Shown: in pieces, positions 1-64,000 of the stretch | Layout: every line of letters starts with the position of its first letter | How positions within the stretch are numbered: position 1 is the first letter of the stretch | From: a virus | IMG/VR virus record: IMGVR_UViG_3300048914_000195 | Direction: 5' to 3' (one strand) | Length of the DNA stretch: 64,000 nt | The notes under the pieces: model-generated | What the model was told of the DNA's origin: nothing | The model's database searches: none | What the model saw: the letters and a program-made list of their open reading frames with translations, nothing else | Made by a program: the position numbers and the translations under genes

Positions 1-544
1 TCACAGATCGCTGTCCTGCATACCAATTTGGCTTGCTCTTCGGTTTGAGGGGATGCAGACCATATACTGGTATTTCATTTGGCGCTCCTTCGGCCGCTGC
101 CTGTTCTTCACCTATATCCTGCAATCGTTCTACACGAATGTCAGTGATTTTCAGGAACAGACGGCAGGCATCGTATGGCATGTGAATAGAGCTGCGCGTA
201 CGGCATTTGGCAGGTTTTGCGTCGGTTGCTGGATAACTATATTTGTGCAGGCTATCAAACGCGCTTTCAGAATCACCAGTTTCACCTATAGACCTTCTCA
301 CAAATTCTCCATGCTCCCATACACTTTCCCGCACCCATAGGATATCACCTACCTTACCGTAAGGGCATGAGCATCTGAGATGTTCAGCTTTCATTTCTTC
401 AGGACGAATACCCTCTTCCATGTACATAAGGCGGGTAATATCCTCAGGAGTTCGGGCTTTAATGATTCGCCGGGTAACAGTCTTCCTACCTTCCAGAATT
501 GCCTGAACCATTGGAGTGCTAAATAAAATTGGTTTCTTGTTCAT
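1..544 (-). CDS. ASCH-domain protein (3' end cut by window edge)
   Basis: Absent from the ORF track because it runs off the window. Manual translation from ATG 544 gives MNKKPILFSTPMVQAILEGRKTVTRRIIKARTPEDITRLMY..., open to position 2. The N-terminal FSTPMVxAILxGxKTxTRR block is typical of phage ASCH-domain proteins. It has an ATGA start/stop overlap with ORF 541..819. Confidence 0.7.
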   Translation of the reverse strand, partial: MNKKPILFSTPMVQAILEGRKTVTRRIIKARTPEDITRLMYMEEGIRPEEMKAEHLRCSCPYGKVGDILWVRESVWEHGEFVRRSIGETGDSESAFDSLHKYSYPATDAKPAKCRTRSSIHMPYDACRLFLKITDIRVERLQDIGEEQAAAEGAPNEIPVYGLHPLKPKSKPNWYAGQRSV

Positions 545-819
545 TTCTTGAATTTTTGTAAATGTTTCTTTAGTTCTGCCGCTGTTATTTCATACCACTT
601 CTTTGTTTCTAAGTGGCAGCATTTACGACTTGTTGGATAGAAGTCAAAAGCTTGATTGGTTGATAACGTGACGCGATACTGCCAAACGTTTATCTCTTCT
701 ATTTTTTTGGCGAAGTCATTTTCATATAACGCGTACACCTCATCAACTCCATTTGCCCAAACCTTGTATTTCAATCCATAGGGGTGTTTTATAAATTTTA
801 TTTGATGTTCGTATTGCAT
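541..819 (-). CDS. hypothetical protein (92 aa)
   Basis: Track ORF. First CDS after the 2-kb ORF-poor region, and translationally coupled (ATGA) to the ASCH gene. No motif recognised. Confidence 0.6.
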   Translation of the reverse strand: MQYEHQIKFIKHPYGLKYKVWANGVDEVYALYENDFAKKIEEINVWQYRVTLSTNQAFDFYPTSRKCCHLETKKWYEITAAELKKHLQKFKK

Positions 820-919
820 TTTTTTAAAAAAAGTTTCGCCAAATTATTATACTACATAATATAATAATTACAAGATTTTATTAAAGACTAAGTTTACGAA
901 GCGAAGCGAGTAAACAGCC

Positions 920-961
920 CTCTCTAAGGTCTCTCCCAAAAAATGAGAGAAACTTAGAGAG
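920..961. other. long imperfect hairpin
   Basis: CTCTCTAAG (920-928) pairs with CTTAGAGAG (953-961). An inner helix TCTCTC (930-935) pairs with GAGAGA (945-950). The loop is A-rich. Confidence 0.5.
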
Positions 962-1050
962 AGAAGGATGGTATTTTCAGCCCTGTCGATTATTTAAATA
1001 TTTCACGACCATCCAGAGTTTGGTCTGGAGCTGCCCAAGTTTATCGCCAG

Positions 1051-1079
1051 CACCCGCCGCCGGGTTTTAACCACGCGTA
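1051..1079 (-). repeat. GC-rich hairpin element related to the early-region intercistronic repeats
   Basis: The minus-sense sequence is TACGCGTGGTTAAAACCCGGCGGCGGGTG. It contains AACC-CGGCGGCGGGT (stem ACCCG/CGGGT), resembling AAACCACCGGCGGGTTCACGC found at 48297-48322 and 51889-51916. Confidence 0.35.
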
Positions 1080-1121
1080 GAAGTCTTTCATCTTCCTGTC
1101 AACTTGGTGACTTGTAGAAAC

Positions 1122-1160
1122 GAAAAAAGCCCAGGAGATTGCGACACCTGAGCCTGAGCT
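1122..1160 (-). terminator. intrinsic terminator (leftward)
   Basis: Minus sense: GCTCAGG (1159-1153), a 17-nt loop, CCTGGGC (1135-1129), then TTTTTT (1128-1123). The stem needs one G-U pair that is only possible in the minus sense. In the plus sense the stem is weaker but is also followed by a T-run. Confidence 0.5.
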
Positions 1161-1709
1161 TTTTCTAGTATTTCTACCAAAATCTTTATGTTTTCAAGTG
1201 TCGCAATTCAAAGGTACAATTAATTTCGAATCCGCAAAATTATTTTTTAGCACCACATATTCGGCAGCATGAGATTGTATATCCTATTGGATCTGTCGAA
1301 GTCGTAAATGTTGCCTCTACCCATACATGGGTTGTACATATTATTTGGTACATGATATAAAAAATGTAGCCCGTCAATCTTGAATGAAAGACGAGCTATT
1401 TGCTAAAATTTTAAAGTACGGGTTTATGTATCCCGCCAACATTTAAAACTACCTGTCCTTCCAGAGAATAATATCTGTGTTTTGGAGAATTACTACACAT
1501 TAGAGCTTTATCACAATCACATTACTATGACCTTGTATCTCAATATTATCCCTCAGTGAACTAAAGCTACTGGAATAGCTTGTAACCCTGGATTCTATCT
1601 CTATAGATCCATCATCTCATGATCAGTGAGCCTGTCTATAGTAGAGTTTTCCGTATACCTACATTTTTCATCCGTGCAGTTACTATCCCTCTAAGAGCAG
1701 GTAGTTTTG

Positions 1710-1782
1710 CGGGTGGACGCCGATTCGAACAGCGTAGCTCAGACTTTGGACGTCTAAACACCTCCCATGAGGCTCCCCTCCC
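1710..1782 (-). tRNA. tRNA-shaped element, anticodon CCA (Trp-type), non-canonical
   Basis: Manual fold of the minus strand, 73 nt: GGGAGGG-GA-GCCT-CATGGG-AGGT-GTT-TAGAC-GTCCAAA-GTCTG-AGCTA-CGCTG-TTCGAAT-CGGCG-TCCACCC-G. The T arm and TTCGAAT loop are good. The acceptor stem has an A-A mismatch, position 8 is G rather than U, the D loop is short and there are extra nucleotides before the anticodon stem. Confidence 0.4.
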
Positions 1783-1846
1783 ATTTTGCCGGTCTTCCCC
1801 GGCTTCCATCACGTTACTCAAATCTGTATACGTGAAAACAAATTCG

Positions 1847-1930
1847 TGGTCTAGGTGAGATTCGAACTCACTAAGCAGTTAAGCATCTGATTTACAGTCA
1901 GACCCGGCTCTCCAACTCCGGCGCACAACC
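1847..1930 (-). tRNA. tRNA-shaped element, anticodon GUA (Tyr-type, class II length), non-canonical
   Basis: Manual fold of the minus strand, 84 nt: GGTTGTG-CG-CCGG-AGTTGGAGAG-CCGG-G-TCTGA-CTGTAAA-TCAGA-TGCTTAACTGCTTA-GTGAG-TTCGAAT-CTCAC-CTAGACC-A. The D, anticodon and T arms are clean. The acceptor stem has 2 mismatches, position 8 is C rather than U, and the 14-nt variable region pairs poorly. Confidence 0.5.
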
Positions 1931-1934
1931 TGTT

Positions 1935-1960
1935 TAAAATCGCTTAGTAGAAACTAAGCG
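1935..1960 (-). terminator. terminator-like hairpin directly 5' of the Tyr-type element
   Basis: Minus sense: CGCTTAGT-TTCT-ACTAAGCG (8-bp stem, tetraloop) followed by ATTTTAAA. The U-tract is short. Confidence 0.4.
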
Positions 1961-2223
1961 CTATCATACACCAAAACAATCTTACGGTTTTATCGCAAGA
2001 AAAGAAATTTCTGACTTAGCATTCTGGCGTACCAATAGCCACTGGCACCTTACCCACCACCCGAACCGATTTACCTTTAGTATCAGGACTTACGGCAGAC
2101 ATGGCGTCGCTCACATTGTCATACATGGTAATTAATCATGCGCTTTCCTGTGTTACTTGGCTGCTAACCGCCTTGCGAGGGACATCTCGTCGTCAGAAAT
2201 ATGTTTAATAATGCATTTAGTTT

Positions 2224-2267
2224 TAAAAATCTGCTATCCCCAGTCGCCAAACTTAGATAGCAGATTA
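2224..2267 (-). terminator. intrinsic terminator (leftward)
   Basis: Minus sense: AATCTGCTATC (2266-2256), a 17-nt loop, GATAGCAGATT (2238-2228), running into a T-run (TTTTT). There is no T-run in the plus sense. Confidence 0.6.
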
Positions 2268-2698
2268 AAAGCTTTGATTCGGTAGCTTATGGATAAAAGC
2301 CATGCACTGTCGACGCATTTTATGTGTGCTTTGAATTCCACCCGAATCATTTTTTTTGATTTATCGAACTTGAGAGGCTACCGTTGCAAGTGTAAACCCT
2401 CTCACGTATCAATTATATGCGGGGCAGGACTGTTTACCTGAATGAGATACTTGGCTACGTAGGCTACACATGGTCCCGCAGTCTCGGTGTGCATTGCCCT
2501 GGAAACCATATCGTCTGCATACGACACGTATCACTTATCCTTGTAGCGTCTAATTCCGCCACCCGCAATGTGTTGCGGTACTTAGGGAATGGAAATTTCG
2601 ACACCCCTTTCCCACAATATCTTGATTCAAAGAACTTATTTAGTTTAAAGCTGGCACACGAATAGTCTCTGCCGGGATAATGCATTTATTATTCATTG
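2224..2698 (-). ncRNA. candidate structured non-coding RNA (~470 nt), family unknown
   Basis: Bracketed by the full-consensus promoter (2705-2735) and the terminator (2224-2267). Several helices are visible: 2563-2568/2573-2578, 2519-2523/2527-2531, 2371-2377/2398-2404 and 2276-2282/2342-2348. Helix 2472-2477/2501-2507 closes only with G-U pairs in the minus sense. The only ORFs are two mutually antisense ones of 73-82 aa. Confidence 0.4.
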
Positions 2699-2704
2699 TC
2701 AGTA

Positions 2705-2735
2705 CAAATATACTGATTATTTTCAATTACGCAAA
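2705..2735 (-). promoter_or_regulatory. Bacteroidota-type promoter, leftward (TTTG-N19-TATATTTG)
   Basis: On the minus strand the -7 box TATATTTG is at 2712-2705 and the -33 box TTTG at 2735-2732, with a 19-nt spacer. This is a full match to the TTTG / TAnnTTTG consensus described for Bacteroides and Flavobacterium housekeeping-sigma promoters. Confidence 0.6.
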
Positions 2736-2768
2736 TAATTAACCAAATAATGAAACATATTTTTTCGG

Positions 2769-2776
2769 TACATTTG
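2769..2776 (+). promoter_or_regulatory. -7 box TACATTTG upstream of portal-like gene
   Basis: Exact TAnnTTTG match, 19 nt before ATG 2796. Divergent from the leftward promoter at 2705-2735. Confidence 0.5.
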
Positions 2777-2795
2777 TTTTAACTTATGTATTATT

Positions 2796-5135
2796 ATGCA
2801 GGATAATAGACTGTTGGAGTTTCATCAAGGGACAAATAAACAGAAGGCGGATTATAAATTCGGCCTGATGGTAGCACAGTCTATTGCAAATACAGTTGCC
2901 ATAGGGTATAATAGTTACTTCTACAGGAGGAATGAAATCATCCGTCGTTCCCGAAACATTGCCATAGGAGATCAAGATATGACAAAATATCTTGACATGA
3001 TTAACATCAATGGCAAGGAGGCATATGTTAACCTTGATATGACACCTCCAAGAATAGCCCCTAAGTTTTTGGAGATTATCACCATGCGATTTATGGAACG
3101 TCCTGAATCCGTGACTGTGTCTGCCATTGATCCACAATCAAGAAAAAGGAAAGAGCGGGAAAAGGACCAGGCAGAGTATCGGATGGATAATAAGGGTTTC
3201 ATTGATACACTTACACAAGATACTGGTATACCACTTGAAGATCCCTCAGCATTCACCCCAGAGGACAAAGACGATCTGGACTTTTATTTTGGATATGAAT
3301 ACCAATTACCGGAAGAAATTAAATTTGAGAAGGGAATTCAGTACGTACTGACTGATAATGACTGGGATTCAGTCTGCAAAAGGAAGATACTGGAGGACTT
3401 GGAGGAGTGTGGATTTTCTGCAATCAGAACGTATGTTGACCCTAATGGTAAAATCAGACCTACTCCATGTGTTCCTGAAAACTCTTTTTACTCTTACAGC
3501 AAATACAACGATTTCAGGGATATAGCATGGTGTGGTGAATTTGTGAAAATAAAGGTGCCTGAGTTCCGTGCGAGGTTCGGTAATAAATTCTCAGGAGAAA
3601 AGGAAATATTTGAATGTATAAAACAGGCCGCAGTTGGGTGTTCCGGGTACAGTGAAACCCTGGCGTGGAATGACTTGTATTCATATTCATACTTCAGACC
3701 ATATGATGACTGGGAGGTTGAGGTGATGGAGTTTGAGTTTAAAACTGTTGATAACGATATATATACTGCTAAGAAAAATAAATATGGTAATCTCATCGCT
3801 GTAGACAAAAGGGATAAGATGCCGCAACGCCTCGGAGATAATAAAGAAGTTATCATCAAGCAGGTATACAATATTTACAAGGGGTTTTACCTTAAAAAAA
3901 TAGACAAGTTGCTTTGCTGGGAACTGGCAAAGAATATGATTCGCCCTCACAGCAACTTAGCGGACGTGTATTTCAGCTATTCTTTCTACATGCTGAAAAA
4001 CCGCGAGATGATGCCAACGCCGTTGCCTATTCGCATGGAGTTGTATATTAAGGCAATGACATTGAGCTTATTGAAGATACAGCAGTTAAAAGCAAAATTA
4101 CGTCCAGCAGGGATTGCAGTTGACATCAATGGCCTAAATGATCTTGATCTTGGGTTGGGCCGAAAGATACATGCACTGGAGTTACAGCAGATATATGACC
4201 AGACTGGTACATATTACTACCGGTCTATCAAGGAAGATGGGGAGACAAGGCAGCAAATGCCAATACAAGAACTTGCAAATGCAGGATCTGTCCCTCAGTT
4301 CCAAGCTCTGATTGAGGAATATAATTTCCAATTACAGTGCATGCGAGCAGATATTGGGTCTAACGAATATGTAGAGGGCCAGTCGGTAAATCCTAAGTTG
4401 GGGATGGGTGTACAGCAAACACAAATCCAATCATCCAACCGAACTACAGAATTTATATATGAGGCGTACCTGGCTCTTATGAAAGGCTGTACCCGGAATA
4501 TCGCCATATTGCTATGGGATAATATTATTGCTGGAGGCGCTCAGTATAGAGAATATGTGGGAGACGAACCGTTGGATAAAACTGTATTTGATGCAACAAT
4601 AGAGGTTCAGCCAGATGCCACTGAAAGGCAGTTAATGCGTGAAATGGTACAGACGGCATTAACGGCCGGGTTAATTGACTTCCAGGATGCATTCAAAATC
4701 AACAATATCAAGAATATCAAGTTGCAGGGCCTATATCTGGCACGCGCACAAAAACGTAGGCAGAAGGAGCAGATAGAAACCAACCAAGCTAATATTCAGG
4801 CGACGGCTCAGGCCCAACAGCAGTCAGCTGCACAGACGTCTCAGCTGAAGCAACAGGAGCTACAGCTTACTGGACAGATTAATGCTGCCACTGAACAGAT
4901 GAAAATAAAAGGACAGTCTGATATTCAACTTCAAAAACTTGTTAATGATTTATTACTTGAGTCATTTAAGAGTGGGAAGCCACTTTCTCCGCAGATGCAA
5001 GACATTGTGGATGGATATTTCGAGTCGAAATCTGATCAGGAAGAGAATCAAGAAGCCGCCACGGAGGAAATGATGGCCCAGGAGCGACAGCAGGCACAGA
5101 TGCAGGATCCACAACAATTACAACAAGCCGTTTAG
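2796..5135 (+). CDS. putative portal protein
   Basis: 779-aa ORF, first gene of the rightward module. It lies immediately upstream of the scaffold-like and capsid-like genes (podovirus order), and its size fits a portal. The C-terminal tail is Gln/Glu-rich. The call rests on position and size only. Confidence 0.5.
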   Translation: MQDNRLLEFHQGTNKQKADYKFGLMVAQSIANTVAIGYNSYFYRRNEIIRRSRNIAIGDQDMTKYLDMININGKEAYVNLDMTPPRIAPKFLEIITMRFMERPESVTVSAIDPQSRKRKEREKDQAEYRMDNKGFIDTLTQDTGIPLEDPSAFTPEDKDDLDFYFGYEYQLPEEIKFEKGIQYVLTDNDWDSVCKRKILEDLEECGFSAIRTYVDPNGKIRPTPCVPENSFYSYSKYNDFRDIAWCGEFVKIKVPEFRARFGNKFSGEKEIFECIKQAAVGCSGYSETLAWNDLYSYSYFRPYDDWEVEVMEFEFKTVDNDIYTAKKNKYGNLIAVDKRDKMPQRLGDNKEVIIKQVYNIYKGFYLKKIDKLLCWELAKNMIRPHSNLADVYFSYSFYMLKNREMMPTPLPIRMELYIKAMTLSLLKIQQLKAKLRPAGIAVDINGLNDLDLGLGRKIHALELQQIYDQTGTYYYRSIKEDGETRQQMPIQELANAGSVPQFQALIEEYNFQLQCMRADIGSNEYVEGQSVNPKLGMGVQQTQIQSSNRTTEFIYEAYLALMKGCTRNIAILLWDNIIAGGAQYREYVGDEPLDKTVFDATIEVQPDATERQLMREMVQTALTAGLIDFQDAFKINNIKNIKLQGLYLARAQKRRQKEQIETNQANIQATAQAQQQSAAQTSQLKQQELQLTGQINAATEQMKIKGQSDIQLQKLVNDLLLESFKSGKPLSPQMQDIVDGYFESKSDQEENQEAATEEMMAQERQQAQMQDPQQLQQAV

Positions 5136-5152
5136 AAATTAAATAAATAATT

Positions 5153-5160
5153 ATATTTGT
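5153..5160 (+). promoter_or_regulatory. -7 box TATATTTG
   Basis: Exact TAnnTTTG match in the AT-rich spacer before ATG 5192. Confidence 0.4.
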
Positions 5161-5191
5161 AACATAATTTGTTTAACCAAATTTATTAAAC

Positions 5192-6346
5192 ATGAGCATT
5201 TTAGATCCGGTGCCTGGGGCATCATATGATGCAGAAGGAAAGATTATAGAGAAAACAGTAGAGGAACCGGTAGTCCCCCCTGCTGGTGTAGATACTGTTC
5301 CAGCTACTGTACCGCCTCCTGCACAGCCTGTGGTCACAACGACAGTGTCTGCTGATATCAACTGGGAGACGGTTCTTGCAGAAAAAACAGGAGGCAAAGT
5401 GAAGAGTTGGGAGGAAATAGAATCCCGGCTTAACGCAGAGCCACAACAGCCAATATCATTTGCTAATGATGAGGCAAAAAAGGTATTCGAACACCTTAGT
5501 CAGGGCAAGATTGAGGATGTTCTTCAGGTATACAACGAACAGCGCCGCCTGGCTAATCTTGACAAGATGGGAGATGTTGACGCAGTAAAGCTGCTCATGG
5601 AATATAAGAATCCGAACTTTACCTCGGAAGACATCAACGACGAATTGTCAACAAAATATCAAGCCGAAAAGCCTGAAGAGCCTTCTGAAGATGATTACAT
5701 TGATGACGATGCATTCAGCAGGGCACAAAAGCAGTACACCAGAGATTTGGCGAAATACGAAAAAGATCAGAAGCGGTTGGATCGCCAGCTGAAGCTCGAT
5801 GCCAATAACGCACGTGAGCAACTCACCGGATATAAAAAAGACATTATTCTTCCTGATATAAACCCAAGTTATGCGCCCAGCCAAGAAGACCTTGACAAAC
5901 AAAAAGCTTTCGAGGAAAATCACAAGGCTGCGCGTGAAGCTTACTTAACAAGTCTGAAAAAGACTGCATCAGAATTTAAAGAAATACCATTTGAGTTTAG
6001 CGACGAGGGAGTCGTATTCAAGGGGTCTTACCAGATTGATGATGCAGAACGTTTGACACTGGAGAATGATCTTGCAAACAAGCATGTGATAGATGACATT
6101 CTGTTGCCTCGTTACGACAAGGGTGGAGTATACGACACACGACAGCTCATGGAAGATATCTATTTCTTGAACAACCGCGAGAAAATTATCAAGGCCGCTG
6201 TAAAGCAGGCGATTGCTCAAACAAGTCTGGACAATTTAAAAGCGCTGAAGAACATTGACTTGGATCAACAGCAGAGAGGAGTAGTGGACAATCAAGCAGC
6301 TGAAGCACAAAGAGCAAATCTTGTAAGTGCGTTCATGACTGCATAA
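5192..6346 (+). CDS. putative scaffolding protein
   Basis: 384 aa, very acidic and Lys-rich, with long helical/coiled-coil-looking stretches such as KQYTRDLAKYEKDQKRLDRQLKLDANNAREQL. It sits between the portal-like and capsid-like genes. Confidence 0.5.
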   Translation: MSILDPVPGASYDAEGKIIEKTVEEPVVPPAGVDTVPATVPPPAQPVVTTTVSADINWETVLAEKTGGKVKSWEEIESRLNAEPQQPISFANDEAKKVFEHLSQGKIEDVLQVYNEQRRLANLDKMGDVDAVKLLMEYKNPNFTSEDINDELSTKYQAEKPEEPSEDDYIDDDAFSRAQKQYTRDLAKYEKDQKRLDRQLKLDANNAREQLTGYKKDIILPDINPSYAPSQEDLDKQKAFEENHKAAREAYLTSLKKTASEFKEIPFEFSDEGVVFKGSYQIDDAERLTLENDLANKHVIDDILLPRYDKGGVYDTRQLMEDIYFLNNREKIIKAAVKQAIAQTSLDNLKALKNIDLDQQQRGVVDNQAAEAQRANLVSAFMTA

Positions 6347-6373
6347 ACAATAACAATCACAAACTAATTTATA

Positions 6374-7738
6374 ATGGCCGTTTTACAACCAGGCGTAGTA
6401 AGCCTACCAGTCGGTAACAGGCAGTTCCTTTCTGATCTTCAAATGCTGGACCGCCACTTTTCAAAAGAATTCGTTGAGAAATTCGGGAACCAGAACTACC
6501 ACACAGTCCTGAATTTATTAGGCAAGAAGGTTAAAGTAAATGGGCGCGACTTCTATCACCACGAATCAAGAGGTAAGATTCAGCCTAAAGCCTCTGTAAA
6601 TGCACAGGTTACAGCTCCTGCCGCTGGCGCAGACGTAACCGTCACTTTACAGGCCGGCGACCACTTTAATAGCGGTACACAGTCTCCAATTCGTGTAAAC
6701 GAAGTTGTTCGCATATCAACATCTGGTATTGAAGGTAAGATTGTAGCCGTAAACAAGGCAACTCCGAATGCACATACAGCCACAATTCGTCCTTTGCAAT
6801 CTGGCCAAGCATTCGTTTCGGCGGGCTCTGCGAACTTGAACGCGGGTGAGCTGCTGCTGCTGATGGGTGTAACTGAAGCTGGCGAACGTTCATCTGCTCC
6901 AGATCCACAATTCAATCTTACCGAAAAGGTGGCTAATACCACTACTGAGGTAAGGGATGTGATGAGGCTCACGGATCGAAACATGATAGAACGCCTGGAG
7001 TTTGAGTACAATGGCCAGCCGTACTTTAAGTACAAGGGCATGAAAGACACTCAGCTTCGCTTCCTCAACGATGTTGAGTTTAAATTAATGTTTGGCGATA
7101 TTGCCAACAACTTGGGCGCTGTTGGCGGCTCCGTTGGCACACAGGGTGTTATCCCTCGTGTTCGTCAGGGCGGTACGACTATTTCTTATACTCCAGGTTC
7201 ACTGGGTATCCCTGATATTCAGACACTGACTCGTACTGCGCTATTCAATGGCGGCCCAGATCAATACCATGGACTTGTTGATATATATTTGAGACAAGAG
7301 TTCAATAACGAACTGTTTTCACAGTATGGCGCAGGTGCCATCAACTATGGTTCTGTGGGTGGAAATGAGGAGATGATGGTGAGCTATGGTTTTAAGGGTA
7401 TGTACATGGACGGTTATAGCATCTTCCTGAAAACATACGCGCCATTCAGTCCAGAAGCTGTTGTTGGCGCTGTGCCTGCAACAGGTGTGCCTGAATTCCG
7501 TAATTTCGGGTTGTTCCTTGCACAAGGCAGCATGACAGATCCTCAGTCCAAACAAACCCTGCCAAACGTTCGCCTTGTTTACAATGCGGTGGAGAATGAG
7601 CCAGAAATTAAGAGCTGGGAAACTGGTGCGTATGCAAGCGTTCCAAACGGTGAAGTAGCCGAACTCGCAGTACACTGGCTTTGCTACCCTGCGGTAGAAC
7701 TGATGGGTACAAGTCAAAATGTAATTTTGGAGGGCTGA
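6374..7738 (+). CDS. putative major capsid protein
   Basis: 454 aa, directly after the scaffold-like gene and followed by an intrinsic terminator (7786-7812), as is usual for a highly expressed capsid gene. No motif-level proof. Confidence 0.55.
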   Translation: MAVLQPGVVSLPVGNRQFLSDLQMLDRHFSKEFVEKFGNQNYHTVLNLLGKKVKVNGRDFYHHESRGKIQPKASVNAQVTAPAAGADVTVTLQAGDHFNSGTQSPIRVNEVVRISTSGIEGKIVAVNKATPNAHTATIRPLQSGQAFVSAGSANLNAGELLLLMGVTEAGERSSAPDPQFNLTEKVANTTTEVRDVMRLTDRNMIERLEFEYNGQPYFKYKGMKDTQLRFLNDVEFKLMFGDIANNLGAVGGSVGTQGVIPRVRQGGTTISYTPGSLGIPDIQTLTRTALFNGGPDQYHGLVDIYLRQEFNNELFSQYGAGAINYGSVGGNEEMMVSYGFKGMYMDGYSIFLKTYAPFSPEAVVGAVPATGVPEFRNFGLFLAQGSMTDPQSKQTLPNVRLVYNAVENEPEIKSWETGAYASVPNGEVAELAVHWLCYPAVELMGTSQNVILEG

Positions 7739-7785
7739 CAACTATATGATTTTCAGTACTTTAATAGTTTTGTTTTAATATATAA

Positions 7786-7812
7786 CCGGTGGTTTTTACC
7801 TCCGGTTTTTTA
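7786..7812 (+). terminator. intrinsic terminator after capsid-like gene
   Basis: CCGGTGG (7786-7792), loop TTTTTA, CCTCCGG (7799-7805) with one mismatch, then TTTTTT. Confidence 0.6.
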
Positions 7813-7838
7813 TTTTATTATGCACACTCATAAAATCG

Positions 7839-7846
7839 TATATTTG
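7839..7846 (+). promoter_or_regulatory. -7 box TATATTTG
   Basis: Exact TAnnTTTG match just after the capsid terminator. Confidence 0.45.
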
Positions 7847-7887
7847 GTGTGACAAATATCGTCACAGGACAAGGTAAATTATCCGCT

Positions 7888-8232
7888 ATGGCATATGCAG
7901 TTAATCCTAGAGTGAAGCCTCTAGCCAACTCTTCTGGCGTCGCATCTGGCGCAATTACAGTACAAACAGCTTTTGGTAGAAAATACTATGCGACTCTTGT
8001 TGGCAACATTACGCTGACATTGAACAACATGGATGAAGGAAATATCATTTCATTGTGGCTTACACAAGATGGTACTGGATCCAGAACGTTTACGTTAACT
8101 GCTGCCGCTGGCGGTGCGAATATCATTATTGGTCCGTCCACCGCCATAGCCTCAGCGGCTGGTAAGACTTCTAAGGTGGTGATTGCAAAGATCCGTGGCG
8201 TGTATATGGTTGAAATAATTGCTCAAGCATAA
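7888..8232 (+). CDS. small virion-associated protein, stand-alone copy of the fibre N-terminal domain
   Basis: The track ORF starts at GTG 7849, only 2 nt after the -7 box, so ATG 7888 (MAYAVNP...) is preferred. The segment ATLVGNITLTLNNMDEGNIISLWLTQDGTGSRTFTL aligns by eye with ATLLLKGNVSLTLDGMVNGETAMIVVTQDGTGGRALTI of the next gene. Confidence 0.55.
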   Translation: MAYAVNPRVKPLANSSGVASGAITVQTAFGRKYYATLVGNITLTLNNMDEGNIISLWLTQDGTGSRTFTLTAAAGGANIIIGPSTAIASAAGKTSKVVIAKIRGVYMVEIIAQA

Positions 8233-8254
8233 GGTCTTCTGTTTTTTAAGTCTA

Positions 8255-8293
8255 GTGGCCCGGTTTTGCTCTTGTTTCCCGGGTCACTTTTTT
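8255..8293 (+). terminator. intrinsic terminator
   Basis: GTGGCCCGG (8255-8263), a 14-nt loop, CCGGGTCAC (8279-8287) with one mismatch, then TTTTTT. Confidence 0.55.
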
Positions 8294-8311
8294 ATTTGTA
8301 AACTTTTCAAT

Positions 8312-10405
8312 ATGGCAAAGTATCCTCAGATATTAGGGAATACAGGTAATGTAAGATTCAATACGCGCTTTGGTAACACAGCTACATTGTTGTTAAAAGG
8401 CAATGTATCGCTTACACTGGATGGAATGGTGAATGGGGAGACGGCCATGATTGTTGTAACACAAGATGGTACTGGCGGCAGAGCGCTGACCATAAATGCT
8501 GTGCCAGGTACGACGAACAAAGTAACTTCAACTGCCGGCATTTCTACCGTAGCAAATGTTTCTACCGTTGTTGTGATTAGCCGGTACAATGGGATAAACA
8601 ATATTATATACCAGCTGCTAGATGGCTCTGGTTCATCTGGTGGCGGAGGCGGCACAGGCACTGTAAATTCTGTGAACACCAAAACCCCTAATGGTGCAGG
8701 AGCTGTAACGATAGATGGAACAAATATAAACTCTGATGGAGTAAACAGTGCTGGTAGTACAAGTACCAATACTATACAGAGTTGGTTAACAGATTATGGA
8801 ACCAGGATAAATACTGCTAAATCTGTAGCCGATACTGCGGCATCAAACGCTACTACCGCTTCATCAAATGCCACAAGTGCGCTATCAACTGCTAATTCGG
8901 CAAGTACAACTGCCGGCAATGCATTAACGGCAGCCAATAGTGCTAACACCACTGCCGGTACAGCTAACACTACTGCTAATAATGCTTCGGCCGCTGCCGG
9001 TACCGCACAAACCACTGCAAATAACGCAGCCCTATCTGCGACTGCGGCCGCTGCCGGTAACCCATCTGCACTTCAAATAGTAGGTCAAACATATAATGTT
9101 TCCAGTTGGGCAAATCTGTCAGATTTTTCAACTAATACGTTAGGGGCTACCATTTCTGCAAATAAAATATCGGTTCCTAATGCAGGTGTATCCGACTTTA
9201 CAAAAAGTCTTCAGCTGTCTGCATATAGTTGCATTAATAAATGGAAGCTTGAAATGGAATTCCAGCTCACACAGACTCCCGCCGCCGGGACTACTGGTAT
9301 TTCATTGGGCATACAGGGGCAGAATGCGAACTCACTTAATTCCCTGGCGGTATATTTTCGATGCGTGAATGATAGCAATTTGGGGCGTATGGAGTTTTTC
9401 TCTCAGTCTAACGGTGGCAACTGGATTAATAATCCAGGAGGAACGTTGATATCAGCGCAATCGAATCTTTCATTTGTTGCAAATGATAACATACGCCTTA
9501 GTATGGAGCGTGTTAATCAGAATATTATAATGAGAGCGGAAAACAGGAGTAATCCTGCGGTTGCACCAGTTACATTTACATATGTTTTGCCTTATGCTGC
9601 TAATCCAATCCCACCAAATACAGGCCGATTCGCTATTTGGGGGCAAGGAGGTACTTTTACCATCAACAGAATAACAGTAACTAACAAAGAGACCAAGAAT
9701 CCGTCTGTATTACTGATAGGCGATTCAAAAACCATGGGATATGGGGCGTCGAACTTTTACACCACCTATCCTGGAATTCTTGGCAGACATGTGTATAACC
9801 AGGCTATCGCTGCCGGCTTTGGAGATAAGACTGCGGATGTATTAAATCGTATGCCTGAGATATTGGCTATTGCGCCAAAGACAGCCGTTTTGTCTATTGG
9901 CTCTAATGACGCTAGGTTTGGGGTGTCTAATGGTACCTTCCAAGCTAACTATGCAAGTATTGTCACACAGCTCACCAATGCGGGTGTGAATGTGGTGCAT
10001 TTATCACCTTCATTTGAAACATCCTTGGATTTGACTGCACAGTATACTTATGTGACTACTACATATGGAGCAAGTGTAGTGGATGTATTCTATACATCCA
10101 GAGAATCCGGTAACTTATATAGCGATAATATACACTGGTCCGACACAATGAATCGTGCAGCCGCTGAGGCATTGGTGTCCAGTGGACTATTGAAGGGGCT
10201 TAAATCAACACAAGACTATTACTCTACACCGATTGATATTGACAGGGAGGATTTGACCACCACACAAACAGATGCACAGCTTAATGCAGTGTATGCATGG
10301 ATGCCACTTTGGAGCAGAATTATAGCTGTAAATACTTCGGGTGGCGGCATTATATATGAAAAGAGGAAATATAATGTTTGGATGAGAATAGGTCTTTTAT
10401 CATAA
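8312..10405 (+). CDS. tail fibre with C-terminal SGNH/GDSL esterase domain
   Basis: The start is moved to ATG 8312 (MAKYPQ...) because the in-frame upstream part of the track ORF (8219-8311) lies over the terminator hairpin. There is an Ala/Asn/Thr-rich repetitive shaft. SGNH blocks are present: LLIGDSKTMG (I), GFGDKT (II), SIGSNDARFG (III) and DNIHWS (V). Confidence 0.8.
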   Translation: MAKYPQILGNTGNVRFNTRFGNTATLLLKGNVSLTLDGMVNGETAMIVVTQDGTGGRALTINAVPGTTNKVTSTAGISTVANVSTVVVISRYNGINNIIYQLLDGSGSSGGGGGTGTVNSVNTKTPNGAGAVTIDGTNINSDGVNSAGSTSTNTIQSWLTDYGTRINTAKSVADTAASNATTASSNATSALSTANSASTTAGNALTAANSANTTAGTANTTANNASAAAGTAQTTANNAALSATAAAAGNPSALQIVGQTYNVSSWANLSDFSTNTLGATISANKISVPNAGVSDFTKSLQLSAYSCINKWKLEMEFQLTQTPAAGTTGISLGIQGQNANSLNSLAVYFRCVNDSNLGRMEFFSQSNGGNWINNPGGTLISAQSNLSFVANDNIRLSMERVNQNIIMRAENRSNPAVAPVTFTYVLPYAANPIPPNTGRFAIWGQGGTFTINRITVTNKETKNPSVLLIGDSKTMGYGASNFYTTYPGILGRHVYNQAIAAGFGDKTADVLNRMPEILAIAPKTAVLSIGSNDARFGVSNGTFQANYASIVTQLTNAGVNVVHLSPSFETSLDLTAQYTYVTTTYGASVVDVFYTSRESGNLYSDNIHWSDTMNRAAAEALVSSGLLKGLKSTQDYYSTPIDIDREDLTTTQTDAQLNAVYAWMPLWSRIIAVNTSGGGIIYEKRKYNVWMRIGLLS

Positions 10406-10422
10406 TTCATTAATTATATACT

Positions 10423-12270
10423 ATGCCAGCATTACCAGTCGCACTGGGTGGAACCGGTAAATCAACGCTTACTCCAGGGGTCATTTTAGTAGCCAATCAA
10501 AGTGGGAATGGCTTTACGGAATATACTCCATCCCAACTGAATACGCTATTGGGTAATTCGCCTGTTCAAAATCAGTCGCCAGTAGTGGCTGCCGGACAAA
10601 ATCAAACAATCAGCACCAGCAATACTACGCTAACTGCTACGGCCTCTGATTCAGATGGAACTATAGCATCCATTTTATGGACAAAGCAGAGTGGTCCACA
10701 AGAGCCGATTGGTACTGGGTTTAATGGAGGGTCCTTTACCCCATTGAGAACGTTTACTATCGCGGGGACAAGTCAGGACCTCGCTATAAATAGCGGAAAC
10801 TACCAGCCTGGAGATCTGATTTACCTTGACGGAGATTTTAGGTCTATTACACTTACCAACGTGGCCGGGACTCAAGCAAACCCTATTGTATTTAGAAATG
10901 CAATAGGTAAAACATGTACTGTTGGCAACCCAACATGGGCGGCAAATGGCGGCCCAAGCTATGCGATCCAAGCATCGGGATCTAGCTACTTCATTTTTGC
11001 TGGCACCCATTGGGATAATTTTATCATTAATGGTTCAGATATTAATACTGATGGAGGTGGAGAGCCGTATCGTTCGGCATACAGGAATATCAGCATGGAT
11101 GCCCTGACAGAAAACTTTGAGTTCTGTTACATGACCATTAATGATGGAGGTACATCTGTTGTCGCTAAGACAGATCCATTGTCAGGTCAATCAAATACCT
11201 GGTACCCAAACAGGGAGCTGGGGTATATGTTGTTTCATGACATGGTGGTAGATAATTCTTATAATGAAGGGTTCTACATTGGACATACTGCGACATATTG
11301 GAATATCACCAATAGTACGCCATTGTATCCAACTCCGTATGATGCCGCCCCAAACAGCACAACGTATAAGCAGCCTATTTTAATCAATGGATTGAAAATA
11401 TGGAATTGCAGAGTGACCAATGCTGGGAAGGATGGAATACAGGTATCTGCATGTAAAAATCCGGAGGTTTACCAGAACGAGGTGTATAACTGGGCCAATG
11501 TGCAACATAACGGCGCACACAACGGCGGTATCCTCATTGGAGGGCGTTGCCTTACCAGTAACACTCATGATAACATAACTCATGATGCTTGGGGAGAACA
11601 CTTTCAATTTTATGGCACCGGACCAGGGCATCTATATACGAATAATCTCTGTTATAATGTAGATGCGAGTTCAGTTTCAGGAGACATGGCGTCTTTGGCA
11701 GGACGTGTTGGAACTAACAGCAGCGAAAATAACCCATGTCAGATCACCATGACGGGCAATACATTTGTTAGGTGTGGAACCGGAGGTAGCCTGGTAAGGG
11801 TAAATGGTGTATATAATAAAAGTGGCGGAAGCAGTGGGACCAATAATGTACAGTTGATCTTAAACAAGAACCTTTTTATAGCGCCAAAGAATAATACAAT
11901 CACGAATGCCGGAAATGCGTTTGATAGTTATTATGTCTACACTGAAAACCCACTAGACACGTCCTACAATATTATCGCTACAAAGGGAACCGGAAGTAAC
12001 CTAAATCAGCAGTATAATACAATTGCCGCCGCGAATGTTGACACAAATAACTACTATTTACCAAATAGTGGAGCGATAACTCAGGGATTCAGGAAGTTAT
12101 ATAGCCTGGGTCCACAAACAACTGTCATAGGATCAACCATTGTATCTCCAAACACATTAAGCACAGCTGTAACCGGGTTAATTGCGGGGGTATATATTTT
12201 CCGCGTTAAGGTTACGGATAATGCTGGTGCAACCGCAGAAAGTACTGTTCAGGTGACAGTTACGACATAA
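10423..12270 (+). CDS. tail fibre / depolymerase with right-handed beta-helix (pectate-lyase-like) core
   Basis: The N-terminus LPVALGGTGKSTLTPG is the common fibre anchor motif. It is followed by a PKD/Ig-like segment (VVAAGQNQTISTSNTTLTATASDSDGTIASILWTKQSGP). The centre has PbH1-like repeats (GKDGIQVSACKNPEVYQNEVYNW, NGGILIGGRCLTSNTHDN). The C-terminus has an Ig-like segment (GVYIFRVKVTDNAGATAESTVQVTV). Confidence 0.7.
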   Translation: MPALPVALGGTGKSTLTPGVILVANQSGNGFTEYTPSQLNTLLGNSPVQNQSPVVAAGQNQTISTSNTTLTATASDSDGTIASILWTKQSGPQEPIGTGFNGGSFTPLRTFTIAGTSQDLAINSGNYQPGDLIYLDGDFRSITLTNVAGTQANPIVFRNAIGKTCTVGNPTWAANGGPSYAIQASGSSYFIFAGTHWDNFIINGSDINTDGGGEPYRSAYRNISMDALTENFEFCYMTINDGGTSVVAKTDPLSGQSNTWYPNRELGYMLFHDMVVDNSYNEGFYIGHTATYWNITNSTPLYPTPYDAAPNSTTYKQPILINGLKIWNCRVTNAGKDGIQVSACKNPEVYQNEVYNWANVQHNGAHNGGILIGGRCLTSNTHDNITHDAWGEHFQFYGTGPGHLYTNNLCYNVDASSVSGDMASLAGRVGTNSSENNPCQITMTGNTFVRCGTGGSLVRVNGVYNKSGGSSGTNNVQLILNKNLFIAPKNNTITNAGNAFDSYYVYTENPLDTSYNIIATKGTGSNLNQQYNTIAAANVDTNNYYLPNSGAITQGFRKLYSLGPQTTVIGSTIVSPNTLSTAVTGLIAGVYIFRVKVTDNAGATAESTVQVTVTT

Positions 12271-12309
12271 AAACTCATAAGAATATTATTTATTAATAAA
12301 TTATTTGTT

Positions 12310-12317
12310 TAAATTTG
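12310..12317 (+). promoter_or_regulatory. -7 box TAAATTTG
   Basis: Exact TAnnTTTG match, 19 nt before ATG 12337. Confidence 0.45.
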
Positions 12318-12336
12318 AGTAAACAAATAATTTATT

Positions 12337-13233
12337 ATGCCCCGCGGAAGACCACCAAGGAATAATATGACAGAAGAAGAAAAGCTGGCAGAGCTGACAG
12401 GAAAAAAAACTGTCGAGAAAAAAGAGCGCCCAAAGAAGGAACCGACTAAAGTCGTGTTTCAGCTTGTAGGTGATTTTAAAAGGGACCAGGAAAATGGTAC
12501 CATCAAATACCCGCCAAAGGTGATCATTAATAATGAGTATCCGTGCTATTGTGATGTCAAAAAAGAAATCAGACAGGCAAGAGTGCTTCGCGGTATATCT
12601 ACCATATGGAGAGATGAGCAGGAAAAGATCAGTGATCGATACGCAAACGAGAATCGGGTTCTTTTTGAATTTGTTAATGGGAAGCTCATCGTGCCCACCA
12701 TCGAAAAAAATCATATCAAATACCTTAAGCTACGTGCGGACTTTAAGGACTGTGAAAGGCCAACCAAAAACGTGAATCCAAAATACATGTTGGTGGACAC
12801 ATATGCATCCGAATCGGCGGCATATGAGAAAAGGCAGAAGCAGCTGGAAGCTATGGCGTTGGCTAACGAGGCGGATTACGAAGATTTGATACCGCACTTC
12901 AAGCATCTGGGTGGAAACATCATTAACCAGGAAGGAGAGGAAATGTCGGATGAAGGGCTGAGGGCTGCATATATCAGGTTGGCAGAAGAAAAAACAGACC
13001 TGTTTTTGAAAACGTTTGACAACCCAGTTGTTAAGATGTACGGCTTGGTTCGTAAAGGGTTTGAGCAAAATCTTATTACATACGTTGACGGCCAATGTTC
13101 TTGGGGGGACACTAAAACCTTTATCTGTCAAATCCCTGAGAAGTACTCAATGCGTGTATCTGACTATCTGGCGGAGCTGATGTTGACGCAGGATGGCGTT
13201 GAATTGCGATCAAGGCTTGAGTCAATCAAGTAA
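12337..13233 (+). CDS. hypothetical protein with N-terminal AT-hook-like PRGRPPR
   Basis: 298-aa track ORF with its own -7 box. Has a basic N-terminus (MPRGRPPRNN...KKERPKKEP). No other motif recognised. Confidence 0.55.
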   Translation: MPRGRPPRNNMTEEEKLAELTGKKTVEKKERPKKEPTKVVFQLVGDFKRDQENGTIKYPPKVIINNEYPCYCDVKKEIRQARVLRGISTIWRDEQEKISDRYANENRVLFEFVNGKLIVPTIEKNHIKYLKLRADFKDCERPTKNVNPKYMLVDTYASESAAYEKRQKQLEAMALANEADYEDLIPHFKHLGGNIINQEGEEMSDEGLRAAYIRLAEEKTDLFLKTFDNPVVKMYGLVRKGFEQNLITYVDGQCSWGDTKTFICQIPEKYSMRVSDYLAELMLTQDGVELRSRLESIK

Positions 13234-13274
13234 TTACTATAAACTGGGGACAGAGTAAGCTGAACAAAGAAAAT

Positions 13275-13592
13275 ATGAAAAAGAATACAGAATGTATTAA
13301 GTACGATCAAATTAAGTATGCATCTAAGTTTTTTGTAAAACAGTGTTGTGTATTAAAGTATCCAGGCATTCAGCCCATATACGCAAGTGTATTGGGGCTT
13401 CATTACAAAAGTGTCTGGAAGTCTCCAGATGAAGATCATGTTAAGGTCTTTTATGACCTACAGTTGTATTTCCCAAATGGTGAAACGACGAGACAGCCGA
13501 ATGTAGATTCTAAATATCTGTTTGATTTTGATGAGATTGATGACGAGAATCGATACTGGGTAAATCTCCCAACAAGTAATAAACAAGTTTAA
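13275..13592 (+). CDS. hypothetical protein (105 aa)
   Basis: Track ORF that ends at a strong bidirectional terminator. Confidence 0.5.
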   Translation: MKKNTECIKYDQIKYASKFFVKQCCVLKYPGIQPIYASVLGLHYKSVWKSPDEDHVKVFYDLQLYFPNGETTRQPNVDSKYLFDFDEIDDENRYWVNLPTSNKQV

Positions 13593-13598
13593 AATCAG

Positions 13599-13640
13599 AA
13601 CGAAGAAGCCGGTAATGATTACCGGCTTCTTCGTTTTTAT
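13599..13640. terminator. bidirectional terminator between convergent genes
   Basis: Perfect 14-bp stem 13600-13613 / 13621-13634 with loop AATGATT. A T-run follows on the plus strand; the tail on the minus strand is weaker. Confidence 0.75.
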
Positions 13641-14311
13641 AACTGATACTCCAGGTTATTATTGATGAATCCGAGGAAGTCTCTACTGAAGTTTACCCGG
13701 ATCAGTGATCGGTGTTCATTGTTCCATACATATTTAAATTCCACGTCGCTCATCTTTTTTACCGCTATTACATCTCCCACTTTTATCTCATCCATCCCCA
13801 TTCCGTCGAATTCATACTTTGAAGCGTCTTCTGGCATCTGCTCAACGTACACATAGGTTTCGTACTTCTTTTTGTCCTGCACTATGATTAGAGGGCTTTC
13901 TATATCTGGCTCATAGATGCGCTTACAGATCATATTCTCTCCAATGCAGAACATTTTTTCATCACGAATGCCCATCCAGCACATATCTTTTGATATGGAA
14001 AACACCTCCTCTCCATCCTCTACTTGAATGCCCAATCTCTTTAAGTCGGAAGACAGGATCCGCACTGCGTCATTAGTCAGCGCGACGTATGGGCATAGGA
14101 TGTGATCGCCCACTTTTATTTCGTCTATTTCGGTCAATGCTCTTGCCACGGTAGGTTTTGAGTTCCATCCATTTAAGGAACTGTCACTGTATCCCATGAA
14201 CAGGTTCGCATATGTCCCGTCATTTTTCTTAATTCTATGAGTTTGTTTCTGTTCAATAAAAGCAGAGACAAGCACACGATGAGCGCCTTGATGATCTTTT
14301 GTTGTTCTCAT
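13637..14311 (-). CDS. hypothetical protein; possible tandem GroES/Cpn10-like fold
   Basis: 224 aa. Two halves each carry GroES-like landmarks: HRVLVSAFIEQKQT ... KPTVARALTEIDEIKVGDHILCPY, and ICKRIYEPDIESPLIIVQ ... IKVGDVIAVKKMSDVEF ... SLIRVNFSRDFLGFI. This is pattern recognition only. Confidence 0.5.
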   Translation of the reverse strand: MRTTKDHQGAHRVLVSAFIEQKQTHRIKKNDGTYANLFMGYSDSSLNGWNSKPTVARALTEIDEIKVGDHILCPYVALTNDAVRILSSDLKRLGIQVEDGEEVFSISKDMCWMGIRDEKMFCIGENMICKRIYEPDIESPLIIVQDKKKYETYVYVEQMPEDASKYEFDGMGMDEIKVGDVIAVKKMSDVEFKYVWNNEHRSLIRVNFSRDFLGFINNNLEYQL

Positions 14312-14550
14312 TCTACTACATGAATTATTGCGTTACCAGTATACATTTCGATCTCGATTTCGAATCCTACATGAACGTTGAACTCCATTAGTATTTCGTC
14401 CCTGAGAATGTCAAACTTTCGTTGCAACGACAATACATCTCCATCCAAAATATGTGGGTCAATCATAAAGGAGCTTACCGGCAGTGACGGTGCATCGTTG
14501 ATAAGCCATTGTATTTTGCTCATTGTTTTTCTTTTACGCAAATATACCAT
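14308..14550 (-). CDS. hypothetical protein (80 aa)
   Basis: Track ORF, 16 nt downstream of a leftward -7 box. It has an ATGA overlap with 13637..14311. Confidence 0.5.
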   Translation of the reverse strand: MVYLRKRKTMSKIQWLINDAPSLPVSSFMIDPHILDGDVLSLQRKFDILRDEILMEFNVHVGFEIEIEMYTGNAIIHVVE

Positions 14551-14566
14551 GCCTGTAGGTAACCGC

Positions 14567-14574
14567 CAAAATTA
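14567..14574 (-). promoter_or_regulatory. -7 box TAATTTTG (leftward)
   Basis: The reverse complement of caaaatta is an exact TAnnTTTG match. It drives the inverted two-gene cassette. Confidence 0.45.
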
Positions 14575-14586
14575 TTTATAAATCGG

Positions 14587-14594
14587 TATATTTG
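14587..14594 (+). promoter_or_regulatory. -7 box TATATTTG, 4 nt before ATG 14599
   Basis: Exact TAnnTTTG match. The spacing implies a leaderless or near-leaderless mRNA. Confidence 0.45.
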
Positions 14595-14598
14595 TTAT

Positions 14599-15264
14599 AT
14601 GGACATTAATCAGTTCTACGATATAGTAAAATTCATCTCAAATAAGCACCAGCAGGGCTATTTATCGCCTGATGAATTCAACAATGCGGTCAATATAGCG
14701 CAGGACCAATTAATGGAAGAGCTGGTCAATGTAATACAGGGGTGGGATGGGAACAAGCGTAGAGTCAAAATAGTGATGGGGAATGCCCAACAAGCGATAC
14801 AGAAGGTAGCTCCATTTATTGATTCGGATACACCTACAATTCCAAATACAGGTATATATATACACGCCGCCAACATAGCACATTTACTGGCAATTAGAAC
14901 TGGCGATAATAAAAAGAGAATACAAAGAGTGGAACATGATCGTATTTATTCCCACCTGTCGTCTCAAATAGATCAAATTGAGCAAAACCCCATATATGTA
15001 CAATACAATTCTTATTACCAGATTTATCCGGAAAATATCGGTCAAATATCGCTAGAGTGGATCACAGACCCTCCCGCTGCAAAATGGGCATACACTTTGG
15101 TGAGTGGCCGTCCTGTTTATGATCAGTCTAATAGCGTTCAATTATTATGGGGAGAATCAGAAATAACTGAACTTATAAGCCGGGTCCTGTTTATGTTCGG
15201 AATAAGTGTACAGGCGCAGAACTTAATATCATACTATCAGTCGATAAAAAATGATGGACAATAA
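14599..15264 (+). CDS. hypothetical structural protein (221 aa)
   Basis: Track ORF, first of a tightly packed rightward run (14599-29386) in the tail/adaptor position of a podovirus map. Confidence 0.55.
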   Translation: MDINQFYDIVKFISNKHQQGYLSPDEFNNAVNIAQDQLMEELVNVIQGWDGNKRRVKIVMGNAQQAIQKVAPFIDSDTPTIPNTGIYIHAANIAHLLAIRTGDNKKRIQRVEHDRIYSHLSSQIDQIEQNPIYVQYNSYYQIYPENIGQISLEWITDPPAAKWAYTLVSGRPVYDQSNSVQLLWGESEITELISRVLFMFGISVQAQNLISYYQSIKNDGQ

Positions 15265-15902
15265 TGGCTAGTACCAGGTATCAATATTGTGAGGCCATAC
15301 AACGTGCGCTTGCTGGCGGATTTGTTAGTGACGATTCGGAACTGACTATCCCTTTAATTAATTTCTACCTGAATTCCGCTATTGGGTATGCGATCAAGGC
15401 CAATTATAAAGAAGAAATACAGCTGAATGGGGTAGAGGCGGTTTCAGATGCTTTCTACGCTACATTTACTGGCATGAATATAACTAAGGATAATGCTACC
15501 GGATGGTACAATATATCGTTGCCACAGCAAACGGTTGGCGTAGGTGCGGGATGGGATATATCCTCTTTTATTATGGTTACAGGTAGCGGAGCTAAGATAA
15601 TCGCTTACCCAATTACCAATAGAGAGATAGCATTTTTGTATGAAACGCCAGCGGGATGTAAGGATGTATTCTTTTGGACTGTAAAGGACAAGATGAATAT
15701 TCACGCCTGTAAGGATCTAACAAAATATAAAGGTATTGTTACTATGCTGGTCTCCCAGTCTACTGATTTGAATGAATCGATATCAGTTCCGGATGGGTAT
15801 ATGCCGTTGATCGTTGAGTATATGACAAAGACATTAGGCGTCATGATGAATATGCAAATGGATATCAGTTCAGACGGGGTTGATACACCTAAAATAAAGT
15901 AA
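15264..15902 (+). CDS. hypothetical structural protein (212 aa)
   Basis: Track ORF. Its start overlaps the previous stop. Confidence 0.55.
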   Translation: MASTRYQYCEAIQRALAGGFVSDDSELTIPLINFYLNSAIGYAIKANYKEEIQLNGVEAVSDAFYATFTGMNITKDNATGWYNISLPQQTVGVGAGWDISSFIMVTGSGAKIIAYPITNREIAFLYETPAGCKDVFFWTVKDKMNIHACKDLTKYKGIVTMLVSQSTDLNESISVPDGYMPLIVEYMTKTLGVMMNMQMDISSDGVDTPKIK

Positions 15903-15903
15903 A

Positions 15904-16677
15904 ATGTCCGCAGCACTTATAAATATAAAAAAGATAGTCCACATGTATATGGACGAGGCGCAGCTTACAACGGCTGCGTATCGGCGTTTATATGGCATAG
16001 CGCAGCGGGGAGCCGTTGATCTTGCACTGGACGTAACAGCTAACGTGAAGAGTTGTGAATTGTGTGTGCTGGGCAATAGAACGGCAGAATTGCCCGATGA
16101 TTATATTCAGTGGACAAAGATCGGTGTGTTAAATCAGCATGGGGAAGTCGCCACATTAAGTCACAATAATCAGTTGGCTATTATTAATGATGGACAGAGC
16201 AGTCGTCTTGCTGATAACCAGAGTGTAATAGGCACAGACCTTGGACGGATAAACGAAGGATACTATCTTAACTTTAATGGGTATGGATACGGGTACGGAT
16301 GTGCTGACATATTTGGTGTGTCAGGGAATGAGCTTTCTCAATTGGGAGAGTTTAATGTAGACGAGTCGAATAATGTTATTGTATTGAATCCATCGTTCCC
16401 GTATTCAAACCTGATCATTGAATATATTGCCACTCCATGTGAAGAAGATGGTTATATGATTCCAATACAAGCGCAGGAAGCACTGATTGCCTGGATTTCA
16501 TGGAAGGATATTGCGCAGCTGGCCGCATCAAGAAAGGTGAGTGTTTATGATAAGACGGCAAGAAAGCGGGAGTATTATAATCAAAAGAACAATGCCCGAT
16601 GGAGGCTGAAGCCATTCAGAATTGAAGAGGCGTATGATGTCACACAATCGGCTATGAGGCTGGTCCCAAAATCATGA
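15904..16677 (+). CDS. hypothetical structural protein, tail tubular A/adaptor position
   Basis: 257 aa, immediately before the 1067-aa protein. The assignment is positional only. Confidence 0.5.
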   Translation: MSAALINIKKIVHMYMDEAQLTTAAYRRLYGIAQRGAVDLALDVTANVKSCELCVLGNRTAELPDDYIQWTKIGVLNQHGEVATLSHNNQLAIINDGQSSRLADNQSVIGTDLGRINEGYYLNFNGYGYGYGCADIFGVSGNELSQLGEFNVDESNNVIVLNPSFPYSNLIIEYIATPCEEDGYMIPIQAQEALIAWISWKDIAQLAASRKVSVYDKTARKREYYNQKNNARWRLKPFRIEEAYDVTQSAMRLVPKS

Positions 16678-16678
16678 C

Positions 16679-19600
16679 ATGAACGAGGTAAAGATTTTTA
16701 CGCAAGGAGGGCTCAATTACGACACAGAGCCGCATTTAGTTCCAGCCACAGACTGGATAGATGCGGTTAATATGCGAATTGCTGCATCTGATGAACAACA
16801 GGAAGGTGCTGGTATTAATATTGAAGGGTGTGTTAGGATAGGAAACTATGGATATCATGATGGCATAAATAAATGCATCGGGACATACAAAGATGAATTC
16901 CGCAATGTGATATATGCGTTTATTTGCAATTCACTAGACTATGACGAGATTATAGAGATTTCAGTTGAAACCGGAGTGATAACACCTGTCTTCAAAAACA
17001 AGACATGGACTGGACTGGTAGATGTGCTGAAGTTATCCCCAACGAGTAAAATACATAGCGTAGATGTTATACATCGTAATGATTCAGAAGGGGACTTAAT
17101 GTTCTGGACTGATGGAGAAATGCCTCCGAGAAAAATAAACATTCTTAAATCAAAAAACTGGAATCAGCCTGGAGGATATACAAATCCCATCGTATTTGAT
17201 TACACGACAGTAATTAAAAAGCCACCACGTCCAGTATCTACTACTTGGGCATCTGATCTGGATCGTATACTTAATAACTTACGAGGAAAATTATTCCAGT
17301 TTCAGGTAAGGTTTGTATATGATGATTATGAAAAATCTGTATGGAGTAGCTGGGGTAAATACAGTTTGCCCATAACACCGTTTACGCCAAATAGGGATTC
17401 GGATCCAAGTGTAAACAATGCGATTGATGTAGTGCTGCCCACCGGAGATTCATTAGTAAAAAAAATAGAACTGGGGGTAAGGCAAAATGTGGAAAGCGTG
17501 TGGGGGGAGTTGTTTCTTGTGGATACCTTTGACAAGGTGGAGTTGTCAATTGGAGATAACACAACCTATACCTACAGATTTTATAACGATACAACAGGGG
17601 TGCTTCAATTGCCCGCAGAAACCGGACAGTTATGGGACTATGTTCCCACAAAGGCAGGTTCTCAAGCGTTGGTTAATGGCGATACAATAGCATATGGAGA
17701 CATTACAGAAGGCTTGTCATTTGATGATCCGTTAGAGGTGTACATGTCAAATCAAGACTCTGTTTTATATCCGCTACAGCCTGGCGATAACGTTAATGGA
17801 TACAAGCATTCATCTAAGTATAAATTCGGGTTGGTATATTTTGATGAGTACAATAGAACTGATGGGGTGCATAACTCTCAGCCACTGGACCCTGACAGGA
17901 GATTTGAAGTGGATACTACGCCATATATTTCAGACAGCCTTACGGATAATAATTATAATATATATATACCAAAAATAAGTGCTTCGATCTTCCATAAGCC
18001 TCCTGTATGGGCTAAAACGTTCAAATGGGTCAGGAGTTCATATTTATCTGTATTGAAGTATTTTTATTACATTATTAGGCCAATAGCCACCCCGTATCAA
18101 GATTTTATATACATACCCTTAACGAGCATGATAAACTCCATTATAGAAAATGGTAATCGTGCGATTAGTTATGAATTCACGCCAGGGGATCGTATAAGAT
18201 TTGTGAGAACGATGTATGGCAACTCAAATGGGCCAGTGCTGTCTCCTGAAAATTTAAATATTGACTTAGAAATAACTACACAAGTAACGGATCCAGAGTT
18301 TGATAATGTCATATATCAAGGGACTTTTTTAAAAGTCCGGAAGAATACATTATCAATGTCTATTAAGGACGCTCCATATTTAGTAGAGATCTATACGCCA
18401 TCAAATATTGTAAATACAGATTTATACTACGAGTTTGGTCCGGAGTATAGTATTGCGTTTCCTGGTACGCCCAGTCGGGTGCATCTAGGGCAATTACAAA
18501 CCCAAACATCTACGTTGCCGGCAAAGTTTGAATTTATTACAGATGGGGATGTGTATTACAGGAAAAGAGAGAAGATGGATCAAGTTGTGTATGGCATACA
18601 TCCTGGGCCTGGAGTAGGAGATCTTACCTTTCCTAATATACCGGTATCAGATTCGAACTATTCTGATAAGTATAAAAGCAGTGTAAATGGTAATGGGCGG
18701 GCTTATGTGGTTGATGATAATACTAAAGAGCAGCGTCTACCACAAATTATAAGATTTGGCGGCTCATACATTCAGGACACATTCATCAATAAAACCAATA
18801 ATTTTCCTAGTACAAACATAATTGACAGCTGCGACAGATCGTTTGGTGCAATAAAAAGGTTGATTGTTAGAGATAATCAGCTAAGGGTTTTTCAGGAGCT
18901 TAAATGTGGATGGATACCTATTAAACAACAGGTACTTCAAACAACAAACGGGAACCAGTTGGTTTCCCAAAGCGATAAATTATTGAATGACATCCAGTAT
19001 TACAGGGGGGATTTTGGGATTGGTAATGCTCCATGTTCGTTATCTTCTGAAAACTTTGTTGATTATTTCCATGATACTAATCGGGGCGTGATTTGCCGGC
19101 TTTCCCAAGATGGTATTACGCCTATTTCCATAACTGGAAAGATGAACAGATTCTCAATAACTGAGGACGTAAAATATAAGTACCCTGGGAATATTCCTCT
19201 GGGTAAATATCCTGTATTTGATAGCACCAGGCCAGGTTTTGCTCAGATATATGGCGTGTTTGATGTAAAAAACAATACATATATATCGGCTTACGAGGAG
19301 ATTTCAATACATGATGAGGATGGGAATAGAATAATAACAAACAATGCTAAAACATTAGCGTGGGATGAAGTCAGAAATAGGTTTATTTCTTTCTATCAGT
19401 ATTTTCCAGAGTGGATGTCATCTCTAAGGAATGATTTGGTTACATTCAAAGAAGGGGTTCCATACATACATAATCAGAAGCTGGATGGGACAAGGTGCAA
19501 CTTTTATGGGCAACAATATACATGGGGGGTAACCGTGGTGTTTAATGATAAATTCACCATAAAAAAAACGTATTTGGCCGTAGATTTAATGGCGAATGCT

Positions 19601-19882
19601 AAATTATATTGCCCATCGTTAATTACTTCGATTGTTAACCCCAATATAGTACCTACGGTGCATCAGGTATCAAATTTACTAGATGCTGATATTAGTTGGG
19701 CGGAAGGGCATTGGCACGCAGCCATACTTAGGGACTTAAATAGCCCGGGTGGAATATTGAATGGAGATCCATTAAAGGGAGGATACCTTCAGATGTCAAT
19801 AGGGTCAAGTAAACCTGAAAACTTGATATCTTTGTATTCGGCGGCAGCGTCATATATTATAAGTCAAAAAAACAATGAATGA
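16679..19882 (+). CDS. large tail protein, tubular B/nozzle position
   Basis: 1067-aa ORF. Size and position match the nozzle protein of T7-like maps. No motif proof. Confidence 0.5.
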   Translation: MNEVKIFTQGGLNYDTEPHLVPATDWIDAVNMRIAASDEQQEGAGINIEGCVRIGNYGYHDGINKCIGTYKDEFRNVIYAFICNSLDYDEIIEISVETGVITPVFKNKTWTGLVDVLKLSPTSKIHSVDVIHRNDSEGDLMFWTDGEMPPRKINILKSKNWNQPGGYTNPIVFDYTTVIKKPPRPVSTTWASDLDRILNNLRGKLFQFQVRFVYDDYEKSVWSSWGKYSLPITPFTPNRDSDPSVNNAIDVVLPTGDSLVKKIELGVRQNVESVWGELFLVDTFDKVELSIGDNTTYTYRFYNDTTGVLQLPAETGQLWDYVPTKAGSQALVNGDTIAYGDITEGLSFDDPLEVYMSNQDSVLYPLQPGDNVNGYKHSSKYKFGLVYFDEYNRTDGVHNSQPLDPDRRFEVDTTPYISDSLTDNNYNIYIPKISASIFHKPPVWAKTFKWVRSSYLSVLKYFYYIIRPIATPYQDFIYIPLTSMINSIIENGNRAISYEFTPGDRIRFVRTMYGNSNGPVLSPENLNIDLEITTQVTDPEFDNVIYQGTFLKVRKNTLSMSIKDAPYLVEIYTPSNIVNTDLYYEFGPEYSIAFPGTPSRVHLGQLQTQTSTLPAKFEFITDGDVYYRKREKMDQVVYGIHPGPGVGDLTFPNIPVSDSNYSDKYKSSVNGNGRAYVVDDNTKEQRLPQIIRFGGSYIQDTFINKTNNFPSTNIIDSCDRSFGAIKRLIVRDNQLRVFQELKCGWIPIKQQVLQTTNGNQLVSQSDKLLNDIQYYRGDFGIGNAPCSLSSENFVDYFHDTNRGVICRLSQDGITPISITGKMNRFSITEDVKYKYPGNIPLGKYPVFDSTRPGFAQIYGVFDVKNNTYISAYEEISIHDEDGNRIITNNAKTLAWDEVRNRFISFYQYFPEWMSSLRNDLVTFKEGVPYIHNQKLDGTRCNFYGQQYTWGVTVVFNDKFTIKKTYLAVDLMANAKLYCPSLITSIVNPNIVPTVHQVSNLLDADISWAEGHWHAAILRDLNSPGGILNGDPLKGGYLQMSIGSSKPENLISLYSAAASYIISQKNNE

Positions 19883-20184
19883 TGGGGTTCGGATGTACAA
19901 AATGCGGAGCATGTTGCTTAAAAGCAAAAGAAATTCTTAAGGGGCAGGTGTTCCCTTATGAATTCCTAGAGGATGGTCGGTGTGAAAAATATGATCCGTC
20001 AGTCGGTTGTACAATTTACGAAAATCGGCCAGATGTGTGTAATATAGAAAAAGGATATCTGGTATATGACCATCTTTTGCCTATGTCTAAGTCGGCTTAT
20101 TATGATATAAGCGCCTTGAACTGTAATAGATGGCAAAAAGAACTAGGGATAGACAAATCTTTAAGAGTAACTAAAACACATTAA
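19879..20184 (+). CDS. YkgJ-family Cys-cluster (CxxCxxCC) protein
   Basis: The N-terminus GCTKCGACCLKAKE, followed by further Cys residues (RCEKYDPSVGCTIYENRPDVCN), matches the zinc/iron-chelating YkgJ domain pattern. Confidence 0.7.
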   Translation: MMGFGCTKCGACCLKAKEILKGQVFPYEFLEDGRCEKYDPSVGCTIYENRPDVCNIEKGYLVYDHLLPMSKSAYYDISALNCNRWQKELGIDKSLRVTKTH

Positions 20185-20185
20185 T

Positions 20186-20827
20186 ATGCCATGGTTTGTA
20201 CCATTAATAGTTGCTGGAGCGACGGCTGCATATCAAGCAATCAAAGGCGCAAAGCAAAAACGAGAGGCTAGATCAATACAGCGGCAGGCCGATGAACAAG
20301 AGCGTGCTAATCTTGCGGATGCCCGAAGGATGGCGCTTAATGGGTTGCCGGAATCGCAATACCAAAGATCGTTGCAACAAATATATGGCCAACAGGCATT
20401 GGGGCTTTCAGCATTGCGTGATCGAAGATCGGCGTTAGCTGGCATATCGTCTCTTCAGCAGGGGACAAATGAGGCTCTGATGGATTTGAATGCAAGGGAT
20501 GCCGCTGCAAGGCGTGATGCGGAACGGATAGCGCTTAATCAGTCTAACCGTATGTCTGGGCTGACTGGAGAGCGGGCTGCTCAAACACGGTATTCAGGAG
20601 AGGCTCTAACGGGAGCTGCTATACAGAATCTCTCTAATGCAGCTATGACCTCTGCATATATATATGGTGGAGGCAATAGCTCTAATGGTACTGGCGCGGC
20701 GACTACTGGCACTACAAAGACGGGTTCTGGCATGAGTCCTAATGGATTCAACCTAAATAGTTCTTTATGGGGACCTAATGGTTATTCTGGCGTTTATAAT
20801 AGCAATCCTTATGCAAAGCCGTACTAA
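20186..20827 (+). CDS. hypothetical internal virion protein candidate (213 aa)
   Basis: Hydrophobic N-terminus, an Ala/Arg/Gln-rich helical body and a Gly/Ser/Thr/Asn-rich tail. Located in the ejection-protein block. Confidence 0.5.
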   Translation: MPWFVPLIVAGATAAYQAIKGAKQKREARSIQRQADEQERANLADARRMALNGLPESQYQRSLQQIYGQQALGLSALRDRRSALAGISSLQQGTNEALMDLNARDAAARRDAERIALNQSNRMSGLTGERAAQTRYSGEALTGAAIQNLSNAAMTSAYIYGGGNSSNGTGAATTGTTKTGSGMSPNGFNLNSSLWGPNGYSGVYNSNPYAKPY

Positions 20828-21569
20828 ATATGTCGCATTTTCTCCTGGGGATGAAAATAAAAATCCCGCTGGGTCAAGTAAGACCCCCTCTAAAATTGAT
20901 AGACCTGTCGTAGATTGGTGGAATCAATATGTAAGCTCCCCTAAATACAGGGAACGATTGGCCGGGTTTTATGCCTATCCGGATTACGTACAACGGCAAC
21001 GGGCTAGTGTTTTAAATGATCTTTCGTATAGGGAAAATACAGGGCCAGCCAGTAGATATTATTCTAATGGTAATGAAGTTGTAATGAGTGATAGTCAAGT
21101 GAAAGCCTTAAACACCACGCGCCCAGAGATTGCATCACATGAAATTGGACATAGTGTTAATGCAAATGCTAATAACAAGGCTGCAAGGTTATCATCTGAA
21201 GAAGAGAAATTTATATTGAAAAGGAATAAGGCTGCCAGTACTGATTTACAAAAACGTTATGAGAATCTTTCTAAGGAGCGAAACAAGTCAATATCGGAAC
21301 TAATGGGCGGCGAATTGCACGACATAAATCCATCCGAAAACATATCTGATGTACAGTCATTGAGATTCTTACTAAAGAAAAGGAATATATATGATGCAGG
21401 GAAGCAGGATGTGACGCCTGATATCATCAGAAAGGCGTCTTTTGACCCTGTAATTAGGAAAAGCTTTATATGGAAACGTCTTCAACAATCATTTGGAGAG
21501 AAGGAACTTACAGAAATAATGAATAAAGTCGCATCGGCCAGTTCAGTAAAAAAGCAAAACACAGTATAA
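20811..21569 (+). CDS. virion-associated zinc metallopeptidase candidate (HExxH)
   Basis: HEIGH is encoded at 21138-21152 (IASHEIGHSVNA). The track start 20778 overlaps the upstream gene by 50 nt, so the in-frame ATG 20811 (MQSRTKY...) is preferred. The start remains uncertain. Confidence 0.55.
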   Translation: MQSRTKYVAFSPGDENKNPAGSSKTPSKIDRPVVDWWNQYVSSPKYRERLAGFYAYPDYVQRQRASVLNDLSYRENTGPASRYYSNGNEVVMSDSQVKALNTTRPEIASHEIGHSVNANANNKAARLSSEEEKFILKRNKAASTDLQKRYENLSKERNKSISELMGGELHDINPSENISDVQSLRFLLKKRNIYDAGKQDVTPDIIRKASFDPVIRKSFIWKRLQQSFGEKELTEIMNKVASASSVKKQNTV

Positions 21570-21570
21570 T

Positions 21571-23010
21571 ATGGCATTAGGTAGATACGGAAGTCCGGAA
21601 GCGGTGGTGTTGGATCTTAGTGGGGTGGCTGCCATGTTTCAACAGCAGCAACAGCAACGCAAGTTGAATCAGCAGCTCGTAGATAAGCAGGTGAATGAAG
21701 ATTTGTCTAAGCTGTCTCTTGATGGGGTGCGTCCACAGGATTACCAGGTTATCAGGCAGAAGTATGACCAGTACAAAGATGCTGCTATTAATTATAAGAA
21801 AGCGCTTCGGGATCCAAGAACGAGGGATCAGGCGGAGCAGTCCTATATAAATAGTAAAACGGATTTAAGTACCGCCATTGGCCGGTCAAAATCAAGAAAA
21901 GAAACCGCAAAAGGGGTTATTGATTTCTGGGGGAAAAATAGGGATCAGATAGATGCAGATGCTTTTGCAAAAACCAAGGCTCTGATTGACGCTCCTTTGG
22001 GGAGCAAGGAATTTGATGAGGCAGATAATATAGATATCTCTAATCTGGTTTTTAAACCAGAAAAATATGACCCGAAGAAAATCGCAGATTTAGTGGGTTC
22101 CATCAAGCCTGTAGAAAACAACGTCACTACACAATTGCCAAATGGGCAATTCTCTTACTCAAAGAGTAAGGTTTTGCCGGCAGGTACCATTTCAGCTATT
22201 GTTGGTCAGGCTTATGACACCGACTATGAAAATACAAAAAAATACTACGACACTCAGTTTCAGACCCTACCCGAAGAGGATCGGGCAATATATGAAGACT
22301 ATGCGAAAAGATACATTCCCGACTTCAGCATCCAATCGCCAAAGGATTTAGCAATAGCTGAAAATATGTATGGACGGGTCGAATTGGGATTGGATAAAGG
22401 AATTAAGGGACGGGATGTTTCTCGTGCCGAGAATTTTCAAAGGGCACAACAGGCGCGACAAATTGCTGCAACAGACAGGCGGCAGGAACGGCTTATTAAG
22501 AGCCAGCAAGATAAGAAGGCGAATGGAGATTATTATGTAGTAGATGATATCGCTCAAAATTTGCGTGTTGGGAATGTTAAAAACGCACTGGCACCATTTG
22601 AGTCGTATGCAAGCCCAGGCACTCTTGTTACTTTTGTAAAGAGCGGACAAACGGACGAGGGGGTGCTTGATCGTGTATACAATGATATCCAGCGCGATGG
22701 GGTTGACTCAAAAACAAGGATGATTTCTAAGTCTATGTTTAAGAATGGGGCGGTAATAGTTGCGGTTCCTAAAGTGGATGCTGAGACAAAGGAGGTTATA
22801 AAGGGACAATATGAATATATGGCAGTGCCAAGCGGAGAGAGGAATCTTGAATCCAGAATAAATGCCATGCTTAATTATGCCAGAGGGGGTACCAATAAGC
22901 CATTACCAGATAAATTCTACAAAGGCCGTATTGAACCTACTGTAGAAGATGCCGTTACGCCAGGTTATTTAGATGACGCAGATCCAGAAACAGAAGAAGA
23001 ATCTCAATAA
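21571..23010 (+). CDS. hypothetical internal virion protein candidate (479 aa)
   Basis: Track ORF. Charged and helical, with an acidic C-terminus. Lies between the peptidase and the giant protein. Confidence 0.5.
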   Translation: MALGRYGSPEAVVLDLSGVAAMFQQQQQQRKLNQQLVDKQVNEDLSKLSLDGVRPQDYQVIRQKYDQYKDAAINYKKALRDPRTRDQAEQSYINSKTDLSTAIGRSKSRKETAKGVIDFWGKNRDQIDADAFAKTKALIDAPLGSKEFDEADNIDISNLVFKPEKYDPKKIADLVGSIKPVENNVTTQLPNGQFSYSKSKVLPAGTISAIVGQAYDTDYENTKKYYDTQFQTLPEEDRAIYEDYAKRYIPDFSIQSPKDLAIAENMYGRVELGLDKGIKGRDVSRAENFQRAQQARQIAATDRRQERLIKSQQDKKANGDYYVVDDIAQNLRVGNVKNALAPFESYASPGTLVTFVKSGQTDEGVLDRVYNDIQRDGVDSKTRMISKSMFKNGAVIVAVPKVDAETKEVIKGQYEYMAVPSGERNLESRINAMLNYARGGTNKPLPDKFYKGRIEPTVEDAVTPGYLDDADPETEEESQ

Positions 23011-23017
23011 ATTATAA

Positions 23018-26000
23018 ATGCCAGAGGACAAGCCATACATACAACGCATTTTCAATTTCATGACTTCTGCTTATGGCAGATCAGGAAAACTTGCTAAGGA
23101 TGCGTTTACTAATGATTTCGATACCTTTTATCAGAAAATCACCACTAATGGTAAATATGCCGATAAGATATATAACGCCTTGAATGATGCATATGGCCAA
23201 AAGGGTAAGGTAAAGGCAGGTTCGTTTACGTCTAATACAGACACCTTTAAAAGTAAGGTACTGGCCCCTGTTGCCCAATCGCAACCGCAGCAATTTGACG
23301 TGGCGGCTCAGATGATGGACTTCAGCAAAGTCGGACAGTTACAACCGTCCACACCAGATCCTAATACCGCGCTTGCTGAAACGGCGATTGATATTCCAAA
23401 AACATTACATAAGGGCGCTGATGGAAAGTTCAGTGAAACAAAACAGCCCGGTTTGATGCAGGATATAAGCGCATTCGATCAGCTTATAGATAAGAAGCAG
23501 CATGAAGAGCAACAGGCAGTCGCAGATTTTACCAGCAAAGCGCTTGACACAGATCCTGGCGTTGATCTTATGACTGGGCAGAAATTGCCCATGAGTGATT
23601 ACCAGGCCAGAATGCAGGAGTATAAAGACAGGGTTGAGGTTTTTGATAAGTCGCTAAGGGAGCAGCAACAGAAGGCAGATGAATTCGCCCAAACAACGGC
23701 AGGAGGATTGTATTATAGCTTTATCCGGCCGGTATACCAGACGTTCTTAAACGTAGGAAAGAATGTGACAGCCGGCACCGCCCGTTTAGCTGGCGGTATT
23801 GGAGGTTCATTAGGCATGGAGGAGTCTGAGCGCATTTTGAATAAAACCGCTGATGGCCTGGTAGATTATTTTGACTTTAACCGATTAGCTCGTGAAGGAA
23901 ATCCTACAGGATTTTTAAACATGACACCCACATATCAACAGGGCAAACTTTCTAGGGCTAATATAATTCCAAAAGCGGTAGAGGCTATTTCTAGCATGGC
24001 CACATTAATGGGAGGTGCCAGAGTATTGGGGGGTAATAGCACAGCGCTATTTACATCTTCTTTCATGTCCACCTATGAAGACTACCGAAAGACCGCAAAG
24101 AATGCAGGCTTAACTGATAATGAAGCAGATCAATTTGCCATAACTAGCGCAGGTGTTACATCTGCATTGGAAATGATTTCTCCCAACCGGGTCCTGTTAA
24201 GACCAGGAGAATTATCATCCGCAACGAAAGGAGTGTTTCGTGCAATTAAAGAAGGGGTACCTGTAAAGCAAGCGGTCAAGGGTGCATTTAAAGGTGCTAT
24301 TAAAGAAATAGGAAAAGAAAATATACAGGAGCTTTCACAGTCTGTTGGAGATCATGTAGTACGCGGGGCGACAGACCTGGCGTCAGGAGAAAATAGGTTC
24401 AATGAAAGCGGAGCATTCCCATCTTTCGATGAAGCACTTGAGACTGTTGTTTTAACAACTATAGCTACTGGAGCTATTTCTGGTCGTAGATTCTCTCGAA
24501 ATCTTAGTCCCTCTAACGTAGAGCGCAGTGCATGGGCGCAGGCCGCAGAAAGGCCGGAGATAATAGAAAGAGGGATTGAAAATGGGTTGGCCAACAACAG
24601 TATTACGGAGGAGCAAGCCGGTAAGATTAGGCAGGATGTTTCTGAATACACGCAAATATATGACGCATTAAAAAATCAGCTTGCCGAAACGAACCCAAGT
24701 GCTGATGTGAGCCGGATCGCTTTAGATGCATTTAAGTCTAAAAAAATAAAGGAACAGTCCCAGCCTATTCAAGGTATACCTGCGTTGTCAGCAGTGCAAG
24801 AGCAGACGAACCAGCAGAATAAAGAATTAGAAAATAATATCAAAGATGAACTAATTGGCGTTCCGGAAGAAGGCACAGAAGTCCCAGCTGTTGAGATAAA
24901 ACAATTGATGGACAATACCGGGGCTTCTGAAAAAACAAATTTGATATCTGAGAATGGTTATAAGACCAACAATATAAATCTTAATGAACTGTACAAGACT
25001 AATGAGCAGTTCAAAAATTATATTGACAAAAACCAGTTGAAGGAATCTAAAAACGAAGAAGGGCTTAGATCTCCAGTAATAATCAATAGCGATGGGACTA
25101 TCGTAGATGGTCTTAACCGACTGGCACAACAGTATGTTAATGGGCAGGAATCGGCACGTGCATTTATTGAAATGAGCCAGCAGCAAGAAGAGTCTCCGTT
25201 GATATATGATGAAAATAAGGGAGCGGTGTCTGTAGAAGAGGTAAATAATGAGGCGGAAAACTCTGGCGTAATTGCTCCAGTGGTAGAACCTGCATTAGAT
25301 AATAGTCCGGTAGAAAGAAATATAAAAGAGGCTAAAGTGCGTCGTCAGAAGGCCATTGATCGGCTGAAGGATTCTTGGGCGGAGTTTAATACTCGAATAA
25401 AGGAATCTCCATATCAAAGGCAGAGTTTATTTAACGCACCCGATCCTATAAAGGATAAGAAGTTTTATGCAGCGTTAGCAAATTATGTTAAAGAGGAATT
25501 GATATATCGTGTGAATCAAGTGAGGGGCTTTGCTAATAAAACAAAGGCCCAGATGAAGAGCGAGTTGATGAAAGAGCTGAAAAAGCAAAACATTGAAGGG
25601 ATAAACAAAGAAGAGTTGGATGCTGCATTTGAAAATGCGTATAATGATGCATCAAACATTCCTGGATTAATCTCTGGTAAAAACGACCGAGTATCATTTG
25701 CAAAATATATAAGAGATAGGATTCAGGTTAGGGAGACCGGCCGAAAGACCGGCACAAAGGAAGCTAGGGAAAGGGTTAGTGCAGTTAAGAAGGAAGTTAT
25801 AAATGCTCTTAAAAAAAGCGGAGTTATTATTAGCACTGCGGAGCTTAGATCAATTTCCGGGATTTTTGAAAGTTCTATAAAAGAAGGCGACACAGATGAG
25901 GCGATCAGCAAGGCGCTGGATAAGGTAGAAAGTGTTATATCCAGGTCTGAAAAAAGGATGGATCAGGAGACAACAAAGCAGCTGAATGAAGAAATCAGGA

Positions 26001-29000
26001 ACATAAAGAAGGCTACTAGAGAAGGTATTGAGGCCGGTAGGGAACAGGGCGCGGCGCAGGGCAGAAAGGCCGGGATATCCGAGGCTGCGCAAAGGATAAG
26101 TGCGGTGCGGAATGCAATTATTGATCTGGCTAAAAAAAGCGGGATAAAAATATCTATCCCACAATTACGTACGATTTCGTCTCTATTGCAGAGGGCCGCT
26201 ACCGCCAAAGACATTGATTTGGCAGTAGAAGATGCTGTGCAAAAGGCATCTGCCATCATATGGCAGCAAAAGAACGCTGGCAAGATTGCAGAGGTAAATA
26301 AGCTCATTAAAAGCCTGACAAAAATGAAGCGGGCTAAGGGGATGGTGTTGCAGGACGTGGAGTGGATAAAGCAATTAGCGTTGCCTAATCCGTCACAGGT
26401 GGAGGATATAGATGCTTATGCTGAATATCTGGAAAACTTTGTTAATACAAGAAAGGCTAATAAGCTGGTAAATGATAAGACGCGCCAGGAATTTCAGGAA
26501 TTTGTAGATAAGGAAAATAACAGAATATATGCAGAGAAGCGTGTTGCATGGCAGGCTGAACTCGATCAACTTATAGCTGATAATGTTCTGCCGGCGGATG
26601 TAACGCTAGATGAGTATCTTCAATTACTAGATGGTCAGAAAATAGAGCGCATACCTGAGCAAAAGATAAAAAAAGAAGACGCACTTAAGGATACTCTCAA
26701 GACCAGATTATCGGCCCTGAAGGCGAATGTTTTTGAGTTTAAAGAGCCGGTTGCTCAAATGGATGAAAGATCAAAATCAATAATAGATAAGCTGGGGGAA
26801 GTGGATGTCTCTCAGATGAATCGAGAGGATTTGATATTATTGAACAACATACTCAATAACATAGCCGAATATGGAACCGTAGATGGAGCAGGACTTCTGA
26901 TAAGTAATTATGAAGCAAAGAAGCAAATGTCAGAGTTGTCATCATCTGGAGCTAAGATCAGGCAGCTTCCAAGTCAGAAGGTAATTAACAAAAAGAATAT
27001 TTCTAATATAATGTCTGCCTTGTTCTATAATGACAAGGCAATTTCCCAATTCAGGGAGCGGACGTTGGGCGGAATAGAGAACAAGGTGTCTCACGTGAAA
27101 GCGCGTGCCCAGCGCGTGGTCAAGGAGTTTGTTGAACTTAATAAGAGATACAAAATAGGTGTAAAAGAAAACTCCAGGCTTTTTGCTGCTTCTTACCTGA
27201 ACCAGTATCGCGGAGTCGATAATGCGCAGATGTCAGAAAGCCTCAAGCAAAAGCTATCAGAAATGATCGATGATATCAATTATCTTTATTCAGAGGGGCA
27301 GAGGGTTAAGGGGAAGGCAGGTCGCCCAATCAGGGAAGATGCAAATAACAGAATGCAGGCATTGACTTCTCTTGGATTAGCAGATTTTACGCCTAATGGC
27401 AAGGATCTGTTGGTAGAAGTCAAAGAGCATTTTGATCAGGATAATGTGGAAAACAGAATGGAGGAAATTATGTCCAGTCTTTCCGAAGGAGAAAGGGCTG
27501 TATATGATTTCGTGCGGGAGAAATATGAAGAACAGTCTGATCCATTGGATTTTATGATGAGAACTTACCTCAATAAAGAATTCAAGAAAGAACGGAATTA
27601 TGTATCATTAGTCCCTCGTCCTAAAGCGGGAGAACAAGCGGGAAATCCTGAGATATCAGAAGAAACTGATATTACTCAGTCTCAAAAAAGAATAAATACG
27701 AAGCCGTCTTCAACAACTATTACCAGGGCGGATAAAAAATCCGATAAAATATATTATGATGGAGATTTCTTTTCAAACTTTGTAAATCGTTATTACACCT
27801 CTCTATACACAGCAAATGCGTTGCCGGAACTACAAAGAACTGCTAAACTTGTAAATAGTGAGGAGTTCAGAAAGTTTATTACCGGTAGGCTAGACGAAGG
27901 GTTTGAGGGTATTGGGGAAGCTAATGCTGGTAAATTCAAAACGAAACTAGCAGATGTAATAAATGAAGAGAAGTATTCCCCTTTTATGAAGCGCGGTAAG
28001 TCCAGTGTCGTGGATCATATGATGTCACGTGGTGTTCGATTAGTACTTGGGAATGTTTGGCAAGGACCAAAACAGTATGCACCGGCCCTTATACATAACT
28101 TGGCCATCAATAATCGTAACGCTTTAGTGTATGCGTTACGTAGCAAAGGACGTGCAATAACGGACAAGGCATATGGGGAGACTAGAAAGAAGTTTCTTGA
28201 AAACTTTACAGGAGTTCAACGGTCTTCATTGGGCTCTGAGGCATATGACAAGTACGTTAAAAGCGTTAATGAAGACCCTGCATGGTGGATGAAGCCAGGA
28301 GAACTATTGGATAATATTCAAAAGATATCCTCATTCGTGCTGGAAAGGGCAGATAAGGCGGCCCAGAATGATGCTTATATATCTAGCTATATTACGTCTC
28401 TTATAAGACAGGGAGTAATAAATAATGCAGGAGATTTTGACATGGCTGAACATGCGGAAAATCCAAATAAAGAAGCGTTGGCCTATGCAGAGCAGATGGC
28501 GTCTAATATCAATAATGAATCTGCAAAAGCCTATCGTCCAGATGCGTTGACAAAAGGAGATTATACAAAGTATTTGTGGTTGCTCCAGGGTTTTTCATTG
28601 AACGCCTACCAGAATGCGATGAATAAAGCAAAGATTGTGTTTGATAACCGTGCTACCGGTGAGGAGAAGAAGGAGGCGTTATCTCATTTCTTGGGTTATC
28701 TGGGCGAAATGGGCAGTTATCAGCTTGTCGGTAAATGGGCAAGAAATTCTCAGTTAGCCATAGCTGCTGCGTTGCTTTCAGGTATATGGGGAATAAAAGC
28801 TGATGAGGATGAGGAAAAGAACAAGAACAAAAAGGTGAAGGAGAATATTAGGACAACCGCAAATATTGCAGCGGACTTGACACTTTCCGGATTGCCTGCC
28901 CCAGTACAGGCGGCCATGAAGGCGTCGGTTAATTATGGATATAAGCAATGGGCTAAAATAGAGGTGTCGCAAAGGAAAAAGGCAGCAAAGGGGACTGGAC

Positions 29001-29386
29001 AGAAGTTTAATCCTAAAGGGACTTACCTCAGCCCTTATTATGTTCCTTTTTACGGAGTAGATGGACCCGGTGGTGCAGCTGATTTCTATTTGGGAGTAGG
29101 AAAGGGGGCGATTGATTTTGTATCAGAAACGGTTGAGAAAATGGAGAAAGAAGATAAAGAGGATAAAGAGGATTCCGCCAATAAGAATTTGGCCACCAAC
29201 CTTAACCGGTACCTGAAGATACCGGGCCTTGTACTTGGGTCAGGAGATTTGTATATCTTGAATGCAAGAATGCAACAGGTGATTAAGGATGCTGGTGAAG
29301 AAAAATCAACCAGGAAGGCTGTGAGTGCCGGACGCGGAAGACGCAGGGCGCAAAGCAGGTCCAGACAGCGCAATCCATCAAGGTAA
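23018..29386 (+). CDS. giant virion (internal core/ejection-type) protein, 2122 aa
   Basis: The single uninterrupted 6.4-kb ORF occupies the position of the gp16-like ejection proteins of podoviruses. It has long charged helical regions, a hydrophobic segment near the C-terminus and a C-terminal RRRAQSRSRQR tail. Confidence 0.55.
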   Translation: MPEDKPYIQRIFNFMTSAYGRSGKLAKDAFTNDFDTFYQKITTNGKYADKIYNALNDAYGQKGKVKAGSFTSNTDTFKSKVLAPVAQSQPQQFDVAAQMMDFSKVGQLQPSTPDPNTALAETAIDIPKTLHKGADGKFSETKQPGLMQDISAFDQLIDKKQHEEQQAVADFTSKALDTDPGVDLMTGQKLPMSDYQARMQEYKDRVEVFDKSLREQQQKADEFAQTTAGGLYYSFIRPVYQTFLNVGKNVTAGTARLAGGIGGSLGMEESERILNKTADGLVDYFDFNRLAREGNPTGFLNMTPTYQQGKLSRANIIPKAVEAISSMATLMGGARVLGGNSTALFTSSFMSTYEDYRKTAKNAGLTDNEADQFAITSAGVTSALEMISPNRVLLRPGELSSATKGVFRAIKEGVPVKQAVKGAFKGAIKEIGKENIQELSQSVGDHVVRGATDLASGENRFNESGAFPSFDEALETVVLTTIATGAISGRRFSRNLSPSNVERSAWAQAAERPEIIERGIENGLANNSITEEQAGKIRQDVSEYTQIYDALKNQLAETNPSADVSRIALDAFKSKKIKEQSQPIQGIPALSAVQEQTNQQNKELENNIKDELIGVPEEGTEVPAVEIKQLMDNTGASEKTNLISENGYKTNNINLNELYKTNEQFKNYIDKNQLKESKNEEGLRSPVIINSDGTIVDGLNRLAQQYVNGQESARAFIEMSQQQEESPLIYDENKGAVSVEEVNNEAENSGVIAPVVEPALDNSPVERNIKEAKVRRQKAIDRLKDSWAEFNTRIKESPYQRQSLFNAPDPIKDKKFYAALANYVKEELIYRVNQVRGFANKTKAQMKSELMKELKKQNIEGINKEELDAAFENAYNDASNIPGLISGKNDRVSFAKYIRDRIQVRETGRKTGTKEARERVSAVKKEVINALKKSGVIISTAELRSISGIFESSIKEGDTDEAISKALDKVESVISRSEKRMDQETTKQLNEEIRNIKKATREGIEAGREQGAAQGRKAGISEAAQRISAVRNAIIDLAKKSGIKISIPQLRTISSLLQRAATAKDIDLAVEDAVQKASAIIWQQKNAGKIAEVNKLIKSLTKMKRAKGMVLQDVEWIKQLALPNPSQVEDIDAYAEYLENFVNTRKANKLVNDKTRQEFQEFVDKENNRIYAEKRVAWQAELDQLIADNVLPADVTLDEYLQLLDGQKIERIPEQKIKKEDALKDTLKTRLSALKANVFEFKEPVAQMDERSKSIIDKLGEVDVSQMNREDLILLNNILNNIAEYGTVDGAGLLISNYEAKKQMSELSSSGAKIRQLPSQKVINKKNISNIMSALFYNDKAISQFRERTLGGIENKVSHVKARAQRVVKEFVELNKRYKIGVKENSRLFAASYLNQYRGVDNAQMSESLKQKLSEMIDDINYLYSEGQRVKGKAGRPIREDANNRMQALTSLGLADFTPNGKDLLVEVKEHFDQDNVENRMEEIMSSLSEGERAVYDFVREKYEEQSDPLDFMMRTYLNKEFKKERNYVSLVPRPKAGEQAGNPEISEETDITQSQKRINTKPSSTTITRADKKSDKIYYDGDFFSNFVNRYYTSLYTANALPELQRTAKLVNSEEFRKFITGRLDEGFEGIGEANAGKFKTKLADVINEEKYSPFMKRGKSSVVDHMMSRGVRLVLGNVWQGPKQYAPALIHNLAINNRNALVYALRSKGRAITDKAYGETRKKFLENFTGVQRSSLGSEAYDKYVKSVNEDPAWWMKPGELLDNIQKISSFVLERADKAAQNDAYISSYITSLIRQGVINNAGDFDMAEHAENPNKEALAYAEQMASNINNESAKAYRPDALTKGDYTKYLWLLQGFSLNAYQNAMNKAKIVFDNRATGEEKKEALSHFLGYLGEMGSYQLVGKWARNSQLAIAAALLSGIWGIKADEDEEKNKNKKVKENIRTTANIAADLTLSGLPAPVQAAMKASVNYGYKQWAKIEVSQRKKAAKGTGQKFNPKGTYLSPYYVPFYGVDGPGGAADFYLGVGKGAIDFVSETVEKMEKEDKEDKEDSANKNLATNLNRYLKIPGLVLGSGDLYILNARMQQVIKDAGEEKSTRKAVSAGRGRRRAQSRSRQRNPSR

Positions 29387-29401
29387 ATACGTAATTTTCA
29401 G

Positions 29402-29409
29402 TACATTTG
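29402..29409 (+). promoter_or_regulatory. -7 box TACATTTG
   Basis: Exact TAnnTTTG match, 20 nt before ATG 29430. The octamer is identical to the portal promoter box. Confidence 0.45.
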
Positions 29410-29429
29410 TTAAAACATAATTCGTTGTT

Positions 29430-29933
29430 ATGGCGTTCATAGTGAAATTCACAGTTACTCAATCAGTTGATGGCGAGATCGTCACTTTAACCGACAACAC
29501 GAATTACGGTGATGGCGGAAATTTCCATAAAACAGATTTTGTCAGCCGGACGCTATATATAACCAGGGGTGATAATCTAATAGAACAGACAATCGATTTC
29601 CCATATACCAATACCGTAGACGGCACCCAAGACACTTATCTATTTACCCAAGAGAAAGATTACGCCTATTCGATACGAATGGTTCTGATTGATAATCTAG
29701 CAGTAGAGTATACATATGTTGCAACGGTTATTACGACTGAGTATATTAACCAAAAGCTAAGGGAGATTCTGGGGGACATTGCTTCTTGTGGTTGCCATGG
29801 TGATTGTAAGTTGGCCCAGAAAATACAATGCGCTATTGATGCTGCAACAGCTCGTGCCTGCGCTGCTGATATTGCCGGCGCACAACGCCTTCTGGAATAT
29901 GCCAATGAATTGTATGACAATCATAACTGTTAA
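29430..29933 (+). CDS. hypothetical protein (167 aa)
   Basis: Track ORF with its own -7 box. The C-terminal part is Cys-rich (SCGCHGDCKLAQKIQC). Confidence 0.55.
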   Translation: MAFIVKFTVTQSVDGEIVTLTDNTNYGDGGNFHKTDFVSRTLYITRGDNLIEQTIDFPYTNTVDGTQDTYLFTQEKDYAYSIRMVLIDNLAVEYTYVATVITTEYINQKLREILGDIASCGCHGDCKLAQKIQCAIDAATARACAADIAGAQRLLEYANELYDNHNC

Positions 29934-29935
29934 GC

Positions 29936-30760
29936 ATGCCATATATTGATGCGACAAAAGCCAAACAAATAGTAGCAATCGCAAAGGATTATCTTGGCGA
30001 AACTGTGTTGTCATATGTAGATAAAGAGGGAAATGGTTGCGGCAAAAGCAACAAATGGTCAGATCTGCTTTGTTTTTACGAGCTGTATCGTGTTGCTGGT
30101 CATCGTATTGATGATTTGATAAACACGCAGTCATATCAAAATGTAATCTTGAAATTATTGGGCAAGGTGGCCCTAACACCGAATTATTCACTTTCAACGT
30201 GTGGCGGGAATGTGATTACTGTAAATGGAGGCTGTGGCTGTGCAGGAGGCGGATCTACCACGGGTCCTACATCCGGATGCAAAGACAGCACGCTGTCCTT
30301 TACTTTGCCAGCTGCACAAACTACCATTACTAATCCAGCACTGATCGGGGTAGATATTCTTATCGCAATAAGGGAGGGTGTTGTAATGAGTACGCATTCA
30401 AACAATACAAATGGATATATGTTTGATAGTGCTACCGGTTCGTTTGTCGCCAACTCACCAGCAGGCCCTGCGGGAGAAGATTTTATACTGTTGTATCGGG
30501 ACTGTAATGCTGGAGGTGGAATTCCTATCCCTCCAGTAGGATTGAGAACGGGTAATTATAATATTGTGGCTGATGGGGTACTTACGGAATTCAATGTCCC
30601 ACATGGTGGAACAGTTACTCCTACGTGGTGGGATGTGGCGGCAGCAGAGCGAGAGGCCTGTGGCATAATAGAGAAGGAGCCGCACGCAACATTTATTCGG
30701 ATATATTATGACGTGGCTCCTGTAGCTGGGTCTCATTTAGTAACATATGCAGCAAGATAA
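29936..30760 (+). CDS. hypothetical protein (274 aa)
   Basis: Track ORF, tightly packed before the tailspike gene. Confidence 0.55.
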   Translation: MPYIDATKAKQIVAIAKDYLGETVLSYVDKEGNGCGKSNKWSDLLCFYELYRVAGHRIDDLINTQSYQNVILKLLGKVALTPNYSLSTCGGNVITVNGGCGCAGGGSTTGPTSGCKDSTLSFTLPAAQTTITNPALIGVDILIAIREGVVMSTHSNNTNGYMFDSATGSFVANSPAGPAGEDFILLYRDCNAGGGIPIPPVGLRTGNYNIVADGVLTEFNVPHGGTVTPTWWDVAAAEREACGIIEKEPHATFIRIYYDVAPVAGSHLVTYAAR

Positions 30761-30763
30761 GAC

Positions 30764-33700
30764 ATGCCATATAACGCATCAACAAGAACATTTGATACTA
30801 TCGCTGATTTAAGAGCGCAGAAAGGGATAGCCAATTCCAGTGTATCTGTGTTGGGATATTCTACCGTGGGCGATTACGGCGGTACCCAATATTATTGGGA
30901 CCAGGATTGTGTTGATGCTGATGATGGGGGATGCGTAATCAGGCTGAATGTTGGCGACCCAGCCGCCGCCGGCGGATGGAGATTAAAATATGGGCCATTT
31001 ATAAATGCGGAATCATTTGGTGTAATAGGGGATGGTGTTACAGACATAACCTCTAATCTCCAACGAGCCATGGATGCGTGTGTAACACTAAAGGCTACAT
31101 TGTATATACCTAAAGCCAAAGGGAATTATATTGTTTCGTTTACAAATAGCCAAAGTGTGTTTATAAAAGGCTCTATCAATATAGAGTCAAATGGTGCCAC
31201 CATATATGCAGATTCTGCTAATTCAACTTCTACTATCTTCAACCTGTATCCTGGTTTGCCAGCTGATACGGAGATATCTTTCAGTGGGTTAAATTGTAAC
31301 GGTAACAGGCGATTTAACTTTATCCGTACCGCACCGACAACGCCAGTACCCGCCTTCTTAATAAAGTCATTCACTATCCAAGGGTGTACTTTCGGCACTC
31401 AATCTATTATTGCTGATTGGGACTGTACTGATCGCGTAGTTATTGAAAATCAATTATCCGGATACGGAGTAGATGAAAACAGTCTGTATGGATGTCAGAT
31501 TTCCGTAGTGCAAAGGGCGGATAGCCCAGAGTGTAAGACGTTGATAGTGCGTGACTGTAAGGTCATGGGTAATGAGGCGCAGATTGACATGTTTTTCATA
31601 AAAGGTGGCGCTTCCCGGTACACAGAAATGACAAATCTGATAGCGCAACGATTTGTTCAAGCGTCTGGAACTGGAGACGGTTTTGACCTTGATGGGATGG
31701 GGTTTGCCGCTAAACTTTCCAATCTATATGCTATTAATTGTGGGATAGAAATAAAAGGGGACTTGGATTATTTCGATGGCGCTCACTTGACCGCCAATAA
31801 CTTGGTTTCTATAAACTCCAGCGGTGCCGGCATTTCTATCAGAACGTCTGGTGTATACAATAACATTTATTGCTATAACTCTAATGGCCGCGCCTTGAAT
31901 GTCACCGGGTTTAATCCCACTAACGCCACTCAAGATGAACAGGACATTGTCATCAGCAACGTGGCATGTGTGTATGCAGGAGCGGCGGCATACACTCCCG
32001 TTGCGTTAGGTTTGAGTAATGTAAACATAAAAGGACTCCATATATACAATGATCCTGGCTTTTCCAGTTTTGGTGCGGCGCAGCCAATCCGACTTGCCGG
32101 TACTTTCAAAAACTTAATAATAGATGGATTCCATATACGTGGCGGAGCCAACGGTATATATTCTGATCCTGATGGGAATTACACAAATGTCACTATAAAG
32201 AATGGCGTAATGGAAAACATTACCAGTCGCCTTTTTTCTTTATCTGGCACTGGCATCACCGGACTGACCATTGACAATGTGAACTTTGTAAACTATACCG
32301 GAGGGACAAACTATATTATTTTTTCAGCACCGCTGGAACAGATCAAAATAAGTAATATGCCGGCCGCTGCGTTGGCGTCTATGGCTACAAAGAGTGGGTT
32401 TCAAACATATTCTTCCAAGGTAGTTATTAATGGCATGTATGCATATGACTACTCCGGCACCGCCGGTAATCCGCCGGTAATTTCGGATAACTGGCCAGTG
32501 GGATGTACGGTTCAGAATATGTCTGATGCGACGACTTGGATGAAGGTTTCTACTTCTGGTGTGCAAACTACAGCATATACTCAGGTAAATGCTTTTAATA
32601 ACCTGAATACAGTTGGGGCAAAAAATTTATTCCTTGCAACCAGCTCTTCAAGTGGGTCTAATACCAAGGCGTCGTTGCGCGGGATAGTAAAATCTGATGT
32701 TGCTCAGGTGTTTGGATCAGAAGGTACAGATCCGACAGGGGACTGGAATTTAGTGGCGAATACCTACCCAGGTTTTGGCCCAAATCTTATTTTTGGTGGG
32801 TCTACTAATGGCCCCGGTACTGGCAACTTTTACTACTACCCTCTCACACTAAACTTTGGCTCAACCAAGGACGGTACTGGCAATGTCACCCAGATTGCCA
32901 TTCCATATAACAACAACACCATAGGGTTATGGTTCCGGTATCGTATTAGTGGAACATGGAGCGCTTGGACTAATATATGGGATGCCAATACGCTGTATGG
33001 ATATAGAACAGAAACGATTGACTATACGCTGTTGTCTACAGACGGAGTTTTGTTTATGAACAATACTGTTGCGCGTACGGTGACACTTCCCTTAGCTGCC
33101 AGTGCTTTAAAAAAGGCATACTTTATAAAAAAAGTAAGTAACAATACATCTATTGTGACCATTACCCGTTCCGGGTCGGATACAATAGATGGAGATGTTA
33201 GCATATTTTTGCCTACGTTTGGGGATTGTGTGGGACTGGAGAGTGATGGTACTACCTGGCGGGTTATAACTACAACCATAGGCGGTAAGTTTGCCATAAG
33301 AACAGTTACGGCAACAGCAACCATGAATAGTTACGATTGGGGCTTGCTGGTTAACAATACCGCAGCGGCAGTGATTACGCTTCCTACTGCATCCACCGTT
33401 ACAGGGAAAACATATTGGATAAAGAAGTCGAGTAACAATGCATTTGCTGTAACTATTACGGGTGCTGAACAAGGAGTTGATGTAGCCCTGTCATCTTTTA
33501 ATGATAGTGTATTTATTCAGTCAAATGGCACCAGTTACTTTGTAATATCAAGAAGTATAGCCGTTGGAACTCCAACATTAAACCAGGTGCTCACAGCGGG
33601 TGGGACATCTGCGCTATCTATGAGTGTTGGGAGCTTTACTTCAACTGGGTCATTTTCGCTTAATCAATCTACTATTACCGCGTCAACTACATTGACAGAT

Positions 33701-33946
33701 GCACAGACAACAGTGTGGGCTAATAATGCAGCGGCAATCGTAGTGAGCCTGCCCACTTCTGCCGGACGTGCCGGACGAATTTATATAATAAAAAAGGTAA
33801 GTGCAAATGCATTTGCTGTAACTATAGATCCTGCTGGAACTGAAACGATAGATGGTTTAACGACGGTTGACCTCACCACACAATATGATTTTATTGTGAT
33901 TCAGTCAGATGGAACCAATTGGTTCCAAATATCGCCGGCATTATAA
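30764..33946 (+). CDS. tailspike with pectate-lyase-superfamily beta-helix and triplicated C-terminal domain
   Basis: The N-terminal INAESFGVIGDGVTDITSNLQRAMDA is the classic pectate_lyase_3/tailspike opening motif. The centre has long beta-helix-like repeats. There are three C-terminal copies of an LP..a....Y.IKK.S.N...VTI...G..TIDG......D...(L/I)(E/Q)SDGT.W domain. Confidence 0.75.
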   Translation: MPYNASTRTFDTIADLRAQKGIANSSVSVLGYSTVGDYGGTQYYWDQDCVDADDGGCVIRLNVGDPAAAGGWRLKYGPFINAESFGVIGDGVTDITSNLQRAMDACVTLKATLYIPKAKGNYIVSFTNSQSVFIKGSINIESNGATIYADSANSTSTIFNLYPGLPADTEISFSGLNCNGNRRFNFIRTAPTTPVPAFLIKSFTIQGCTFGTQSIIADWDCTDRVVIENQLSGYGVDENSLYGCQISVVQRADSPECKTLIVRDCKVMGNEAQIDMFFIKGGASRYTEMTNLIAQRFVQASGTGDGFDLDGMGFAAKLSNLYAINCGIEIKGDLDYFDGAHLTANNLVSINSSGAGISIRTSGVYNNIYCYNSNGRALNVTGFNPTNATQDEQDIVISNVACVYAGAAAYTPVALGLSNVNIKGLHIYNDPGFSSFGAAQPIRLAGTFKNLIIDGFHIRGGANGIYSDPDGNYTNVTIKNGVMENITSRLFSLSGTGITGLTIDNVNFVNYTGGTNYIIFSAPLEQIKISNMPAAALASMATKSGFQTYSSKVVINGMYAYDYSGTAGNPPVISDNWPVGCTVQNMSDATTWMKVSTSGVQTTAYTQVNAFNNLNTVGAKNLFLATSSSSGSNTKASLRGIVKSDVAQVFGSEGTDPTGDWNLVANTYPGFGPNLIFGGSTNGPGTGNFYYYPLTLNFGSTKDGTGNVTQIAIPYNNNTIGLWFRYRISGTWSAWTNIWDANTLYGYRTETIDYTLLSTDGVLFMNNTVARTVTLPLAASALKKAYFIKKVSNNTSIVTITRSGSDTIDGDVSIFLPTFGDCVGLESDGTTWRVITTTIGGKFAIRTVTATATMNSYDWGLLVNNTAAAVITLPTASTVTGKTYWIKKSSNNAFAVTITGAEQGVDVALSSFNDSVFIQSNGTSYFVISRSIAVGTPTLNQVLTAGGTSALSMSVGSFTSTGSFSLNQSTITASTTLTDAQTTVWANNAAAIVVSLPTSAGRAGRIYIIKKVSANAFAVTIDPAGTETIDGLTTVDLTTQYDFIVIQSDGTNWFQISPAL

Positions 33947-33970
33947 GTCATCAAATCCCTCAAATATAAC

Positions 33971-35194
33971 ATGAAACGGTTACTTTTATTAGTGGCTGTG
34001 CTTCTGCCATTCTTGGTGGAAGCTCAGTATATTGCTATCGGCACGAACAACACCGATACCACTACAGAGCGATATGTACAATTCTCCCCTACAAATGCTG
34101 TAAATAATAGAAGGGTTATAGAGAAAATACGTGACAGTACGTATTGGTCTATGCGTACACTTCGGGCGTTTATACGGGCGGTGGACAGTACTCATGCGTC
34201 TGTTAACAATCCTACCAATCTTATATGGGTTAGTGGGTTTGGAGAGCTGAGACGGGCAAATATTAATAGTGTAATACTTGACACGGCGAGTACATATGCA
34301 TCAAAGGCGTGGGTTTTAAGTCGGGCATATGGGAATGTATCTACGTCTGGATCTTATATAAACCCTTCATGGATTACATCCCTTGATTATTCTAAATTGA
34401 CCGGCACCCCTTCTATCCCAGCTGGTCAGGTAAATAGCGACTGGAACTCCACAAGTGGTGTAACACAGATACTCAATAAACCAGTTTTGTCTACAGTTGC
34501 AGTAACTGGTGTTTACAATGACTTAACGGGCAAGCCTACAATACCGTCATCGACCAGTCAAATTTCAGAAGGGTCTAATCTTTATTATACAGATGCGCGA
34601 TCCAGAGCGGCACATTCTGCTGGGACTGGCATTTCCTATAATGCATCTACGGGGATAATTACAAATTCGGCTCCAGATCAGACTGTATCGCTCACTCCCG
34701 GAGCAGGTATTTCTACAAGCGGCACGTATCCTAATTTTACTATTACCAATACCGCACCGAACCAAACGGTTACCTTAACATCGGGCAGGGGAATATCTGT
34801 TACAGGGACTTATCCTAATTTCACTATTTCACTTGTTACACCAACCATTTCTATTGTTGCCCGTTCTCTTAATACCAACTTTACACCTAATGCGACCAAG
34901 GAGACAATAGTCACCTATACCGTTACATGTACAGTAACCAATCCGTTGCTGGTAGGTACAAGTACTGCTATGGCGTACCTAGAATACTCTGTAAATGGAG
35001 GGACTACGTGGTTGCTGCCGTCCCAAAACGGTAATAGTAGCGGTGTTGGGGTTACAGTAACGTTACAGCTAACCAATGGTCAAACTGGCACCTTACTAGG
35101 GTTTATACCTGCTAATGCGTTAGTGCGTATACGAACCTCTACAACCGGCACTGCCAGCGTCGTATACGTTACAGGGCAAGAGATGAATTACTAG
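33971..35194 (+). CDS. tail-fibre-like protein with N-terminal signal-peptide-like segment
   Basis: Fibre repeats are present: SDWNSTSGVTQILNKPVLSTVAVTGVYNDLTGKPTIP and GISTSGTYPNFTITNTAPNQTVTLTSGRGISVTGTYPNFTISL. The N-terminus MKRLLLLVAVLLPFLVEAQ looks like a Sec signal. Confidence 0.7.
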   Translation: MKRLLLLVAVLLPFLVEAQYIAIGTNNTDTTTERYVQFSPTNAVNNRRVIEKIRDSTYWSMRTLRAFIRAVDSTHASVNNPTNLIWVSGFGELRRANINSVILDTASTYASKAWVLSRAYGNVSTSGSYINPSWITSLDYSKLTGTPSIPAGQVNSDWNSTSGVTQILNKPVLSTVAVTGVYNDLTGKPTIPSSTSQISEGSNLYYTDARSRAAHSAGTGISYNASTGIITNSAPDQTVSLTPGAGISTSGTYPNFTITNTAPNQTVTLTSGRGISVTGTYPNFTISLVTPTISIVARSLNTNFTPNATKETIVTYTVTCTVTNPLLVGTSTAMAYLEYSVNGGTTWLLPSQNGNSSGVGVTVTLQLTNGQTGTLLGFIPANALVRIRTSTTGTASVVYVTGQEMNY

Positions 35195-35218
35195 TAATAT
35201 GAACGTGTTAATTTTTCT

Positions 35219-35226
35219 TATATTTG
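35219..35226 (+). promoter_or_regulatory. -7 box TATATTTG, 4 nt before ATG 35231
   Basis: Exact TAnnTTTG match. The box and N4-ATG spacing are the same as at 14587-14599. Confidence 0.45.
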
Positions 35227-35230
35227 CCAT

Positions 35231-35539
35231 ATGGCTTTATCTGAAAAGGACAAATTCATACAGAGGAAAGAGTTTTTCATACTTTGGCTGGCCGCAGGGT
35301 CTATCTTCCTATCTTTTGCACTTTTCTTTTGTGTCATTTTCCTTCCAATCCCAAGCGGCAGGAGCGATATAGCTAATTTTATAATTGGAGGGGTAATGGG
35401 TTCTGTGTTTGGTGTTATAATAAGTAATTATTATAGATCGAAGGAGAAGGGAACTGAGCAGGACGACAATATGAATAAGCTGATGGACAAAATCCCCTCA
35501 CAGCAAACAGAAACAACTCAGCCACAAACAACTCAATAA
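35231..35539 (+). CDS. holin-like membrane protein (2 TMD, charged C-tail)
   Basis: 102 aa with two hydrophobic helices (FFILWLAAGSIFLSFALFFCVIFL and FIIGGVMGSVFGVIISNYY) and a polar tail. First gene of the lysis cassette. Confidence 0.45.
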   Translation: MALSEKDKFIQRKEFFILWLAAGSIFLSFALFFCVIFLPIPSGRSDIANFIIGGVMGSVFGVIISNYYRSKEKGTEQDDNMNKLMDKIPSQQTETTQPQTTQ

Positions 35540-35540
35540 T

Positions 35541-35753
35541 ATGTCAGAAAAAGTAATTGTTACTCAGGAAATCCTGGATCTCAACCCAGACCTTGTCGAG
35601 CAAGGTGTCCAAATCGGTGAAGAAATCGAACTTGGCGAACTGTGCGACGAGAATGGTGATCCATTGACTTCAGAAAAGACGGCCTCTAAGGATGATGAGC
35701 CGGAAGCAAACGATACAAACATCGTAGGAGGAAGAGAAAAAGATGATAGATAA
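35541..35753 (+). CDS. small acidic protein (70 aa)
   Basis: Track ORF, very acidic. No motif recognised. Confidence 0.45.
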   Translation: MSEKVIVTQEILDLNPDLVEQGVQIGEEIELGELCDENGDPLTSEKTASKDDEPEANDTNIVGGREKDDR

Positions 35754-36060
35754 GGCAAGACTGGCTATATGGATGTTAGCAATTGGCATATTTGTCATAA
35801 TCGAATATTATATATTTGGTAAAGACCATATTCCAGGATACAATGTGCATAAGGCCCGCGCTATCACTTTCATCTTTTTTGGTCTAGCCACATGGCTAAT
35901 TCCTACAAAAGCGCCCTTGTTTAATCGACTAGGGCGCTTCTTTGTGATTATATCTATTGGTCATTTTATAGATGAGTTCTTTATAGAATTTATCATTGGA
36001 GGATTAGCTTTATTGACAGTTTTTCCAGTTAAAAAGTGGTTGAAGAGATTGGATAAATAG
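35743..36060 (+). CDS. multi-TMD membrane protein (holin/antiholin candidate)
   Basis: 105 aa with 3-4 hydrophobic helices. Located in the lysis cassette. Confidence 0.4.
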   Translation: MIDKARLAIWMLAIGIFVIIEYYIFGKDHIPGYNVHKARAITFIFFGLATWLIPTKAPLFNRLGRFFVIISIGHFIDEFFIEFIIGGLALLTVFPVKKWLKRLDK

Positions 36061-36078
36061 TTCACAAACCCATGCGCG

Positions 36079-36384
36079 TTGGAAAACGAATTCAAAAGAT
36101 ATGCAATCCCTCGAAAGTGGAGAAGGTGGATATGGGCAGGTACCATTAGCGGACTCATATATGCTGCTAAGTGGATGGCCGATAAAAACAAGGAACTGGA
36201 ACAAAAGTTGGAGGAATGTAATGAGAAGAATGTTACCCTTCAAGGCGAAACCATAAAAATACAGCAACGACGCGCAGACGGAGATAGCGCATTGATAAGA
36301 ATACTATTGCAGAAAGCCCTGGAGGATGCCAACAAAAGAATCATTGAGCCAAAACTCGACAGTCTCAGCAAGACGAAATTATGA
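36079..36384 (+). CDS. i-spanin-like protein (N-terminal TMD + coiled coil)
   Basis: The track ORF starts at TTG 36079. The only in-frame ATG lies after the TMD (WIWAGTISGLIYAAKW). The body is coiled-coil-like. The ORF overlaps the start of a lipoprotein gene. Confidence 0.45.
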   Translation: MENEFKRYAIPRKWRRWIWAGTISGLIYAAKWMADKNKELEQKLEECNEKNVTLQGETIKIQQRRADGDSALIRILLQKALEDANKRIIEPKLDSLSKTKL

Positions 36385-36734
36385 AAATGGTATGGGCTAT
36401 ACTGACAATCGGTTGTATTTTGACGTTTAGCACGTCAACAGGCACTTATTTATATCAAAAGCCACCACTTGACTCTGTAAAAATAATACCAGAAGACACA
36501 ATAGAGCGGGATACGGTAGCGTTAATGAATGTGATCCAGCCATTGGCCGACTCTTTTGCCTTAGAGGCTGTAAGAAAGATAGATAGCGTTAGTTCTCGGC
36601 CACGTTTTTTTGTTAAAAGGGTAGATGTTGAGAGGCGTGTAGAAGGCAATCATAAGGCTTGGATTACAATCTATAAAAGGCAAAGTGGTGTTAGCCGATA
36701 TGATACCACTTTAGTAGTTGAAATACCAGAATAA
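36381..36734 (+). CDS. o-spanin-like lipoprotein
   Basis: Signal peptide with lipobox MKMVWAILTIGC. 117 aa. It has an ATGA overlap with the i-spanin-like gene. Confidence 0.5.
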   Translation: MKMVWAILTIGCILTFSTSTGTYLYQKPPLDSVKIIPEDTIERDTVALMNVIQPLADSFALEAVRKIDSVSSRPRFFVKRVDVERRVEGNHKAWITIYKRQSGVSRYDTTLVVEIPE

Positions 36735-37384
36735 TGAGAGTGATTGTTTTATTTTTTATTGCAACTCTTTTTGGGTGCAAGTCCGTAGAAAAACAGCGAA
36801 GTCGCGCTAATTCATTTTTTGATAAATATCCCGCTGAATTGGCCGCAAAATGCGACAAGGTGTTCCCTGTAAGCGACAGCGCCGGGCACTGGGAATCTGA
36901 CCTGAAATTGGCAGCCAGAAACACAGATTATAGGCAACAGATAGATAGCTTGGCCACTTTTTCAGAAAACATATTAACGCAACTTATTTTCTCGAGATCA
37001 AGAGTAGATAGCATTAGCGAAGCTTGTGCCGATGTGGTATTGTCTTACATGAGGGACATAGACAAGTTATCCATGGACTTAAAGCGTCTCTCCACACAAT
37101 ACACCCCCTGTAACACAGATACGTTAAGGATGTACCAGACGATCTACAGGCGATCAACTGCGCATGAAGCTGTGCTTACAGATAGCATACAACAATACAG
37201 ATATCAATTGAGCGAACTCACACGCCAGGCGAACGAATATATTTCTCAAATAAAATCAAAGGATCAAGCATTGTCCGAGGCGAAAAAAGACATGAAACAG
37301 TGGATGTGGCGAGCTGTTGGGACCTGGATCGGAATAGCATTATTATTGAGCGTAGCGCTCTACCTGTTGATAAGAAAAAAATAA
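36734..37384 (+). CDS. lipoprotein with C-terminal TMD (unimolecular-spanin-like topology)
   Basis: N-terminal lipobox (FIATLFGC) and a C-terminal TMD (WIGIALLLSVALYLLIRKK), with a helical middle. It lies directly upstream of the endolysin. Confidence 0.45.
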   Translation: MRVIVLFFIATLFGCKSVEKQRSRANSFFDKYPAELAAKCDKVFPVSDSAGHWESDLKLAARNTDYRQQIDSLATFSENILTQLIFSRSRVDSISEACADVVLSYMRDIDKLSMDLKRLSTQYTPCNTDTLRMYQTIYRRSTAHEAVLTDSIQQYRYQLSELTRQANEYISQIKSKDQALSEAKKDMKQWMWRAVGTWIGIALLLSVALYLLIRKK

Positions 37385-37393
37385 CAGAACTGT

Positions 37394-37957
37394 ATGGCAG
37401 AATTTAAAGAGGCATTTGATATAACCATGGCTCATGAAGGAGGTTATTCAGATCATCCTAATGATTATGGCAATGTTACATATGCAGGAATATCACGTAG
37501 ATATCACCCTACTTGGAATGGGTGGCTTATAATAGATAAATATAAAAGGCTACCTAATTTCCCAAGCAACTTGACCGGGAATGAAGCGATAAAAGAACAG
37601 GTATATTCTTTTTATAAGAAGAATTTCTGGGATGCAAATAAACTTGACCAAGTCAAAAATCAGTCAATAGCCAATGAGGTTTTTGATACTGGGGTGAATA
37701 TGGGCTACCGGGTAGCTGCTGAATTCCTGCAACGTGCATATAATCTTTTGTCGAAAGACGAGCAAGCTTACAAGAAACTGTATGTAGATGGTCAAATAGG
37801 GTCTAAAACCATTTCTGCTATAAATGCCCATCCTCAACCAATTAAGCTGCTAAAGGCCCTTAATATACTGCAAGGGGCTAAGTATATCACTATTTGTGAG
37901 CGAGACTCATCTCAAGAAGTGTTTTTCTCAGGATGGATAGAACGTGTTAGTGTGTAG
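37394..37957 (+). CDS. endolysin, GH108 muramidase with PG_binding_3-like C-terminus
   Basis: The N-terminal AHEGGYSDHPNDYGNVTYAGI matches the GH108 EGGY..DP.D.GG.T..GI signature. The C-terminal VDGQIGSKTISAIN matches the PG-binding motif. Confidence 0.85.
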   Translation: MAEFKEAFDITMAHEGGYSDHPNDYGNVTYAGISRRYHPTWNGWLIIDKYKRLPNFPSNLTGNEAIKEQVYSFYKKNFWDANKLDQVKNQSIANEVFDTGVNMGYRVAAEFLQRAYNLLSKDEQAYKKLYVDGQIGSKTISAINAHPQPIKLLKALNILQGAKYITICERDSSQEVFFSGWIERVSV

Positions 37958-39830
37958 ACTCATGAAGTAGTCTCCAGTTTGAACCATCGCTATAAATAGT
38001 GCTTGATGAGTTGTTGCCAAATCCGGTAATAATAGTTCCGCTATTAAGCAGTATTGAAGGAGATGGCGACACTGAAAATGTTGGATTCATCTCTAGTACC
38101 GTTATATATAGGAATCTACCAGTATTTGTACCGGCGGATGGCAGCGTAATAGTTCGATTGGCAGTAATTACGCTTGAAAAAATTATGATGTCATCAGTGC
38201 TGTTTATGCTATAGTCGGCATCATTTACAGCGGTTATATTATTGGCTTTTGAAATATCATTCCTTGTCAGCGACCTAAAGGTGGGCTGTGCTGAACCGCC
38301 GCCAGTGGGGCCTGCATATATAGTATTTGGAGCTTGATTACTTTTTGTTACTGTTAGGGTGCCGGCAGAAGTGACAGGAGAACTACTAACTGCAAATTCA
38401 GAAGGCATTGATAGTCCAACCGAACTAACGCCACCGCCGCTTGAAATGGTCTCGAATCTTCCTGTAGTGACATTGCGCCCAATTGGTAAAACGCCGCCAC
38501 TAGAATAGGCGGGCATCGTTGTTGTCCTGACAGTACCATTAACCTGTAACGTATTTATTCCATCATCTGTAACAGGAGGGCTAAATTGAGTAGTATCTCC
38601 AATAATCACCCTAGTGCTATCCATTAGACGTATCATTGGGTATTCCCTACCCACATAATTTACTGTCCCAATAGAAAGCATTGGATTAGAACTACTCAGC
38701 TTCACCCAGCCCAGATATGCGACACGCTTATTGTTATTTAAAAAATCCCACGTTACGTATTGAGTAGAATCTATTAAGTTAGACTGAATGGCGCGGTAAG
38801 AGGCCCCTGAAGTGTAGAATTTGCCTGCTTGTCCAGTTCCCGCAATATGGAAGCCGCCCGCTTGAGCATAAACATTTTGTGTTCTAACGAATTGTCCGGA
38901 AAGATTGCTAATCCCTGCACTAGTTATAATGCCTTTGTCACTTACCGTTATTTTGGGTGATATTGTGTCGTTCCCATATATTCCAGGTGTTACCCCGCTT
39001 AAAGGGAAATCTGAATAGTCCAGTGATCTAAATGTGGGGACTCCTGAAATGCCTGGAGGAGATGCCAAAAATAGATTGGCGAATTGAGGCTTCAGTGACC
39101 CAGAGAGGGTGCCTGTAGATGTAACGGGAGATCCGGTTACATTAAATACTGTAGAGGGAAGGGATAGCCCCACAGAGCTGACAGTGCCACTAGGAGGAGG
39201 GGTTGATGGTATGTATTGAGAGCCATCATACTGTAGGACTTGGCCACTTGTTGGTGGCGTCGCTGAAATAGGAATAGACTGGAGCTGATTGGCGTTCCAT
39301 AAAGCAGCTGTATTTTGTGCAGAAATAGTCGCTACTGGGTTGCCAGATAGCGGCTGTGCGGTGTTATTACTTACAGTAATTCCCGTTCCAGAAAGCCACC
39401 TAACTGTTTTTGCATTAGCTACCGGATCGAGTTCATTAGAAATGTACCCTCTTGGATTAGACCAGAAAGGATAATAGTATATCATAGAATCTGCTTTAGG
39501 CAGGTATTCATGGATAATATTGGCGTCAATTTGTCTTCTCCAGCCAGTTTTATCACGAAAGTAAACTGAGTTGTCCTTTATCTGGTAAACCTGAAGCCCA
39601 TACACTGGGGCGGATACGTTGGCTGTATCTACAACTCTGGGTAGTCTAATACCTTTGTTGGTGCTATCTTTACCGATCTCTAGCCACGCAGATGGTGTGG
39701 TGAGTGCGCCGTTTGTTTTACCCACGCTCAATTGATACCAATAGATATAATCAGCCCCTTTAAATGGGGTTTGAGCTTTCATGGCGGATGTGGAGAGTAG
39801 AAAAACTAGGAATATGAGAATCCTATTCAT
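37947..39830 (-). CDS. tail-fibre-like protein with signal peptide (convergent, overlaps endolysin stop by 11 nt)
   Basis: 627 aa. The N-terminus MNRILIFLVFLLSTSAMKAQ looks like a Sec signal. There are two copies of the fibre repeat VSSVGLS.PS.F.V..SPVTS.GTL.......PTFRSL. It has its own -7 box at 39845-39852. Confidence 0.7.
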   Translation of the reverse strand: MNRILIFLVFLLSTSAMKAQTPFKGADYIYWYQLSVGKTNGALTTPSAWLEIGKDSTNKGIRLPRVVDTANVSAPVYGLQVYQIKDNSVYFRDKTGWRRQIDANIIHEYLPKADSMIYYYPFWSNPRGYISNELDPVANAKTVRWLSGTGITVSNNTAQPLSGNPVATISAQNTAALWNANQLQSIPISATPPTSGQVLQYDGSQYIPSTPPPSGTVSSVGLSLPSTVFNVTGSPVTSTGTLSGSLKPQFANLFLASPPGISGVPTFRSLDYSDFPLSGVTPGIYGNDTISPKITVSDKGIITSAGISNLSGQFVRTQNVYAQAGGFHIAGTGQAGKFYTSGASYRAIQSNLIDSTQYVTWDFLNNNKRVAYLGWVKLSSSNPMLSIGTVNYVGREYPMIRLMDSTRVIIGDTTQFSPPVTDDGINTLQVNGTVRTTTMPAYSSGGVLPIGRNVTTGRFETISSGGGVSSVGLSMPSEFAVSSSPVTSAGTLTVTKSNQAPNTIYAGPTGGGSAQPTFRSLTRNDISKANNITAVNDADYSINSTDDIIIFSSVITANRTITLPSAGTNTGRFLYITVLEMNPTFSVSPSPSILLNSGTIITGFGNNSSSTIYSDGSNWRLLHESTH

Positions 39831-39844
39831 GCTGATTGTTTTAG

Positions 39845-39852
39845 CAAAAATA
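39845..39852 (-). promoter_or_regulatory. -7 box TATTTTTG (leftward)
   Basis: The reverse complement of caaaaata is an exact TAnnTTTG match, 14 nt before ATG 39830. Confidence 0.45.
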
Positions 39853-39879
39853 CGAAAACCAGAGGATGATTCCTCCGGT
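39853..39879 (-). terminator. intrinsic terminator ending the leftward early operon
   Basis: Minus sense: CCGGAGGA-ATCA-TCCTCTGG (8 bp, one mismatch) followed by TTTTCGTATTTTT. Confidence 0.55.
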
Positions 39880-39994
39880 CGTCATTTCTCTTTGTTACTA
39901 CATCGAAGCTCCTTTATGTCTACGCAAGACAGCGCGGCACGAATTATAGAGAAAAACTGAACCCCCATCACTATGCACACAATTATTTTTTCCA

Positions 39995-40297
39995 CTATAC
40001 ACACAGTTTTGACAGTCCTTGTAGTGTTTGCAAGAGTGTCACGTTGTTTTTATGAGTAATCAGCTCTTCTAAAGCCTCCATAAGCTGACAATCTAATAAA
40101 TTGGAGCATTTATATAGAATTCCGCCATCTCTATTTGTGTTGATGATTTTAAATGATTTTTCAAGCTCGCTCACATCGTTTGATAAATCACGATTTTCAT
40201 CCTCCAGCTCGTCGTTTATGATTTTAAGTTCGAAAACCTCTTCATTCAAACGTTTATTTTGTCTTATTAATTCCTCAATTCGTGTTTGTTCGCTCAT
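39995..40297 (-). CDS. coiled-coil protein (100 aa)
   Basis: Track ORF, last gene of the leftward operon. Heptad-like sequence EELIRQNKRLNEEVFELKIINDELEDENRDLSNDVSELEK. Confidence 0.6.
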   Translation of the reverse strand: MSEQTRIEELIRQNKRLNEEVFELKIINDELEDENRDLSNDVSELEKSFKIINTNRDGGILYKCSNLLDCQLMEALEELITHKNNVTLLQTLQGLSKLCV

Positions 40298-40309
40298 TGT
40301 TTTTATGTT

Positions 40310-41383
40310 TTATTGTTTAGTAATTCCCATTACAATACCAAAGTATGAGGGGTCATCCTGACTGAGCAACACAAATCCCTCGTGATTACCCTCGCGTTGC
40401 TGCCGAATGGTGATTCGTTCGTATGGTAGTGGCTTCAGGCACTTGTACAAGGTTTTAGAAACTATTTCCAAATCGTCTAATGTACCGGATTTTTCTACGG
40501 CTATATCAGAAGAGATAGTAGCCCCTTCTTCAGGTGACTTGTATTTTAGCAAAAAGCCAGTATCGGATTCGCTGATTTTTATTGCAGCTAATAGTTCGCT
40601 GGACATGCTGGTTGCCATATCGCAAAACCCTATAATATCTGCTGTTGATACATTAAATGATGAATCTGTAACGACGCGGTTCCATAGACGTTCAACTGGT
40701 ATAGGCTTGCTTTCATTCTTAATGAACCCCATCACAATATTACCTCCTTTGAAAATGTCATAATTGCCTTTGGAATAATAGTCAGCAGATTTTAATAGTC
40801 CAATTGCGGTGGCAGCCTCTTTGGTAAGGGCTACCTTGGGTAGCACCTCATCTATTTTCTTCATGTAAAAGCAGCTCATTTCCGCCCCATACAATAGTGA
40901 ATATTCGCCCTTTGGAACAATGAATACGTATGACCACTGAGTCGGGATGTCTACTTCCGTGATATATGACTTTGCTATAGAAATCGAAGATAAGACGTCC
41001 CTTGAAAAGGGAATGGGTGCCGTGTCTTCGATGTCCGGCGATTGCGGGAATAATTTTACATCTTCCTTCTGAAAGGAAAGTGTTGTCTTATCGTCGCAAA
41101 GAGTCACGGTGGTTTTTTTCTCCTTTATACTAATTACATCATCATTTGTGTTGGATAAAAGCAGTGATAGCTTCTTTTCGTCAATTAAAACTGGCTGTAC
41201 ATCTGCGCCTCCGCTCTCTATTTCAAATTGAATATAAGATTGCAGGTTAGTTTTTGTTAGTCTGACTATAGTGTCCGAGACTGGTTCCAGCTTGATAAAA
41301 TCAAGCAACGGTAACACCTTGTTCTGTTTCAAGGTACGAGACAGCCGCAAGAATTCTTTTAAGTCTTTTGTGGTAAAAATCAT
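40310..41383 (-). CDS. DNA polymerase III beta sliding-clamp-like protein
   Basis: 357 aa, the size of DnaN. The N-terminus L..L.......KVLPLLDFIKLE......IVRLTKTNLQ mirrors DnaN (P.LPIL.N.LL......L.LTGTDLE). There is a mid FPQSPD motif (DnaN has DFPNLD) and a C-terminal YFGIVMGI (DnaN has AYVVMPM). Confidence 0.65.
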   Translation of the reverse strand: MIFTTKDLKEFLRLSRTLKQNKVLPLLDFIKLEPVSDTIVRLTKTNLQSYIQFEIESGGADVQPVLIDEKKLSLLLSNTNDDVISIKEKKTTVTLCDDKTTLSFQKEDVKLFPQSPDIEDTAPIPFSRDVLSSISIAKSYITEVDIPTQWSYVFIVPKGEYSLLYGAEMSCFYMKKIDEVLPKVALTKEAATAIGLLKSADYYSKGNYDIFKGGNIVMGFIKNESKPIPVERLWNRVVTDSSFNVSTADIIGFCDMATSMSSELLAAIKISESDTGFLLKYKSPEEGATISSDIAVEKSGTLDDLEIVSKTLYKCLKPLPYERITIRQQREGNHEGFVLLSQDDPSYFGIVMGITKQ

Positions 41384-41399
41384 AAGTCAATGTCAATAT

Positions 41400-41807
41400 T
41401 TACGTTTCTTTAATTAAAATACCATGTACTTTTTTCATCAGGCGTTTCTTCTTAAGGTATTCTTTAGTTTTGAACCCTTTAACATCTTCTGTCACCTTCT
41501 CTCCGGTTGAATGAAGTATATATTCGAAATCAGCTATGTATTTTAGGGAATAGGAACCACCCTCGTTTAATTCATATTCTACTTGACGTTTCAGCAATCC
41601 GATTACACCTGTCTTCATCAGTAGTCGCAATTCTTTGTATCGCGTTGCCTCTTTTGCGCTGTCGAATAAGATACCATCAACTTCTGTCTTTGTGTTATTA
41701 TATTTGCTCTTTTTAACATTTTCTGATACAGAAAATAAATGGGCATTCAAAGCGGCAACCTTTGATTTTTTTAAGTCTTCAAGCGTAAACCCCCATTTCT
41801 TCGGCAT
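41400..41807 (-). CDS. DUF1064-family protein (putative resolvase-type nuclease)
   Basis: KYNNTKTEVDGILFDSAKEATRYKELRLL ... YIADFEY ... VTEDVKGFKTKEY is the characteristic DUF1064 pattern. Confidence 0.75.
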   Translation of the reverse strand: MPKKWGFTLEDLKKSKVAALNAHLFSVSENVKKSKYNNTKTEVDGILFDSAKEATRYKELRLLMKTGVIGLLKRQVEYELNEGGSYSLKYIADFEYILHSTGEKVTEDVKGFKTKEYLKKKRLMKKVHGILIKET

Positions 41808-41809
41808 GG

Positions 41810-42646
41810 CTAGAAGATTTTCTTTATTCCGTCTTTCGCAAGCCCATCAAAGATGTATAAAAGTGCGCGACCTTTACCATCATTTATGATAGTTGTTTCC
41901 TCAGAGTGAGATATAACCGATTCAAGATAACCCTTCAGCAACTCTTTGGCAGCTTCACGATCCTGCTTACTCTTATTAGGACGTAGTAGCTCCTCTTTGC
42001 GATGCTCCTTCGCCTTGTTAAAGCATTCAGTTCGTACGTGAGCAGGCGGCTTTAGATCGGGCCGATAGTGCATAAGTAAATCGTATATAGAATAGGCATA
42101 TAACTTACTCACTTCAGCAATCTCTCCTTGCAGGTAATTGAAGTAAAACTGATTAACCATTTCTTTGTTCATCTTTTCCTCCTCTTCTTTAGTGGGTGGT
42201 GACGGTTCGGGGAGCCTGTTTTGCTGGTTTATTTTCTGGGCCAGCCTGGATCTCTTAATGCGATACCTGGTGAGTACTTGACCAATGATTTCAAGCGTTA
42301 AAAAGCCACCATAATAAGTAACCTTGTCCTCCCCAGCTTCATTAGCATTTATATAAAAGGCTGCGGTAATTTCAGAAATGTTCAGGTTTGAATAATGCGC
42401 CGCCATAAACTTAGCATATTCAACAGCGAACATATCTTTTGATGAATCCTCCAGCTTTAATCCTGTAATTACAGTGATTTTCTTTATCGTTTCTCCAAGC
42501 ACCCTGCCAATAGACCGCTCATCAATCGACCCTATTCTCTCCCCATCTTGAGCGCACTGCTTGATCAATATTTCGTTGGAGGTTAGCGAAAGCGTCGTCT
42601 GTTGCCGTGAGGCTAGAACCAATCGTTGGTCTTGATAATACTCCAT
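41810..42646 (-). CDS. hypothetical replication-module protein (278 aa)
   Basis: Track ORF. Its first 125 nt overlap the upstream ORF 42522..42896 in another frame. No motif recognised. Confidence 0.55.
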   Translation of the reverse strand: MEYYQDQRLVLASRQQTTLSLTSNEILIKQCAQDGERIGSIDERSIGRVLGETIKKITVITGLKLEDSSKDMFAVEYAKFMAAHYSNLNISEITAAFYINANEAGEDKVTYYGGFLTLEIIGQVLTRYRIKRSRLAQKINQQNRLPEPSPPTKEEEEKMNKEMVNQFYFNYLQGEIAEVSKLYAYSIYDLLMHYRPDLKPPAHVRTECFNKAKEHRKEELLRPNKSKQDREAAKELLKGYLESVISHSEETTIINDGKGRALLYIFDGLAKDGIKKIF

Positions 42647-42896
42647 TTTTGTAAAATTTTAAGGGGAAAATCGCTGCCCATTCAGTTGTAATGGCATGTT
42701 CAATACACTCAATCGCTTGCGATACAGTCAGGTTGGCCCGTGTAAACATATTTAGCTGCTTGTTTACGCCCATCTGTGTTTTATATGGCCTTCCTCGCTG
42801 CTTCCGGTATTCAACCCATTCTGTCCATGCAAACCTGAATTCTGGTTCCACATAAGGCAAAGACCCGAAAAGATCTATGTGTGTTGATTTCGCCAT
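42522..42896 (-). CDS. hypothetical protein (124 aa)
   Basis: Track ORF. The N-terminal 80 aa look protein-like (FAWTEWVEYRKQRGRPYKTQMGVNKQL...AIECIEHAITTEWAAIF). The C-terminal 40 aa lie in the overlap with the next gene. Confidence 0.5.
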   Translation of the reverse strand: MAKSTHIDLFGSLPYVEPEFRFAWTEWVEYRKQRGRPYKTQMGVNKQLNMFTRANLTVSQAIECIEHAITTEWAAIFPLKFYKNGVLSRPTIGSSLTATDDAFANLQRNIDQAVRSRWGENRVD

Positions 42897-42897
42897 A

Positions 42898-43248
42898 TTA
42901 GCAAGATTTTAACCAGCCATCAATATCAAACATACCATCATCCCCTTCCCACAATTGCATGGATTCCCAGTGAGGCACATATGAAGATTCGTCCGGCTTC
43001 TTTTTATGAAGCCAATTGTAAATTCCTTCAGGTATGGGCTGTGTGCATTTATATATGAACCCTTTATATGCATCTCCCGAGCAAACAAGTCGGCGTAGTC
43101 GTGTGTAAGTAATCCCTTCACACTCTCGTATGTCTTTGATCTTGTTATATGTAGCTTTGATCTCTTTAGTTGTTTGATCTATTTTTAGTATTGGTATCGG
43201 AATTGCTGAATTTCTGCTCATTGTTTTGCTGTTTTTAGTATGCTGCAA
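42898..43248 (-). CDS. hypothetical protein, possible small DNA-binding (NUMOD-like) segment
   Basis: The segment IPILKIDQTTKEIKATYNKIKDIRECEGITYTRLRRLV resembles the DNA-binding modules of homing-endonuclease relatives. The evidence is weak. Confidence 0.5.
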   Translation of the reverse strand: MQHTKNSKTMSRNSAIPIPILKIDQTTKEIKATYNKIKDIRECEGITYTRLRRLVCSGDAYKGFIYKCTQPIPEGIYNWLHKKKPDESSYVPHWESMQLWEGDDGMFDIDGWLKSC

Positions 43249-43510
43249 TATAAATATCCCCTTTATCCAGTGTGCGTTCCCAATTTTTTGTTCTTAATGG
43301 CCACTCATTCATCTCTACATCTGATCTCGGATAGCCGCAGGTCTTTACCTCTTCTTCCTTTGGTCTGATAAACACATCACATGCCCGTTCTATCTCTTTT
43401 GCCACAACAATTGGCTTATCATCAACCATAATACGTATTGGCTCTCTCCTTTCAGAGACACTCATGGTCGCTATATATTCGGCAAGGTCTTGCCAACAGG
43501 TAATGATCAT
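43235..43510 (-). CDS. hypothetical protein (91 aa)
   Basis: Track ORF, tightly packed. Confidence 0.5.
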   Translation of the reverse strand: MIITCWQDLAEYIATMSVSERREPIRIMVDDKPIVVAKEIERACDVFIRPKEEEVKTCGYPRSDVEMNEWPLRTKNWERTLDKGDIYIAAY

Positions 43511-43513
43511 TTT

Positions 43514-43933
43514 TTATGATTTAAAAATGAGAGGTGTAGAAGCACGTGCATATATAAGAGATAGGATGTCTTCAACTTCCCGTTTATATTCATTATCTAC
43601 CTTGCACAGTATTTGTCCCTTAACTACTCTGTTAGAGTGAATAATGGTACTATGATCCTTCTTAAGAAACTTGGCTATTTGAATTAGTTTCATGCCGGCC
43701 AAGTTATATAGCAAATAGCTGCATATTTGCCTTGCTTTTGCTAATGGTCGAATCCGACTGGTTTTAAAAAGCTTTTCTGAAGATATTTGATAATATTGAA
43801 GCACGCAGCCAAGTATCTTATCTGGAGAAATGAAGGATATGTCCTTAACTGTATTGGTGTTATTATTTTCAGAGGGCACTCTCCTCATGCCAGGGATGGC
43901 ATAGGCTGCGCTGTGTGTATTCGGTATGATCAT
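43514..43933 (-). CDS. DnaA domain IV-like HTH protein
   Basis: SRIRPLAKARQICSYLLYNLAGMKLIQIAKFLKKDHSTIIHSNRVV matches the DnaA C-terminal pattern R...aRqiAMYL...t..s...IG..fg.rdHtTV.ha. The start is set at ATG 43933, which forms an ATGA overlap with the stop of 43930..44121. Confidence 0.7.
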   Translation of the reverse strand: MIIPNTHSAAYAIPGMRRVPSENNNTNTVKDISFISPDKILGCVLQYYQISSEKLFKTSRIRPLAKARQICSYLLYNLAGMKLIQIAKFLKKDHSTIIHSNRVVKGQILCKVDNEYKREVEDILSLIYARASTPLIFKS

Positions 43934-44121
43934 ATGATGATAAATTTTGGCTCTGTGAATGGAATGGCGAAGCACACATATATGTCAATGTTTACAAAAA
44001 TGCAGAACTCCTCCAATTGCTCATATTCTTTATCTTCCCTGTCGCATAATAAGGCATTTGGCTTCTTGCCGTTACGAACAGTGAATGCTTCTAGTTCTTT
44101 GATAAACGTGGCCCTTGTCAT
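43930..44121 (-). CDS. hypothetical protein (63 aa)
   Basis: Track ORF. It has an ATGA coupling to the downstream gene. Confidence 0.45.
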   Translation of the reverse strand: MTRATFIKELEAFTVRNGKKPNALLCDREDKEYEQLEEFCIFVNIDIYVCFAIPFTEPKFIII

Positions 44122-44127
44122 ACAGTG

Positions 44128-44841
44128 TTATTTTAGGCTGTCAATAATCTTGTTCATTTCACTAACAGCCGCTTCTAAGCGAATTGAGTACTCATTGTGT
44201 ATTGTTTTATCTGGCAGGACTGTTAATACTTTCATTTTATATTTTTGTTCTATAAAACGCCCATCATAAGAAACAAAGTCAAACTTGTCTAAATTGGCCA
44301 TAAACATAGTTGTCTGGATTTGTATATAGTACTCCCACCGTTTGTTTTTTAAATCGCCTTGATCCTTTAATAGCAAATTAATTATATGCTCAGAGCTGTT
44401 ATATGGACACTTGAAATCAGCACCTCGCCTTTCAGTGTCTGTAAGTGAAAGCCAGTCAGGAGAAAACCCAGCATATTCTCCATATTCAAAGAATTTAGGA
44501 TTTGTTACTCCAAAATAATCCCCAGAATAGCCTGTCCTTGATTCATACATTTCCTTGGCGAGCCACTCTTGCTCTTTGCCCCAGGTAGTTTGAACAAAGT
44601 TTGATTCCTCTTTTACTTGAAGTGTTAATCGCTCTGCGGCCTTTTGTAGTATATACCCCATCGCGGTGTCACCAAATATAGTATCAACAGTCTTACGAGT
44701 CCCCCCTGCTTTTTTTTCTACCTTTAACTCTTCTTCAGTCATCGCTCTGCGACCCCCTGTGAATAGCTTAAAGTTCTCAGATGCAGTAAAGCGTCCACAT
44801 CGTAAGTAAAGCCATTCCCACGTTTCTAATGGTGCCTCCAT
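44128..44841 (-). CDS. YqaJ-type viral recombinase exonuclease (PD-(D/E)XK)
   Basis: WEWLYLRCGRFTASE at the N-terminus and GFSPDWL ... GADFKCPYNS match the YqaJ signature (W...R.g.iTaS; SPDg...lEiKcP). Confidence 0.8.
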   Translation of the reverse strand: MEAPLETWEWLYLRCGRFTASENFKLFTGGRRAMTEEELKVEKKAGGTRKTVDTIFGDTAMGYILQKAAERLTLQVKEESNFVQTTWGKEQEWLAKEMYESRTGYSGDYFGVTNPKFFEYGEYAGFSPDWLSLTDTERRGADFKCPYNSSEHIINLLLKDQGDLKNKRWEYYIQIQTTMFMANLDKFDFVSYDGRFIEQKYKMKVLTVLPDKTIHNEYSIRLEAAVSEMNKIIDSLK

Positions 44842-44843
44842 AT

Positions 44844-45026
44844 TTAAACCATTTTTTTGGTAACATCTCCGTTCTTTTCAACCAAGAACTTTTGCCCGTT
44901 ATGGATGAATTGAACTCTGCAATTAAAAATACCTGCAATCACGATAGCCTCGTCTTGACACCGATACAAGCTTGCACCGGCTACAGGCTCTAGGATAATT
45001 ACTTTAAAATCAAAGTTTTTTGACAT
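44844..45026 (-). CDS. hypothetical protein (60 aa)
   Basis: Track ORF between the exonuclease and annealase genes. Confidence 0.45.
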   Translation of the reverse strand: MSKNFDFKVIILEPVAGASLYRCQDEAIVIAGIFNCRVQFIHNGQKFLVEKNGDVTKKMV

Positions 45027-45754
45027 TATTTAATTTTTTGACGATGGTAGTATAAGTATTCTTTCTTGAATTCCGGGACTTCTCTTAAGTCTGGATAAGA
45101 ATCCCATATGGTTTGAAAGTCTTCCTTAGAAGAAGCTTTTTGAATTAGACTCTTTGCTTCTGACAGCATAGCCGTATCATTAATTAAGTCGCCATAAAAG
45201 TCGCCAGGGGTGTCTTCGTGTTTTCTGTTAAGATTTCTTCCAAACGTAATCCCTAGAGATTGAGCGGCATTTTTAAGCGCTAAAGACTTCGCCTTGGGGA
45301 AGGCAAGATATAAAGCGTTTGGCTTTTTGTTTTGCATGTCTAACGACCATGCATTTCTGTCTCGCTTCTCCTGCTCAGATTCACCATCTCTCCACTTTAA
45401 TCTCTCCGGCACGGCGTCAACCATTATTTGTATTGCGGCAAACCCCGCCCTGGTAATTTCTCTATTGGTTTGAGGATCTATTACCCACAATTCAAGGTGG
45501 ACAAGAACTTCATTTGCAATGGTTTGAATATGCACATTTCTTGTTCCCCATTGCCGAAGATATATTTCATCAAGCCGGCTTTCTATAAACGATATGGGGA
45601 GTATCTTGGCCTTCTTGTCTGGAGTTGGTTGTAACTCGCTCTCTTTGGGGGACTCATTAAGCAATTTAGTAAACGCTTCGATGACCTGAAAAGCCTCTTG
45701 CTGAAATGTTTTCACTCCATTTGTGTGGTCTAACGTAGATAATTCTGTACTCAT
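45026..45754 (-). CDS. single-strand annealing protein, Rad52/Sak-like
   Basis: Adjacent to the YqaJ exonuclease. ILPISFIESRLDEIYLRQWG and KAKSLALKNAAQSLGITFGRNLNRK resemble the Rad52-family N-terminal and KxAxTDAxKRAxxxFG motifs. Confidence 0.55.
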   Translation of the reverse strand: MSTELSTLDHTNGVKTFQQEAFQVIEAFTKLLNESPKESELQPTPDKKAKILPISFIESRLDEIYLRQWGTRNVHIQTIANEVLVHLELWVIDPQTNREITRAGFAAIQIMVDAVPERLKWRDGESEQEKRDRNAWSLDMQNKKPNALYLAFPKAKSLALKNAAQSLGITFGRNLNRKHEDTPGDFYGDLINDTAMLSEAKSLIQKASSKEDFQTIWDSYPDLREVPEFKKEYLYYHRQKIK

Positions 45755-45770
45755 GTTTAAATTTTAGAGA

Positions 45771-45802
45771 TAAAAAAATCGGGACGCATAGCACGCCCCG
45801 AT
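45771..45802 (-). terminator. intrinsic terminator 20 nt upstream of the annealase start
   Basis: Minus sense: ATCGGGGCG-TGCTATG-CGTCCCGAT (9 bp including one G-U) followed by TTTTTTT. Confidence 0.6.
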
Positions 45803-45879
45803 AACCATCAATCAGAGCTAAATCATGAAAAAAGCGAAAGATAAAATATGATGATAAAAACCACATACCAGAAAGCAAA

Positions 45880-45906
45880 CAGGCACTTTTCTCGTAAAAG
45901 CGCCTG
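45880..45906 (-). terminator. terminator-like hairpin after 45941..46180
   Basis: Minus sense: CAGGCGCTTTT-ACGAG-AAAAGTGCCTG (11 bp, one mismatch) followed by TTTGCTTTCTGG. Confidence 0.45.
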
Positions 45907-45940
45907 CCGCTTTCGTTCTGGATATGGTAGGTTTTTGGAT

Positions 45941-46180
45941 TTAAGAAATAGTATCAGCATTTAGGTGTACTTTGATATCAAATTTGTAGCCCGCATTTTC
46001 TACTTCCTGTAGAATGCGTTGAAGCGTAATTGTTTTGTCGTTACGCGAAGATGTGCGATATCCTGGATAGTAAAGGTACCTTAGCCGGCTAGAAAGATCT
46101 GGATTGTTGTTCAGTACTTCCTCAAACGCTTTTGCTAATTCCGGGAATCGGCTTCTAAGTATATCTTGCCTGTACCTCAT
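45941..46180 (-). CDS. hypothetical protein (79 aa)
   Basis: Track ORF, followed by a hairpin. Confidence 0.5.
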   Translation of the reverse strand: MRYRQDILRSRFPELAKAFEEVLNNNPDLSSRLRYLYYPGYRTSSRNDKTITLQRILQEVENAGYKFDIKVHLNADTIS

Positions 46181-46389
46181 TCCTTTTTAGGCGAATTTAC
46201 GCATTTATTTTCATCTGCGCAAATCAGTATTGACAACACCGCCTTCAATCCGATAGCTGCTCCTAATGCTGACGCAATCCATGTTGCGTCAGCCTGGATC
46301 AATACGTCATCGACCCCTGAATTACAGTATAGGATTAGGGCAAAAGACATTTCAATAATTCCTTGAATGACTATTCTGAAATATTTCAT
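46177..46389 (-). CDS. small membrane protein (70 aa)
   Basis: Track ORF with two hydrophobic segments and ATGA overlaps on both sides. Confidence 0.5.
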   Translation of the reverse strand: MKYFRIVIQGIIEMSFALILYCNSGVDDVLIQADATWIASALGAAIGLKAVLSILICADENKCVNSPKKE

Positions 46390-46517
46390 TTAGATAATTT
46401 AAACGATGACAAAATAACCCCAGTGATTGCGGCAAGTATCACCCATGCGGCGTACGTCTCTATAAAGCAGGACGTGTATAAGAAAGCCACGAAAGCTGCC
46501 ATTAATATCACTTTCAT
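46386..46517 (-). CDS. small membrane peptide (43 aa), below track cutoff
   Basis: Manual translation gives MKVILMAAFVAFLYTSCFIETYAAWVILAAITGVILSSFKLSK. It has an ATGA overlap with both neighbours. Confidence 0.4.
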   Translation of the reverse strand: MKVILMAAFVAFLYTSCFIETYAAWVILAAITGVILSSFKLSK

Positions 46518-46756
46518 TTGTCTTGTACGATTAAGCTCATGTCTGAGCGGGTGCCACAATACCTTGAAATTTTGTAGTATCGATTCATTGTTTCGATTAG
46601 GTCGTGAACCAATCCCGGCCCCTTCACTTCACTGGCTAGTTTAAAGAACATATCAGATGTTTCTAGCGCAGCAGCGGATAATTTAGACCAGCGACTTGCT
46701 GATTTTATTTGTTGTGCTGTTGGCACCATTTTGTGCCAGTTATGAATTCTTTTCAT
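46514..46756 (-). CDS. hypothetical protein (80 aa)
   Basis: Track ORF, tightly packed. Confidence 0.5.
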   Translation of the reverse strand: MKRIHNWHKMVPTAQQIKSASRWSKLSAAALETSDMFFKLASEVKGPGLVHDLIETMNRYYKISRYCGTRSDMSLIVQDK

Positions 46757-46757
46757 T

Positions 46758-46952
46758 TTATTCTGGTTTTGGTCTGGTGATGCATGGCGGTTCTACAGAA
46801 ATAGAAGCGCCTTTATGTCCTTTAGGGACGTAAGATATATGGCCGATGTCAGGCGCAATCTTTACACATTCGCAATGTGGGCATTTATACCACCATCCAT
46901 ACCCTGACAAGCTATCCCACTCATGCTTTATTATCTGTCCTTTCTGTGGCAT
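46758..46952 (-). CDS. small Cys-containing protein, EPPCITR family (copy 1)
   Basis: KHEW...CPHC...EPPCITRPK. Paralogous to 49841..50032 and 50131..50331. Confidence 0.6.
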   Translation of the reverse strand: MPQKGQIIKHEWDSLSGYGWWYKCPHCECVKIAPDIGHISYVPKGHKGASISVEPPCITRPKPE

Positions 46953-46961
46953 CTGATTCGT

Positions 46962-47171
46962 TTATGGGTGTATGTAGTCTTTACGTTCAAGAAATGCAAC
47001 CCCTGTTTCAGTAATTATATTCCATCCATTCCCAAATCTCACCGCAAGTCCCTTTTTGACTAATTGATCTCTATCTGACTTACTGATCAGATCACCGTCC
47101 CACGTCAAGAACATTAATTGCATCAGCTGGTCATAAAATGAACTTACCGGGTGTTTATTTACATAACGCAT
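46962..47171 (-). CDS. hypothetical protein (69 aa)
   Basis: Track ORF, preceded by AGGAGG-N7-ATG. Confidence 0.55.
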   Translation of the reverse strand: MRYVNKHPVSSFYDQLMQLMFLTWDGDLISKSDRDQLVKKGLAVRFGNGWNIITETGVAFLERKDYIHP

Positions 47172-47434
47172 TACTCTTCCTCCTTTTTGCCTTCTGTGGC
47201 ATCGTTATTTTTATATGGGCAATCTTGGATAAGCTCCAGAAACACTTTTGGAGCAGCACTCCATCCAGGATCGTTATCCGCAGACATAAGCTGTCCTCCA
47301 TTAAGAACGGTAAATGTTGTGCCATGGTCGGGCTCAAAGTATACCGCTCCCTCAATCAGCTCATTGTTAGTTTCTATACTGAAAAGACAACCATCTATGC
47401 TTATCATGGATGCCTCAATACGTTTATTACTCAT
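47171..47434 (-). CDS. hypothetical protein (87 aa), KKEEE C-terminus
   Basis: Track ORF, preceded by AGGAGG-N7-ATG. Its own last codons encode the SD for the next gene. Confidence 0.55.
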   Translation of the reverse strand: MSNKRIEASMISIDGCLFSIETNNELIEGAVYFEPDHGTTFTVLNGGQLMSADNDPGWSAAPKVFLELIQDCPYKNNDATEGKKEEE

Positions 47435-47473
47435 TATTATTCCTCCTTTTGCGGGATGTACCCGTTTTGTTTG

Positions 47474-48031
47474 TTAATAACCTCCGCTGTCCGGATCATT
47501 GTAAGTAGGCACCCATTCCCCTTCGTCCGCATCATTATTGGGAATAAGGCCGCGTTCAGCCATATATTTATTGATGAAGTCATCCCTATCCCATGACCCA
47601 TCACTATCAATATTGTCCAGCAGGGCCAGTTTAACACGCTTTGCCATCTCCGATATCGCGACGCGTGCGCATGGAGTCAAGGTTTCTGACAGACTTGATA
47701 TAGCTTTCTTTACGAACGGAGAAGTCCAGTCTAGGACGTTATTTTCGAATAAATCGAAGTTAAAACAAGAGGCAAGTTGCCGGTAATTCTTCTCATACTG
47801 CGCCTTTGCCATGTCTTCCGCTACCCGGCGCACTTCCGATTCGTGTAGATCTGGCAAAGTAACATACCCAGTCGTGTCGGCACCCGGAGTGGGGAATGTA
47901 TCTCCGGTACACCATTTCCAGCCAGAAGGAGGGCCGATTACTTTTTCCCAATAACCGCCCATTATAGCCCATGCCTTGGTGCCTATTGGATATTCTGACC
48001 AATCACGGTCTTTCTTGATCTTTGTGTCCAT
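47474..48031 (-). CDS. hypothetical protein (185 aa), Y.K..G.IP-tail family (copy 1)
   Basis: The C-terminus FINKYMAERGLIPNNDADEGEW aligns with the ends of 50830..51069 and 51099..51428. It is preceded by GC-rich element 48032-48056. Confidence 0.6.
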   Translation of the reverse strand: MDTKIKKDRDWSEYPIGTKAWAIMGGYWEKVIGPPSGWKWCTGDTFPTPGADTTGYVTLPDLHESEVRRVAEDMAKAQYEKNYRQLASCFNFDLFENNVLDWTSPFVKKAISSLSETLTPCARVAISEMAKRVKLALLDNIDSDGSWDRDDFINKYMAERGLIPNNDADEGEWVPTYNDPDSGGY

Positions 48032-48056
48032 TTTATCGCGTACCGCGCCCGGTTGA
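48032..48056 (-). repeat. GC-rich intercistronic element, type 1 (copy a)
   Basis: It fills the whole stop-to-ATG spacer. Minus sense: TCAACCGGGCGCGGTACGCGATAAA. It shares the 16-nt core CCGGGCGCGGTACGCG with 51560-51585. Confidence 0.7.
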
Positions 48057-48296
48057 TTAGTCGGCCATGCCGATAGTGGTTAATGAAGAGATGTCACATA
48101 ATATTTTTTCTCCTGGCGTGTCGGAGAGAGATTTAGCGTTTTCAATATCCTCATTTGTGGTAGCAGTTAAAGTTGCCCCAATTTTTTCAGAGAACAAGTG
48201 GACACAAATCTTCCCATCAACTACTTTTTCTGTGTGGTAGGTTCTTCCTATGCGTCCATTACTACACTTTACTATATATCCAGAATTCTTTCCCAT
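48057..48296 (-). CDS. hypothetical protein (79 aa)
   Basis: Track ORF flanked by the two GC-rich elements. Confidence 0.55.
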   Translation of the reverse strand: MGKNSGYIVKCSNGRIGRTYHTEKVVDGKICVHLFSEKIGATLTATTNEDIENAKSLSDTPGEKILCDISSLTTIGMAD

Positions 48297-48322
48297 TATC
48301 GTTGCGTGAACCCGCCGGTGGT
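48297..48322 (-). repeat. GC-rich intercistronic element, type 2 (copy a)
   Basis: It fills the whole stop-to-ATG spacer. Minus sense: ACCACCGGCGGGTTCACGCAACGATA. It shares a 21-nt identical core with 51889-51916. Confidence 0.7.
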
Positions 48323-48586
48323 TTAAAAAAATGATCGGAATAGATCAGCAAGCAGCATTGCTTCAACTTGTCGTCTCTTTATTTCTTCTTTTTGTTGTTT
48401 CTCATACTCCAGGATGTCCCTTTGCTCCTGTTCAATTGAAAACTTAGTGCGCTCAAATTTTTCACACTTAGACGCACCTATCGAATTGTACTTCTTATTG
48501 ACTCGATCTCCCGGCTCGCGGGGACATTGCTGAGTCATATATAAATTGCAGTGACCACACCGGTCATAACGTTTGAATGCATTCAT
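48323..48586 (-). CDS. hypothetical protein (87 aa), Cys-rich N-terminus
   Basis: Track ORF. RCGHCNLYMTQQCPREPG...KCEKF suggests a small zinc-binding motif. Confidence 0.55.
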   Translation of the reverse strand: MNAFKRYDRCGHCNLYMTQQCPREPGDRVNKKYNSIGASKCEKFERTKFSIEQEQRDILEYEKQQKEEIKRRQVEAMLLADLFRSFF

Positions 48587-48596
48587 CTTTCTAAGA

Positions 48597-48884
48597 TTAC
48601 AAATGTTTTAAAATCGCCTCGCAAAAAGCCATGTCTATGTTCTGGGTCATGAAGGCATCCACATCCACTTTTTCGGTTTCGGATGGACTGTCTATCTTTT
48701 GAACGACAAGCATGCCATCCCGGAATCCCTCAATGAATCCGCATTTAAACATAGGAATGAGAAGTTCATTAAGCCACCATGATTTATACATACCATTCAG
48801 TAGGATGGTAAGGTGAGATGGGGTCGTTAGGTCACTCCAATAGCATGCTGTGATTTCTGCATGTTCGTACTCTTGTTTTGTCAT
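48597..48884 (-). CDS. hypothetical protein (95 aa)
   Basis: Track ORF, tightly packed. Confidence 0.55.
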   Translation of the reverse strand: MTKQEYEHAEITACYWSDLTTPSHLTILLNGMYKSWWLNELLIPMFKCGFIEGFRDGMLVVQKIDSPSETEKVDVDAFMTQNIDMAFCEAILKHL

Positions 48885-48896
48885 GACTTTACAATT

Positions 48897-49094
48897 TTAA
48901 AAGTCAGCGTCTGGTGATTCCGGCCAATATGGCTCATTGTCTAACACAGAATGCCCAAGGTCGTTAAAGCGTTTGTCCGGCAGTTCTGGTGCATACAGTC
49001 TTCTCTCGTGAAATGGTAAGCAATTGTATGTTTCCTCTGTAATGCGAATGTGTCGCAAGGATGTTTGAACGTGTGAATCAATTAATCTGTACAT
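48897..49094 (-). CDS. hypothetical protein (65 aa)
   Basis: Track ORF, tightly packed. Confidence 0.5.
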   Translation of the reverse strand: MYRLIDSHVQTSLRHIRITEETYNCLPFHERRLYAPELPDKRFNDLGHSVLDNEPYWPESPDADF

Positions 49095-49114
49095 GGTATA
49101 TTTTTTTTGGTTGA

Positions 49115-49513
49115 CTATAATACTTTGATTATTTCATATCCGCGTACTTTCAGGCGGTCGAAGCCTGGCAGATAGTATTTATCCTCCAATGGGCGCATTA
49201 CGGTGGCGTCGCCTCGTTGTACTCTTACCCCCCTTCGGTATAGCTTTATTCCGTCTATTTCGGCCCCCTTGACGTCCTTTGTTGCCCCAAGAGCAACTAT
49301 TGGATCCTCTGATACAACCCTGTTTTGGTAAGAAAGGATGCCCCGCTCGTATACATCTACCCGGTAACCGGTTCTAGTGATAAACCCATGTATGATGGCC
49401 ACTATTTCACGGTCTTTGTTTAGCACTACATGGCAGGACATCCTTTTTGCTTCTCTGTTTTCTGTGATAGGCTTAAACCCCATAAACGCACATTTCCTTT
49501 TCGTATTGTTCAA
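49115..49513 (-). CDS. hypothetical protein (132 aa)
   Basis: Track ORF. The start is uncertain because it overlaps the upstream ORF by 41 nt, and alternative in-frame ATGs exist. Confidence 0.5.
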   Translation of the reverse strand: MNNTKRKCAFMGFKPITENREAKRMSCHVVLNKDREIVAIIHGFITRTGYRVDVYERGILSYQNRVVSEDPIVALGATKDVKGAEIDGIKLYRRGVRVQRGDATVMRPLEDKYYLPGFDRLKVRGYEIIKVL

Positions 49514-49685
49514 AATAGCTACTAAGTAGCGTTTTTTTCTCTTTGGGTGTCAGTCGGATACCAATATCAGCTTCTACGGCTCGGATGAATACCTTTAGGT
49601 TCCCTATGATGGTATCATCATTAGAGCATTCAAATGTCTTTTCTAATAGAGCATTCAGCTCGTCTGTTAACTCGATGTTTTTCAT
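49473..49685 (-). CDS. hypothetical protein (70 aa)
   Basis: Track ORF, first gene after a 155-nt spacer that contains hairpins. Confidence 0.5.
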   Translation of the reverse strand: MKNIELTDELNALLEKTFECSNDDTIIGNLKVFIRAVEADIGIRLTPKEKKTLLSSYFEQYEKEMCVYGV

Positions 49686-49840
49686 GTGTTTTGTTTTTGA
49701 GGTATATATACAAAATTTGCTCCATTTAAGTATTGGGCAGCGGCTAAAGACGCCGCCCGTTGCTTATGCCATTATTTGCTGGCCCAAGCTGCACTGAATT
49801 TTATGCCAGCAAATTTCTTACGCATACAGATGCACTTATT

Positions 49841-50032
49841 CTAACCGGTTTTTTTTTCAATGTCGGGTTGTTTGGGCCTGGTGATGCATGGTGGTTCTTT
49901 GGCCGTATAGTTGCCATCTTTTTCAAGGTACACCTCCTGTACCTGATCATACAACACTACGCAATGCTTACACTTGATCCAATCCTTTGCGCCACGAAGC
50001 TTTTTCCACTCATGTTGCTGTACTGTCTCCAT
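49841..50032 (-). CDS. small Cys-containing protein, EPPCITR family (copy 2)
   Basis: QHEW...CKHC...EPPCITRPK. Confidence 0.6.
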   Translation of the reverse strand: METVQQHEWKKLRGAKDWIKCKHCVVLYDQVQEVYLEKDGNYTAKEPPCITRPKQPDIEKKTG

Positions 50033-50130
50033 CTGCTTAAAGTTTATTTCCCTTTCTTATTTTCCTTATATTGTCGGCTATATGCCAAAGTGCGAGCATT
50101 GCAAGGAAAGCTATAACAGCGAAAAAATCA

Positions 50131-50331
50131 TTATAATTTCTTTCCATCTGTTTGTGTTTTACGGGTGATGCATGGAGGTTCATAATTTACCCTTATATAG
50201 CCTCTTAGAAAATACTGCCATGAGTTATGTTCTTTTATGCGTACATGGGTACAATGCGGGCAATTTTGCTCATGAACTATTTTACCTTTTGCTACCGTTG
50301 TCCACTCATGCTTTGTTATATGTCCTTTCAT
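50131..50331 (-). CDS. small Cys-containing protein, EPPCITR family (copy 3)
   Basis: KHEW...CPHC...EPPCITRK. Confidence 0.6.
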   Translation of the reverse strand: MKGHITKHEWTTVAKGKIVHEQNCPHCTHVRIKEHNSWQYFLRGYIRVNYEPPCITRKTQTDGKKL

Positions 50332-50573
50332 ATATTGTGGTTGTAGTAATTACCTTTATGGCACTTCATGCCTTGATATTCTGCCGGAGATGCTCTTCTC
50401 CAATAATTAGATGGGCGATATTGTTCTCCTTTTTCTATGAAACGCATTTTCCCACGCTGTATTTCTTCTCCATCTGCTGTTGTAAAAGAAGTATGGCAAA
50501 TCATCCACCTATTTTGTATATCAGCAATGTCTTTAAAGATTTCCTGGATTGTTATCTGTCCTTTCTGTGGCAT
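50328..50573 (-). CDS. hypothetical protein (81 aa) sharing the MPQKGQI N-terminus of 46758..46952
   Basis: Track ORF. Only the N-terminal heptapeptide is shared with EPPCITR copy 1. Confidence 0.5.
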   Translation of the reverse strand: MPQKGQITIQEIFKDIADIQNRWMICHTSFTTADGEEIQRGKMRFIEKGEQYRPSNYWRRASPAEYQGMKCHKGNYYNHNI

Positions 50574-50575
50574 CG

Positions 50576-50830
50576 TTAAAGTATTTTCAGTGAATTAGAA
50601 TAAGGCACATAGTCTGACCTCACTTCTTTAACGTAAATCACTTTATGATGCTTATCCGCGCCAAGGTAAGTGTGAAATATAGCTACTACCTCAAAGAAAT
50701 GTTGTTTATTAAGGCTTACAATATGATCGCCCTTGCTAATGGACATTAACTCTTTTGCAGTATGGTGATACCAATCCTTTCGTTTATTGTCCTCTGCATT
50801 TATAATGTCTATGTGTGTTTCATAACTCAT
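50576..50830 (-). CDS. hypothetical protein (84 aa)
   Basis: Track ORF, preceded by AGGAGG-N7-ATG. Confidence 0.5.
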   Translation of the reverse strand: MSYETHIDIINAEDNKRKDWYHHTAKELMSISKGDHIVSLNKQHFFEVVAIFHTYLGADKHHKVIYVKEVRSDYVPYSNSLKIL

Positions 50831-51069
50831 TACTGTTCCTCCTTTTCCGGGATGTACCCGTTTTGTTTGAGATAAGTATCAGGGTCTATGTCCCTGTCAC
50901 CAACCAGGTATTCAAAGGCCTCCCTTATCGCATCTGCCTGCATTTCAATTGCTCTTTTTGCGGCAGCTGGCCAATGAAGATTTTCAATTGTTTCCCTATA
51001 AGGTGTATAACAGGTGCCAGATGCATGTAGGCTCCTTGATACTTTATTCAGTCTTTCTTCGTACGTCAT
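50830..51069 (-). CDS. hypothetical protein (79 aa), Y.K..G.IP-tail family (copy 2)
   Basis: It ends in YLKQNGYIPEKEEQ. The last codons contain AAAGGAGGAA. Confidence 0.55.
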   Translation of the reverse strand: MTYEERLNKVSRSLHASGTCYTPYRETIENLHWPAAAKRAIEMQADAIREAFEYLVGDRDIDPDTYLKQNGYIPEKEEQ

Positions 51070-51098
51070 TATTCGCTGGTATCCGTAGCCAGTGCGGT

Positions 51099-51428
51099 TT
51101 AGTGTCCTGGACCCATTGCATGTGGCCCACTGGGATTATCATTGAATTGTTGTTCCGGATCGTAATCAGCTGAAAACAGGCCGCGTTGTTTGGCATAATG
51201 AACGCCGTCTTCAATGTCTGTTATGTATGGGTTGTTCAGTTTCCAGCACTCCATCCATACAGCCGCCATGTTTTCGACCATTGCGCGAGCAGCTGGCAAT
51301 TCAAGATCAATAAAAAAAGACTTTTCGTCATCTTTAGAAGTTGAAAGGTCACATTCAATGTGATGACTTGCCAGCGTCTCCGCTATCTCCCGCACCAGCT
51401 TTTCGTGCGCGTCGTTCTGTGTACTCAT
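51099..51428 (-). CDS. hypothetical protein (109 aa), Y.K..G.IP-tail family (copy 3)
   Basis: The C-terminus HYAKQRGLFSADYDPEQQ aligns with copy 1. Confidence 0.55.
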   Translation of the reverse strand: MSTQNDAHEKLVREIAETLASHHIECDLSTSKDDEKSFFIDLELPAARAMVENMAAVWMECWKLNNPYITDIEDGVHYAKQRGLFSADYDPEQQFNDNPSGPHAMGPGH

Positions 51429-51559
51429 GGTTTTGTATTTATTACTACTACATCATAATCAACCTCTGCCCCTGTTACAAAATGACCAAAGTCGGTTTGA
51501 ACTTCTGATTTTGGTGGAAAAGACTGTAATATTTGTATTAAATCCTCGACTGTAATCAT
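51425..51559 (-). CDS. small ORF (44 aa), below track cutoff
   Basis: Manual translation gives MITVEDLIQILQSFPPKSEVQTDFGHFVTGAEVDYDVVVINTKP. It starts right after element 51560-51585 and has an ATGA overlap with 51099..51428. Confidence 0.4.
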   Translation of the reverse strand: MITVEDLIQILQSFPPKSEVQTDFGHFVTGAEVDYDVVVINTKP

Positions 51560-51585
51560 GTTACCGCGTACCGCGCCCGGGTGGT
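51560..51585 (-). repeat. GC-rich intercistronic element, type 1 (copy b)
   Basis: Minus sense: ACCACCCGGGCGCGGTACGCGGTAAC. It fills the whole stop-to-ATG spacer. Confidence 0.7.
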
Positions 51586-51888
51586 TTAGTCATCAATAAA
51601 TTGTGTTTCCAGCATCCCAAAGTAGGCGCAGATGTCCCCTGCTAGATCAAACTCAGTCAAATCAAAAAGCCATTCTTCTGCACCTCGTTCGATCACAAAA
51701 GCAAACCAAATTCCGATTTGCATTTCACCAGGCAGATCGTGGAACTTGGCTTTTGGTATAAATCCAGTCCATCCGACTCTATGCTTATAGTCGTCTACCC
51801 AATCACAAAATAGCTGGGTCGCTTTTGGATACCTCTCCATCATCTCATTGAAGAGATTCTCTTTATTGACGTTTTCGATAATGATCAT
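51586..51888 (-). CDS. hypothetical protein (100 aa)
   Basis: Track ORF flanked by the two GC-rich elements (copies b). Confidence 0.55.
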   Translation of the reverse strand: MIIIENVNKENLFNEMMERYPKATQLFCDWVDDYKHRVGWTGFIPKAKFHDLPGEMQIGIWFAFVIERGAEEWLFDLTEFDLAGDICAYFGMLETQFIDD

Positions 51889-51916
51889 AATTTATTGCGT
51901 GAACCCGCCGGTGGTT
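51889..51916 (-). repeat. GC-rich intercistronic element, type 2 (copy b)
   Basis: Minus sense: AACCACCGGCGGGTTCACGCAATAAATT. It fills the whole stop-to-ATG spacer. Confidence 0.7.
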
Positions 51917-52006
51917 TTAGAATTTAAGATTTCCTGCTATCCAGACCACCAAGCAAACACCTGCGATCAGCATAAGCAAGAATAGAATCCAGTACTTTAG
52001 TTTCAT
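51917..52006 (-). CDS. small hydrophobic peptide (29 aa), below track cutoff
   Basis: Manual translation gives MKLKYWILFLLMLIAGVCLVVWIAGNLKF. It has an ATGA overlap with the stop of 52003..52305. Confidence 0.35.
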   Translation of the reverse strand: MKLKYWILFLLMLIAGVCLVVWIAGNLKF

Positions 52007-52305
52007 GGTTTGAAATTTAAAAGACTGTCAGCAATTGGGCACCAGAAATTGCAGCGCCAGGAAGTACCGGACGCATCTCTGAATGTATAGGCGTTTTCAT
52101 ACTCTCCTATAATCCAGCTGCCGTCAACGGTGACGCACAAATACATCTCATCTTTGTCTACAGGTAACCGTTCTGTTACCAGTATCCAATTCGGTTGACC
52201 CGCTTCGAAACCGGATACGAACGCATCACCGATAGCTTTAGTCGCTGTTTCGTCCGATAGGGCAGAGCAGTACTTAACTGCGAGATCGTGTGCTGTCTGG
52301 TTCAT
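52003..52305 (-). CDS. hypothetical protein, DUF551-like
   Basis: WILVTERLPVDKDEMYLCV resembles the DUF551 W....d.LP motif. Confidence 0.5.
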   Translation of the reverse strand: MNQTAHDLAVKYCSALSDETATKAIGDAFVSGFEAGQPNWILVTERLPVDKDEMYLCVTVDGSWIIGEYENAYTFRDASGTSWRCNFWCPIADSLLNFKP

Positions 52306-52532
52306 CGCTTTTGAATTGCTTTTTTACAAAAAGGTTTAATGTAAATCACCTCTTTAGTCACTGTATTGACTACTGTCACATGGGGATCTTCCTCTATCGT
52401 TAGTCTTTGCGCAAAATCCCCACCGGTCCGGCGAATATTAGATGCCAATCTTTTTGCTGCTGACTTGTCAGTATCCCAGCCATGTGGATAGGTAAAGTGT
52501 TTCGTAACAACGTTAATATCATACATCGGCAT
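52302..52532 (-). CDS. hypothetical protein (76 aa)
   Basis: Track ORF with an ATGA overlap with the downstream gene. Confidence 0.5.
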   Translation of the reverse strand: MPMYDINVVTKHFTYPHGWDTDKSAAKRLASNIRRTGGDFAQRLTIEEDPHVTVVNTVTKEVIYIKPFCKKAIQKR

Positions 52533-52576
52533 TGTTCACATTCCGGCATATCGCTGCCAGGCGGCGTTTTGTTTGA

Positions 52577-52795
52577 TTAAATGTTTGTATGGGTAGGTAA
52601 CGACGCGGATATCTCTTCTATTGTGTACGGGTTAGAAGATTTCGCGTGCTTCATTACAATAACTTCGTCTGCTATTACTGACGAGTCAATAGATTGAAAG
52701 TAAGCAACTGCTACCTCTTTCGTGAATACTTTTACTGTTTTCAGTACACCCAGTACGACACAGCTATAGTCAAATGTTTTCCTTAGTGAGATCAT
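52577..52795 (-). CDS. hypothetical protein (72 aa)
   Basis: Track ORF, followed by a 44-nt spacer with the GC hairpin CGCCGCCTGGCAGCG. Confidence 0.45.
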   Translation of the reverse strand: MISLRKTFDYSCVVLGVLKTVKVFTKEVAVAYFQSIDSSVIADEVIVMKHAKSSNPYTIEEISASLPTHTNI

Positions 52796-53159
52796 CGCGT
52801 TTTGAGTTTAAAAGGGTAGATAAATATTTTCTAAAGAGAAGTTCTATATATTCCCATTCAAATTGTACAGCATACTCATGCGGCAGTATCAACACCGTCT
52901 TACAATCTCTGCTTATAAAGCATGTTTTAATGTCAGATCGCCTGGCGGATATGTTCTTTAACTCATGGGGACACAGGTCAATATGTATCCCATCTGGTGA
53001 TATTAAAGAGATGACATCCTTTGTTGTGCTATATCCTACAATGCCCAGCAGTTTGTAGTTATTATATAACAACTTCGCGATGAATTTAGCAATAAACTCG
53101 TCCATCCTACTTGACGGAACATTACTCAGTAAAAATTGCTCATATTCCGATTTAAACAT
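52770..53159 (-). CDS. hypothetical protein (129 aa)
   Basis: Track ORF. Confidence 0.5.
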   Translation of the reverse strand: MFKSEYEQFLLSNVPSSRMDEFIAKFIAKLLYNNYKLLGIVGYSTTKDVISLISPDGIHIDLCPHELKNISARRSDIKTCFISRDCKTVLILPHEYAVQFEWEYIELLFRKYLSTLLNSKRDDLTKENI

Positions 53160-53169
53160 GTCGATTCTT

Positions 53170-53529
53170 TTATGGGTAAATGTATTCTTCCATTGGGAAT
53201 GGCCAGTATTCGAATGGCAATAATATGTTAAGGCATATCCCGTTTAGAAAATTAGACGTGGTTAATAGTGCCGATTCGTATGTGCCTCTGGATATATTGC
53301 ACTTTCTACAAGAGAGCTTTACATATTCGTAATCGTTTTTTTGTGCATACCGTCTTATATCTAACTTGGAATAGACATGTTCTATTGAGGCTGAATCATC
53401 CCTATTACCGCTTTTCTGGTCTCCACTTATGGGTAGCCGTGTTTTGATGCCACAATAGCAGCAATACCCCTTGTTTTTTCGGTATAACCGCTTTAACACG
53501 CGGCGGCACCCTTTATTGCCTTTCATCAC
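53170..53529 (-). CDS. HNH endonuclease
   Basis: CCYCGIKT ... SIEHVYSK ... SCRKCNISRG matches the CxxC...H...CxxCN HNH zinc-finger pattern. Confidence 0.7.
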   Translation of the reverse strand: MMKGNKGCRRVLKRLYRKNKGYCCYCGIKTRLPISGDQKSGNRDDSASIEHVYSKLDIRRYAQKNDYEYVKLSCRKCNISRGTYESALLTTSNFLNGICLNILLPFEYWPFPMEEYIYP

Positions 53530-53716
53530 TAATCGCTTTACTCAAGCACATGTTTAGGTAATCATCTACCGGCATTAAATGTGAAACTAGCCGCGCATCG
53601 TCGCGTATCCTGCACATCATTTTTTCTGTTAGGCCGCTTGAGTGTGTAAACATAAATGACCACAGTTGGGAGGCGTATACAAGGCGTTGACCTGGTTTGA
53701 GTTCTGTTGATAACAT
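53513..53716 (-). CDS. hypothetical protein (67 aa)
   Basis: Track ORF. Confidence 0.45.
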   Translation of the reverse strand: MLSTELKPGQRLVYASQLWSFMFTHSSGLTEKMMCRIRDDARLVSHLMPVDDYLNMCLSKAISDERQ

Positions 53717-53727
53717 GTCAGGTTAAT

Positions 53728-54102
53728 TTAAAGGTAAGAAAGTGGCGCATCTCCATTCATTTGCTCTTCCCAGTCATCCGGCAGGCCGTTTTGCAAGAAA
53801 AACAAGATCCTCTTGGCGGCTCCGGTTGGAGAGTTGTCTACATAGCGCCAAGAATACCCGAACATATAAAGGAAATCTTCTGTAGACTCTACAAATACAC
53901 GATCAGAATATTCACCCCAAGTTTCGCCTTGAATTTTTTCTATTCCGGCATATGGCCCATGCCCAATCGCACATCCAACAGTACCGCAATTCGTACTAAG
54001 TGGGCCACTAGTTAAACTATAGTATTGTGCCATGCTGAAATCGGCCTGTAATTTATCAGAAAGCAGGTAATCTGCGAGCTTTTGTAAGTTTTCTCTGTTC
54101 AT
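53728..54102 (-). CDS. hypothetical protein, GTVGCAxGHGPYAGI family (copy 1)
   Basis: MNRENLQKLADYLLSDKLQADF...CGTVGCAIGHGPYAGIEK...DNSPTGAAKRILFFL. Paralogous to 58235..58621 and 58635..59069. Confidence 0.6.
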   Translation of the reverse strand: MNRENLQKLADYLLSDKLQADFSMAQYYSLTSGPLSTNCGTVGCAIGHGPYAGIEKIQGETWGEYSDRVFVESTEDFLYMFGYSWRYVDNSPTGAAKRILFFLQNGLPDDWEEQMNGDAPLSYL

Positions 54103-54115
54103 ATATGAGAAGGTT

Positions 54116-54466
54116 TTATTGATTTTCGTATTTCTCTCTAAGGCGATTTAATGCGGTTGCCCCTTCTTCCGTAAGGCCGCTTAAATCCCAGTAAATGGAA
54201 GTGTCATGAAGGAATTGGAGTTCTTGCCAAAAGTAAGGGTCATGGCCTCTGTATTGTGGTTTTAAAAAGTTATCCCCATTATTCAATAATTCACTAGCAA
54301 ACAAGAGCGAGGATACCTCCTCCGGGTGAATTAAGGCTCTTCCAACAGCACACATTTTACCTTCTGAAGTGAAGTATGAGCATGTCCCATTTGTTTCAAG
54401 TCCACGCCTGTTAGTGTCCTCAGCGTAATAATTTACTGTTTCTTCTATGATCTCTATCTTTGTCAT
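54116..54466 (-). CDS. hypothetical protein (116 aa)
   Basis: Track ORF. GKMCAVGRALIHPE may be distantly related to the neighbouring family. Confidence 0.55.
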   Translation of the reverse strand: MTKIEIIEETVNYYAEDTNRRGLETNGTCSYFTSEGKMCAVGRALIHPEEVSSLLFASELLNNGDNFLKPQYRGHDPYFWQELQFLHDTSIYWDLSGLTEEGATALNRLREKYENQ

Positions 54467-54681
54467 AATATTGTATTATGATTACCTAGTAAGGTTGTGT
54501 ATAAAATGTTATATATGCCTTTATGGATAGATAAAGTATGTTCTAATTTATCTATTTGCTTGCGATTGTCTCTTAAATAATTGTGAATAAGATACTCCCA
54601 TCTTATTTTTTCTTCAATTTCAAAGATTTTACGCGTTACCGCATCGAGCCTTTGTAGAGCAAGTTTTTCGTATATACTCAT
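54463..54681 (-). CDS. hypothetical protein (72 aa)
   Basis: Track ORF with ATGA-type overlaps. Confidence 0.5.
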   Translation of the reverse strand: MSIYEKLALQRLDAVTRKIFEIEEKIRWEYLIHNYLRDNRKQIDKLEHTLSIHKGIYNILYTTLLGNHNTIL

Positions 54682-54881
54682 GGTGTATTAATTAGTGTTA
54701 ATATGTATTGCTTTATCTGCTTGTCTTCTTCACGTTGTCTCCACTTGTAGTACTTGATTAGCCAAGTGTATCTTGCAACCCTCTTTGTGTTCTTCCTATT
54801 AGGCTTACTGTCAAGTGTTTCCTTTGCCTTTTTCACCCTTTTCTTTAAGACTGAAACACATTTATGGTAGTCTTTCATCAT
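54678..54881 (-). CDS. hypothetical basic protein (67 aa)
   Basis: Track ORF, first gene after the terminator that follows the sigma-factor gene. Confidence 0.5.
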   Translation of the reverse strand: MMKDYHKCVSVLKKRVKKAKETLDSKPNRKNTKRVARYTWLIKYYKWRQREEDKQIKQYILTLINTP

Positions 54882-54907
54882 GATAATTATGTGTTAAATT
54901 ATAGAGT

Positions 54908-54938
54908 TAAAAAATACAGCGTCAAGAATAACGCCGTC
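54908..54938 (-). terminator. intrinsic terminator after sigma-factor gene
   Basis: Minus sense: ACGGCGT-TATTCTTG-ACGCTGT (7 bp including one G-U) followed by ATTTTTT. Confidence 0.5.
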
Positions 54939-54964
54939 GTATAAACTGTGTAACCTATACATGC

Positions 54965-55477
54965 TTATTGTAAGAAGTCTTCAATATTATATCTTGATCT
55001 TATGGCTTTACAAGCAGTGTGAATATGTACATTCAGGGTACTAACAGATATTCCATTTAACGCTGCATATTTATTTCTATTGAACCCATCTGTGAGCATT
55101 GCTTGTACAGCTTTCATTTGTTTGCCTGTCAGAAAATTGAGAGCCGGTATTTTTATGTGCCTGTTCTCGTCTTCTGCAATAAGATTATGTTCTTCGTCAA
55201 TTGTGATCAGTAGTTTTGATTGTTTTATGAATCTGAAGCACCTGTATTTTATGCTTTGGCACAGATACCCTCGCAAAGAGGACTTTTTCAGTGTCAGTTT
55301 GTGAAGCGTTTTTTTAATCCAGAATGTGATAAAAAGCTCTTGCACCATGTTTTCGGAAATCTCCACGTCTTTTATAATCTTCACCGATTGGTTAACTAAA
55401 TATTCAAAGCTCTGTTTATATATCTCAGCAAAGGCTGCATCATCACCGGATTGTAAACGCTGTAATAGCGAATCCAT
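54965..55477 (-). CDS. ECF-type sigma-70 family RNA polymerase sigma factor
   Basis: 170 aa. The region-2-like part is LQSGDDAAFAEIYKQSFEYLVNQSVKIIKDVEISENMVQELFITFW. The region-4 HTH-like part is LTGKQMKAVQAMLTDGFNRNKYAALNGISVSTLNVHIHTACKAIR. Confidence 0.75.
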   Translation of the reverse strand: MDSLLQRLQSGDDAAFAEIYKQSFEYLVNQSVKIIKDVEISENMVQELFITFWIKKTLHKLTLKKSSLRGYLCQSIKYRCFRFIKQSKLLITIDEEHNLIAEDENRHIKIPALNFLTGKQMKAVQAMLTDGFNRNKYAALNGISVSTLNVHIHTACKAIRSRYNIEDFLQ

Positions 55478-55509
55478 GTGTAATGATTTTAAGAGGGAAG
55501 AAGTTGATA

Positions 55510-55911
55510 CTATTCCTCGATTTCTATTTCGTGAATAGTGAACCCGTGATATAAGAATGTCGCGGCATGCAAATCGCTCTCAAGCAAGTCCATTGACAGA
55601 TACATTGGACTTGCTTGTCTTCTGAAAGGCGTTTCTGTCCCTGTCCTCCAGCTGGCAAAATAATATTTCACCTTGACTGGAGACATAAAAAGATCCTCCG
55701 CACTTGCTTGATCGTTCTCCCAAAAACGGCCTGTTTTTGTATACCTATTAAGGGTTCCATTACGATCAATTGCTAATAACGGATATGTTGAATGGGCGTT
55801 TATTCTGTTTTTAGACAAAAAAAGCTCTAACTCTGCCAGGGTACCGTCTCGATAACAAACCGGTTCACCCTTCAGCGCCTTCTCTATATCAAATGGTTTA
55901 AGCTTGCTCAT
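55510..55911 (-). CDS. hypothetical protein, KPFD family (copy 1)
   Basis: MSKLKPFDIEKALKGEPV... ends in HEIEIEE. Paralogous to 56730..57128 and 57121..57513. Confidence 0.55.
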   Translation of the reverse strand: MSKLKPFDIEKALKGEPVCYRDGTLAELELFLSKNRINAHSTYPLLAIDRNGTLNRYTKTGRFWENDQASAEDLFMSPVKVKYYFASWRTGTETPFRRQASPMYLSMDLLESDLHAATFLYHGFTIHEIEIEE

Positions 55912-55937
55912 TGTTTCTATTTTTTTGTGGTTGTGAA

Positions 55938-56255
55938 TTAGTTTTCTTTTTTAACGGCTGGATCCTGAATTTGATCAGTGTTGATATACTGTTTGTATTC
56001 CTTGCCGGATTTCGATGTACGAAGCGCGTACAACTTACCAGTTTTAGACTGGAACAGCGGCCATTTATTGCCCTGTAAGTCTATGAGGAATTTCCCTGTA
56101 TTAACGTCCTGTGTGTGGTCTTTTACGCGCTCAGACATTTTTAGGTTCCCTTGTGTGTCCTTGATAAGCGTTTGTGCTGACGCGGTGGTATTGCTGATGC
56201 AAAACAAGGCGGCAGACAGCACCAGAGATTTAAGTAGGGTTGTTATCTTTTTCAT
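55938..56255 (-). CDS. secreted small protein (signal peptide)
   Basis: MKKITTLLKSLVLSAALFCISNTTASAQ is followed by a Lys-rich body. Confidence 0.55.
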   Translation of the reverse strand: MKKITTLLKSLVLSAALFCISNTTASAQTLIKDTQGNLKMSERVKDHTQDVNTGKFLIDLQGNKWPLFQSKTGKLYALRTSKSGKEYKQYINTDQIQDPAVKKEN

Positions 56256-56277
56256 GTTTTGATGATTGTATCTATTA

Positions 56278-56712
56278 TTAGATGCCGAGAAGCTTGCTGA
56301 TCAGCCGGAGGTCGTTGACGCAACGAATTGTGCCGCAGTAGACCTGAAACCATGGAACAATCCATGGATCTGGATTATGGCGCTGAATTGCCCAGCAGTG
56401 AGGGGTATGACCTTCAAGTTCCTGCATGCCTTCAGTCGCTATACTAAGCTGGTACTTGAAGCCGTTATTTTCTTTGAACCAGTGATACCCAGTATCATTT
56501 ACTTTCCATCCTTCAGCCTCTATCTGATCAGCGGTGAGGTAGGGAACGCGTATCCCTCCATTTGGCAGTTCTGTTACGACATAAAAAAGTTGAGACCACT
56601 CGGTTACTTTATTTGGACGCCATATGTCGGTTACGATGGCGTCTTGCCTGTCGTATTCTGAGCCTATTCTCAGATCCTCCAGAGCGGGGGTGTAGTACTT
56701 CTGTTCTTCCAT
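56278..56712 (-). CDS. hypothetical protein (144 aa)
   Basis: Track ORF. Confidence 0.55.
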   Translation of the reverse strand: MEEQKYYTPALEDLRIGSEYDRQDAIVTDIWRPNKVTEWSQLFYVVTELPNGGIRVPYLTADQIEAEGWKVNDTGYHWFKENNGFKYQLSIATEGMQELEGHTPHCWAIQRHNPDPWIVPWFQVYCGTIRCVNDLRLISKLLGI

Positions 56713-56729
56713 TTTAGTAGATTTTAATG

Positions 56730-57128
56730 TTAGACTTCAATTTCTATAGGAATCGTATCGTGAACAGCAAACCCGGCGATCACTAATTTATCTCTATGTA
56801 TTTTGGCAGTTGCTTGATCATCATGGGGGCGCTGTGTCACTTGGATAAGAGCGGCGTTGTTTGCTGCACTGTATTTAGAATATATATTTATCCACACTTC
56901 TTTTTTCTCGGCGACCATAAATAGGTTGCCCCATTTATTTTCGAACCCGTTACCGGTAGTGCCGTCTTCTCTGGCATATAGGTAATCGCCACCCGCAACC
57001 CCTACTATCGAGAAATAGCTTTCCTGCAAGTCTTTAAAAAGGGTGATCTGTGTTACAGGTAGGCCACTCCCTGTTATTACCGGGAACCCGGTCAGAGCTT
57101 TTTGTAGGTCAAAAGGTTTCTTATTCAT
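56730..57128 (-). CDS. hypothetical protein, KPFD family (copy 2)
   Basis: The start is moved to MNKKPFDLQKALTGFPV (ATG 57128), which aligns with its paralogues. The track start 57173 would overlap the upstream gene by 53 nt. Confidence 0.55.
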   Translation of the reverse strand: MNKKPFDLQKALTGFPVITGSGLPVTQITLFKDLQESYFSIVGVAGGDYLYAREDGTTGNGFENKWGNLFMVAEKKEVWINIYSKYSAANNAALIQVTQRPHDDQATAKIHRDKLVIAGFAVHDTIPIEIEV

Positions 57129-57513
57129 AGCGAATGATTTTGTGGGTTTGGATCGTAGTGTTATCGATGTCAAGGTCGTTTACTAATTGTTCTATCGCTT
57201 CCTGCTCATTTTCTACAGGCAGCGAAGTATATACTGAGGATTGCTCGTTTATTATTTTCCCAGTAGCCACCCAGTATTCAACCTCTTTTGGCATCATGAC
57301 TACATCGAAGCCATTACCGTTATCTTCCGGAATCAACCGTCCGTCGATCATGTGAAATCTATGTATGCCGGATGAATCAATCGAAATTACCGGCGGGTAA
57401 TTACCGGACGCTCTAATTGCGGAGTAATAGACCTCCAATTTGGTTTGTCCGTTTCTAAACTGAACGGGATGACCCAATGAAAAAAGTTCGTGGTCAAAAG
57501 GTTTATATTTCAT
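57121..57513 (-). CDS. hypothetical protein, KPFD family (copy 3)
   Basis: MKYKPFDHELFSLGHPV... Confidence 0.55.
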   Translation of the reverse strand: MKYKPFDHELFSLGHPVQFRNGQTKLEVYYSAIRASGNYPPVISIDSSGIHRFHMIDGRLIPEDNGNGFDVVMMPKEVEYWVATGKIINEQSSVYTSLPVENEQEAIEQLVNDLDIDNTTIQTHKIIRYE

Positions 57514-57782
57514 ACTGTGACTTTTTCAGGTGATTGATTAAATAGTGACTCAGGAATTGACATGGGCGGCTGAATTTCTCTGAAGCACTCCCGCCAGAAA
57601 CTTACGGGTGAGTCACATCCGCAAGGACAATGAGTATGCTCACGTATATAAATATAGCCGTCCATATCGTCTCCATCATGGGTGACAATCTCCCCAAATT
57701 TAGGCCCCCCATTGTGAAAGCCTATGTGAGCGTTGTTCCATTTATCTTTCTTAATACATTCTAAAAGCGAACCTGGCTGCAT
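57510..57782 (-). CDS. hypothetical protein (90 aa)
   Basis: Track ORF. It has an HCPCGC Cys cluster. Confidence 0.5.
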   Translation of the reverse strand: MQPGSLLECIKKDKWNNAHIGFHNGGPKFGEIVTHDGDDMDGYIYIREHTHCPCGCDSPVSFWRECFREIQPPMSIPESLFNQSPEKVTV

Positions 57783-57787
57783 AAGAA

Positions 57788-57913
57788 CTATTTGAAGCGT
57801 GAGAAGTATTTAATCAGACCTGAAGGCTTTACAAGAACGACTACTGCCGAAACCACCGCCACAGCGCATAATGTCAGCATGACATATAAAGGGAGAAATT
57901 TTAAAAGTTCCAT
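57788..57913 (-). CDS. small membrane peptide (41 aa), below track cutoff
   Basis: Manual translation gives MELLKFLPLYVMLTLCAVAVVSAVVVLVKPSGLIKYFSRFK. Confidence 0.35.
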   Translation of the reverse strand: MELLKFLPLYVMLTLCAVAVVSAVVVLVKPSGLIKYFSRFK

Positions 57914-57952
57914 ATTAATGGTGTTTAAAGATTGTTTGTGATAATTCGTTTA

Positions 57953-58195
57953 CTACTCAATTATCTTTTCGTGATAAATAAGTGAATATTTGGAAGAGGA
58001 GAATTTTATGATATGTACTCCGAAATCCTCATAAGGGATTTTAAGACAAAGTAAATTTACCAGACCTGAAAACGCTTCAATTCTGATGTTAGTAAAATTA
58101 ATGACTAGCGCGGGGTATTCTAACGCTGGTGATATCTCGCCTGTTAGGCCAAATTCCGATTTAAGGAATTCTTTCAACTCGTTTAAGCTTTTCAT
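57953..58195 (-). CDS. hypothetical protein (80 aa)
   Basis: Track ORF. Confidence 0.5.
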   Translation of the reverse strand: MKSLNELKEFLKSEFGLTGEISPALEYPALVINFTNIRIEAFSGLVNLLCLKIPYEDFGVHIIKFSSSKYSLIYHEKIIE

Positions 58196-58234
58196 GATGA
58201 CTTAGCAGTGAGTGTTTTGTGAATGAATTAGCGC

Positions 58235-58621
58235 TTATCGATAGCAAAGAGGGGATTTACCACTCATCTGCTTACTAAAATCAACAGGGACTCCATGCTT
58301 TAGCATGTAAATAATGCGCTTGCCCGCCCCCTCTGGCGTATTGTCTGTGTAGGCCCATGGTGAACCAAAGCACCACCGTTTTTCTACAGAAAAAGAATCC
58401 AAGTCAAAGACGCGCTCAATGTATTCTTCCCAAGTCTCATATTCATTCTTGCGAATTCCGGCATATGGGCCGTGGCCCGCTGCACATCCGACGGTACCAC
58501 AATCCGTACGATCATGCCCCGACATCCACCCGTCTTGGGTGTAACGTGACATATCGAACTTGGCTTTCAAGTTGTCAGACAATAAATACTGCGCGAGTTT
58601 TTCTAAATTAGCTCTATTCAT
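58235..58621 (-). CDS. hypothetical protein, GTVGCAxGHGPYAGI family (copy 2)
   Basis: MNRANLEKLAQYLLSDNLKAKFDM...CGTVGCAAGHGPYAGIRK...DNTPEGAGKRIIYML. Confidence 0.6.
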   Translation of the reverse strand: MNRANLEKLAQYLLSDNLKAKFDMSRYTQDGWMSGHDRTDCGTVGCAAGHGPYAGIRKNEYETWEEYIERVFDLDSFSVEKRWCFGSPWAYTDNTPEGAGKRIIYMLKHGVPVDFSKQMSGKSPLCYR

Positions 58622-58634
58622 GGTTTAGCTTTTT

Positions 58635-59069
58635 TTACTGTGGTAAACTTAAATCGGTGTAAGAAAGTGGATAAAGGCCGTTTCTTTGGAGGTCGCAATT
58701 GTCAGGAAGGCCATATTTCAATAAGTATAAAATCCGCTTCCCTGCACCTTCCGGCGTGTTGTCAACACGGGCCCATGACTCATGAAATACCCATGCAAAC
58801 TCCGATCCTCCCCCATATTTATCAAGGCCAAAGGCTCTCTCTTGATAGCTGGGCCAATTTTCCTCCTGGTATTTTTCTATGCCGGCGTAGGGGCCATGGC
58901 CGAGTGCGCAACCAACAGACCCACAAGTCGTTGCTTCATTCATTTTAAACAGCAACTCATTATTGTCTGGACAGCTGCCCCACTCGGTGGTGTCTTCCAT
59001 ATCAAAAGCAGCTTTCAGGTTTCCGGACAAGAGATAGGTTGCGAGTTGTAAAAGATTTTTTTTGTTCAT
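58635..59069 (-). CDS. hypothetical protein, GTVGCAxGHGPYAGI family (copy 3)
   Basis: MNKKNLLQLATYLLSGNLKAAFDM...CGSVGCALGHGPYAGIEK...DNTPEGAGKRILYLL. Confidence 0.6.
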   Translation of the reverse strand: MNKKNLLQLATYLLSGNLKAAFDMEDTTEWGSCPDNNELLFKMNEATTCGSVGCALGHGPYAGIEKYQEENWPSYQERAFGLDKYGGGSEFAWVFHESWARVDNTPEGAGKRILYLLKYGLPDNCDLQRNGLYPLSYTDLSLPQ

Positions 59070-59080
59070 GAAGTGTATGT

Positions 59081-59374
59081 TTAAGAGAGTTCACAAAAGG
59101 TTTCTGCAAATTGATGGCTATTGTATACGCGGAACGGGGTTTTACGCTCAGGATCGCGCTGTCTGACTAAGAAATCACCCAGGTAGCAGATGAGGGTATA
59201 CGAGTTAGTATATATATACAGCCCGCATACCTTTCCATCGCCATTCAGCCGCAAAGAGAAACGATTATTACCCATGTACCCGTTTGCCCATTCCTGAACC
59301 GACATCAGATTTTCTTTACTGAGCTGTACAGCGTCGAATTTCTGCGGTTTGTGGAAAACGTATGTCTTAATCAT
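59081..59374 (-). CDS. hypothetical protein (97 aa)
   Basis: Track ORF. Confidence 0.5.
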   Translation of the reverse strand: MIKTYVFHKPQKFDAVQLSKENLMSVQEWANGYMGNNRFSLRLNGDGKVCGLYIYTNSYTLICYLGDFLVRQRDPERKTPFRVYNSHQFAETFCELS

Positions 59375-59580
59375 GTGCTGCGTTTTTTCCCGATTACAGT
59401 AATTGTTACTACGTTATTGCTATCGGCCGAGATATGGTTTTCATTGCTCCCCCAAATGGATTCTGAAACAAATAAGTCCAATTCGCCAAAATAGGTGGAG
59501 TGAAACACTAGTTCTCCGTCTTTAAACACTTCATATTCGCGTGTCTGGTTGTTGAAGTGTACTATGTATGTGGATTCCAT
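59371..59580 (-). CDS. hypothetical protein (69 aa)
   Basis: Track ORF with an ATGA overlap. Confidence 0.5.
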   Translation of the reverse strand: MESTYIVHFNNQTREYEVFKDGELVFHSTYFGELDLFVSESIWGSNENHISADSNNVVTITVIGKKRST

Positions 59581-59621
59581 GAGTAAAATTTTGTGTTAGG
59601 TAGTATAGTGGGGCGGGGGAA

Positions 59622-59798
59622 TTAGTTTTGATGGCTAATTGATATACTGTATAGCTCTTCTATTGTGTACCCAGCTATATAGGTCATCCCGCTTTTTACT
59701 TCACAAAGCGGGACTATTCCTAAAAGATCAAATCGCCAACCGTGTATGTGTTTTGTTACTAGATCCACACGCCCTGGTGTAAGTATTAACGCTTTCAT
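59622..59798 (-). CDS. small ORF (58 aa), below track cutoff
   Basis: Manual translation gives MKALILTPGRVDLVTKHIHGWRFDLLGIVPLCEVKSGMTYIAGYTIEELYSISISHQN. It has an ATGA overlap with the stop of 59795..60340. Confidence 0.4.
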   Translation of the reverse strand: MKALILTPGRVDLVTKHIHGWRFDLLGIVPLCEVKSGMTYIAGYTIEELYSISISHQN

Positions 59799-60340
59799 AT
59801 AAAGCTGGGAGTTAGGTGATATTTTTTTGGAGAAAGTATTTTATATACCTCTTCGAAAACGCGAGGGAGTAGCCCTTTATTAATTTGATCCTCCGCCGCT
59901 GTGTTTTTAAGGACATCGGATAGTGGATTAGTGGCAGTGTTGGAACCGCCAATATGATATATTTTTGCTGTTGATTGTAGTGTATAGAAGGTTTCGAACA
60001 GTTCAGATAATTTCCAGCCTTCCGACTCAGTAAAGGTGGTTTTAGTAAGAAGAGGGCAATTAAAGATGTTGTGTACATACTCTTTGTGTCCATCAATTTT
60101 GCCAATAAAAGAGGTGTCAATATGTCGATGAGAATCAATGCCTTTCGACTTACTCGGCAATCTGTTGTTGTAATATGTTTCAACATATCCAAATCCCCAG
60201 TACCAGTCACAATCCCAACTGGCTTCTTCAAGCCAATAATTAGTTCCGTATTCGTCTTGTCCTAACAGATACACTTCTTTACCAAATGCGTGGTCTATTT
60301 GATTGGCGAGTATTTTTTTTGAAGTTGAAGTGGTTGTCAT
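59795..60340 (-). CDS. hypothetical protein (181 aa)
   Basis: Track ORF with a Trp-rich motif WDCDWYWGFGY. Function unknown. Confidence 0.55.
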   Translation of the reverse strand: MTTTSTSKKILANQIDHAFGKEVYLLGQDEYGTNYWLEEASWDCDWYWGFGYVETYYNNRLPSKSKGIDSHRHIDTSFIGKIDGHKEYVHNIFNCPLLTKTTFTESEGWKLSELFETFYTLQSTAKIYHIGGSNTATNPLSDVLKNTAAEDQINKGLLPRVFEEVYKILSPKKYHLTPSFI

Positions 60341-60428
60341 GAGTGAAATATTTTTAAAGATGATAGGTTACTTATACTTTATTTGTTGATTATGTGCTGG
60401 CCTGTTTAGGCTCTTAAAGCCTCATCAG

Positions 60429-60662
60429 TTACCCTAGTCCATCTCCCATCCCTTCAGGTTGTTCGTTGTTACGTAGGGATTTATCCCAGATGAACTCTAA
60501 AAGGTCTAATACGGAGATGGGGTAGTTTTCAGTTCGTTCGTAGTCTCCATGATTAATATTAACCAATACATCTTCTCCGGATAATCGCGTACCAGTTACT
60601 TGTATAGAAGAAAAGGGAGACCTTTCCGACAGGAAAGCGGCTATTAAATCCTCTGCTGCCAT
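60429..60662 (-). CDS. hypothetical protein (77 aa)
   Basis: Track ORF. The upstream 65-nt spacer carries two GC-rich hairpins. Confidence 0.5.
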   Translation of the reverse strand: MAAEDLIAAFLSERSPFSSIQVTGTRLSGEDVLVNINHGDYERTENYPISVLDLLEFIWDKSLRNNEQPEGMGDGLG

Positions 60663-60727
60663 AAATATAATTTTGGTTAATACCGGTTTGCACCGGTTTC
60701 GGGGCGTTACCCCTCGTCAGTTAACCT

Positions 60728-61129
60728 TTATTCATAATCAAACATTCTGCAAACTTCCTCGGCGGCAAACCAGGCCATAAGATTAGTAATTGTAGATTGT
60801 TCGCATTTGCCACCGCCCAAATATTTGTACAGGTCTTTTCTATCGTCATTATCCATTGGGTCATTACGGAAGATTCCAAAATTTGAAACCATTGTTACAA
60901 CGTCTTCTCCCATGTCATCCGCCTGTTGTTCCAGCAACTTAACAATAAGTTTGCGGTAACGCATCGCAAACGCGTGGGTATCACTGGTATAGATAAAACC
61001 ATTATACCCGTTGGCAATACCGTAATTATTGATGTCTTGCACTGCGTCCATGCCAACACGATTGATTACAGCATTAATAAGGGTTTTGTAATCTCCATGG
61101 TATTTCAAAACTAATTTTTTGCTAATCAT
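60728..61129 (-). CDS. hypothetical protein (133 aa)
   Basis: Track ORF. No motif confidently recognised. Confidence 0.55.
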   Translation of the reverse strand: MISKKLVLKYHGDYKTLINAVINRVGMDAVQDINNYGIANGYNGFIYTSDTHAFAMRYRKLIVKLLEQQADDMGEDVVTMVSNFGIFRNDPMDNDDRKDLYKYLGGGKCEQSTITNLMAWFAAEEVCRMFDYE

Positions 61130-61189
61130 AGCTTATACGGTGTTTTAGCTGCTTTGCCGTCAGCAGGGGTTTGTTTAAATTTAGAATGC

Positions 61190-61366
61190 CTATTTTTTAG
61201 TGAAATGTTCCAGTCTTCTCTTTAGAGAAATTAATCTACGATAAAGAGCCGTGTTGTTTTTAGATTGAACTTGCTTGAGTAGCTTAGTGGCCTGTTCAAT
61301 AGCAAATTCACAGTCAGAGATGTCGCAACACTGAGATGCTTTGTAAATATGTTTCAGTTCTTTCAT
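61190..61366 (-). CDS. small ORF (58 aa), below track cutoff
   Basis: Manual translation gives MKELKHIYKASQCCDISDCEFAIEQATKLLKQVQSKNNTALYRRLISLKRRLEHFTKK. It fills the gap between two track ORFs on the same strand. Confidence 0.4.
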   Translation of the reverse strand: MKELKHIYKASQCCDISDCEFAIEQATKLLKQVQSKNNTALYRRLISLKRRLEHFTKK

Positions 61367-61398
61367 ATATTAGCTATTTAATAGCAGTTTGGTTGCCA

Positions 61399-61746
61399 TT
61401 AATCTAAAAAAGCCTGTAAGCTTCTTACTGTTTCAACAAACAGGTGGTCTTTTACTTGTTCATTGTGTGGCAGTTGTTCAAATGGGATGAGTGATGGATG
61501 AGTTTTCTTTACGTGGTCACGAACCACGCCCCACACATAACCCTCAGCCAGTTTGTTCTTCATCCATTGTTCGTGGCTGAAACCGCCCGTTGCATTTGGG
61601 TTGTTGATAAGATCACGTACTCCGATTTTTGTCGCTGTCTGCATTATTTCTAATGCATCTTCCCAAGCTGGAATTGTTTCACCAATTGAAGCGCAGAAAA
61701 CTACCTGAATATTGTGTACTACTTTTGCGATGTCTGTAATTGTCAT
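61399..61746 (-). CDS. RyR-domain protein
   Basis: HEQWMKNKLAEGYVWGVVRDHVKKTHPSLIPFEQLPHNEQVKDHLFVETV matches the RyR-domain pattern hE.W...k..eGW.yG..rd...k.hP.lvpf..Lpe.ek.kD. Confidence 0.65.
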   Translation of the reverse strand: MTITDIAKVVHNIQVVFCASIGETIPAWEDALEIMQTATKIGVRDLINNPNATGGFSHEQWMKNKLAEGYVWGVVRDHVKKTHPSLIPFEQLPHNEQVKDHLFVETVRSLQAFLD

Positions 61747-61823
61747 AATGAATGATTTTATAGGTTACTTTTTTTTAATCCTTACTGCGCGTAGCGCCAA
61801 AAAGACATTAGCCCGTATTTTTA

Positions 61824-62042
61824 TCAATCGAGCTGTTCTATTTCAAGGTTACAATTCAGCCAGTATTGATTTGACGAAAGCGATTGTATTGCCTCCTCTG
61901 CCTCAAAGTAGTATCTGAAATGCTTGGCCCAGATTCGAAAGCCGGTTTTTGCACGCTCCCCCGCTACGTATCCGTCTTCAATTCTAAGAATTGTATTATT
62001 CAGCTCTACTTTATGGGAGAATTTAATAATGAACTGTGACAT
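61824..62042 (-). CDS. hypothetical protein (72 aa), first CDS of the leftward early operon
   Basis: Track ORF, ~275 nt downstream of the consensus promoter at 62323-62353. Confidence 0.45.
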   Translation of the reverse strand: MSQFIIKFSHKVELNNTILRIEDGYVAGERAKTGFRIWAKHFRYYFEAEEAIQSLSSNQYWLNCNLEIEQLD

Positions 62043-62322
62043 GATTAGTTGTTTTTATCCTAGCTCCGCTCTGAAGGTGCCAAACTTCCCGGTGATAAAT
62101 CAACCGCTCAGGCAATGAAGAGGGTGAACTTGTTGAGGTCTGCACAAAAGCCTAACTCTATACAAATCCATATATCTTTAGTCATGTGTCGGTATGGTCT
62201 GGGCCGTCACCACCCTACCAGGCTCTTTTGCGGCCTACCAAGCACATAAGATATTTTGCAGCATGTCAAGGATCTAATGTTGATGAGCTTCAGAACTAAC
62301 TCCTTGTCCCTCATCAACAACT

Positions 62323-62353
62323 CAAAGATACAACCGTTTTTCTTTTACGCAAA
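62323..62353 (-). promoter_or_regulatory. Bacteroidota-type promoter, leftward (TTTG-N19-TATCTTTG), candidate early promoter
   Basis: On the minus strand the -7 box TATCTTTG is at 62330-62323 and the -33 box TTTG at 62353-62350, with a 19-nt spacer. The architecture is the same as the promoter at 2705-2735. Confidence 0.55.
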
Positions 62354-62400
62354 ATATTAGAGGGTGTTTATTGTCACACAATTGTAATAAACGTATACGG

Positions 62401-62408
62401 TAAGTTTG
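62401..62408 (+). promoter_or_regulatory. -7 box TAAGTTTG (rightward), divergent from the early promoter
   Basis: Exact TAnnTTTG match. Only a weak TTG lies 16 nt upstream. Confidence 0.35.
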
Positions 62409-62790
62409 GACAAAAACACACGAATATTGTCCAAAACAGACAGTTTGCATTCGCAATGCACTGATAATCAACACACATTCAAACCAAGCAGCAATCACCA
62501 CCAACTCAGCCCGCACTACAAGCAAACCCCATCCGCCAGGCAATACACACCGTACTCGAATCCCAACTAGTTAAAGGCTTCACCATTTTACAACTACGAA
62601 AACTAGTAAACCAAGTTGACCATCTCAGTTATGTAGCCGTTTGGTTGCGCATAACATAAAAGCAAACCTCACAGTTATAGTGATACTATCTAAATGATAG
62701 TGACTTACCAACAAACATCAGATGTTTAAAGCTGTTCTGGGCGTGATAATCCGCAGCTATGTACGTGTCGGAAAGCTACAGCTCATTCTC

Positions 62791-62814
62791 AGGCGGCTTA
62801 ATTACGCCTTTTTG
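62791..62814 (+). terminator. modest intrinsic terminator (rightward), overlapping the HNH stop codon
   Basis: AGGCG (62791-62795), a 9-nt loop, CGCCT (62805-62809), then TTTT. Confidence 0.4.
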
Positions 62815-63226
62815 ACTGATCCTTTCGGCAACTCCAGTATTCATCGCCCCTCAGCCTCTTTAATAGTCCTGTAGCGAACGCATGTTTTAGGTTTTCAGAT
62901 ATTGTCGTCCATTCTAGGTTGTGTATGCTGTTGTTGGCCTTGTTGCCGTCTCTGTGATTAACCCAAAGCTCTTTGTCAGTATTAGGCTTTGGTATAAAGT
63001 GAGAGGCAACCAACCTGTGAATGTATTGCCACCTGGATACGCCTTGATCGTTCTTCAGAAAGACCATTTTATATCCCCTGTTATCATGTGGTGGCAGTTC
63101 GCGCTGCTTATAGAAAGAATAAACTGTCCCATCTTGGCTGATTGTGTAGCGACTATGGTTGGCTATCTGTACTGTATTTGTATTCATGAAACAAACATAA
63201 GCAATGTTAAATGGAATAATAGTCAA
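62798..63226 (-). CDS. free-standing HNH homing endonuclease (NUMOD4 + HNH_3 type)
   Basis: SRYTISQDGTVYSF (NUMOD4-like) ... YIHRLVASHFIPKPNTDKELWVNHRDGNKANNSIHNLEWTTISENLKHA is the classic HNH_3 pattern. An alternative start is ATG 63187 (MNTNTVQ). Confidence 0.85.
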   Translation of the reverse strand: MTIIPFNIAYVCFMNTNTVQIANHSRYTISQDGTVYSFYKQRELPPHDNRGYKMVFLKNDQGVSRWQYIHRLVASHFIPKPNTDKELWVNHRDGNKANNSIHNLEWTTISENLKHAFATGLLKRLRGDEYWSCRKDQSKRRN

Positions 63227-64000
63227 CTAGGATGTCTTCTACAATCGCGTATATGAAATCGTCATTGGGCTAACACTGTATATGCAAACGTCAGGGCCTT
63301 CAGAGCAGCCTTCCCCCTAGTCAAACAGCGGCTTGAACAATCTATGGGCAGCGTCGCAACAAATATTGTGGACACAACAGAAACTAGTTATGGTCATGCG
63401 CTTCAACTTAGCTTTGCCCTCATCAATCCTTCAGCAACCGAAACGTTTCGAATAAGTTGACCCACCCGGTCGAAACTTTTCATTTCCCCCTGACCCGGCG
63501 CGCTGTGATCGCGTGGGGGTTAACCCAGTCATATAATCCATATCGCATTTTATGTTTTTGGGGTTATCTTCTTTTCGAGGGCTTTTGGCTTACCTGGCAT
63601 TTTGGATGAGTTATCCACAGGGACTACCTATTTGGTTGTTGGCAGTCGTAATAGGAGTAAACGATGTACATGAAACACAAATTCTTGAAGATGCTGCTGC
63701 TGCTGTCAACGCTGTCATTTGTTTATTACGCCATTATGTCATGAATCGCTAATAGACGGGAGGTTCTTCATCTGAACAGGGGGTAAAATTGGTTGGGCGG
63801 TATTGTCGTCTTTAAAAACGATTTTAAGGCCTTTTTTAGACGCTGAAGCTATGTTTGTGGGTATGTATCTGTAAAACACACTGATCATTCATATTTGAGC
63901 CATATTAAGCGGCAATTCTGGTCATGGTCAGATAATGGCTATTGGCATAACATAATAAATGGCCTTCGGCAGATAGGACTGATATATTTATTTGGTGAAT

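Follow-up and report, generated by a model that had tools for sequence, protein, structure and literature searches.

Positions 2224-2735 of the phage sequence IMGVR_UViG_3300048914_000195 raise a simple question: what kind of transcript lies between a promoter and a terminator-like hairpin on the same strand? A first-pass annotation of the window (by which we mean the whole 64,000-nt stretch analyzed) had proposed a single discrete transcript of about 470 nt, non-coding and highly structured like GOLLD and ROOL, running from the promoter at 2735-2705 to the hairpin at 2266-2228. We now regard this reading as very unlikely. The stretch is a mosaic, made of a leader hairpin, a 45-nt remnant copy, a tRNA-shaped RNA of 152 nt, a spacer hairpin, an inverted tRNA-Asp-like gene, and a last hairpin. 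We think it probable that these elements form the promoter-proximal part of a leftward, probably polycistronic cluster of tRNA and tRNA-like genes in a Bacteroidota phage of about 73 kb, and not a single large RNA.

Promoter, leader and layout of the cluster

The elements of the cluster are listed here with the evidence used to define them.

2705-2735, minus: predicted Bacteroidota-type promoter, TTTG-19 nt-TATATTTG (motif match, conservation in relatives)
2643-2675, minus: leader hairpin CCGGCA...UGCCAG (2675-2651) and UUUAAAC (2649-2643) (relatives, folding)
2618-2635, minus: conserved leader of 18 nt, GUUCUUUGAAUCAAGAUA (alignment with L008, L026, and L030)
2573-2617, minus: putative remnant mini-copy of the tRNA-like RNA, 45 nt (insertion relative to L008, L026, and L030; folding)
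2416-2568, minus: tRNA-shaped RNA of 152 nt (2568-2417) lacking an anticodon arm, plus discriminator A2416 (homologue in L008, family, folding)
2568-2562 and 2423-2417, minus: its acceptor 5' strand and 3' strand
2561-2560, minus: its U8 and G9
2559-2546, minus: its D arm, GCG-GAAUUAGA-CGC
2545-2442, minus: its central domain
2441-2424, minus: its T arm, UCAGG-UAAACAGU-CCUGC
2371-2404, minus: spacer hairpin GAGAGG...CCUCUC (complementarity, folding)
2276-2349, plus: tRNA-Asp(GUC)-like gene (Rfam tRNA model)
2223-2266, minus: stable, terminator-like hairpin (2266-2228) and U5 (2227-2223) (folding)
1846-1960, minus: continuation of the cluster downstream, with a hairpin (1960-1941) and UUUUAAAC preceding tRNA-Tyr (folding)
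1846-1930, minus: tRNA-Tyr (tRNA search)
1709-1782, minus: tRNA-Trp (tRNA search)

The promoter boxes are read on the minus strand, with TTTG at 2735-2732 and, after 19 nt of spacer, TATATTTG at 2712-2705. They match the Bacteroidota housekeeping-sigma consensus (-33 TTTG and -7 TAnnTTTG, about 19 nt apart), and on this basis the element is a predicted promoter. The pattern TTTG-N18-20-TAnnTTTG occurs six times in the window against 1.14 expected, a count that none of 100 shuffles reached. The earlier statement that only one other place matches fully is true for a spacer of exactly 19 nt (2705-2735 and 62323-62353); in the remaining four, one of them at 1209-1238 on the minus strand, the spacer is 18 or 20 nt long. 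The promoter is conserved in five related phages (L004, L008, L009, L010, and L011), which share with the window an invariant TTTGCG and an invariant TTT in the -7 box. In all five, the promoter runs straight into minus-strand tRNA genes, which differ from phage to phage. The tRNA neighborhood claimed for the window is also present, since tRNA-Tyr and tRNA-Trp are both on the minus strand. We found no consensus promoter on this strand from 2705 to 1242, and these two tRNAs have none of their own. We propose that the promoter at 2735-2705 drives the leftward tRNA/tRNA-like cluster.

The leader hairpin has an identical sequence in L010 and L011, L004 has another stem in the same place, and in these three phages a tRNA follows directly. 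In the window the hairpin is weak (-6.3 kcal/mol, z = -0.4, one C.A mismatch). The 18-nt leader lies immediately 5' of the tRNA-like RNA in relatives. Next to it in the window is the 45-nt element, with a 5' strand UUGUGGG, a T-arm-like hairpin, and a 3' strand ACCGCAA; its closing stem reaches -13.1 kcal/mol (z = -1.4), and the alignment shows that about 49 nt here (roughly 2562-2610) are missing from L008, L026, and L030. We infer from these sequences that it is a remnant mini-copy of the tRNA-like RNA.

Taken in order, the transcript would start at the conserved housekeeping-type promoter and run leftward through the short leader hairpin, the decayed mini-copy, and the full 152-nt tRNA-shaped RNA. 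It would then cross a spacer including the antisense of the inverted tRNA-Asp-like gene, pass the strong hairpin with its U-tract, and finally reach tRNA-Tyr and then tRNA-Trp.

One large RNA or separable modules

Several observations behind the large-RNA proposal hold. The promoter and the hairpin with its U5 exist in the proper orientation, no credible ORF lies in the region, and all the helices listed for it are complementary in the sequence. The 474-nt region also folds better in the minus sense (z = -2.4) than in the plus sense (z = -1.5). However, this is only weakly above chance, and z = -2.4 is a weak value for an ornate RNA of 474 nt. The stretch is non-coding and includes structured RNA, the 152-nt element, that folds better in the minus sense, but it is not one discrete unit.

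The search with the Rfam covariance models argues against a GOLLD/ROOL-type RNA. At the gathering score, Rfam 15 gave no match for the 470-nt unit, GOLLD and ROOL included, over the whole window, and with E <= 10 the intervals 800-2900 and 2405-2700 returned only tRNA and noise. Weak hits to freshwater-2, sau-63, and snoZ163 were likewise put down to noise. A match to PAGEV (12.3 bits, E = 0.6, for a gathering score of 61) was attributed to chance because this is a motif of Vibrionales plasmid origins and its stems are broken here.

The comparison with relatives goes in the same direction. Phages with 74-81% portal identity conserve only 2645-2790 and one sub-element, the 152-nt element, in L008. 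This element aside, the interval 1944-2645 has no counterpart in L004 or L008-L011, and the proposed unit is absent from them; no homologue of the spacer hairpin was found in the compared relatives either. The loci with portal identity of at most 65% (L021-L024) are uninformative, with a gene of about 680 aa directly upstream of the portal gene and no divergent intergenic region. A metagenome scan with the portal alignment retrieved nine loci, none above 62% identity.

The helices themselves belong to separable modules. The pairing 2371-2377/2398-2404 is the spacer hairpin, and 2563-2568/2573-2578 joins two acceptor strands of tandem tRNA-like copies. The supposed long-range helix, 2276-2282/2342-2348, proves to be an acceptor stem, and the tRNA-like gene that it closes lies on the opposite, plus strand. 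This gene scores 39.1 bits with the Rfam tRNA model (gathering score 29). Its 7-bp acceptor stem and its D stem pair perfectly, the bases U8, A14, G18G19, and U33 are in place, and its anticodon loop CUGUCGA reads GUC (Asp); a run of eight T follows the gene. Its T arm is irregular, with a bulged U and a C53.U61 mismatch. ARAGORN missed the gene in default mode and found it only in mitochondrial mode.

Two mutually antisense ORFs cover part of the region, one of 73 aa on the minus strand (2464-2685) and one of 82 aa on the plus strand (2417-2665). They had been judged not to look like proteins, and we agree: both are orphans, neither with a meaningful Pfam or PHROG match. A small protein made from the 73-aa ORF and expressed from the promoter would be in line with the calls of gene callers in Logan contigs and with the position of the ATG, about 15 nt past the predicted transcription start. 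Yet we consider it extremely improbable. Among 5.8 billion proteins the ORF matches itself alone; Pfam returned nothing for it, and the single PHROG hit (E = 0.18) lacks significance. The ORF also crosses three elements, namely the leader hairpin, the remnant copy, and the tRNA-like RNA over two thirds of its length, and the corresponding position in L008, L010, and L011 has no called ORF.

The left end of the proposed large RNA is the hairpin at 2228-2266, which has about 12 bp, an inner 4-bp helix, and a tetraloop (-18.5 kcal/mol, z = -4.8, none of 200 shuffles as good). A simple terminator scan missed it because the scan only allows loops of 3-8 nt. UUUUU follows it on the minus strand only, and the element at 2266-2223 has the sequence makeup of an intrinsic terminator, i.e., a stable G+C-containing stem with an adjoining U-tract. 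This part of the terminator claim stands. A clean transcript end is nevertheless unlikely, because analogous elements, with a hairpin and UUU(U)AAA, lie directly upstream of tRNA genes in the clade, and in L004 a hairpin with UUUUAAAAU stands between the sole promoter and tRNA-Tyr. Such hairpin and U-tract elements between promoter and tRNA in L004, L010, and L011, together with the lack of a consensus promoter for the downstream tRNAs of the window, would argue for read-through. The hairpin elements are probably punctuation or partial terminators and not full stops. As a counterpoint, the hairpin at 2266-2228 is strong enough for an efficient terminator, and if it acts as one the downstream tRNAs would need an unrecognised promoter.

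A large phage family that includes the 152-nt RNA

The core of the region is a tRNA frame around a central domain that takes the place of the anticodon arm. In the window, the acceptor UUGCGGG/CCCGCAU forms six of seven pairs (U1.U72 is mismatched), for seven of seven in L008. The T stem, preceded by U2442, forms four of five, with a U.C mismatch in the first pair. With these two stem mismatches, the window copy is slightly defective. The central domain, of about 105 nt, folds as one long irregular hairpin. L008 is the sole clade relative with the element at this locus (4714-4581, minus); the ends of the two copies are nearly identical (17/19 and 22/23 positions), while the center has diverged and still folds. 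In both phages the minus-sense fold is better than the plus-sense one, with -48.5 vs. -37.3 kcal/mol in the window and -45.6 vs. -34.9 kcal/mol in L008. When the 64 kb were searched for sequences to which the apical loop of the window copy could bind as an antisense RNA, only the loop itself was returned.

This RNA belongs to a large family of phage RNAs that is not in Rfam. The 17-nt D-arm motif GTGGCGGAATNAGACGC is present at no fewer than 120 IMG/VR loci, i.e., at least 120. Among the matches listed, the 7-bp acceptor stem and the adjoining 5-bp T stem are both perfect in 86 of 113 distinct copies, compared with 49 of 2260 (2.2%) in the shuffled control, and the strict members have 66 different acceptor strands. 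The acceptor, D, and T stems all covary: both sides changed in 12 of 15 pairs, including all five of the T stem (score 0.77 vs. 0.18; 0/500 shuffles reach 0.77), with the caveat that the strict set was selected for perfect pairing, which inflates the paired percentage in this analysis. The unbiased controls are the shuffles of the 113 copies and the counts of D-arm patterns. For the latter, the compensated D-stem variant GTGGTGGAATNAGACAC (GUG/CAC) was found at 25 loci, nine of them with a perfect frame, and the uncompensated variant GTGGCGGAATNAGACAC (GCG/CAC) at four, none with the frame. Judging from these comparisons, strong structural selection acts on the whole family.

Besides the acceptor stem, the family frame has U8, G9, and a D arm of the form G(C/U)G-GAAUNAGA-C(G/A)C, whose stem is compensated. 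It also has U48 and a covarying T stem of 5 bp, which closes a loop of 6-11 nt and abuts the 3' acceptor strand. A U immediately precedes the T stem in 85 of 87 copies. The anticodon arm is replaced by a free-form central domain of 20-193 nt, and none of the 86 members has an anticodon arm at the canonical place. We considered that the anticodon stem could be split by an intron, and rejected this since such stems are not enriched (15% vs. 14% in shuffles). The discriminator base and CCA are not conserved, and the copies are never called by ARAGORN or Rfam.

In GTDB genomes, a scan with the 3' motif gave seven hits, all in G+C-rich DNA of unrelated bacteria and without the 5' motif; the family has no host counterpart in this collection. 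In GenBank phages, BLAST with the D-arm motif matched Microviridae, where the sequence encodes the C-terminus ...MRGGIRL* of a small basic protein, and Pseudomonas phage Dolphis, where the AGACGC half is absent. Among cultivable phages, phAPEC8 of E. coli carries between tRNA-Asn and tRNA-Thr a tRNA-like gene that is not annotated and shares the 8-nt T loop. Generic descriptor scans for further tRNA-like frames in 800-2800 were left unused, with 11-262 chance hits per 2 kb. A literature search of incomplete coverage found no earlier description of the family.

Among 42 downstream ORFs only two are mutually related, and these come from near-identical loci; there is no conserved downstream gene, and we therefore rejected cis-regulation of one gene family. 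The association with tRNA clusters is not general, because for 65 of the 86 strict members the surrounding DNA that was retrieved contains no tRNA. As the RNA mimics the acceptor/T-arm frame, host RNase P and 3' tRNA-processing enzymes probably excise it from the precursor. It would then persist as a stable small RNA in which the tRNA frame serves as a scaffold for the variable insert.

One may ask if the locus is instead evolutionary debris: genes for tRNAs and tRNA-like RNAs would be decaying here within a hypervariable cluster, and the stretch, transcribed or not, would have no function of its own in this phage. The lack of conservation among close relatives, the remnant mini-copy, the two stem mismatches of the tRNA-like copy, the leader hairpin degraded relative to L010 and L011, and the inversion of the tRNA-Asp-like gene, with its defective T arm, all fit this view. 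We nonetheless judge it unlikely, given the near-identity of the ends of the 152-nt element to L008 around a diverged center that still folds, the strong structural selection on the family, and the perfect acceptor and D stems and tertiary-core bases kept by the tRNA-Asp-like gene.

The stems could also matter as DNA, if the leader carried a mobile cassette, a recombination product, or a site of recombination or replication. A 12-nt direct repeat, ATAATGCATTTA, brackets the segment (2208-2219 and 2677-2688), one cassette is inverted, and the content of the cluster is different in every relative, which suggests cassette turnover. However, a 12-nt repeat is near chance in 2 kb of AT-rich DNA (about 0.1 by our estimate), and L010 and L011 share the leader hairpin that lies just within the left repeat, which makes this hairpin ancestral. 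G-U pairs, which would be mismatches on the other strand, are tolerated in the family's stems. Finally, all 12 copies lying within 300 nt of a tRNA are on the strand of that tRNA, which points to RNA. A DNA-level feature is thus highly improbable, and we retain a tRNA/tRNA-like cluster as the preferred reading.

Likeness to known RNAs and meaning of the family

The closest concept for the 152-nt RNA is RNAC and RNAD of phage T4. These small stable RNAs (species 1 and 2) measure 139 and 119 nt, and their genes sit within the tRNA cluster of the phage in the orientation of the tRNAs. The element at 2568-2417 similarly has tRNA-like ends and lies upstream of tRNA-Tyr and tRNA-Trp on the same (minus) strand. 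The 3' end of T4 RNAC consists of a T arm like that of a tRNA, CCGGG-UUCGAAU-CCCGG, and then a strand resembling that of an acceptor. The function of RNAC and RNAD is still not known (PMC3014915, PMC9697503). The likeness has limits: the D-arm motif GUGGCGGAAUNAGACGC is absent from rnaC and rnaD, as far as their sequence read by eye tells, the T loop of RNAC has the canonical 7 nt, and the present family, unlike the T4 RNAs, is often away from any tRNA gene.

Among tRNAs, the frame resembles class II tRNA-Leu. In both, the acceptor leads into U8/G9 and a D stem of 3 bp (GCG/CGC or GUG/CAC), whose loop starts with GAAU and finishes with AGA; U48 and a 5-bp T stem are likewise shared. The D arm of Escherichia coli tRNA-Leu is UGGCGGAAUUGGUAGACGC, for UGGCGGAAUUAGACGC in the tRNA-like family. 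In contrast to tRNA-Leu, the family lacks G18G19 and any anticodon arm, has T loops of 6-11 and not 7 nt, shows no conservation of the discriminator, and is invisible to the Rfam tRNA model and ARAGORN. In E. coli, LeuRS charges its tRNA without reading the anticodon. A tRNA frame (acceptor, T arm, and reduced D region) around a long non-tRNA insert is also the plan of tmRNA. Here, however, the 3-70 pair is G-C and not G.U, the copies examined (window and L027) have no tag reading frame, and the inserts, of 20-193 nt, have no conserved pseudoknots. The ARAGORN tmRNA search found nothing in the window or in the 86 member loci. GOLLD and ROOL are likewise phage-borne, non-coding, and near tRNA genes, but the window region is far smaller, modular, not conserved as a unit, and without Rfam match at the thresholds tried.

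In engineered tRNA scaffolds and in mascRNA-type signals, an acceptor/T-arm frame can recruit RNase P and 3' processing and protect an insert. These systems are artificial or eukaryotic, and by analogy with them similar processing may apply to the phage family. We put forward, tentatively, that the family consists of undescribed phage RNAs derived from tRNA-Leu that are natural "tRNA scaffolds": the frame would recruit host processing and stabilize the RNA, and the hypervariable insert would do the work, e.g., as a regulator or an anti-defence decoy.

For the window, these results replace a speculative "large ornate RNA" by a concrete map of the leader of a phage tRNA cluster. The family found through it is well supported and goes unreported by standard tRNA finders and Rfam 15. 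Its members keep the core of tRNA-Leu, but the anticodon arm and the elbow contacts made by G18G19 are gone, and their inserts are very different in size and fold. "Extra" stable RNAs of phage tRNA clusters have been known since T4, with a role unknown for 50 years, and a covarying family provides comparative material on them. It also makes predictions that can be tested, on cleavage by RNase P, on whether the RNAs carry CCA and are aminoacylated, and on what the insert does. If the scaffold reading is true, there would be hundreds of unannotated genes of this kind in uncultivated phages, and the long-unexplained RNAC and RNAD of T4 would gain a rationale.

Phage context and the leftward promoter

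The window derives from a Bacteroidota phage of ~73 kb and is also present, with identical sequence, in two Logan contigs (73,335 bp). The product of the portal gene (2796-5135, plus strand) has ~28% identity to portal proteins of Cellulophaga and Flavobacterium podophages, and a non-coding gap of ~2 kb (820-2795) separates this gene from a leftward block of small genes. In this gap, the first-pass annotation had proposed a candidate large ncRNA, likened to GOLLD and ROOL, running leftward from a promoter to a terminator across 2224-2735. The promoter is indeed present on the minus strand (TTTG at 2735-2732, 19 nt, TATATTTG at 2712-2705), and with a spacer of exactly 19 nt the motif matches the window only at 2705-2735 and 62323-62353. 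When spacers of 18-20 nt are allowed there are six matches against 1.14 expected, and none of 100 shuffles reaches six.

We compared the portal neighbourhood with those of related phages, namely loci L008-L011 (portal identity 74-81%, judged from the portal-search hits P0003-P0006) and L004 (55%). Besides the tRNA-Tyr block and a 40-nt match in L008, the only sequence common to the window and these relatives is 2645-2790, a block with both divergent promoters and the ~50 nt with which the leftward transcript starts. Across the alignment, the -33 box is invariant at TTTGCG and the -7 box at TTT. The leftward promoter leads in every relative almost directly into minus-strand tRNA genes, and these are different in each phage. 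Hence, this promoter is part of a leftward tRNA cluster that is hypervariable.

Several observations concern the cluster and its surroundings. In L021-L024 (portal identity <= 65%), a ~680-aa, terminase-sized gene lies directly upstream of the portal gene; in the window clade (window, L004, L008-L011), the leftward small-gene block and the tRNA cluster are inserted between the position of that gene and the portal. ARAGORN tRNAs of L008 (4738-4810, minus) and L010 (4780-4851, minus) have two-base 'anticodons', i.e., a 6-nt anticodon loop; even so, the Rfam tRNA model gives the L008 gene 53.6 bits. In L009, a 116-nt tRNA-like gene (4793-4908, minus) on which ARAGORN is silent begins at the leftward promoter itself. 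Its acceptor stem is perfect (GGAAUGU/ACAUUCC) and its T arm canonical, and 3' of this gene lies the apparent 3' half of another tRNA. The tRNA-Trp of the window, called by ARAGORN, is not reported by the Rfam tRNA model even at E <= 10. Scanned as a whole in gathering mode, the window yields no tRNA in Rfam, although two exceed the gathering score in scans of regions: detection of atypical phage tRNAs such as these is sensitive to filter settings. Finally, a second full-consensus Bacteroidota promoter (1238-1209, minus) has downstream of it a hairpin, GCUCAGG..CCUGGGC, with a U6 tract (~1165-1125, minus), forming a unit of ~75-80 nt. The block around it (1104-1350) is conserved in L004, L010, and L011, and the unit (1125-1238, minus) is a candidate small RNA, better conserved than the 2224-2735 region.

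A mosaic of tRNA-type modules

The conserved promoter is followed by a mosaic of tRNA-type modules, listed here with the two tRNA genes of the non-coding gap.

Features of 2224-2735 and of the adjoining tRNA genes, in minus-strand order (5' to 3')
2735-2705, minus: promoter
2675-2643, minus: leader hairpin and UUUAAAC
2635-2618, minus: 18-nt leader GUUCUUUGAAUCAAGAUA, which adjoins the 5' end of the tRNA-like RNA in loci L008, L026, and L030
2617-2573, minus: window-specific stretch of ~49 nt that starts with UUGUGGG, holds a T-arm-like hairpin and ends with ACCGCAA; read, from its sequence, as a putative remnant of a tandem copy of the tRNA-like RNA
2568-2417, minus: complete 152-nt tRNA-shaped RNA, discriminator A at 2416
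2404-2371, minus: hairpin within a spacer
2276-2349: antisense of a plus-strand tRNA-like gene
2266-2228, minus: hairpin with U-tract
1846-1930, minus: tRNA-Tyr (ARAGORN)
1709-1782, minus: tRNA-Trp (ARAGORN)

The sequence features described in the first pass were confirmed; their interpretation as one large ornate ncRNA was not. The window has no match in Rfam 15 at gathering thresholds (at E <= 10, over 800-2900, tRNA and noise only), the ~700 nt at 1944-2645 are peculiar to this phage in the comparison with its relatives, and the region is made of distinct modules. The fold of the whole 474 nt is only slightly more stable than that of shuffled sequences (z = -2.4 for the minus strand, -1.5 for the plus). 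Both antisense ORFs exist; searches of Pfam and PHROG gave no meaningful match for either, and the sole match of the 73-aa ORF among 5.8 billion proteins is itself. All listed helices are complementary in sequence, and two of them acquire another meaning. Helix 2563-2568/2573-2578 joins the 3' acceptor-like strand of the putative remnant to the 5' acceptor strand of the 152-nt RNA that follows, and the supposed long-range helix is the acceptor stem of the plus-strand tRNA-like gene. This gene (2276-2349) scores 39.1 bits with the Rfam tRNA model (gathering score 29), against 34.5 bits for the phage's own tRNA-Tyr. It has a perfect 7-bp acceptor stem, a perfect D stem, U8, A14, G18G19, U33, the anticodon GUC, and an irregular T stem. 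ARAGORN finds it in mitochondrial mode only. The predicted gene faces away from the remaining genes of the cluster, and no consensus promoter was found for it on the plus strand.

The proposed terminator (2266-2228) is a stable hairpin (-18.5 kcal/mol, z = -4.8) followed by UUUUU on the minus strand. Together with UUUUUAAAAC, it has the same form as hairpins that precede tRNA genes. Between promoter and first tRNA, L010, L011, and L004 each have a hairpin with UUU(U)AAA(U/C) after it; the window homologue of this element (2675-2643) is degraded by one mismatch. The window's tRNA-Tyr is likewise preceded by a hairpin (1960-1941) and UUUUAAAC, and L008 has one immediately before its first tRNA. 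Since in L004 such a hairpin alone separates the single promoter from tRNA-Tyr, and since the minus strand of the window has no consensus promoter between 2705 and 1242, we infer that these elements punctuate the transcript or terminate it only partially.

Immediately before the first tRNA, L004 (5800-5830) and L008 (4815-4835) have hairpins with a common loop, UAUCUAAA, on different stems (CCCCG/CGGGG and CCGG/CCGG, respectively), which suggests a conserved loop-specific signal. Between two hairpin and U-tract elements of the window lie 245 nt (1976-2220, minus) with no ORF, homologue in the relatives or Rfam match, within which CGGGTGGTGGGTAAGGTGCC (2066-2047) is similar to the 5' motif of the tRNA-like RNAs described below. 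An exact direct repeat of 12 nt, ATAATGCATTTA, at 2208-2219 and 2677-2688 brackets the supposed transcript almost exactly; it could be due to chance or be the trace of a duplication or insertion.

A family of tRNA-like RNAs lacking the anticodon arm

The mosaic contains one well-supported functional RNA, the 152-nt element, which belongs to a large family of tRNA-like RNAs without an anticodon arm. The window element and its L008 copy (4714-4581, minus) have near-identical ends, 5' GCGGGUGG(C/U)GGAAU(U/G)AGAC and 3' CAGGUAA(A/C)CAGUCCUGCCCCGCA, and centres diverged in sequence and length. Both are predicted to fold as a tRNA-like junction, far better in the minus sense (-48.5 vs -37.3 kcal/mol for the window, -45.6 vs -34.9 for L008). 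The 5' part of the element, UGGCGGAAUUAGACGC, is the D arm of a class II tRNA-Leu minus three bases, by comparison with the D arm of E. coli tRNA-Leu, UGGCGGAAUUGGUAGACGC.

We searched IMG/VR with the D-arm motif alone. The motif GTGGCGGAATNAGACGC occurs at at least 120 loci. A doubly changed, still paired D-stem variant, GTGGTGGAATNAGACAC, occurs at 25 loci, nine of which have a perfect frame (7-bp acceptor stem and adjoining 5-bp T stem); the singly changed, mispaired variant GTGGCGGAATNAGACAC, which gives the empirical background, occurs at four, none with the frame. These counts therefore show both enrichment and covariation in the D stem. Scoring the acceptor helix formed by the 7 nt 5' of the motif and seeking the T stem 40-420 nt downstream, we found a perfect acceptor stem abutting a perfect T stem in 86 of 113 distinct copies, vs 49 of 2260 shuffled controls. 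The family uses 66 different acceptor strands. In a trimmed alignment, both sides change at 12 of 15 pairs, and the covariation score is 0.77 (0.18 in shuffles, 0.07-0.12 for slid partners); as this alignment was chosen for pairing, it is the shuffled controls and the D-stem variant counts that carry the argument. Hence, this tRNA-frame RNA is under strong structural selection across many phages.

Of 87 copies, 85 have a U directly 5' of the T stem, and the T loops (6-11 nt) are of few types: UAUCGAAU and UAACCAAU; NUGAAAUUN; UAUGAAACAAU; GGUGAAAGUCC. Total length ranges from 68 to 241 nt (median 123), central domains have unrelated folds, the discriminator base varies, and few copies encode CCA. 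An anticodon arm (5-bp stem, 7-nt loop, U33, R37) is found in the canonical place in none of 86 copies and anywhere in five. A split anticodon stem, which would mean an intron, is as frequent in copies (15%) as in shuffles (14%), and this explanation was rejected. In the window copy, U1.U72 and the first pair of the T stem (U.C) are mismatched, and this copy may be slightly impaired.

ARAGORN calls no family copy as tRNA or tmRNA. Rfam searches of 14 member loci recognised none of them, and a canonical member was likewise not recognised at E <= 10. A tRNA lies within 300 nt of 12 copies, in each case on the strand of the copy, and the L073 copy sits inside a tRNA array, 6-10 nt from its neighbours; most copies have no nearby tRNA in the DNA fetched. 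No conserved gene was found downstream. The D-arm motif is essentially absent from cultured-phage records; its matches in Microviridae are a coding coincidence. Rfam 15 and the searchable literature yielded no earlier description of the family, which does not prove that none exists.

E. coli phage phAPEC8 has, between tRNA-Asn and tRNA-Thr, an unannotated ~80-nt tRNA-like gene (L158 1450-1530; NC_020079, ~60,020-60,100). Its T arm, GCAGG-UAUCGAAU-CCUGC, has the 8-nt T loop seen in the family; its D region is different. This T-arm sequence occurs in 76 Escherichia phage records, mostly phAPEC8-like, and is unannotated in all the matches listed. The 13-mer CCCCAGTCGCCAA is common to the phAPEC8 gene and the loop of the window hairpin 2266-2228 (at 2238-2250, plus). 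Another kind of expanded tRNA-like gene is found in the phage contig L138 (5939-6056, plus), which scores 34 bits with the Rfam tRNA model and has a 52-nt insertion in place of the anticodon loop.

Putative processing and the closest known RNAs

One precursor would extend from the promoter through the hairpins to tRNA-Tyr and tRNA-Trp. Because the tRNA-shaped RNA presents an acceptor and T-arm frame, RNase P and 3' processing enzymes are predicted to cut it out, and the frame may stabilise the variable insert. The closest concept is that of T4 RNAC (139 nt) and RNAD (119 nt), stable RNAs of still unknown function from the tRNA cluster of T4 (PMC3014915; PMC9697503). They have in common with the window element their location in a tRNA cluster, and RNAC has a tRNA-like 3' part as in the family, but they lack its D-arm motif. 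tRNA-Leu is the source of the frame, yet the family fails the tests for a tRNA. The tRNA-like domain of tmRNA resembles it in logic only: unlike tmRNA, the family has no G3.U70, ARAGORN reports no tmRNA, and the copies read show no tag frame.

The 2224-2735 region is thus the promoter-proximal part, mosaic in composition, of a hypervariable tRNA cluster of the phage, and its interest lies less in the locus itself than in the family of tRNA-like RNAs to which it led.
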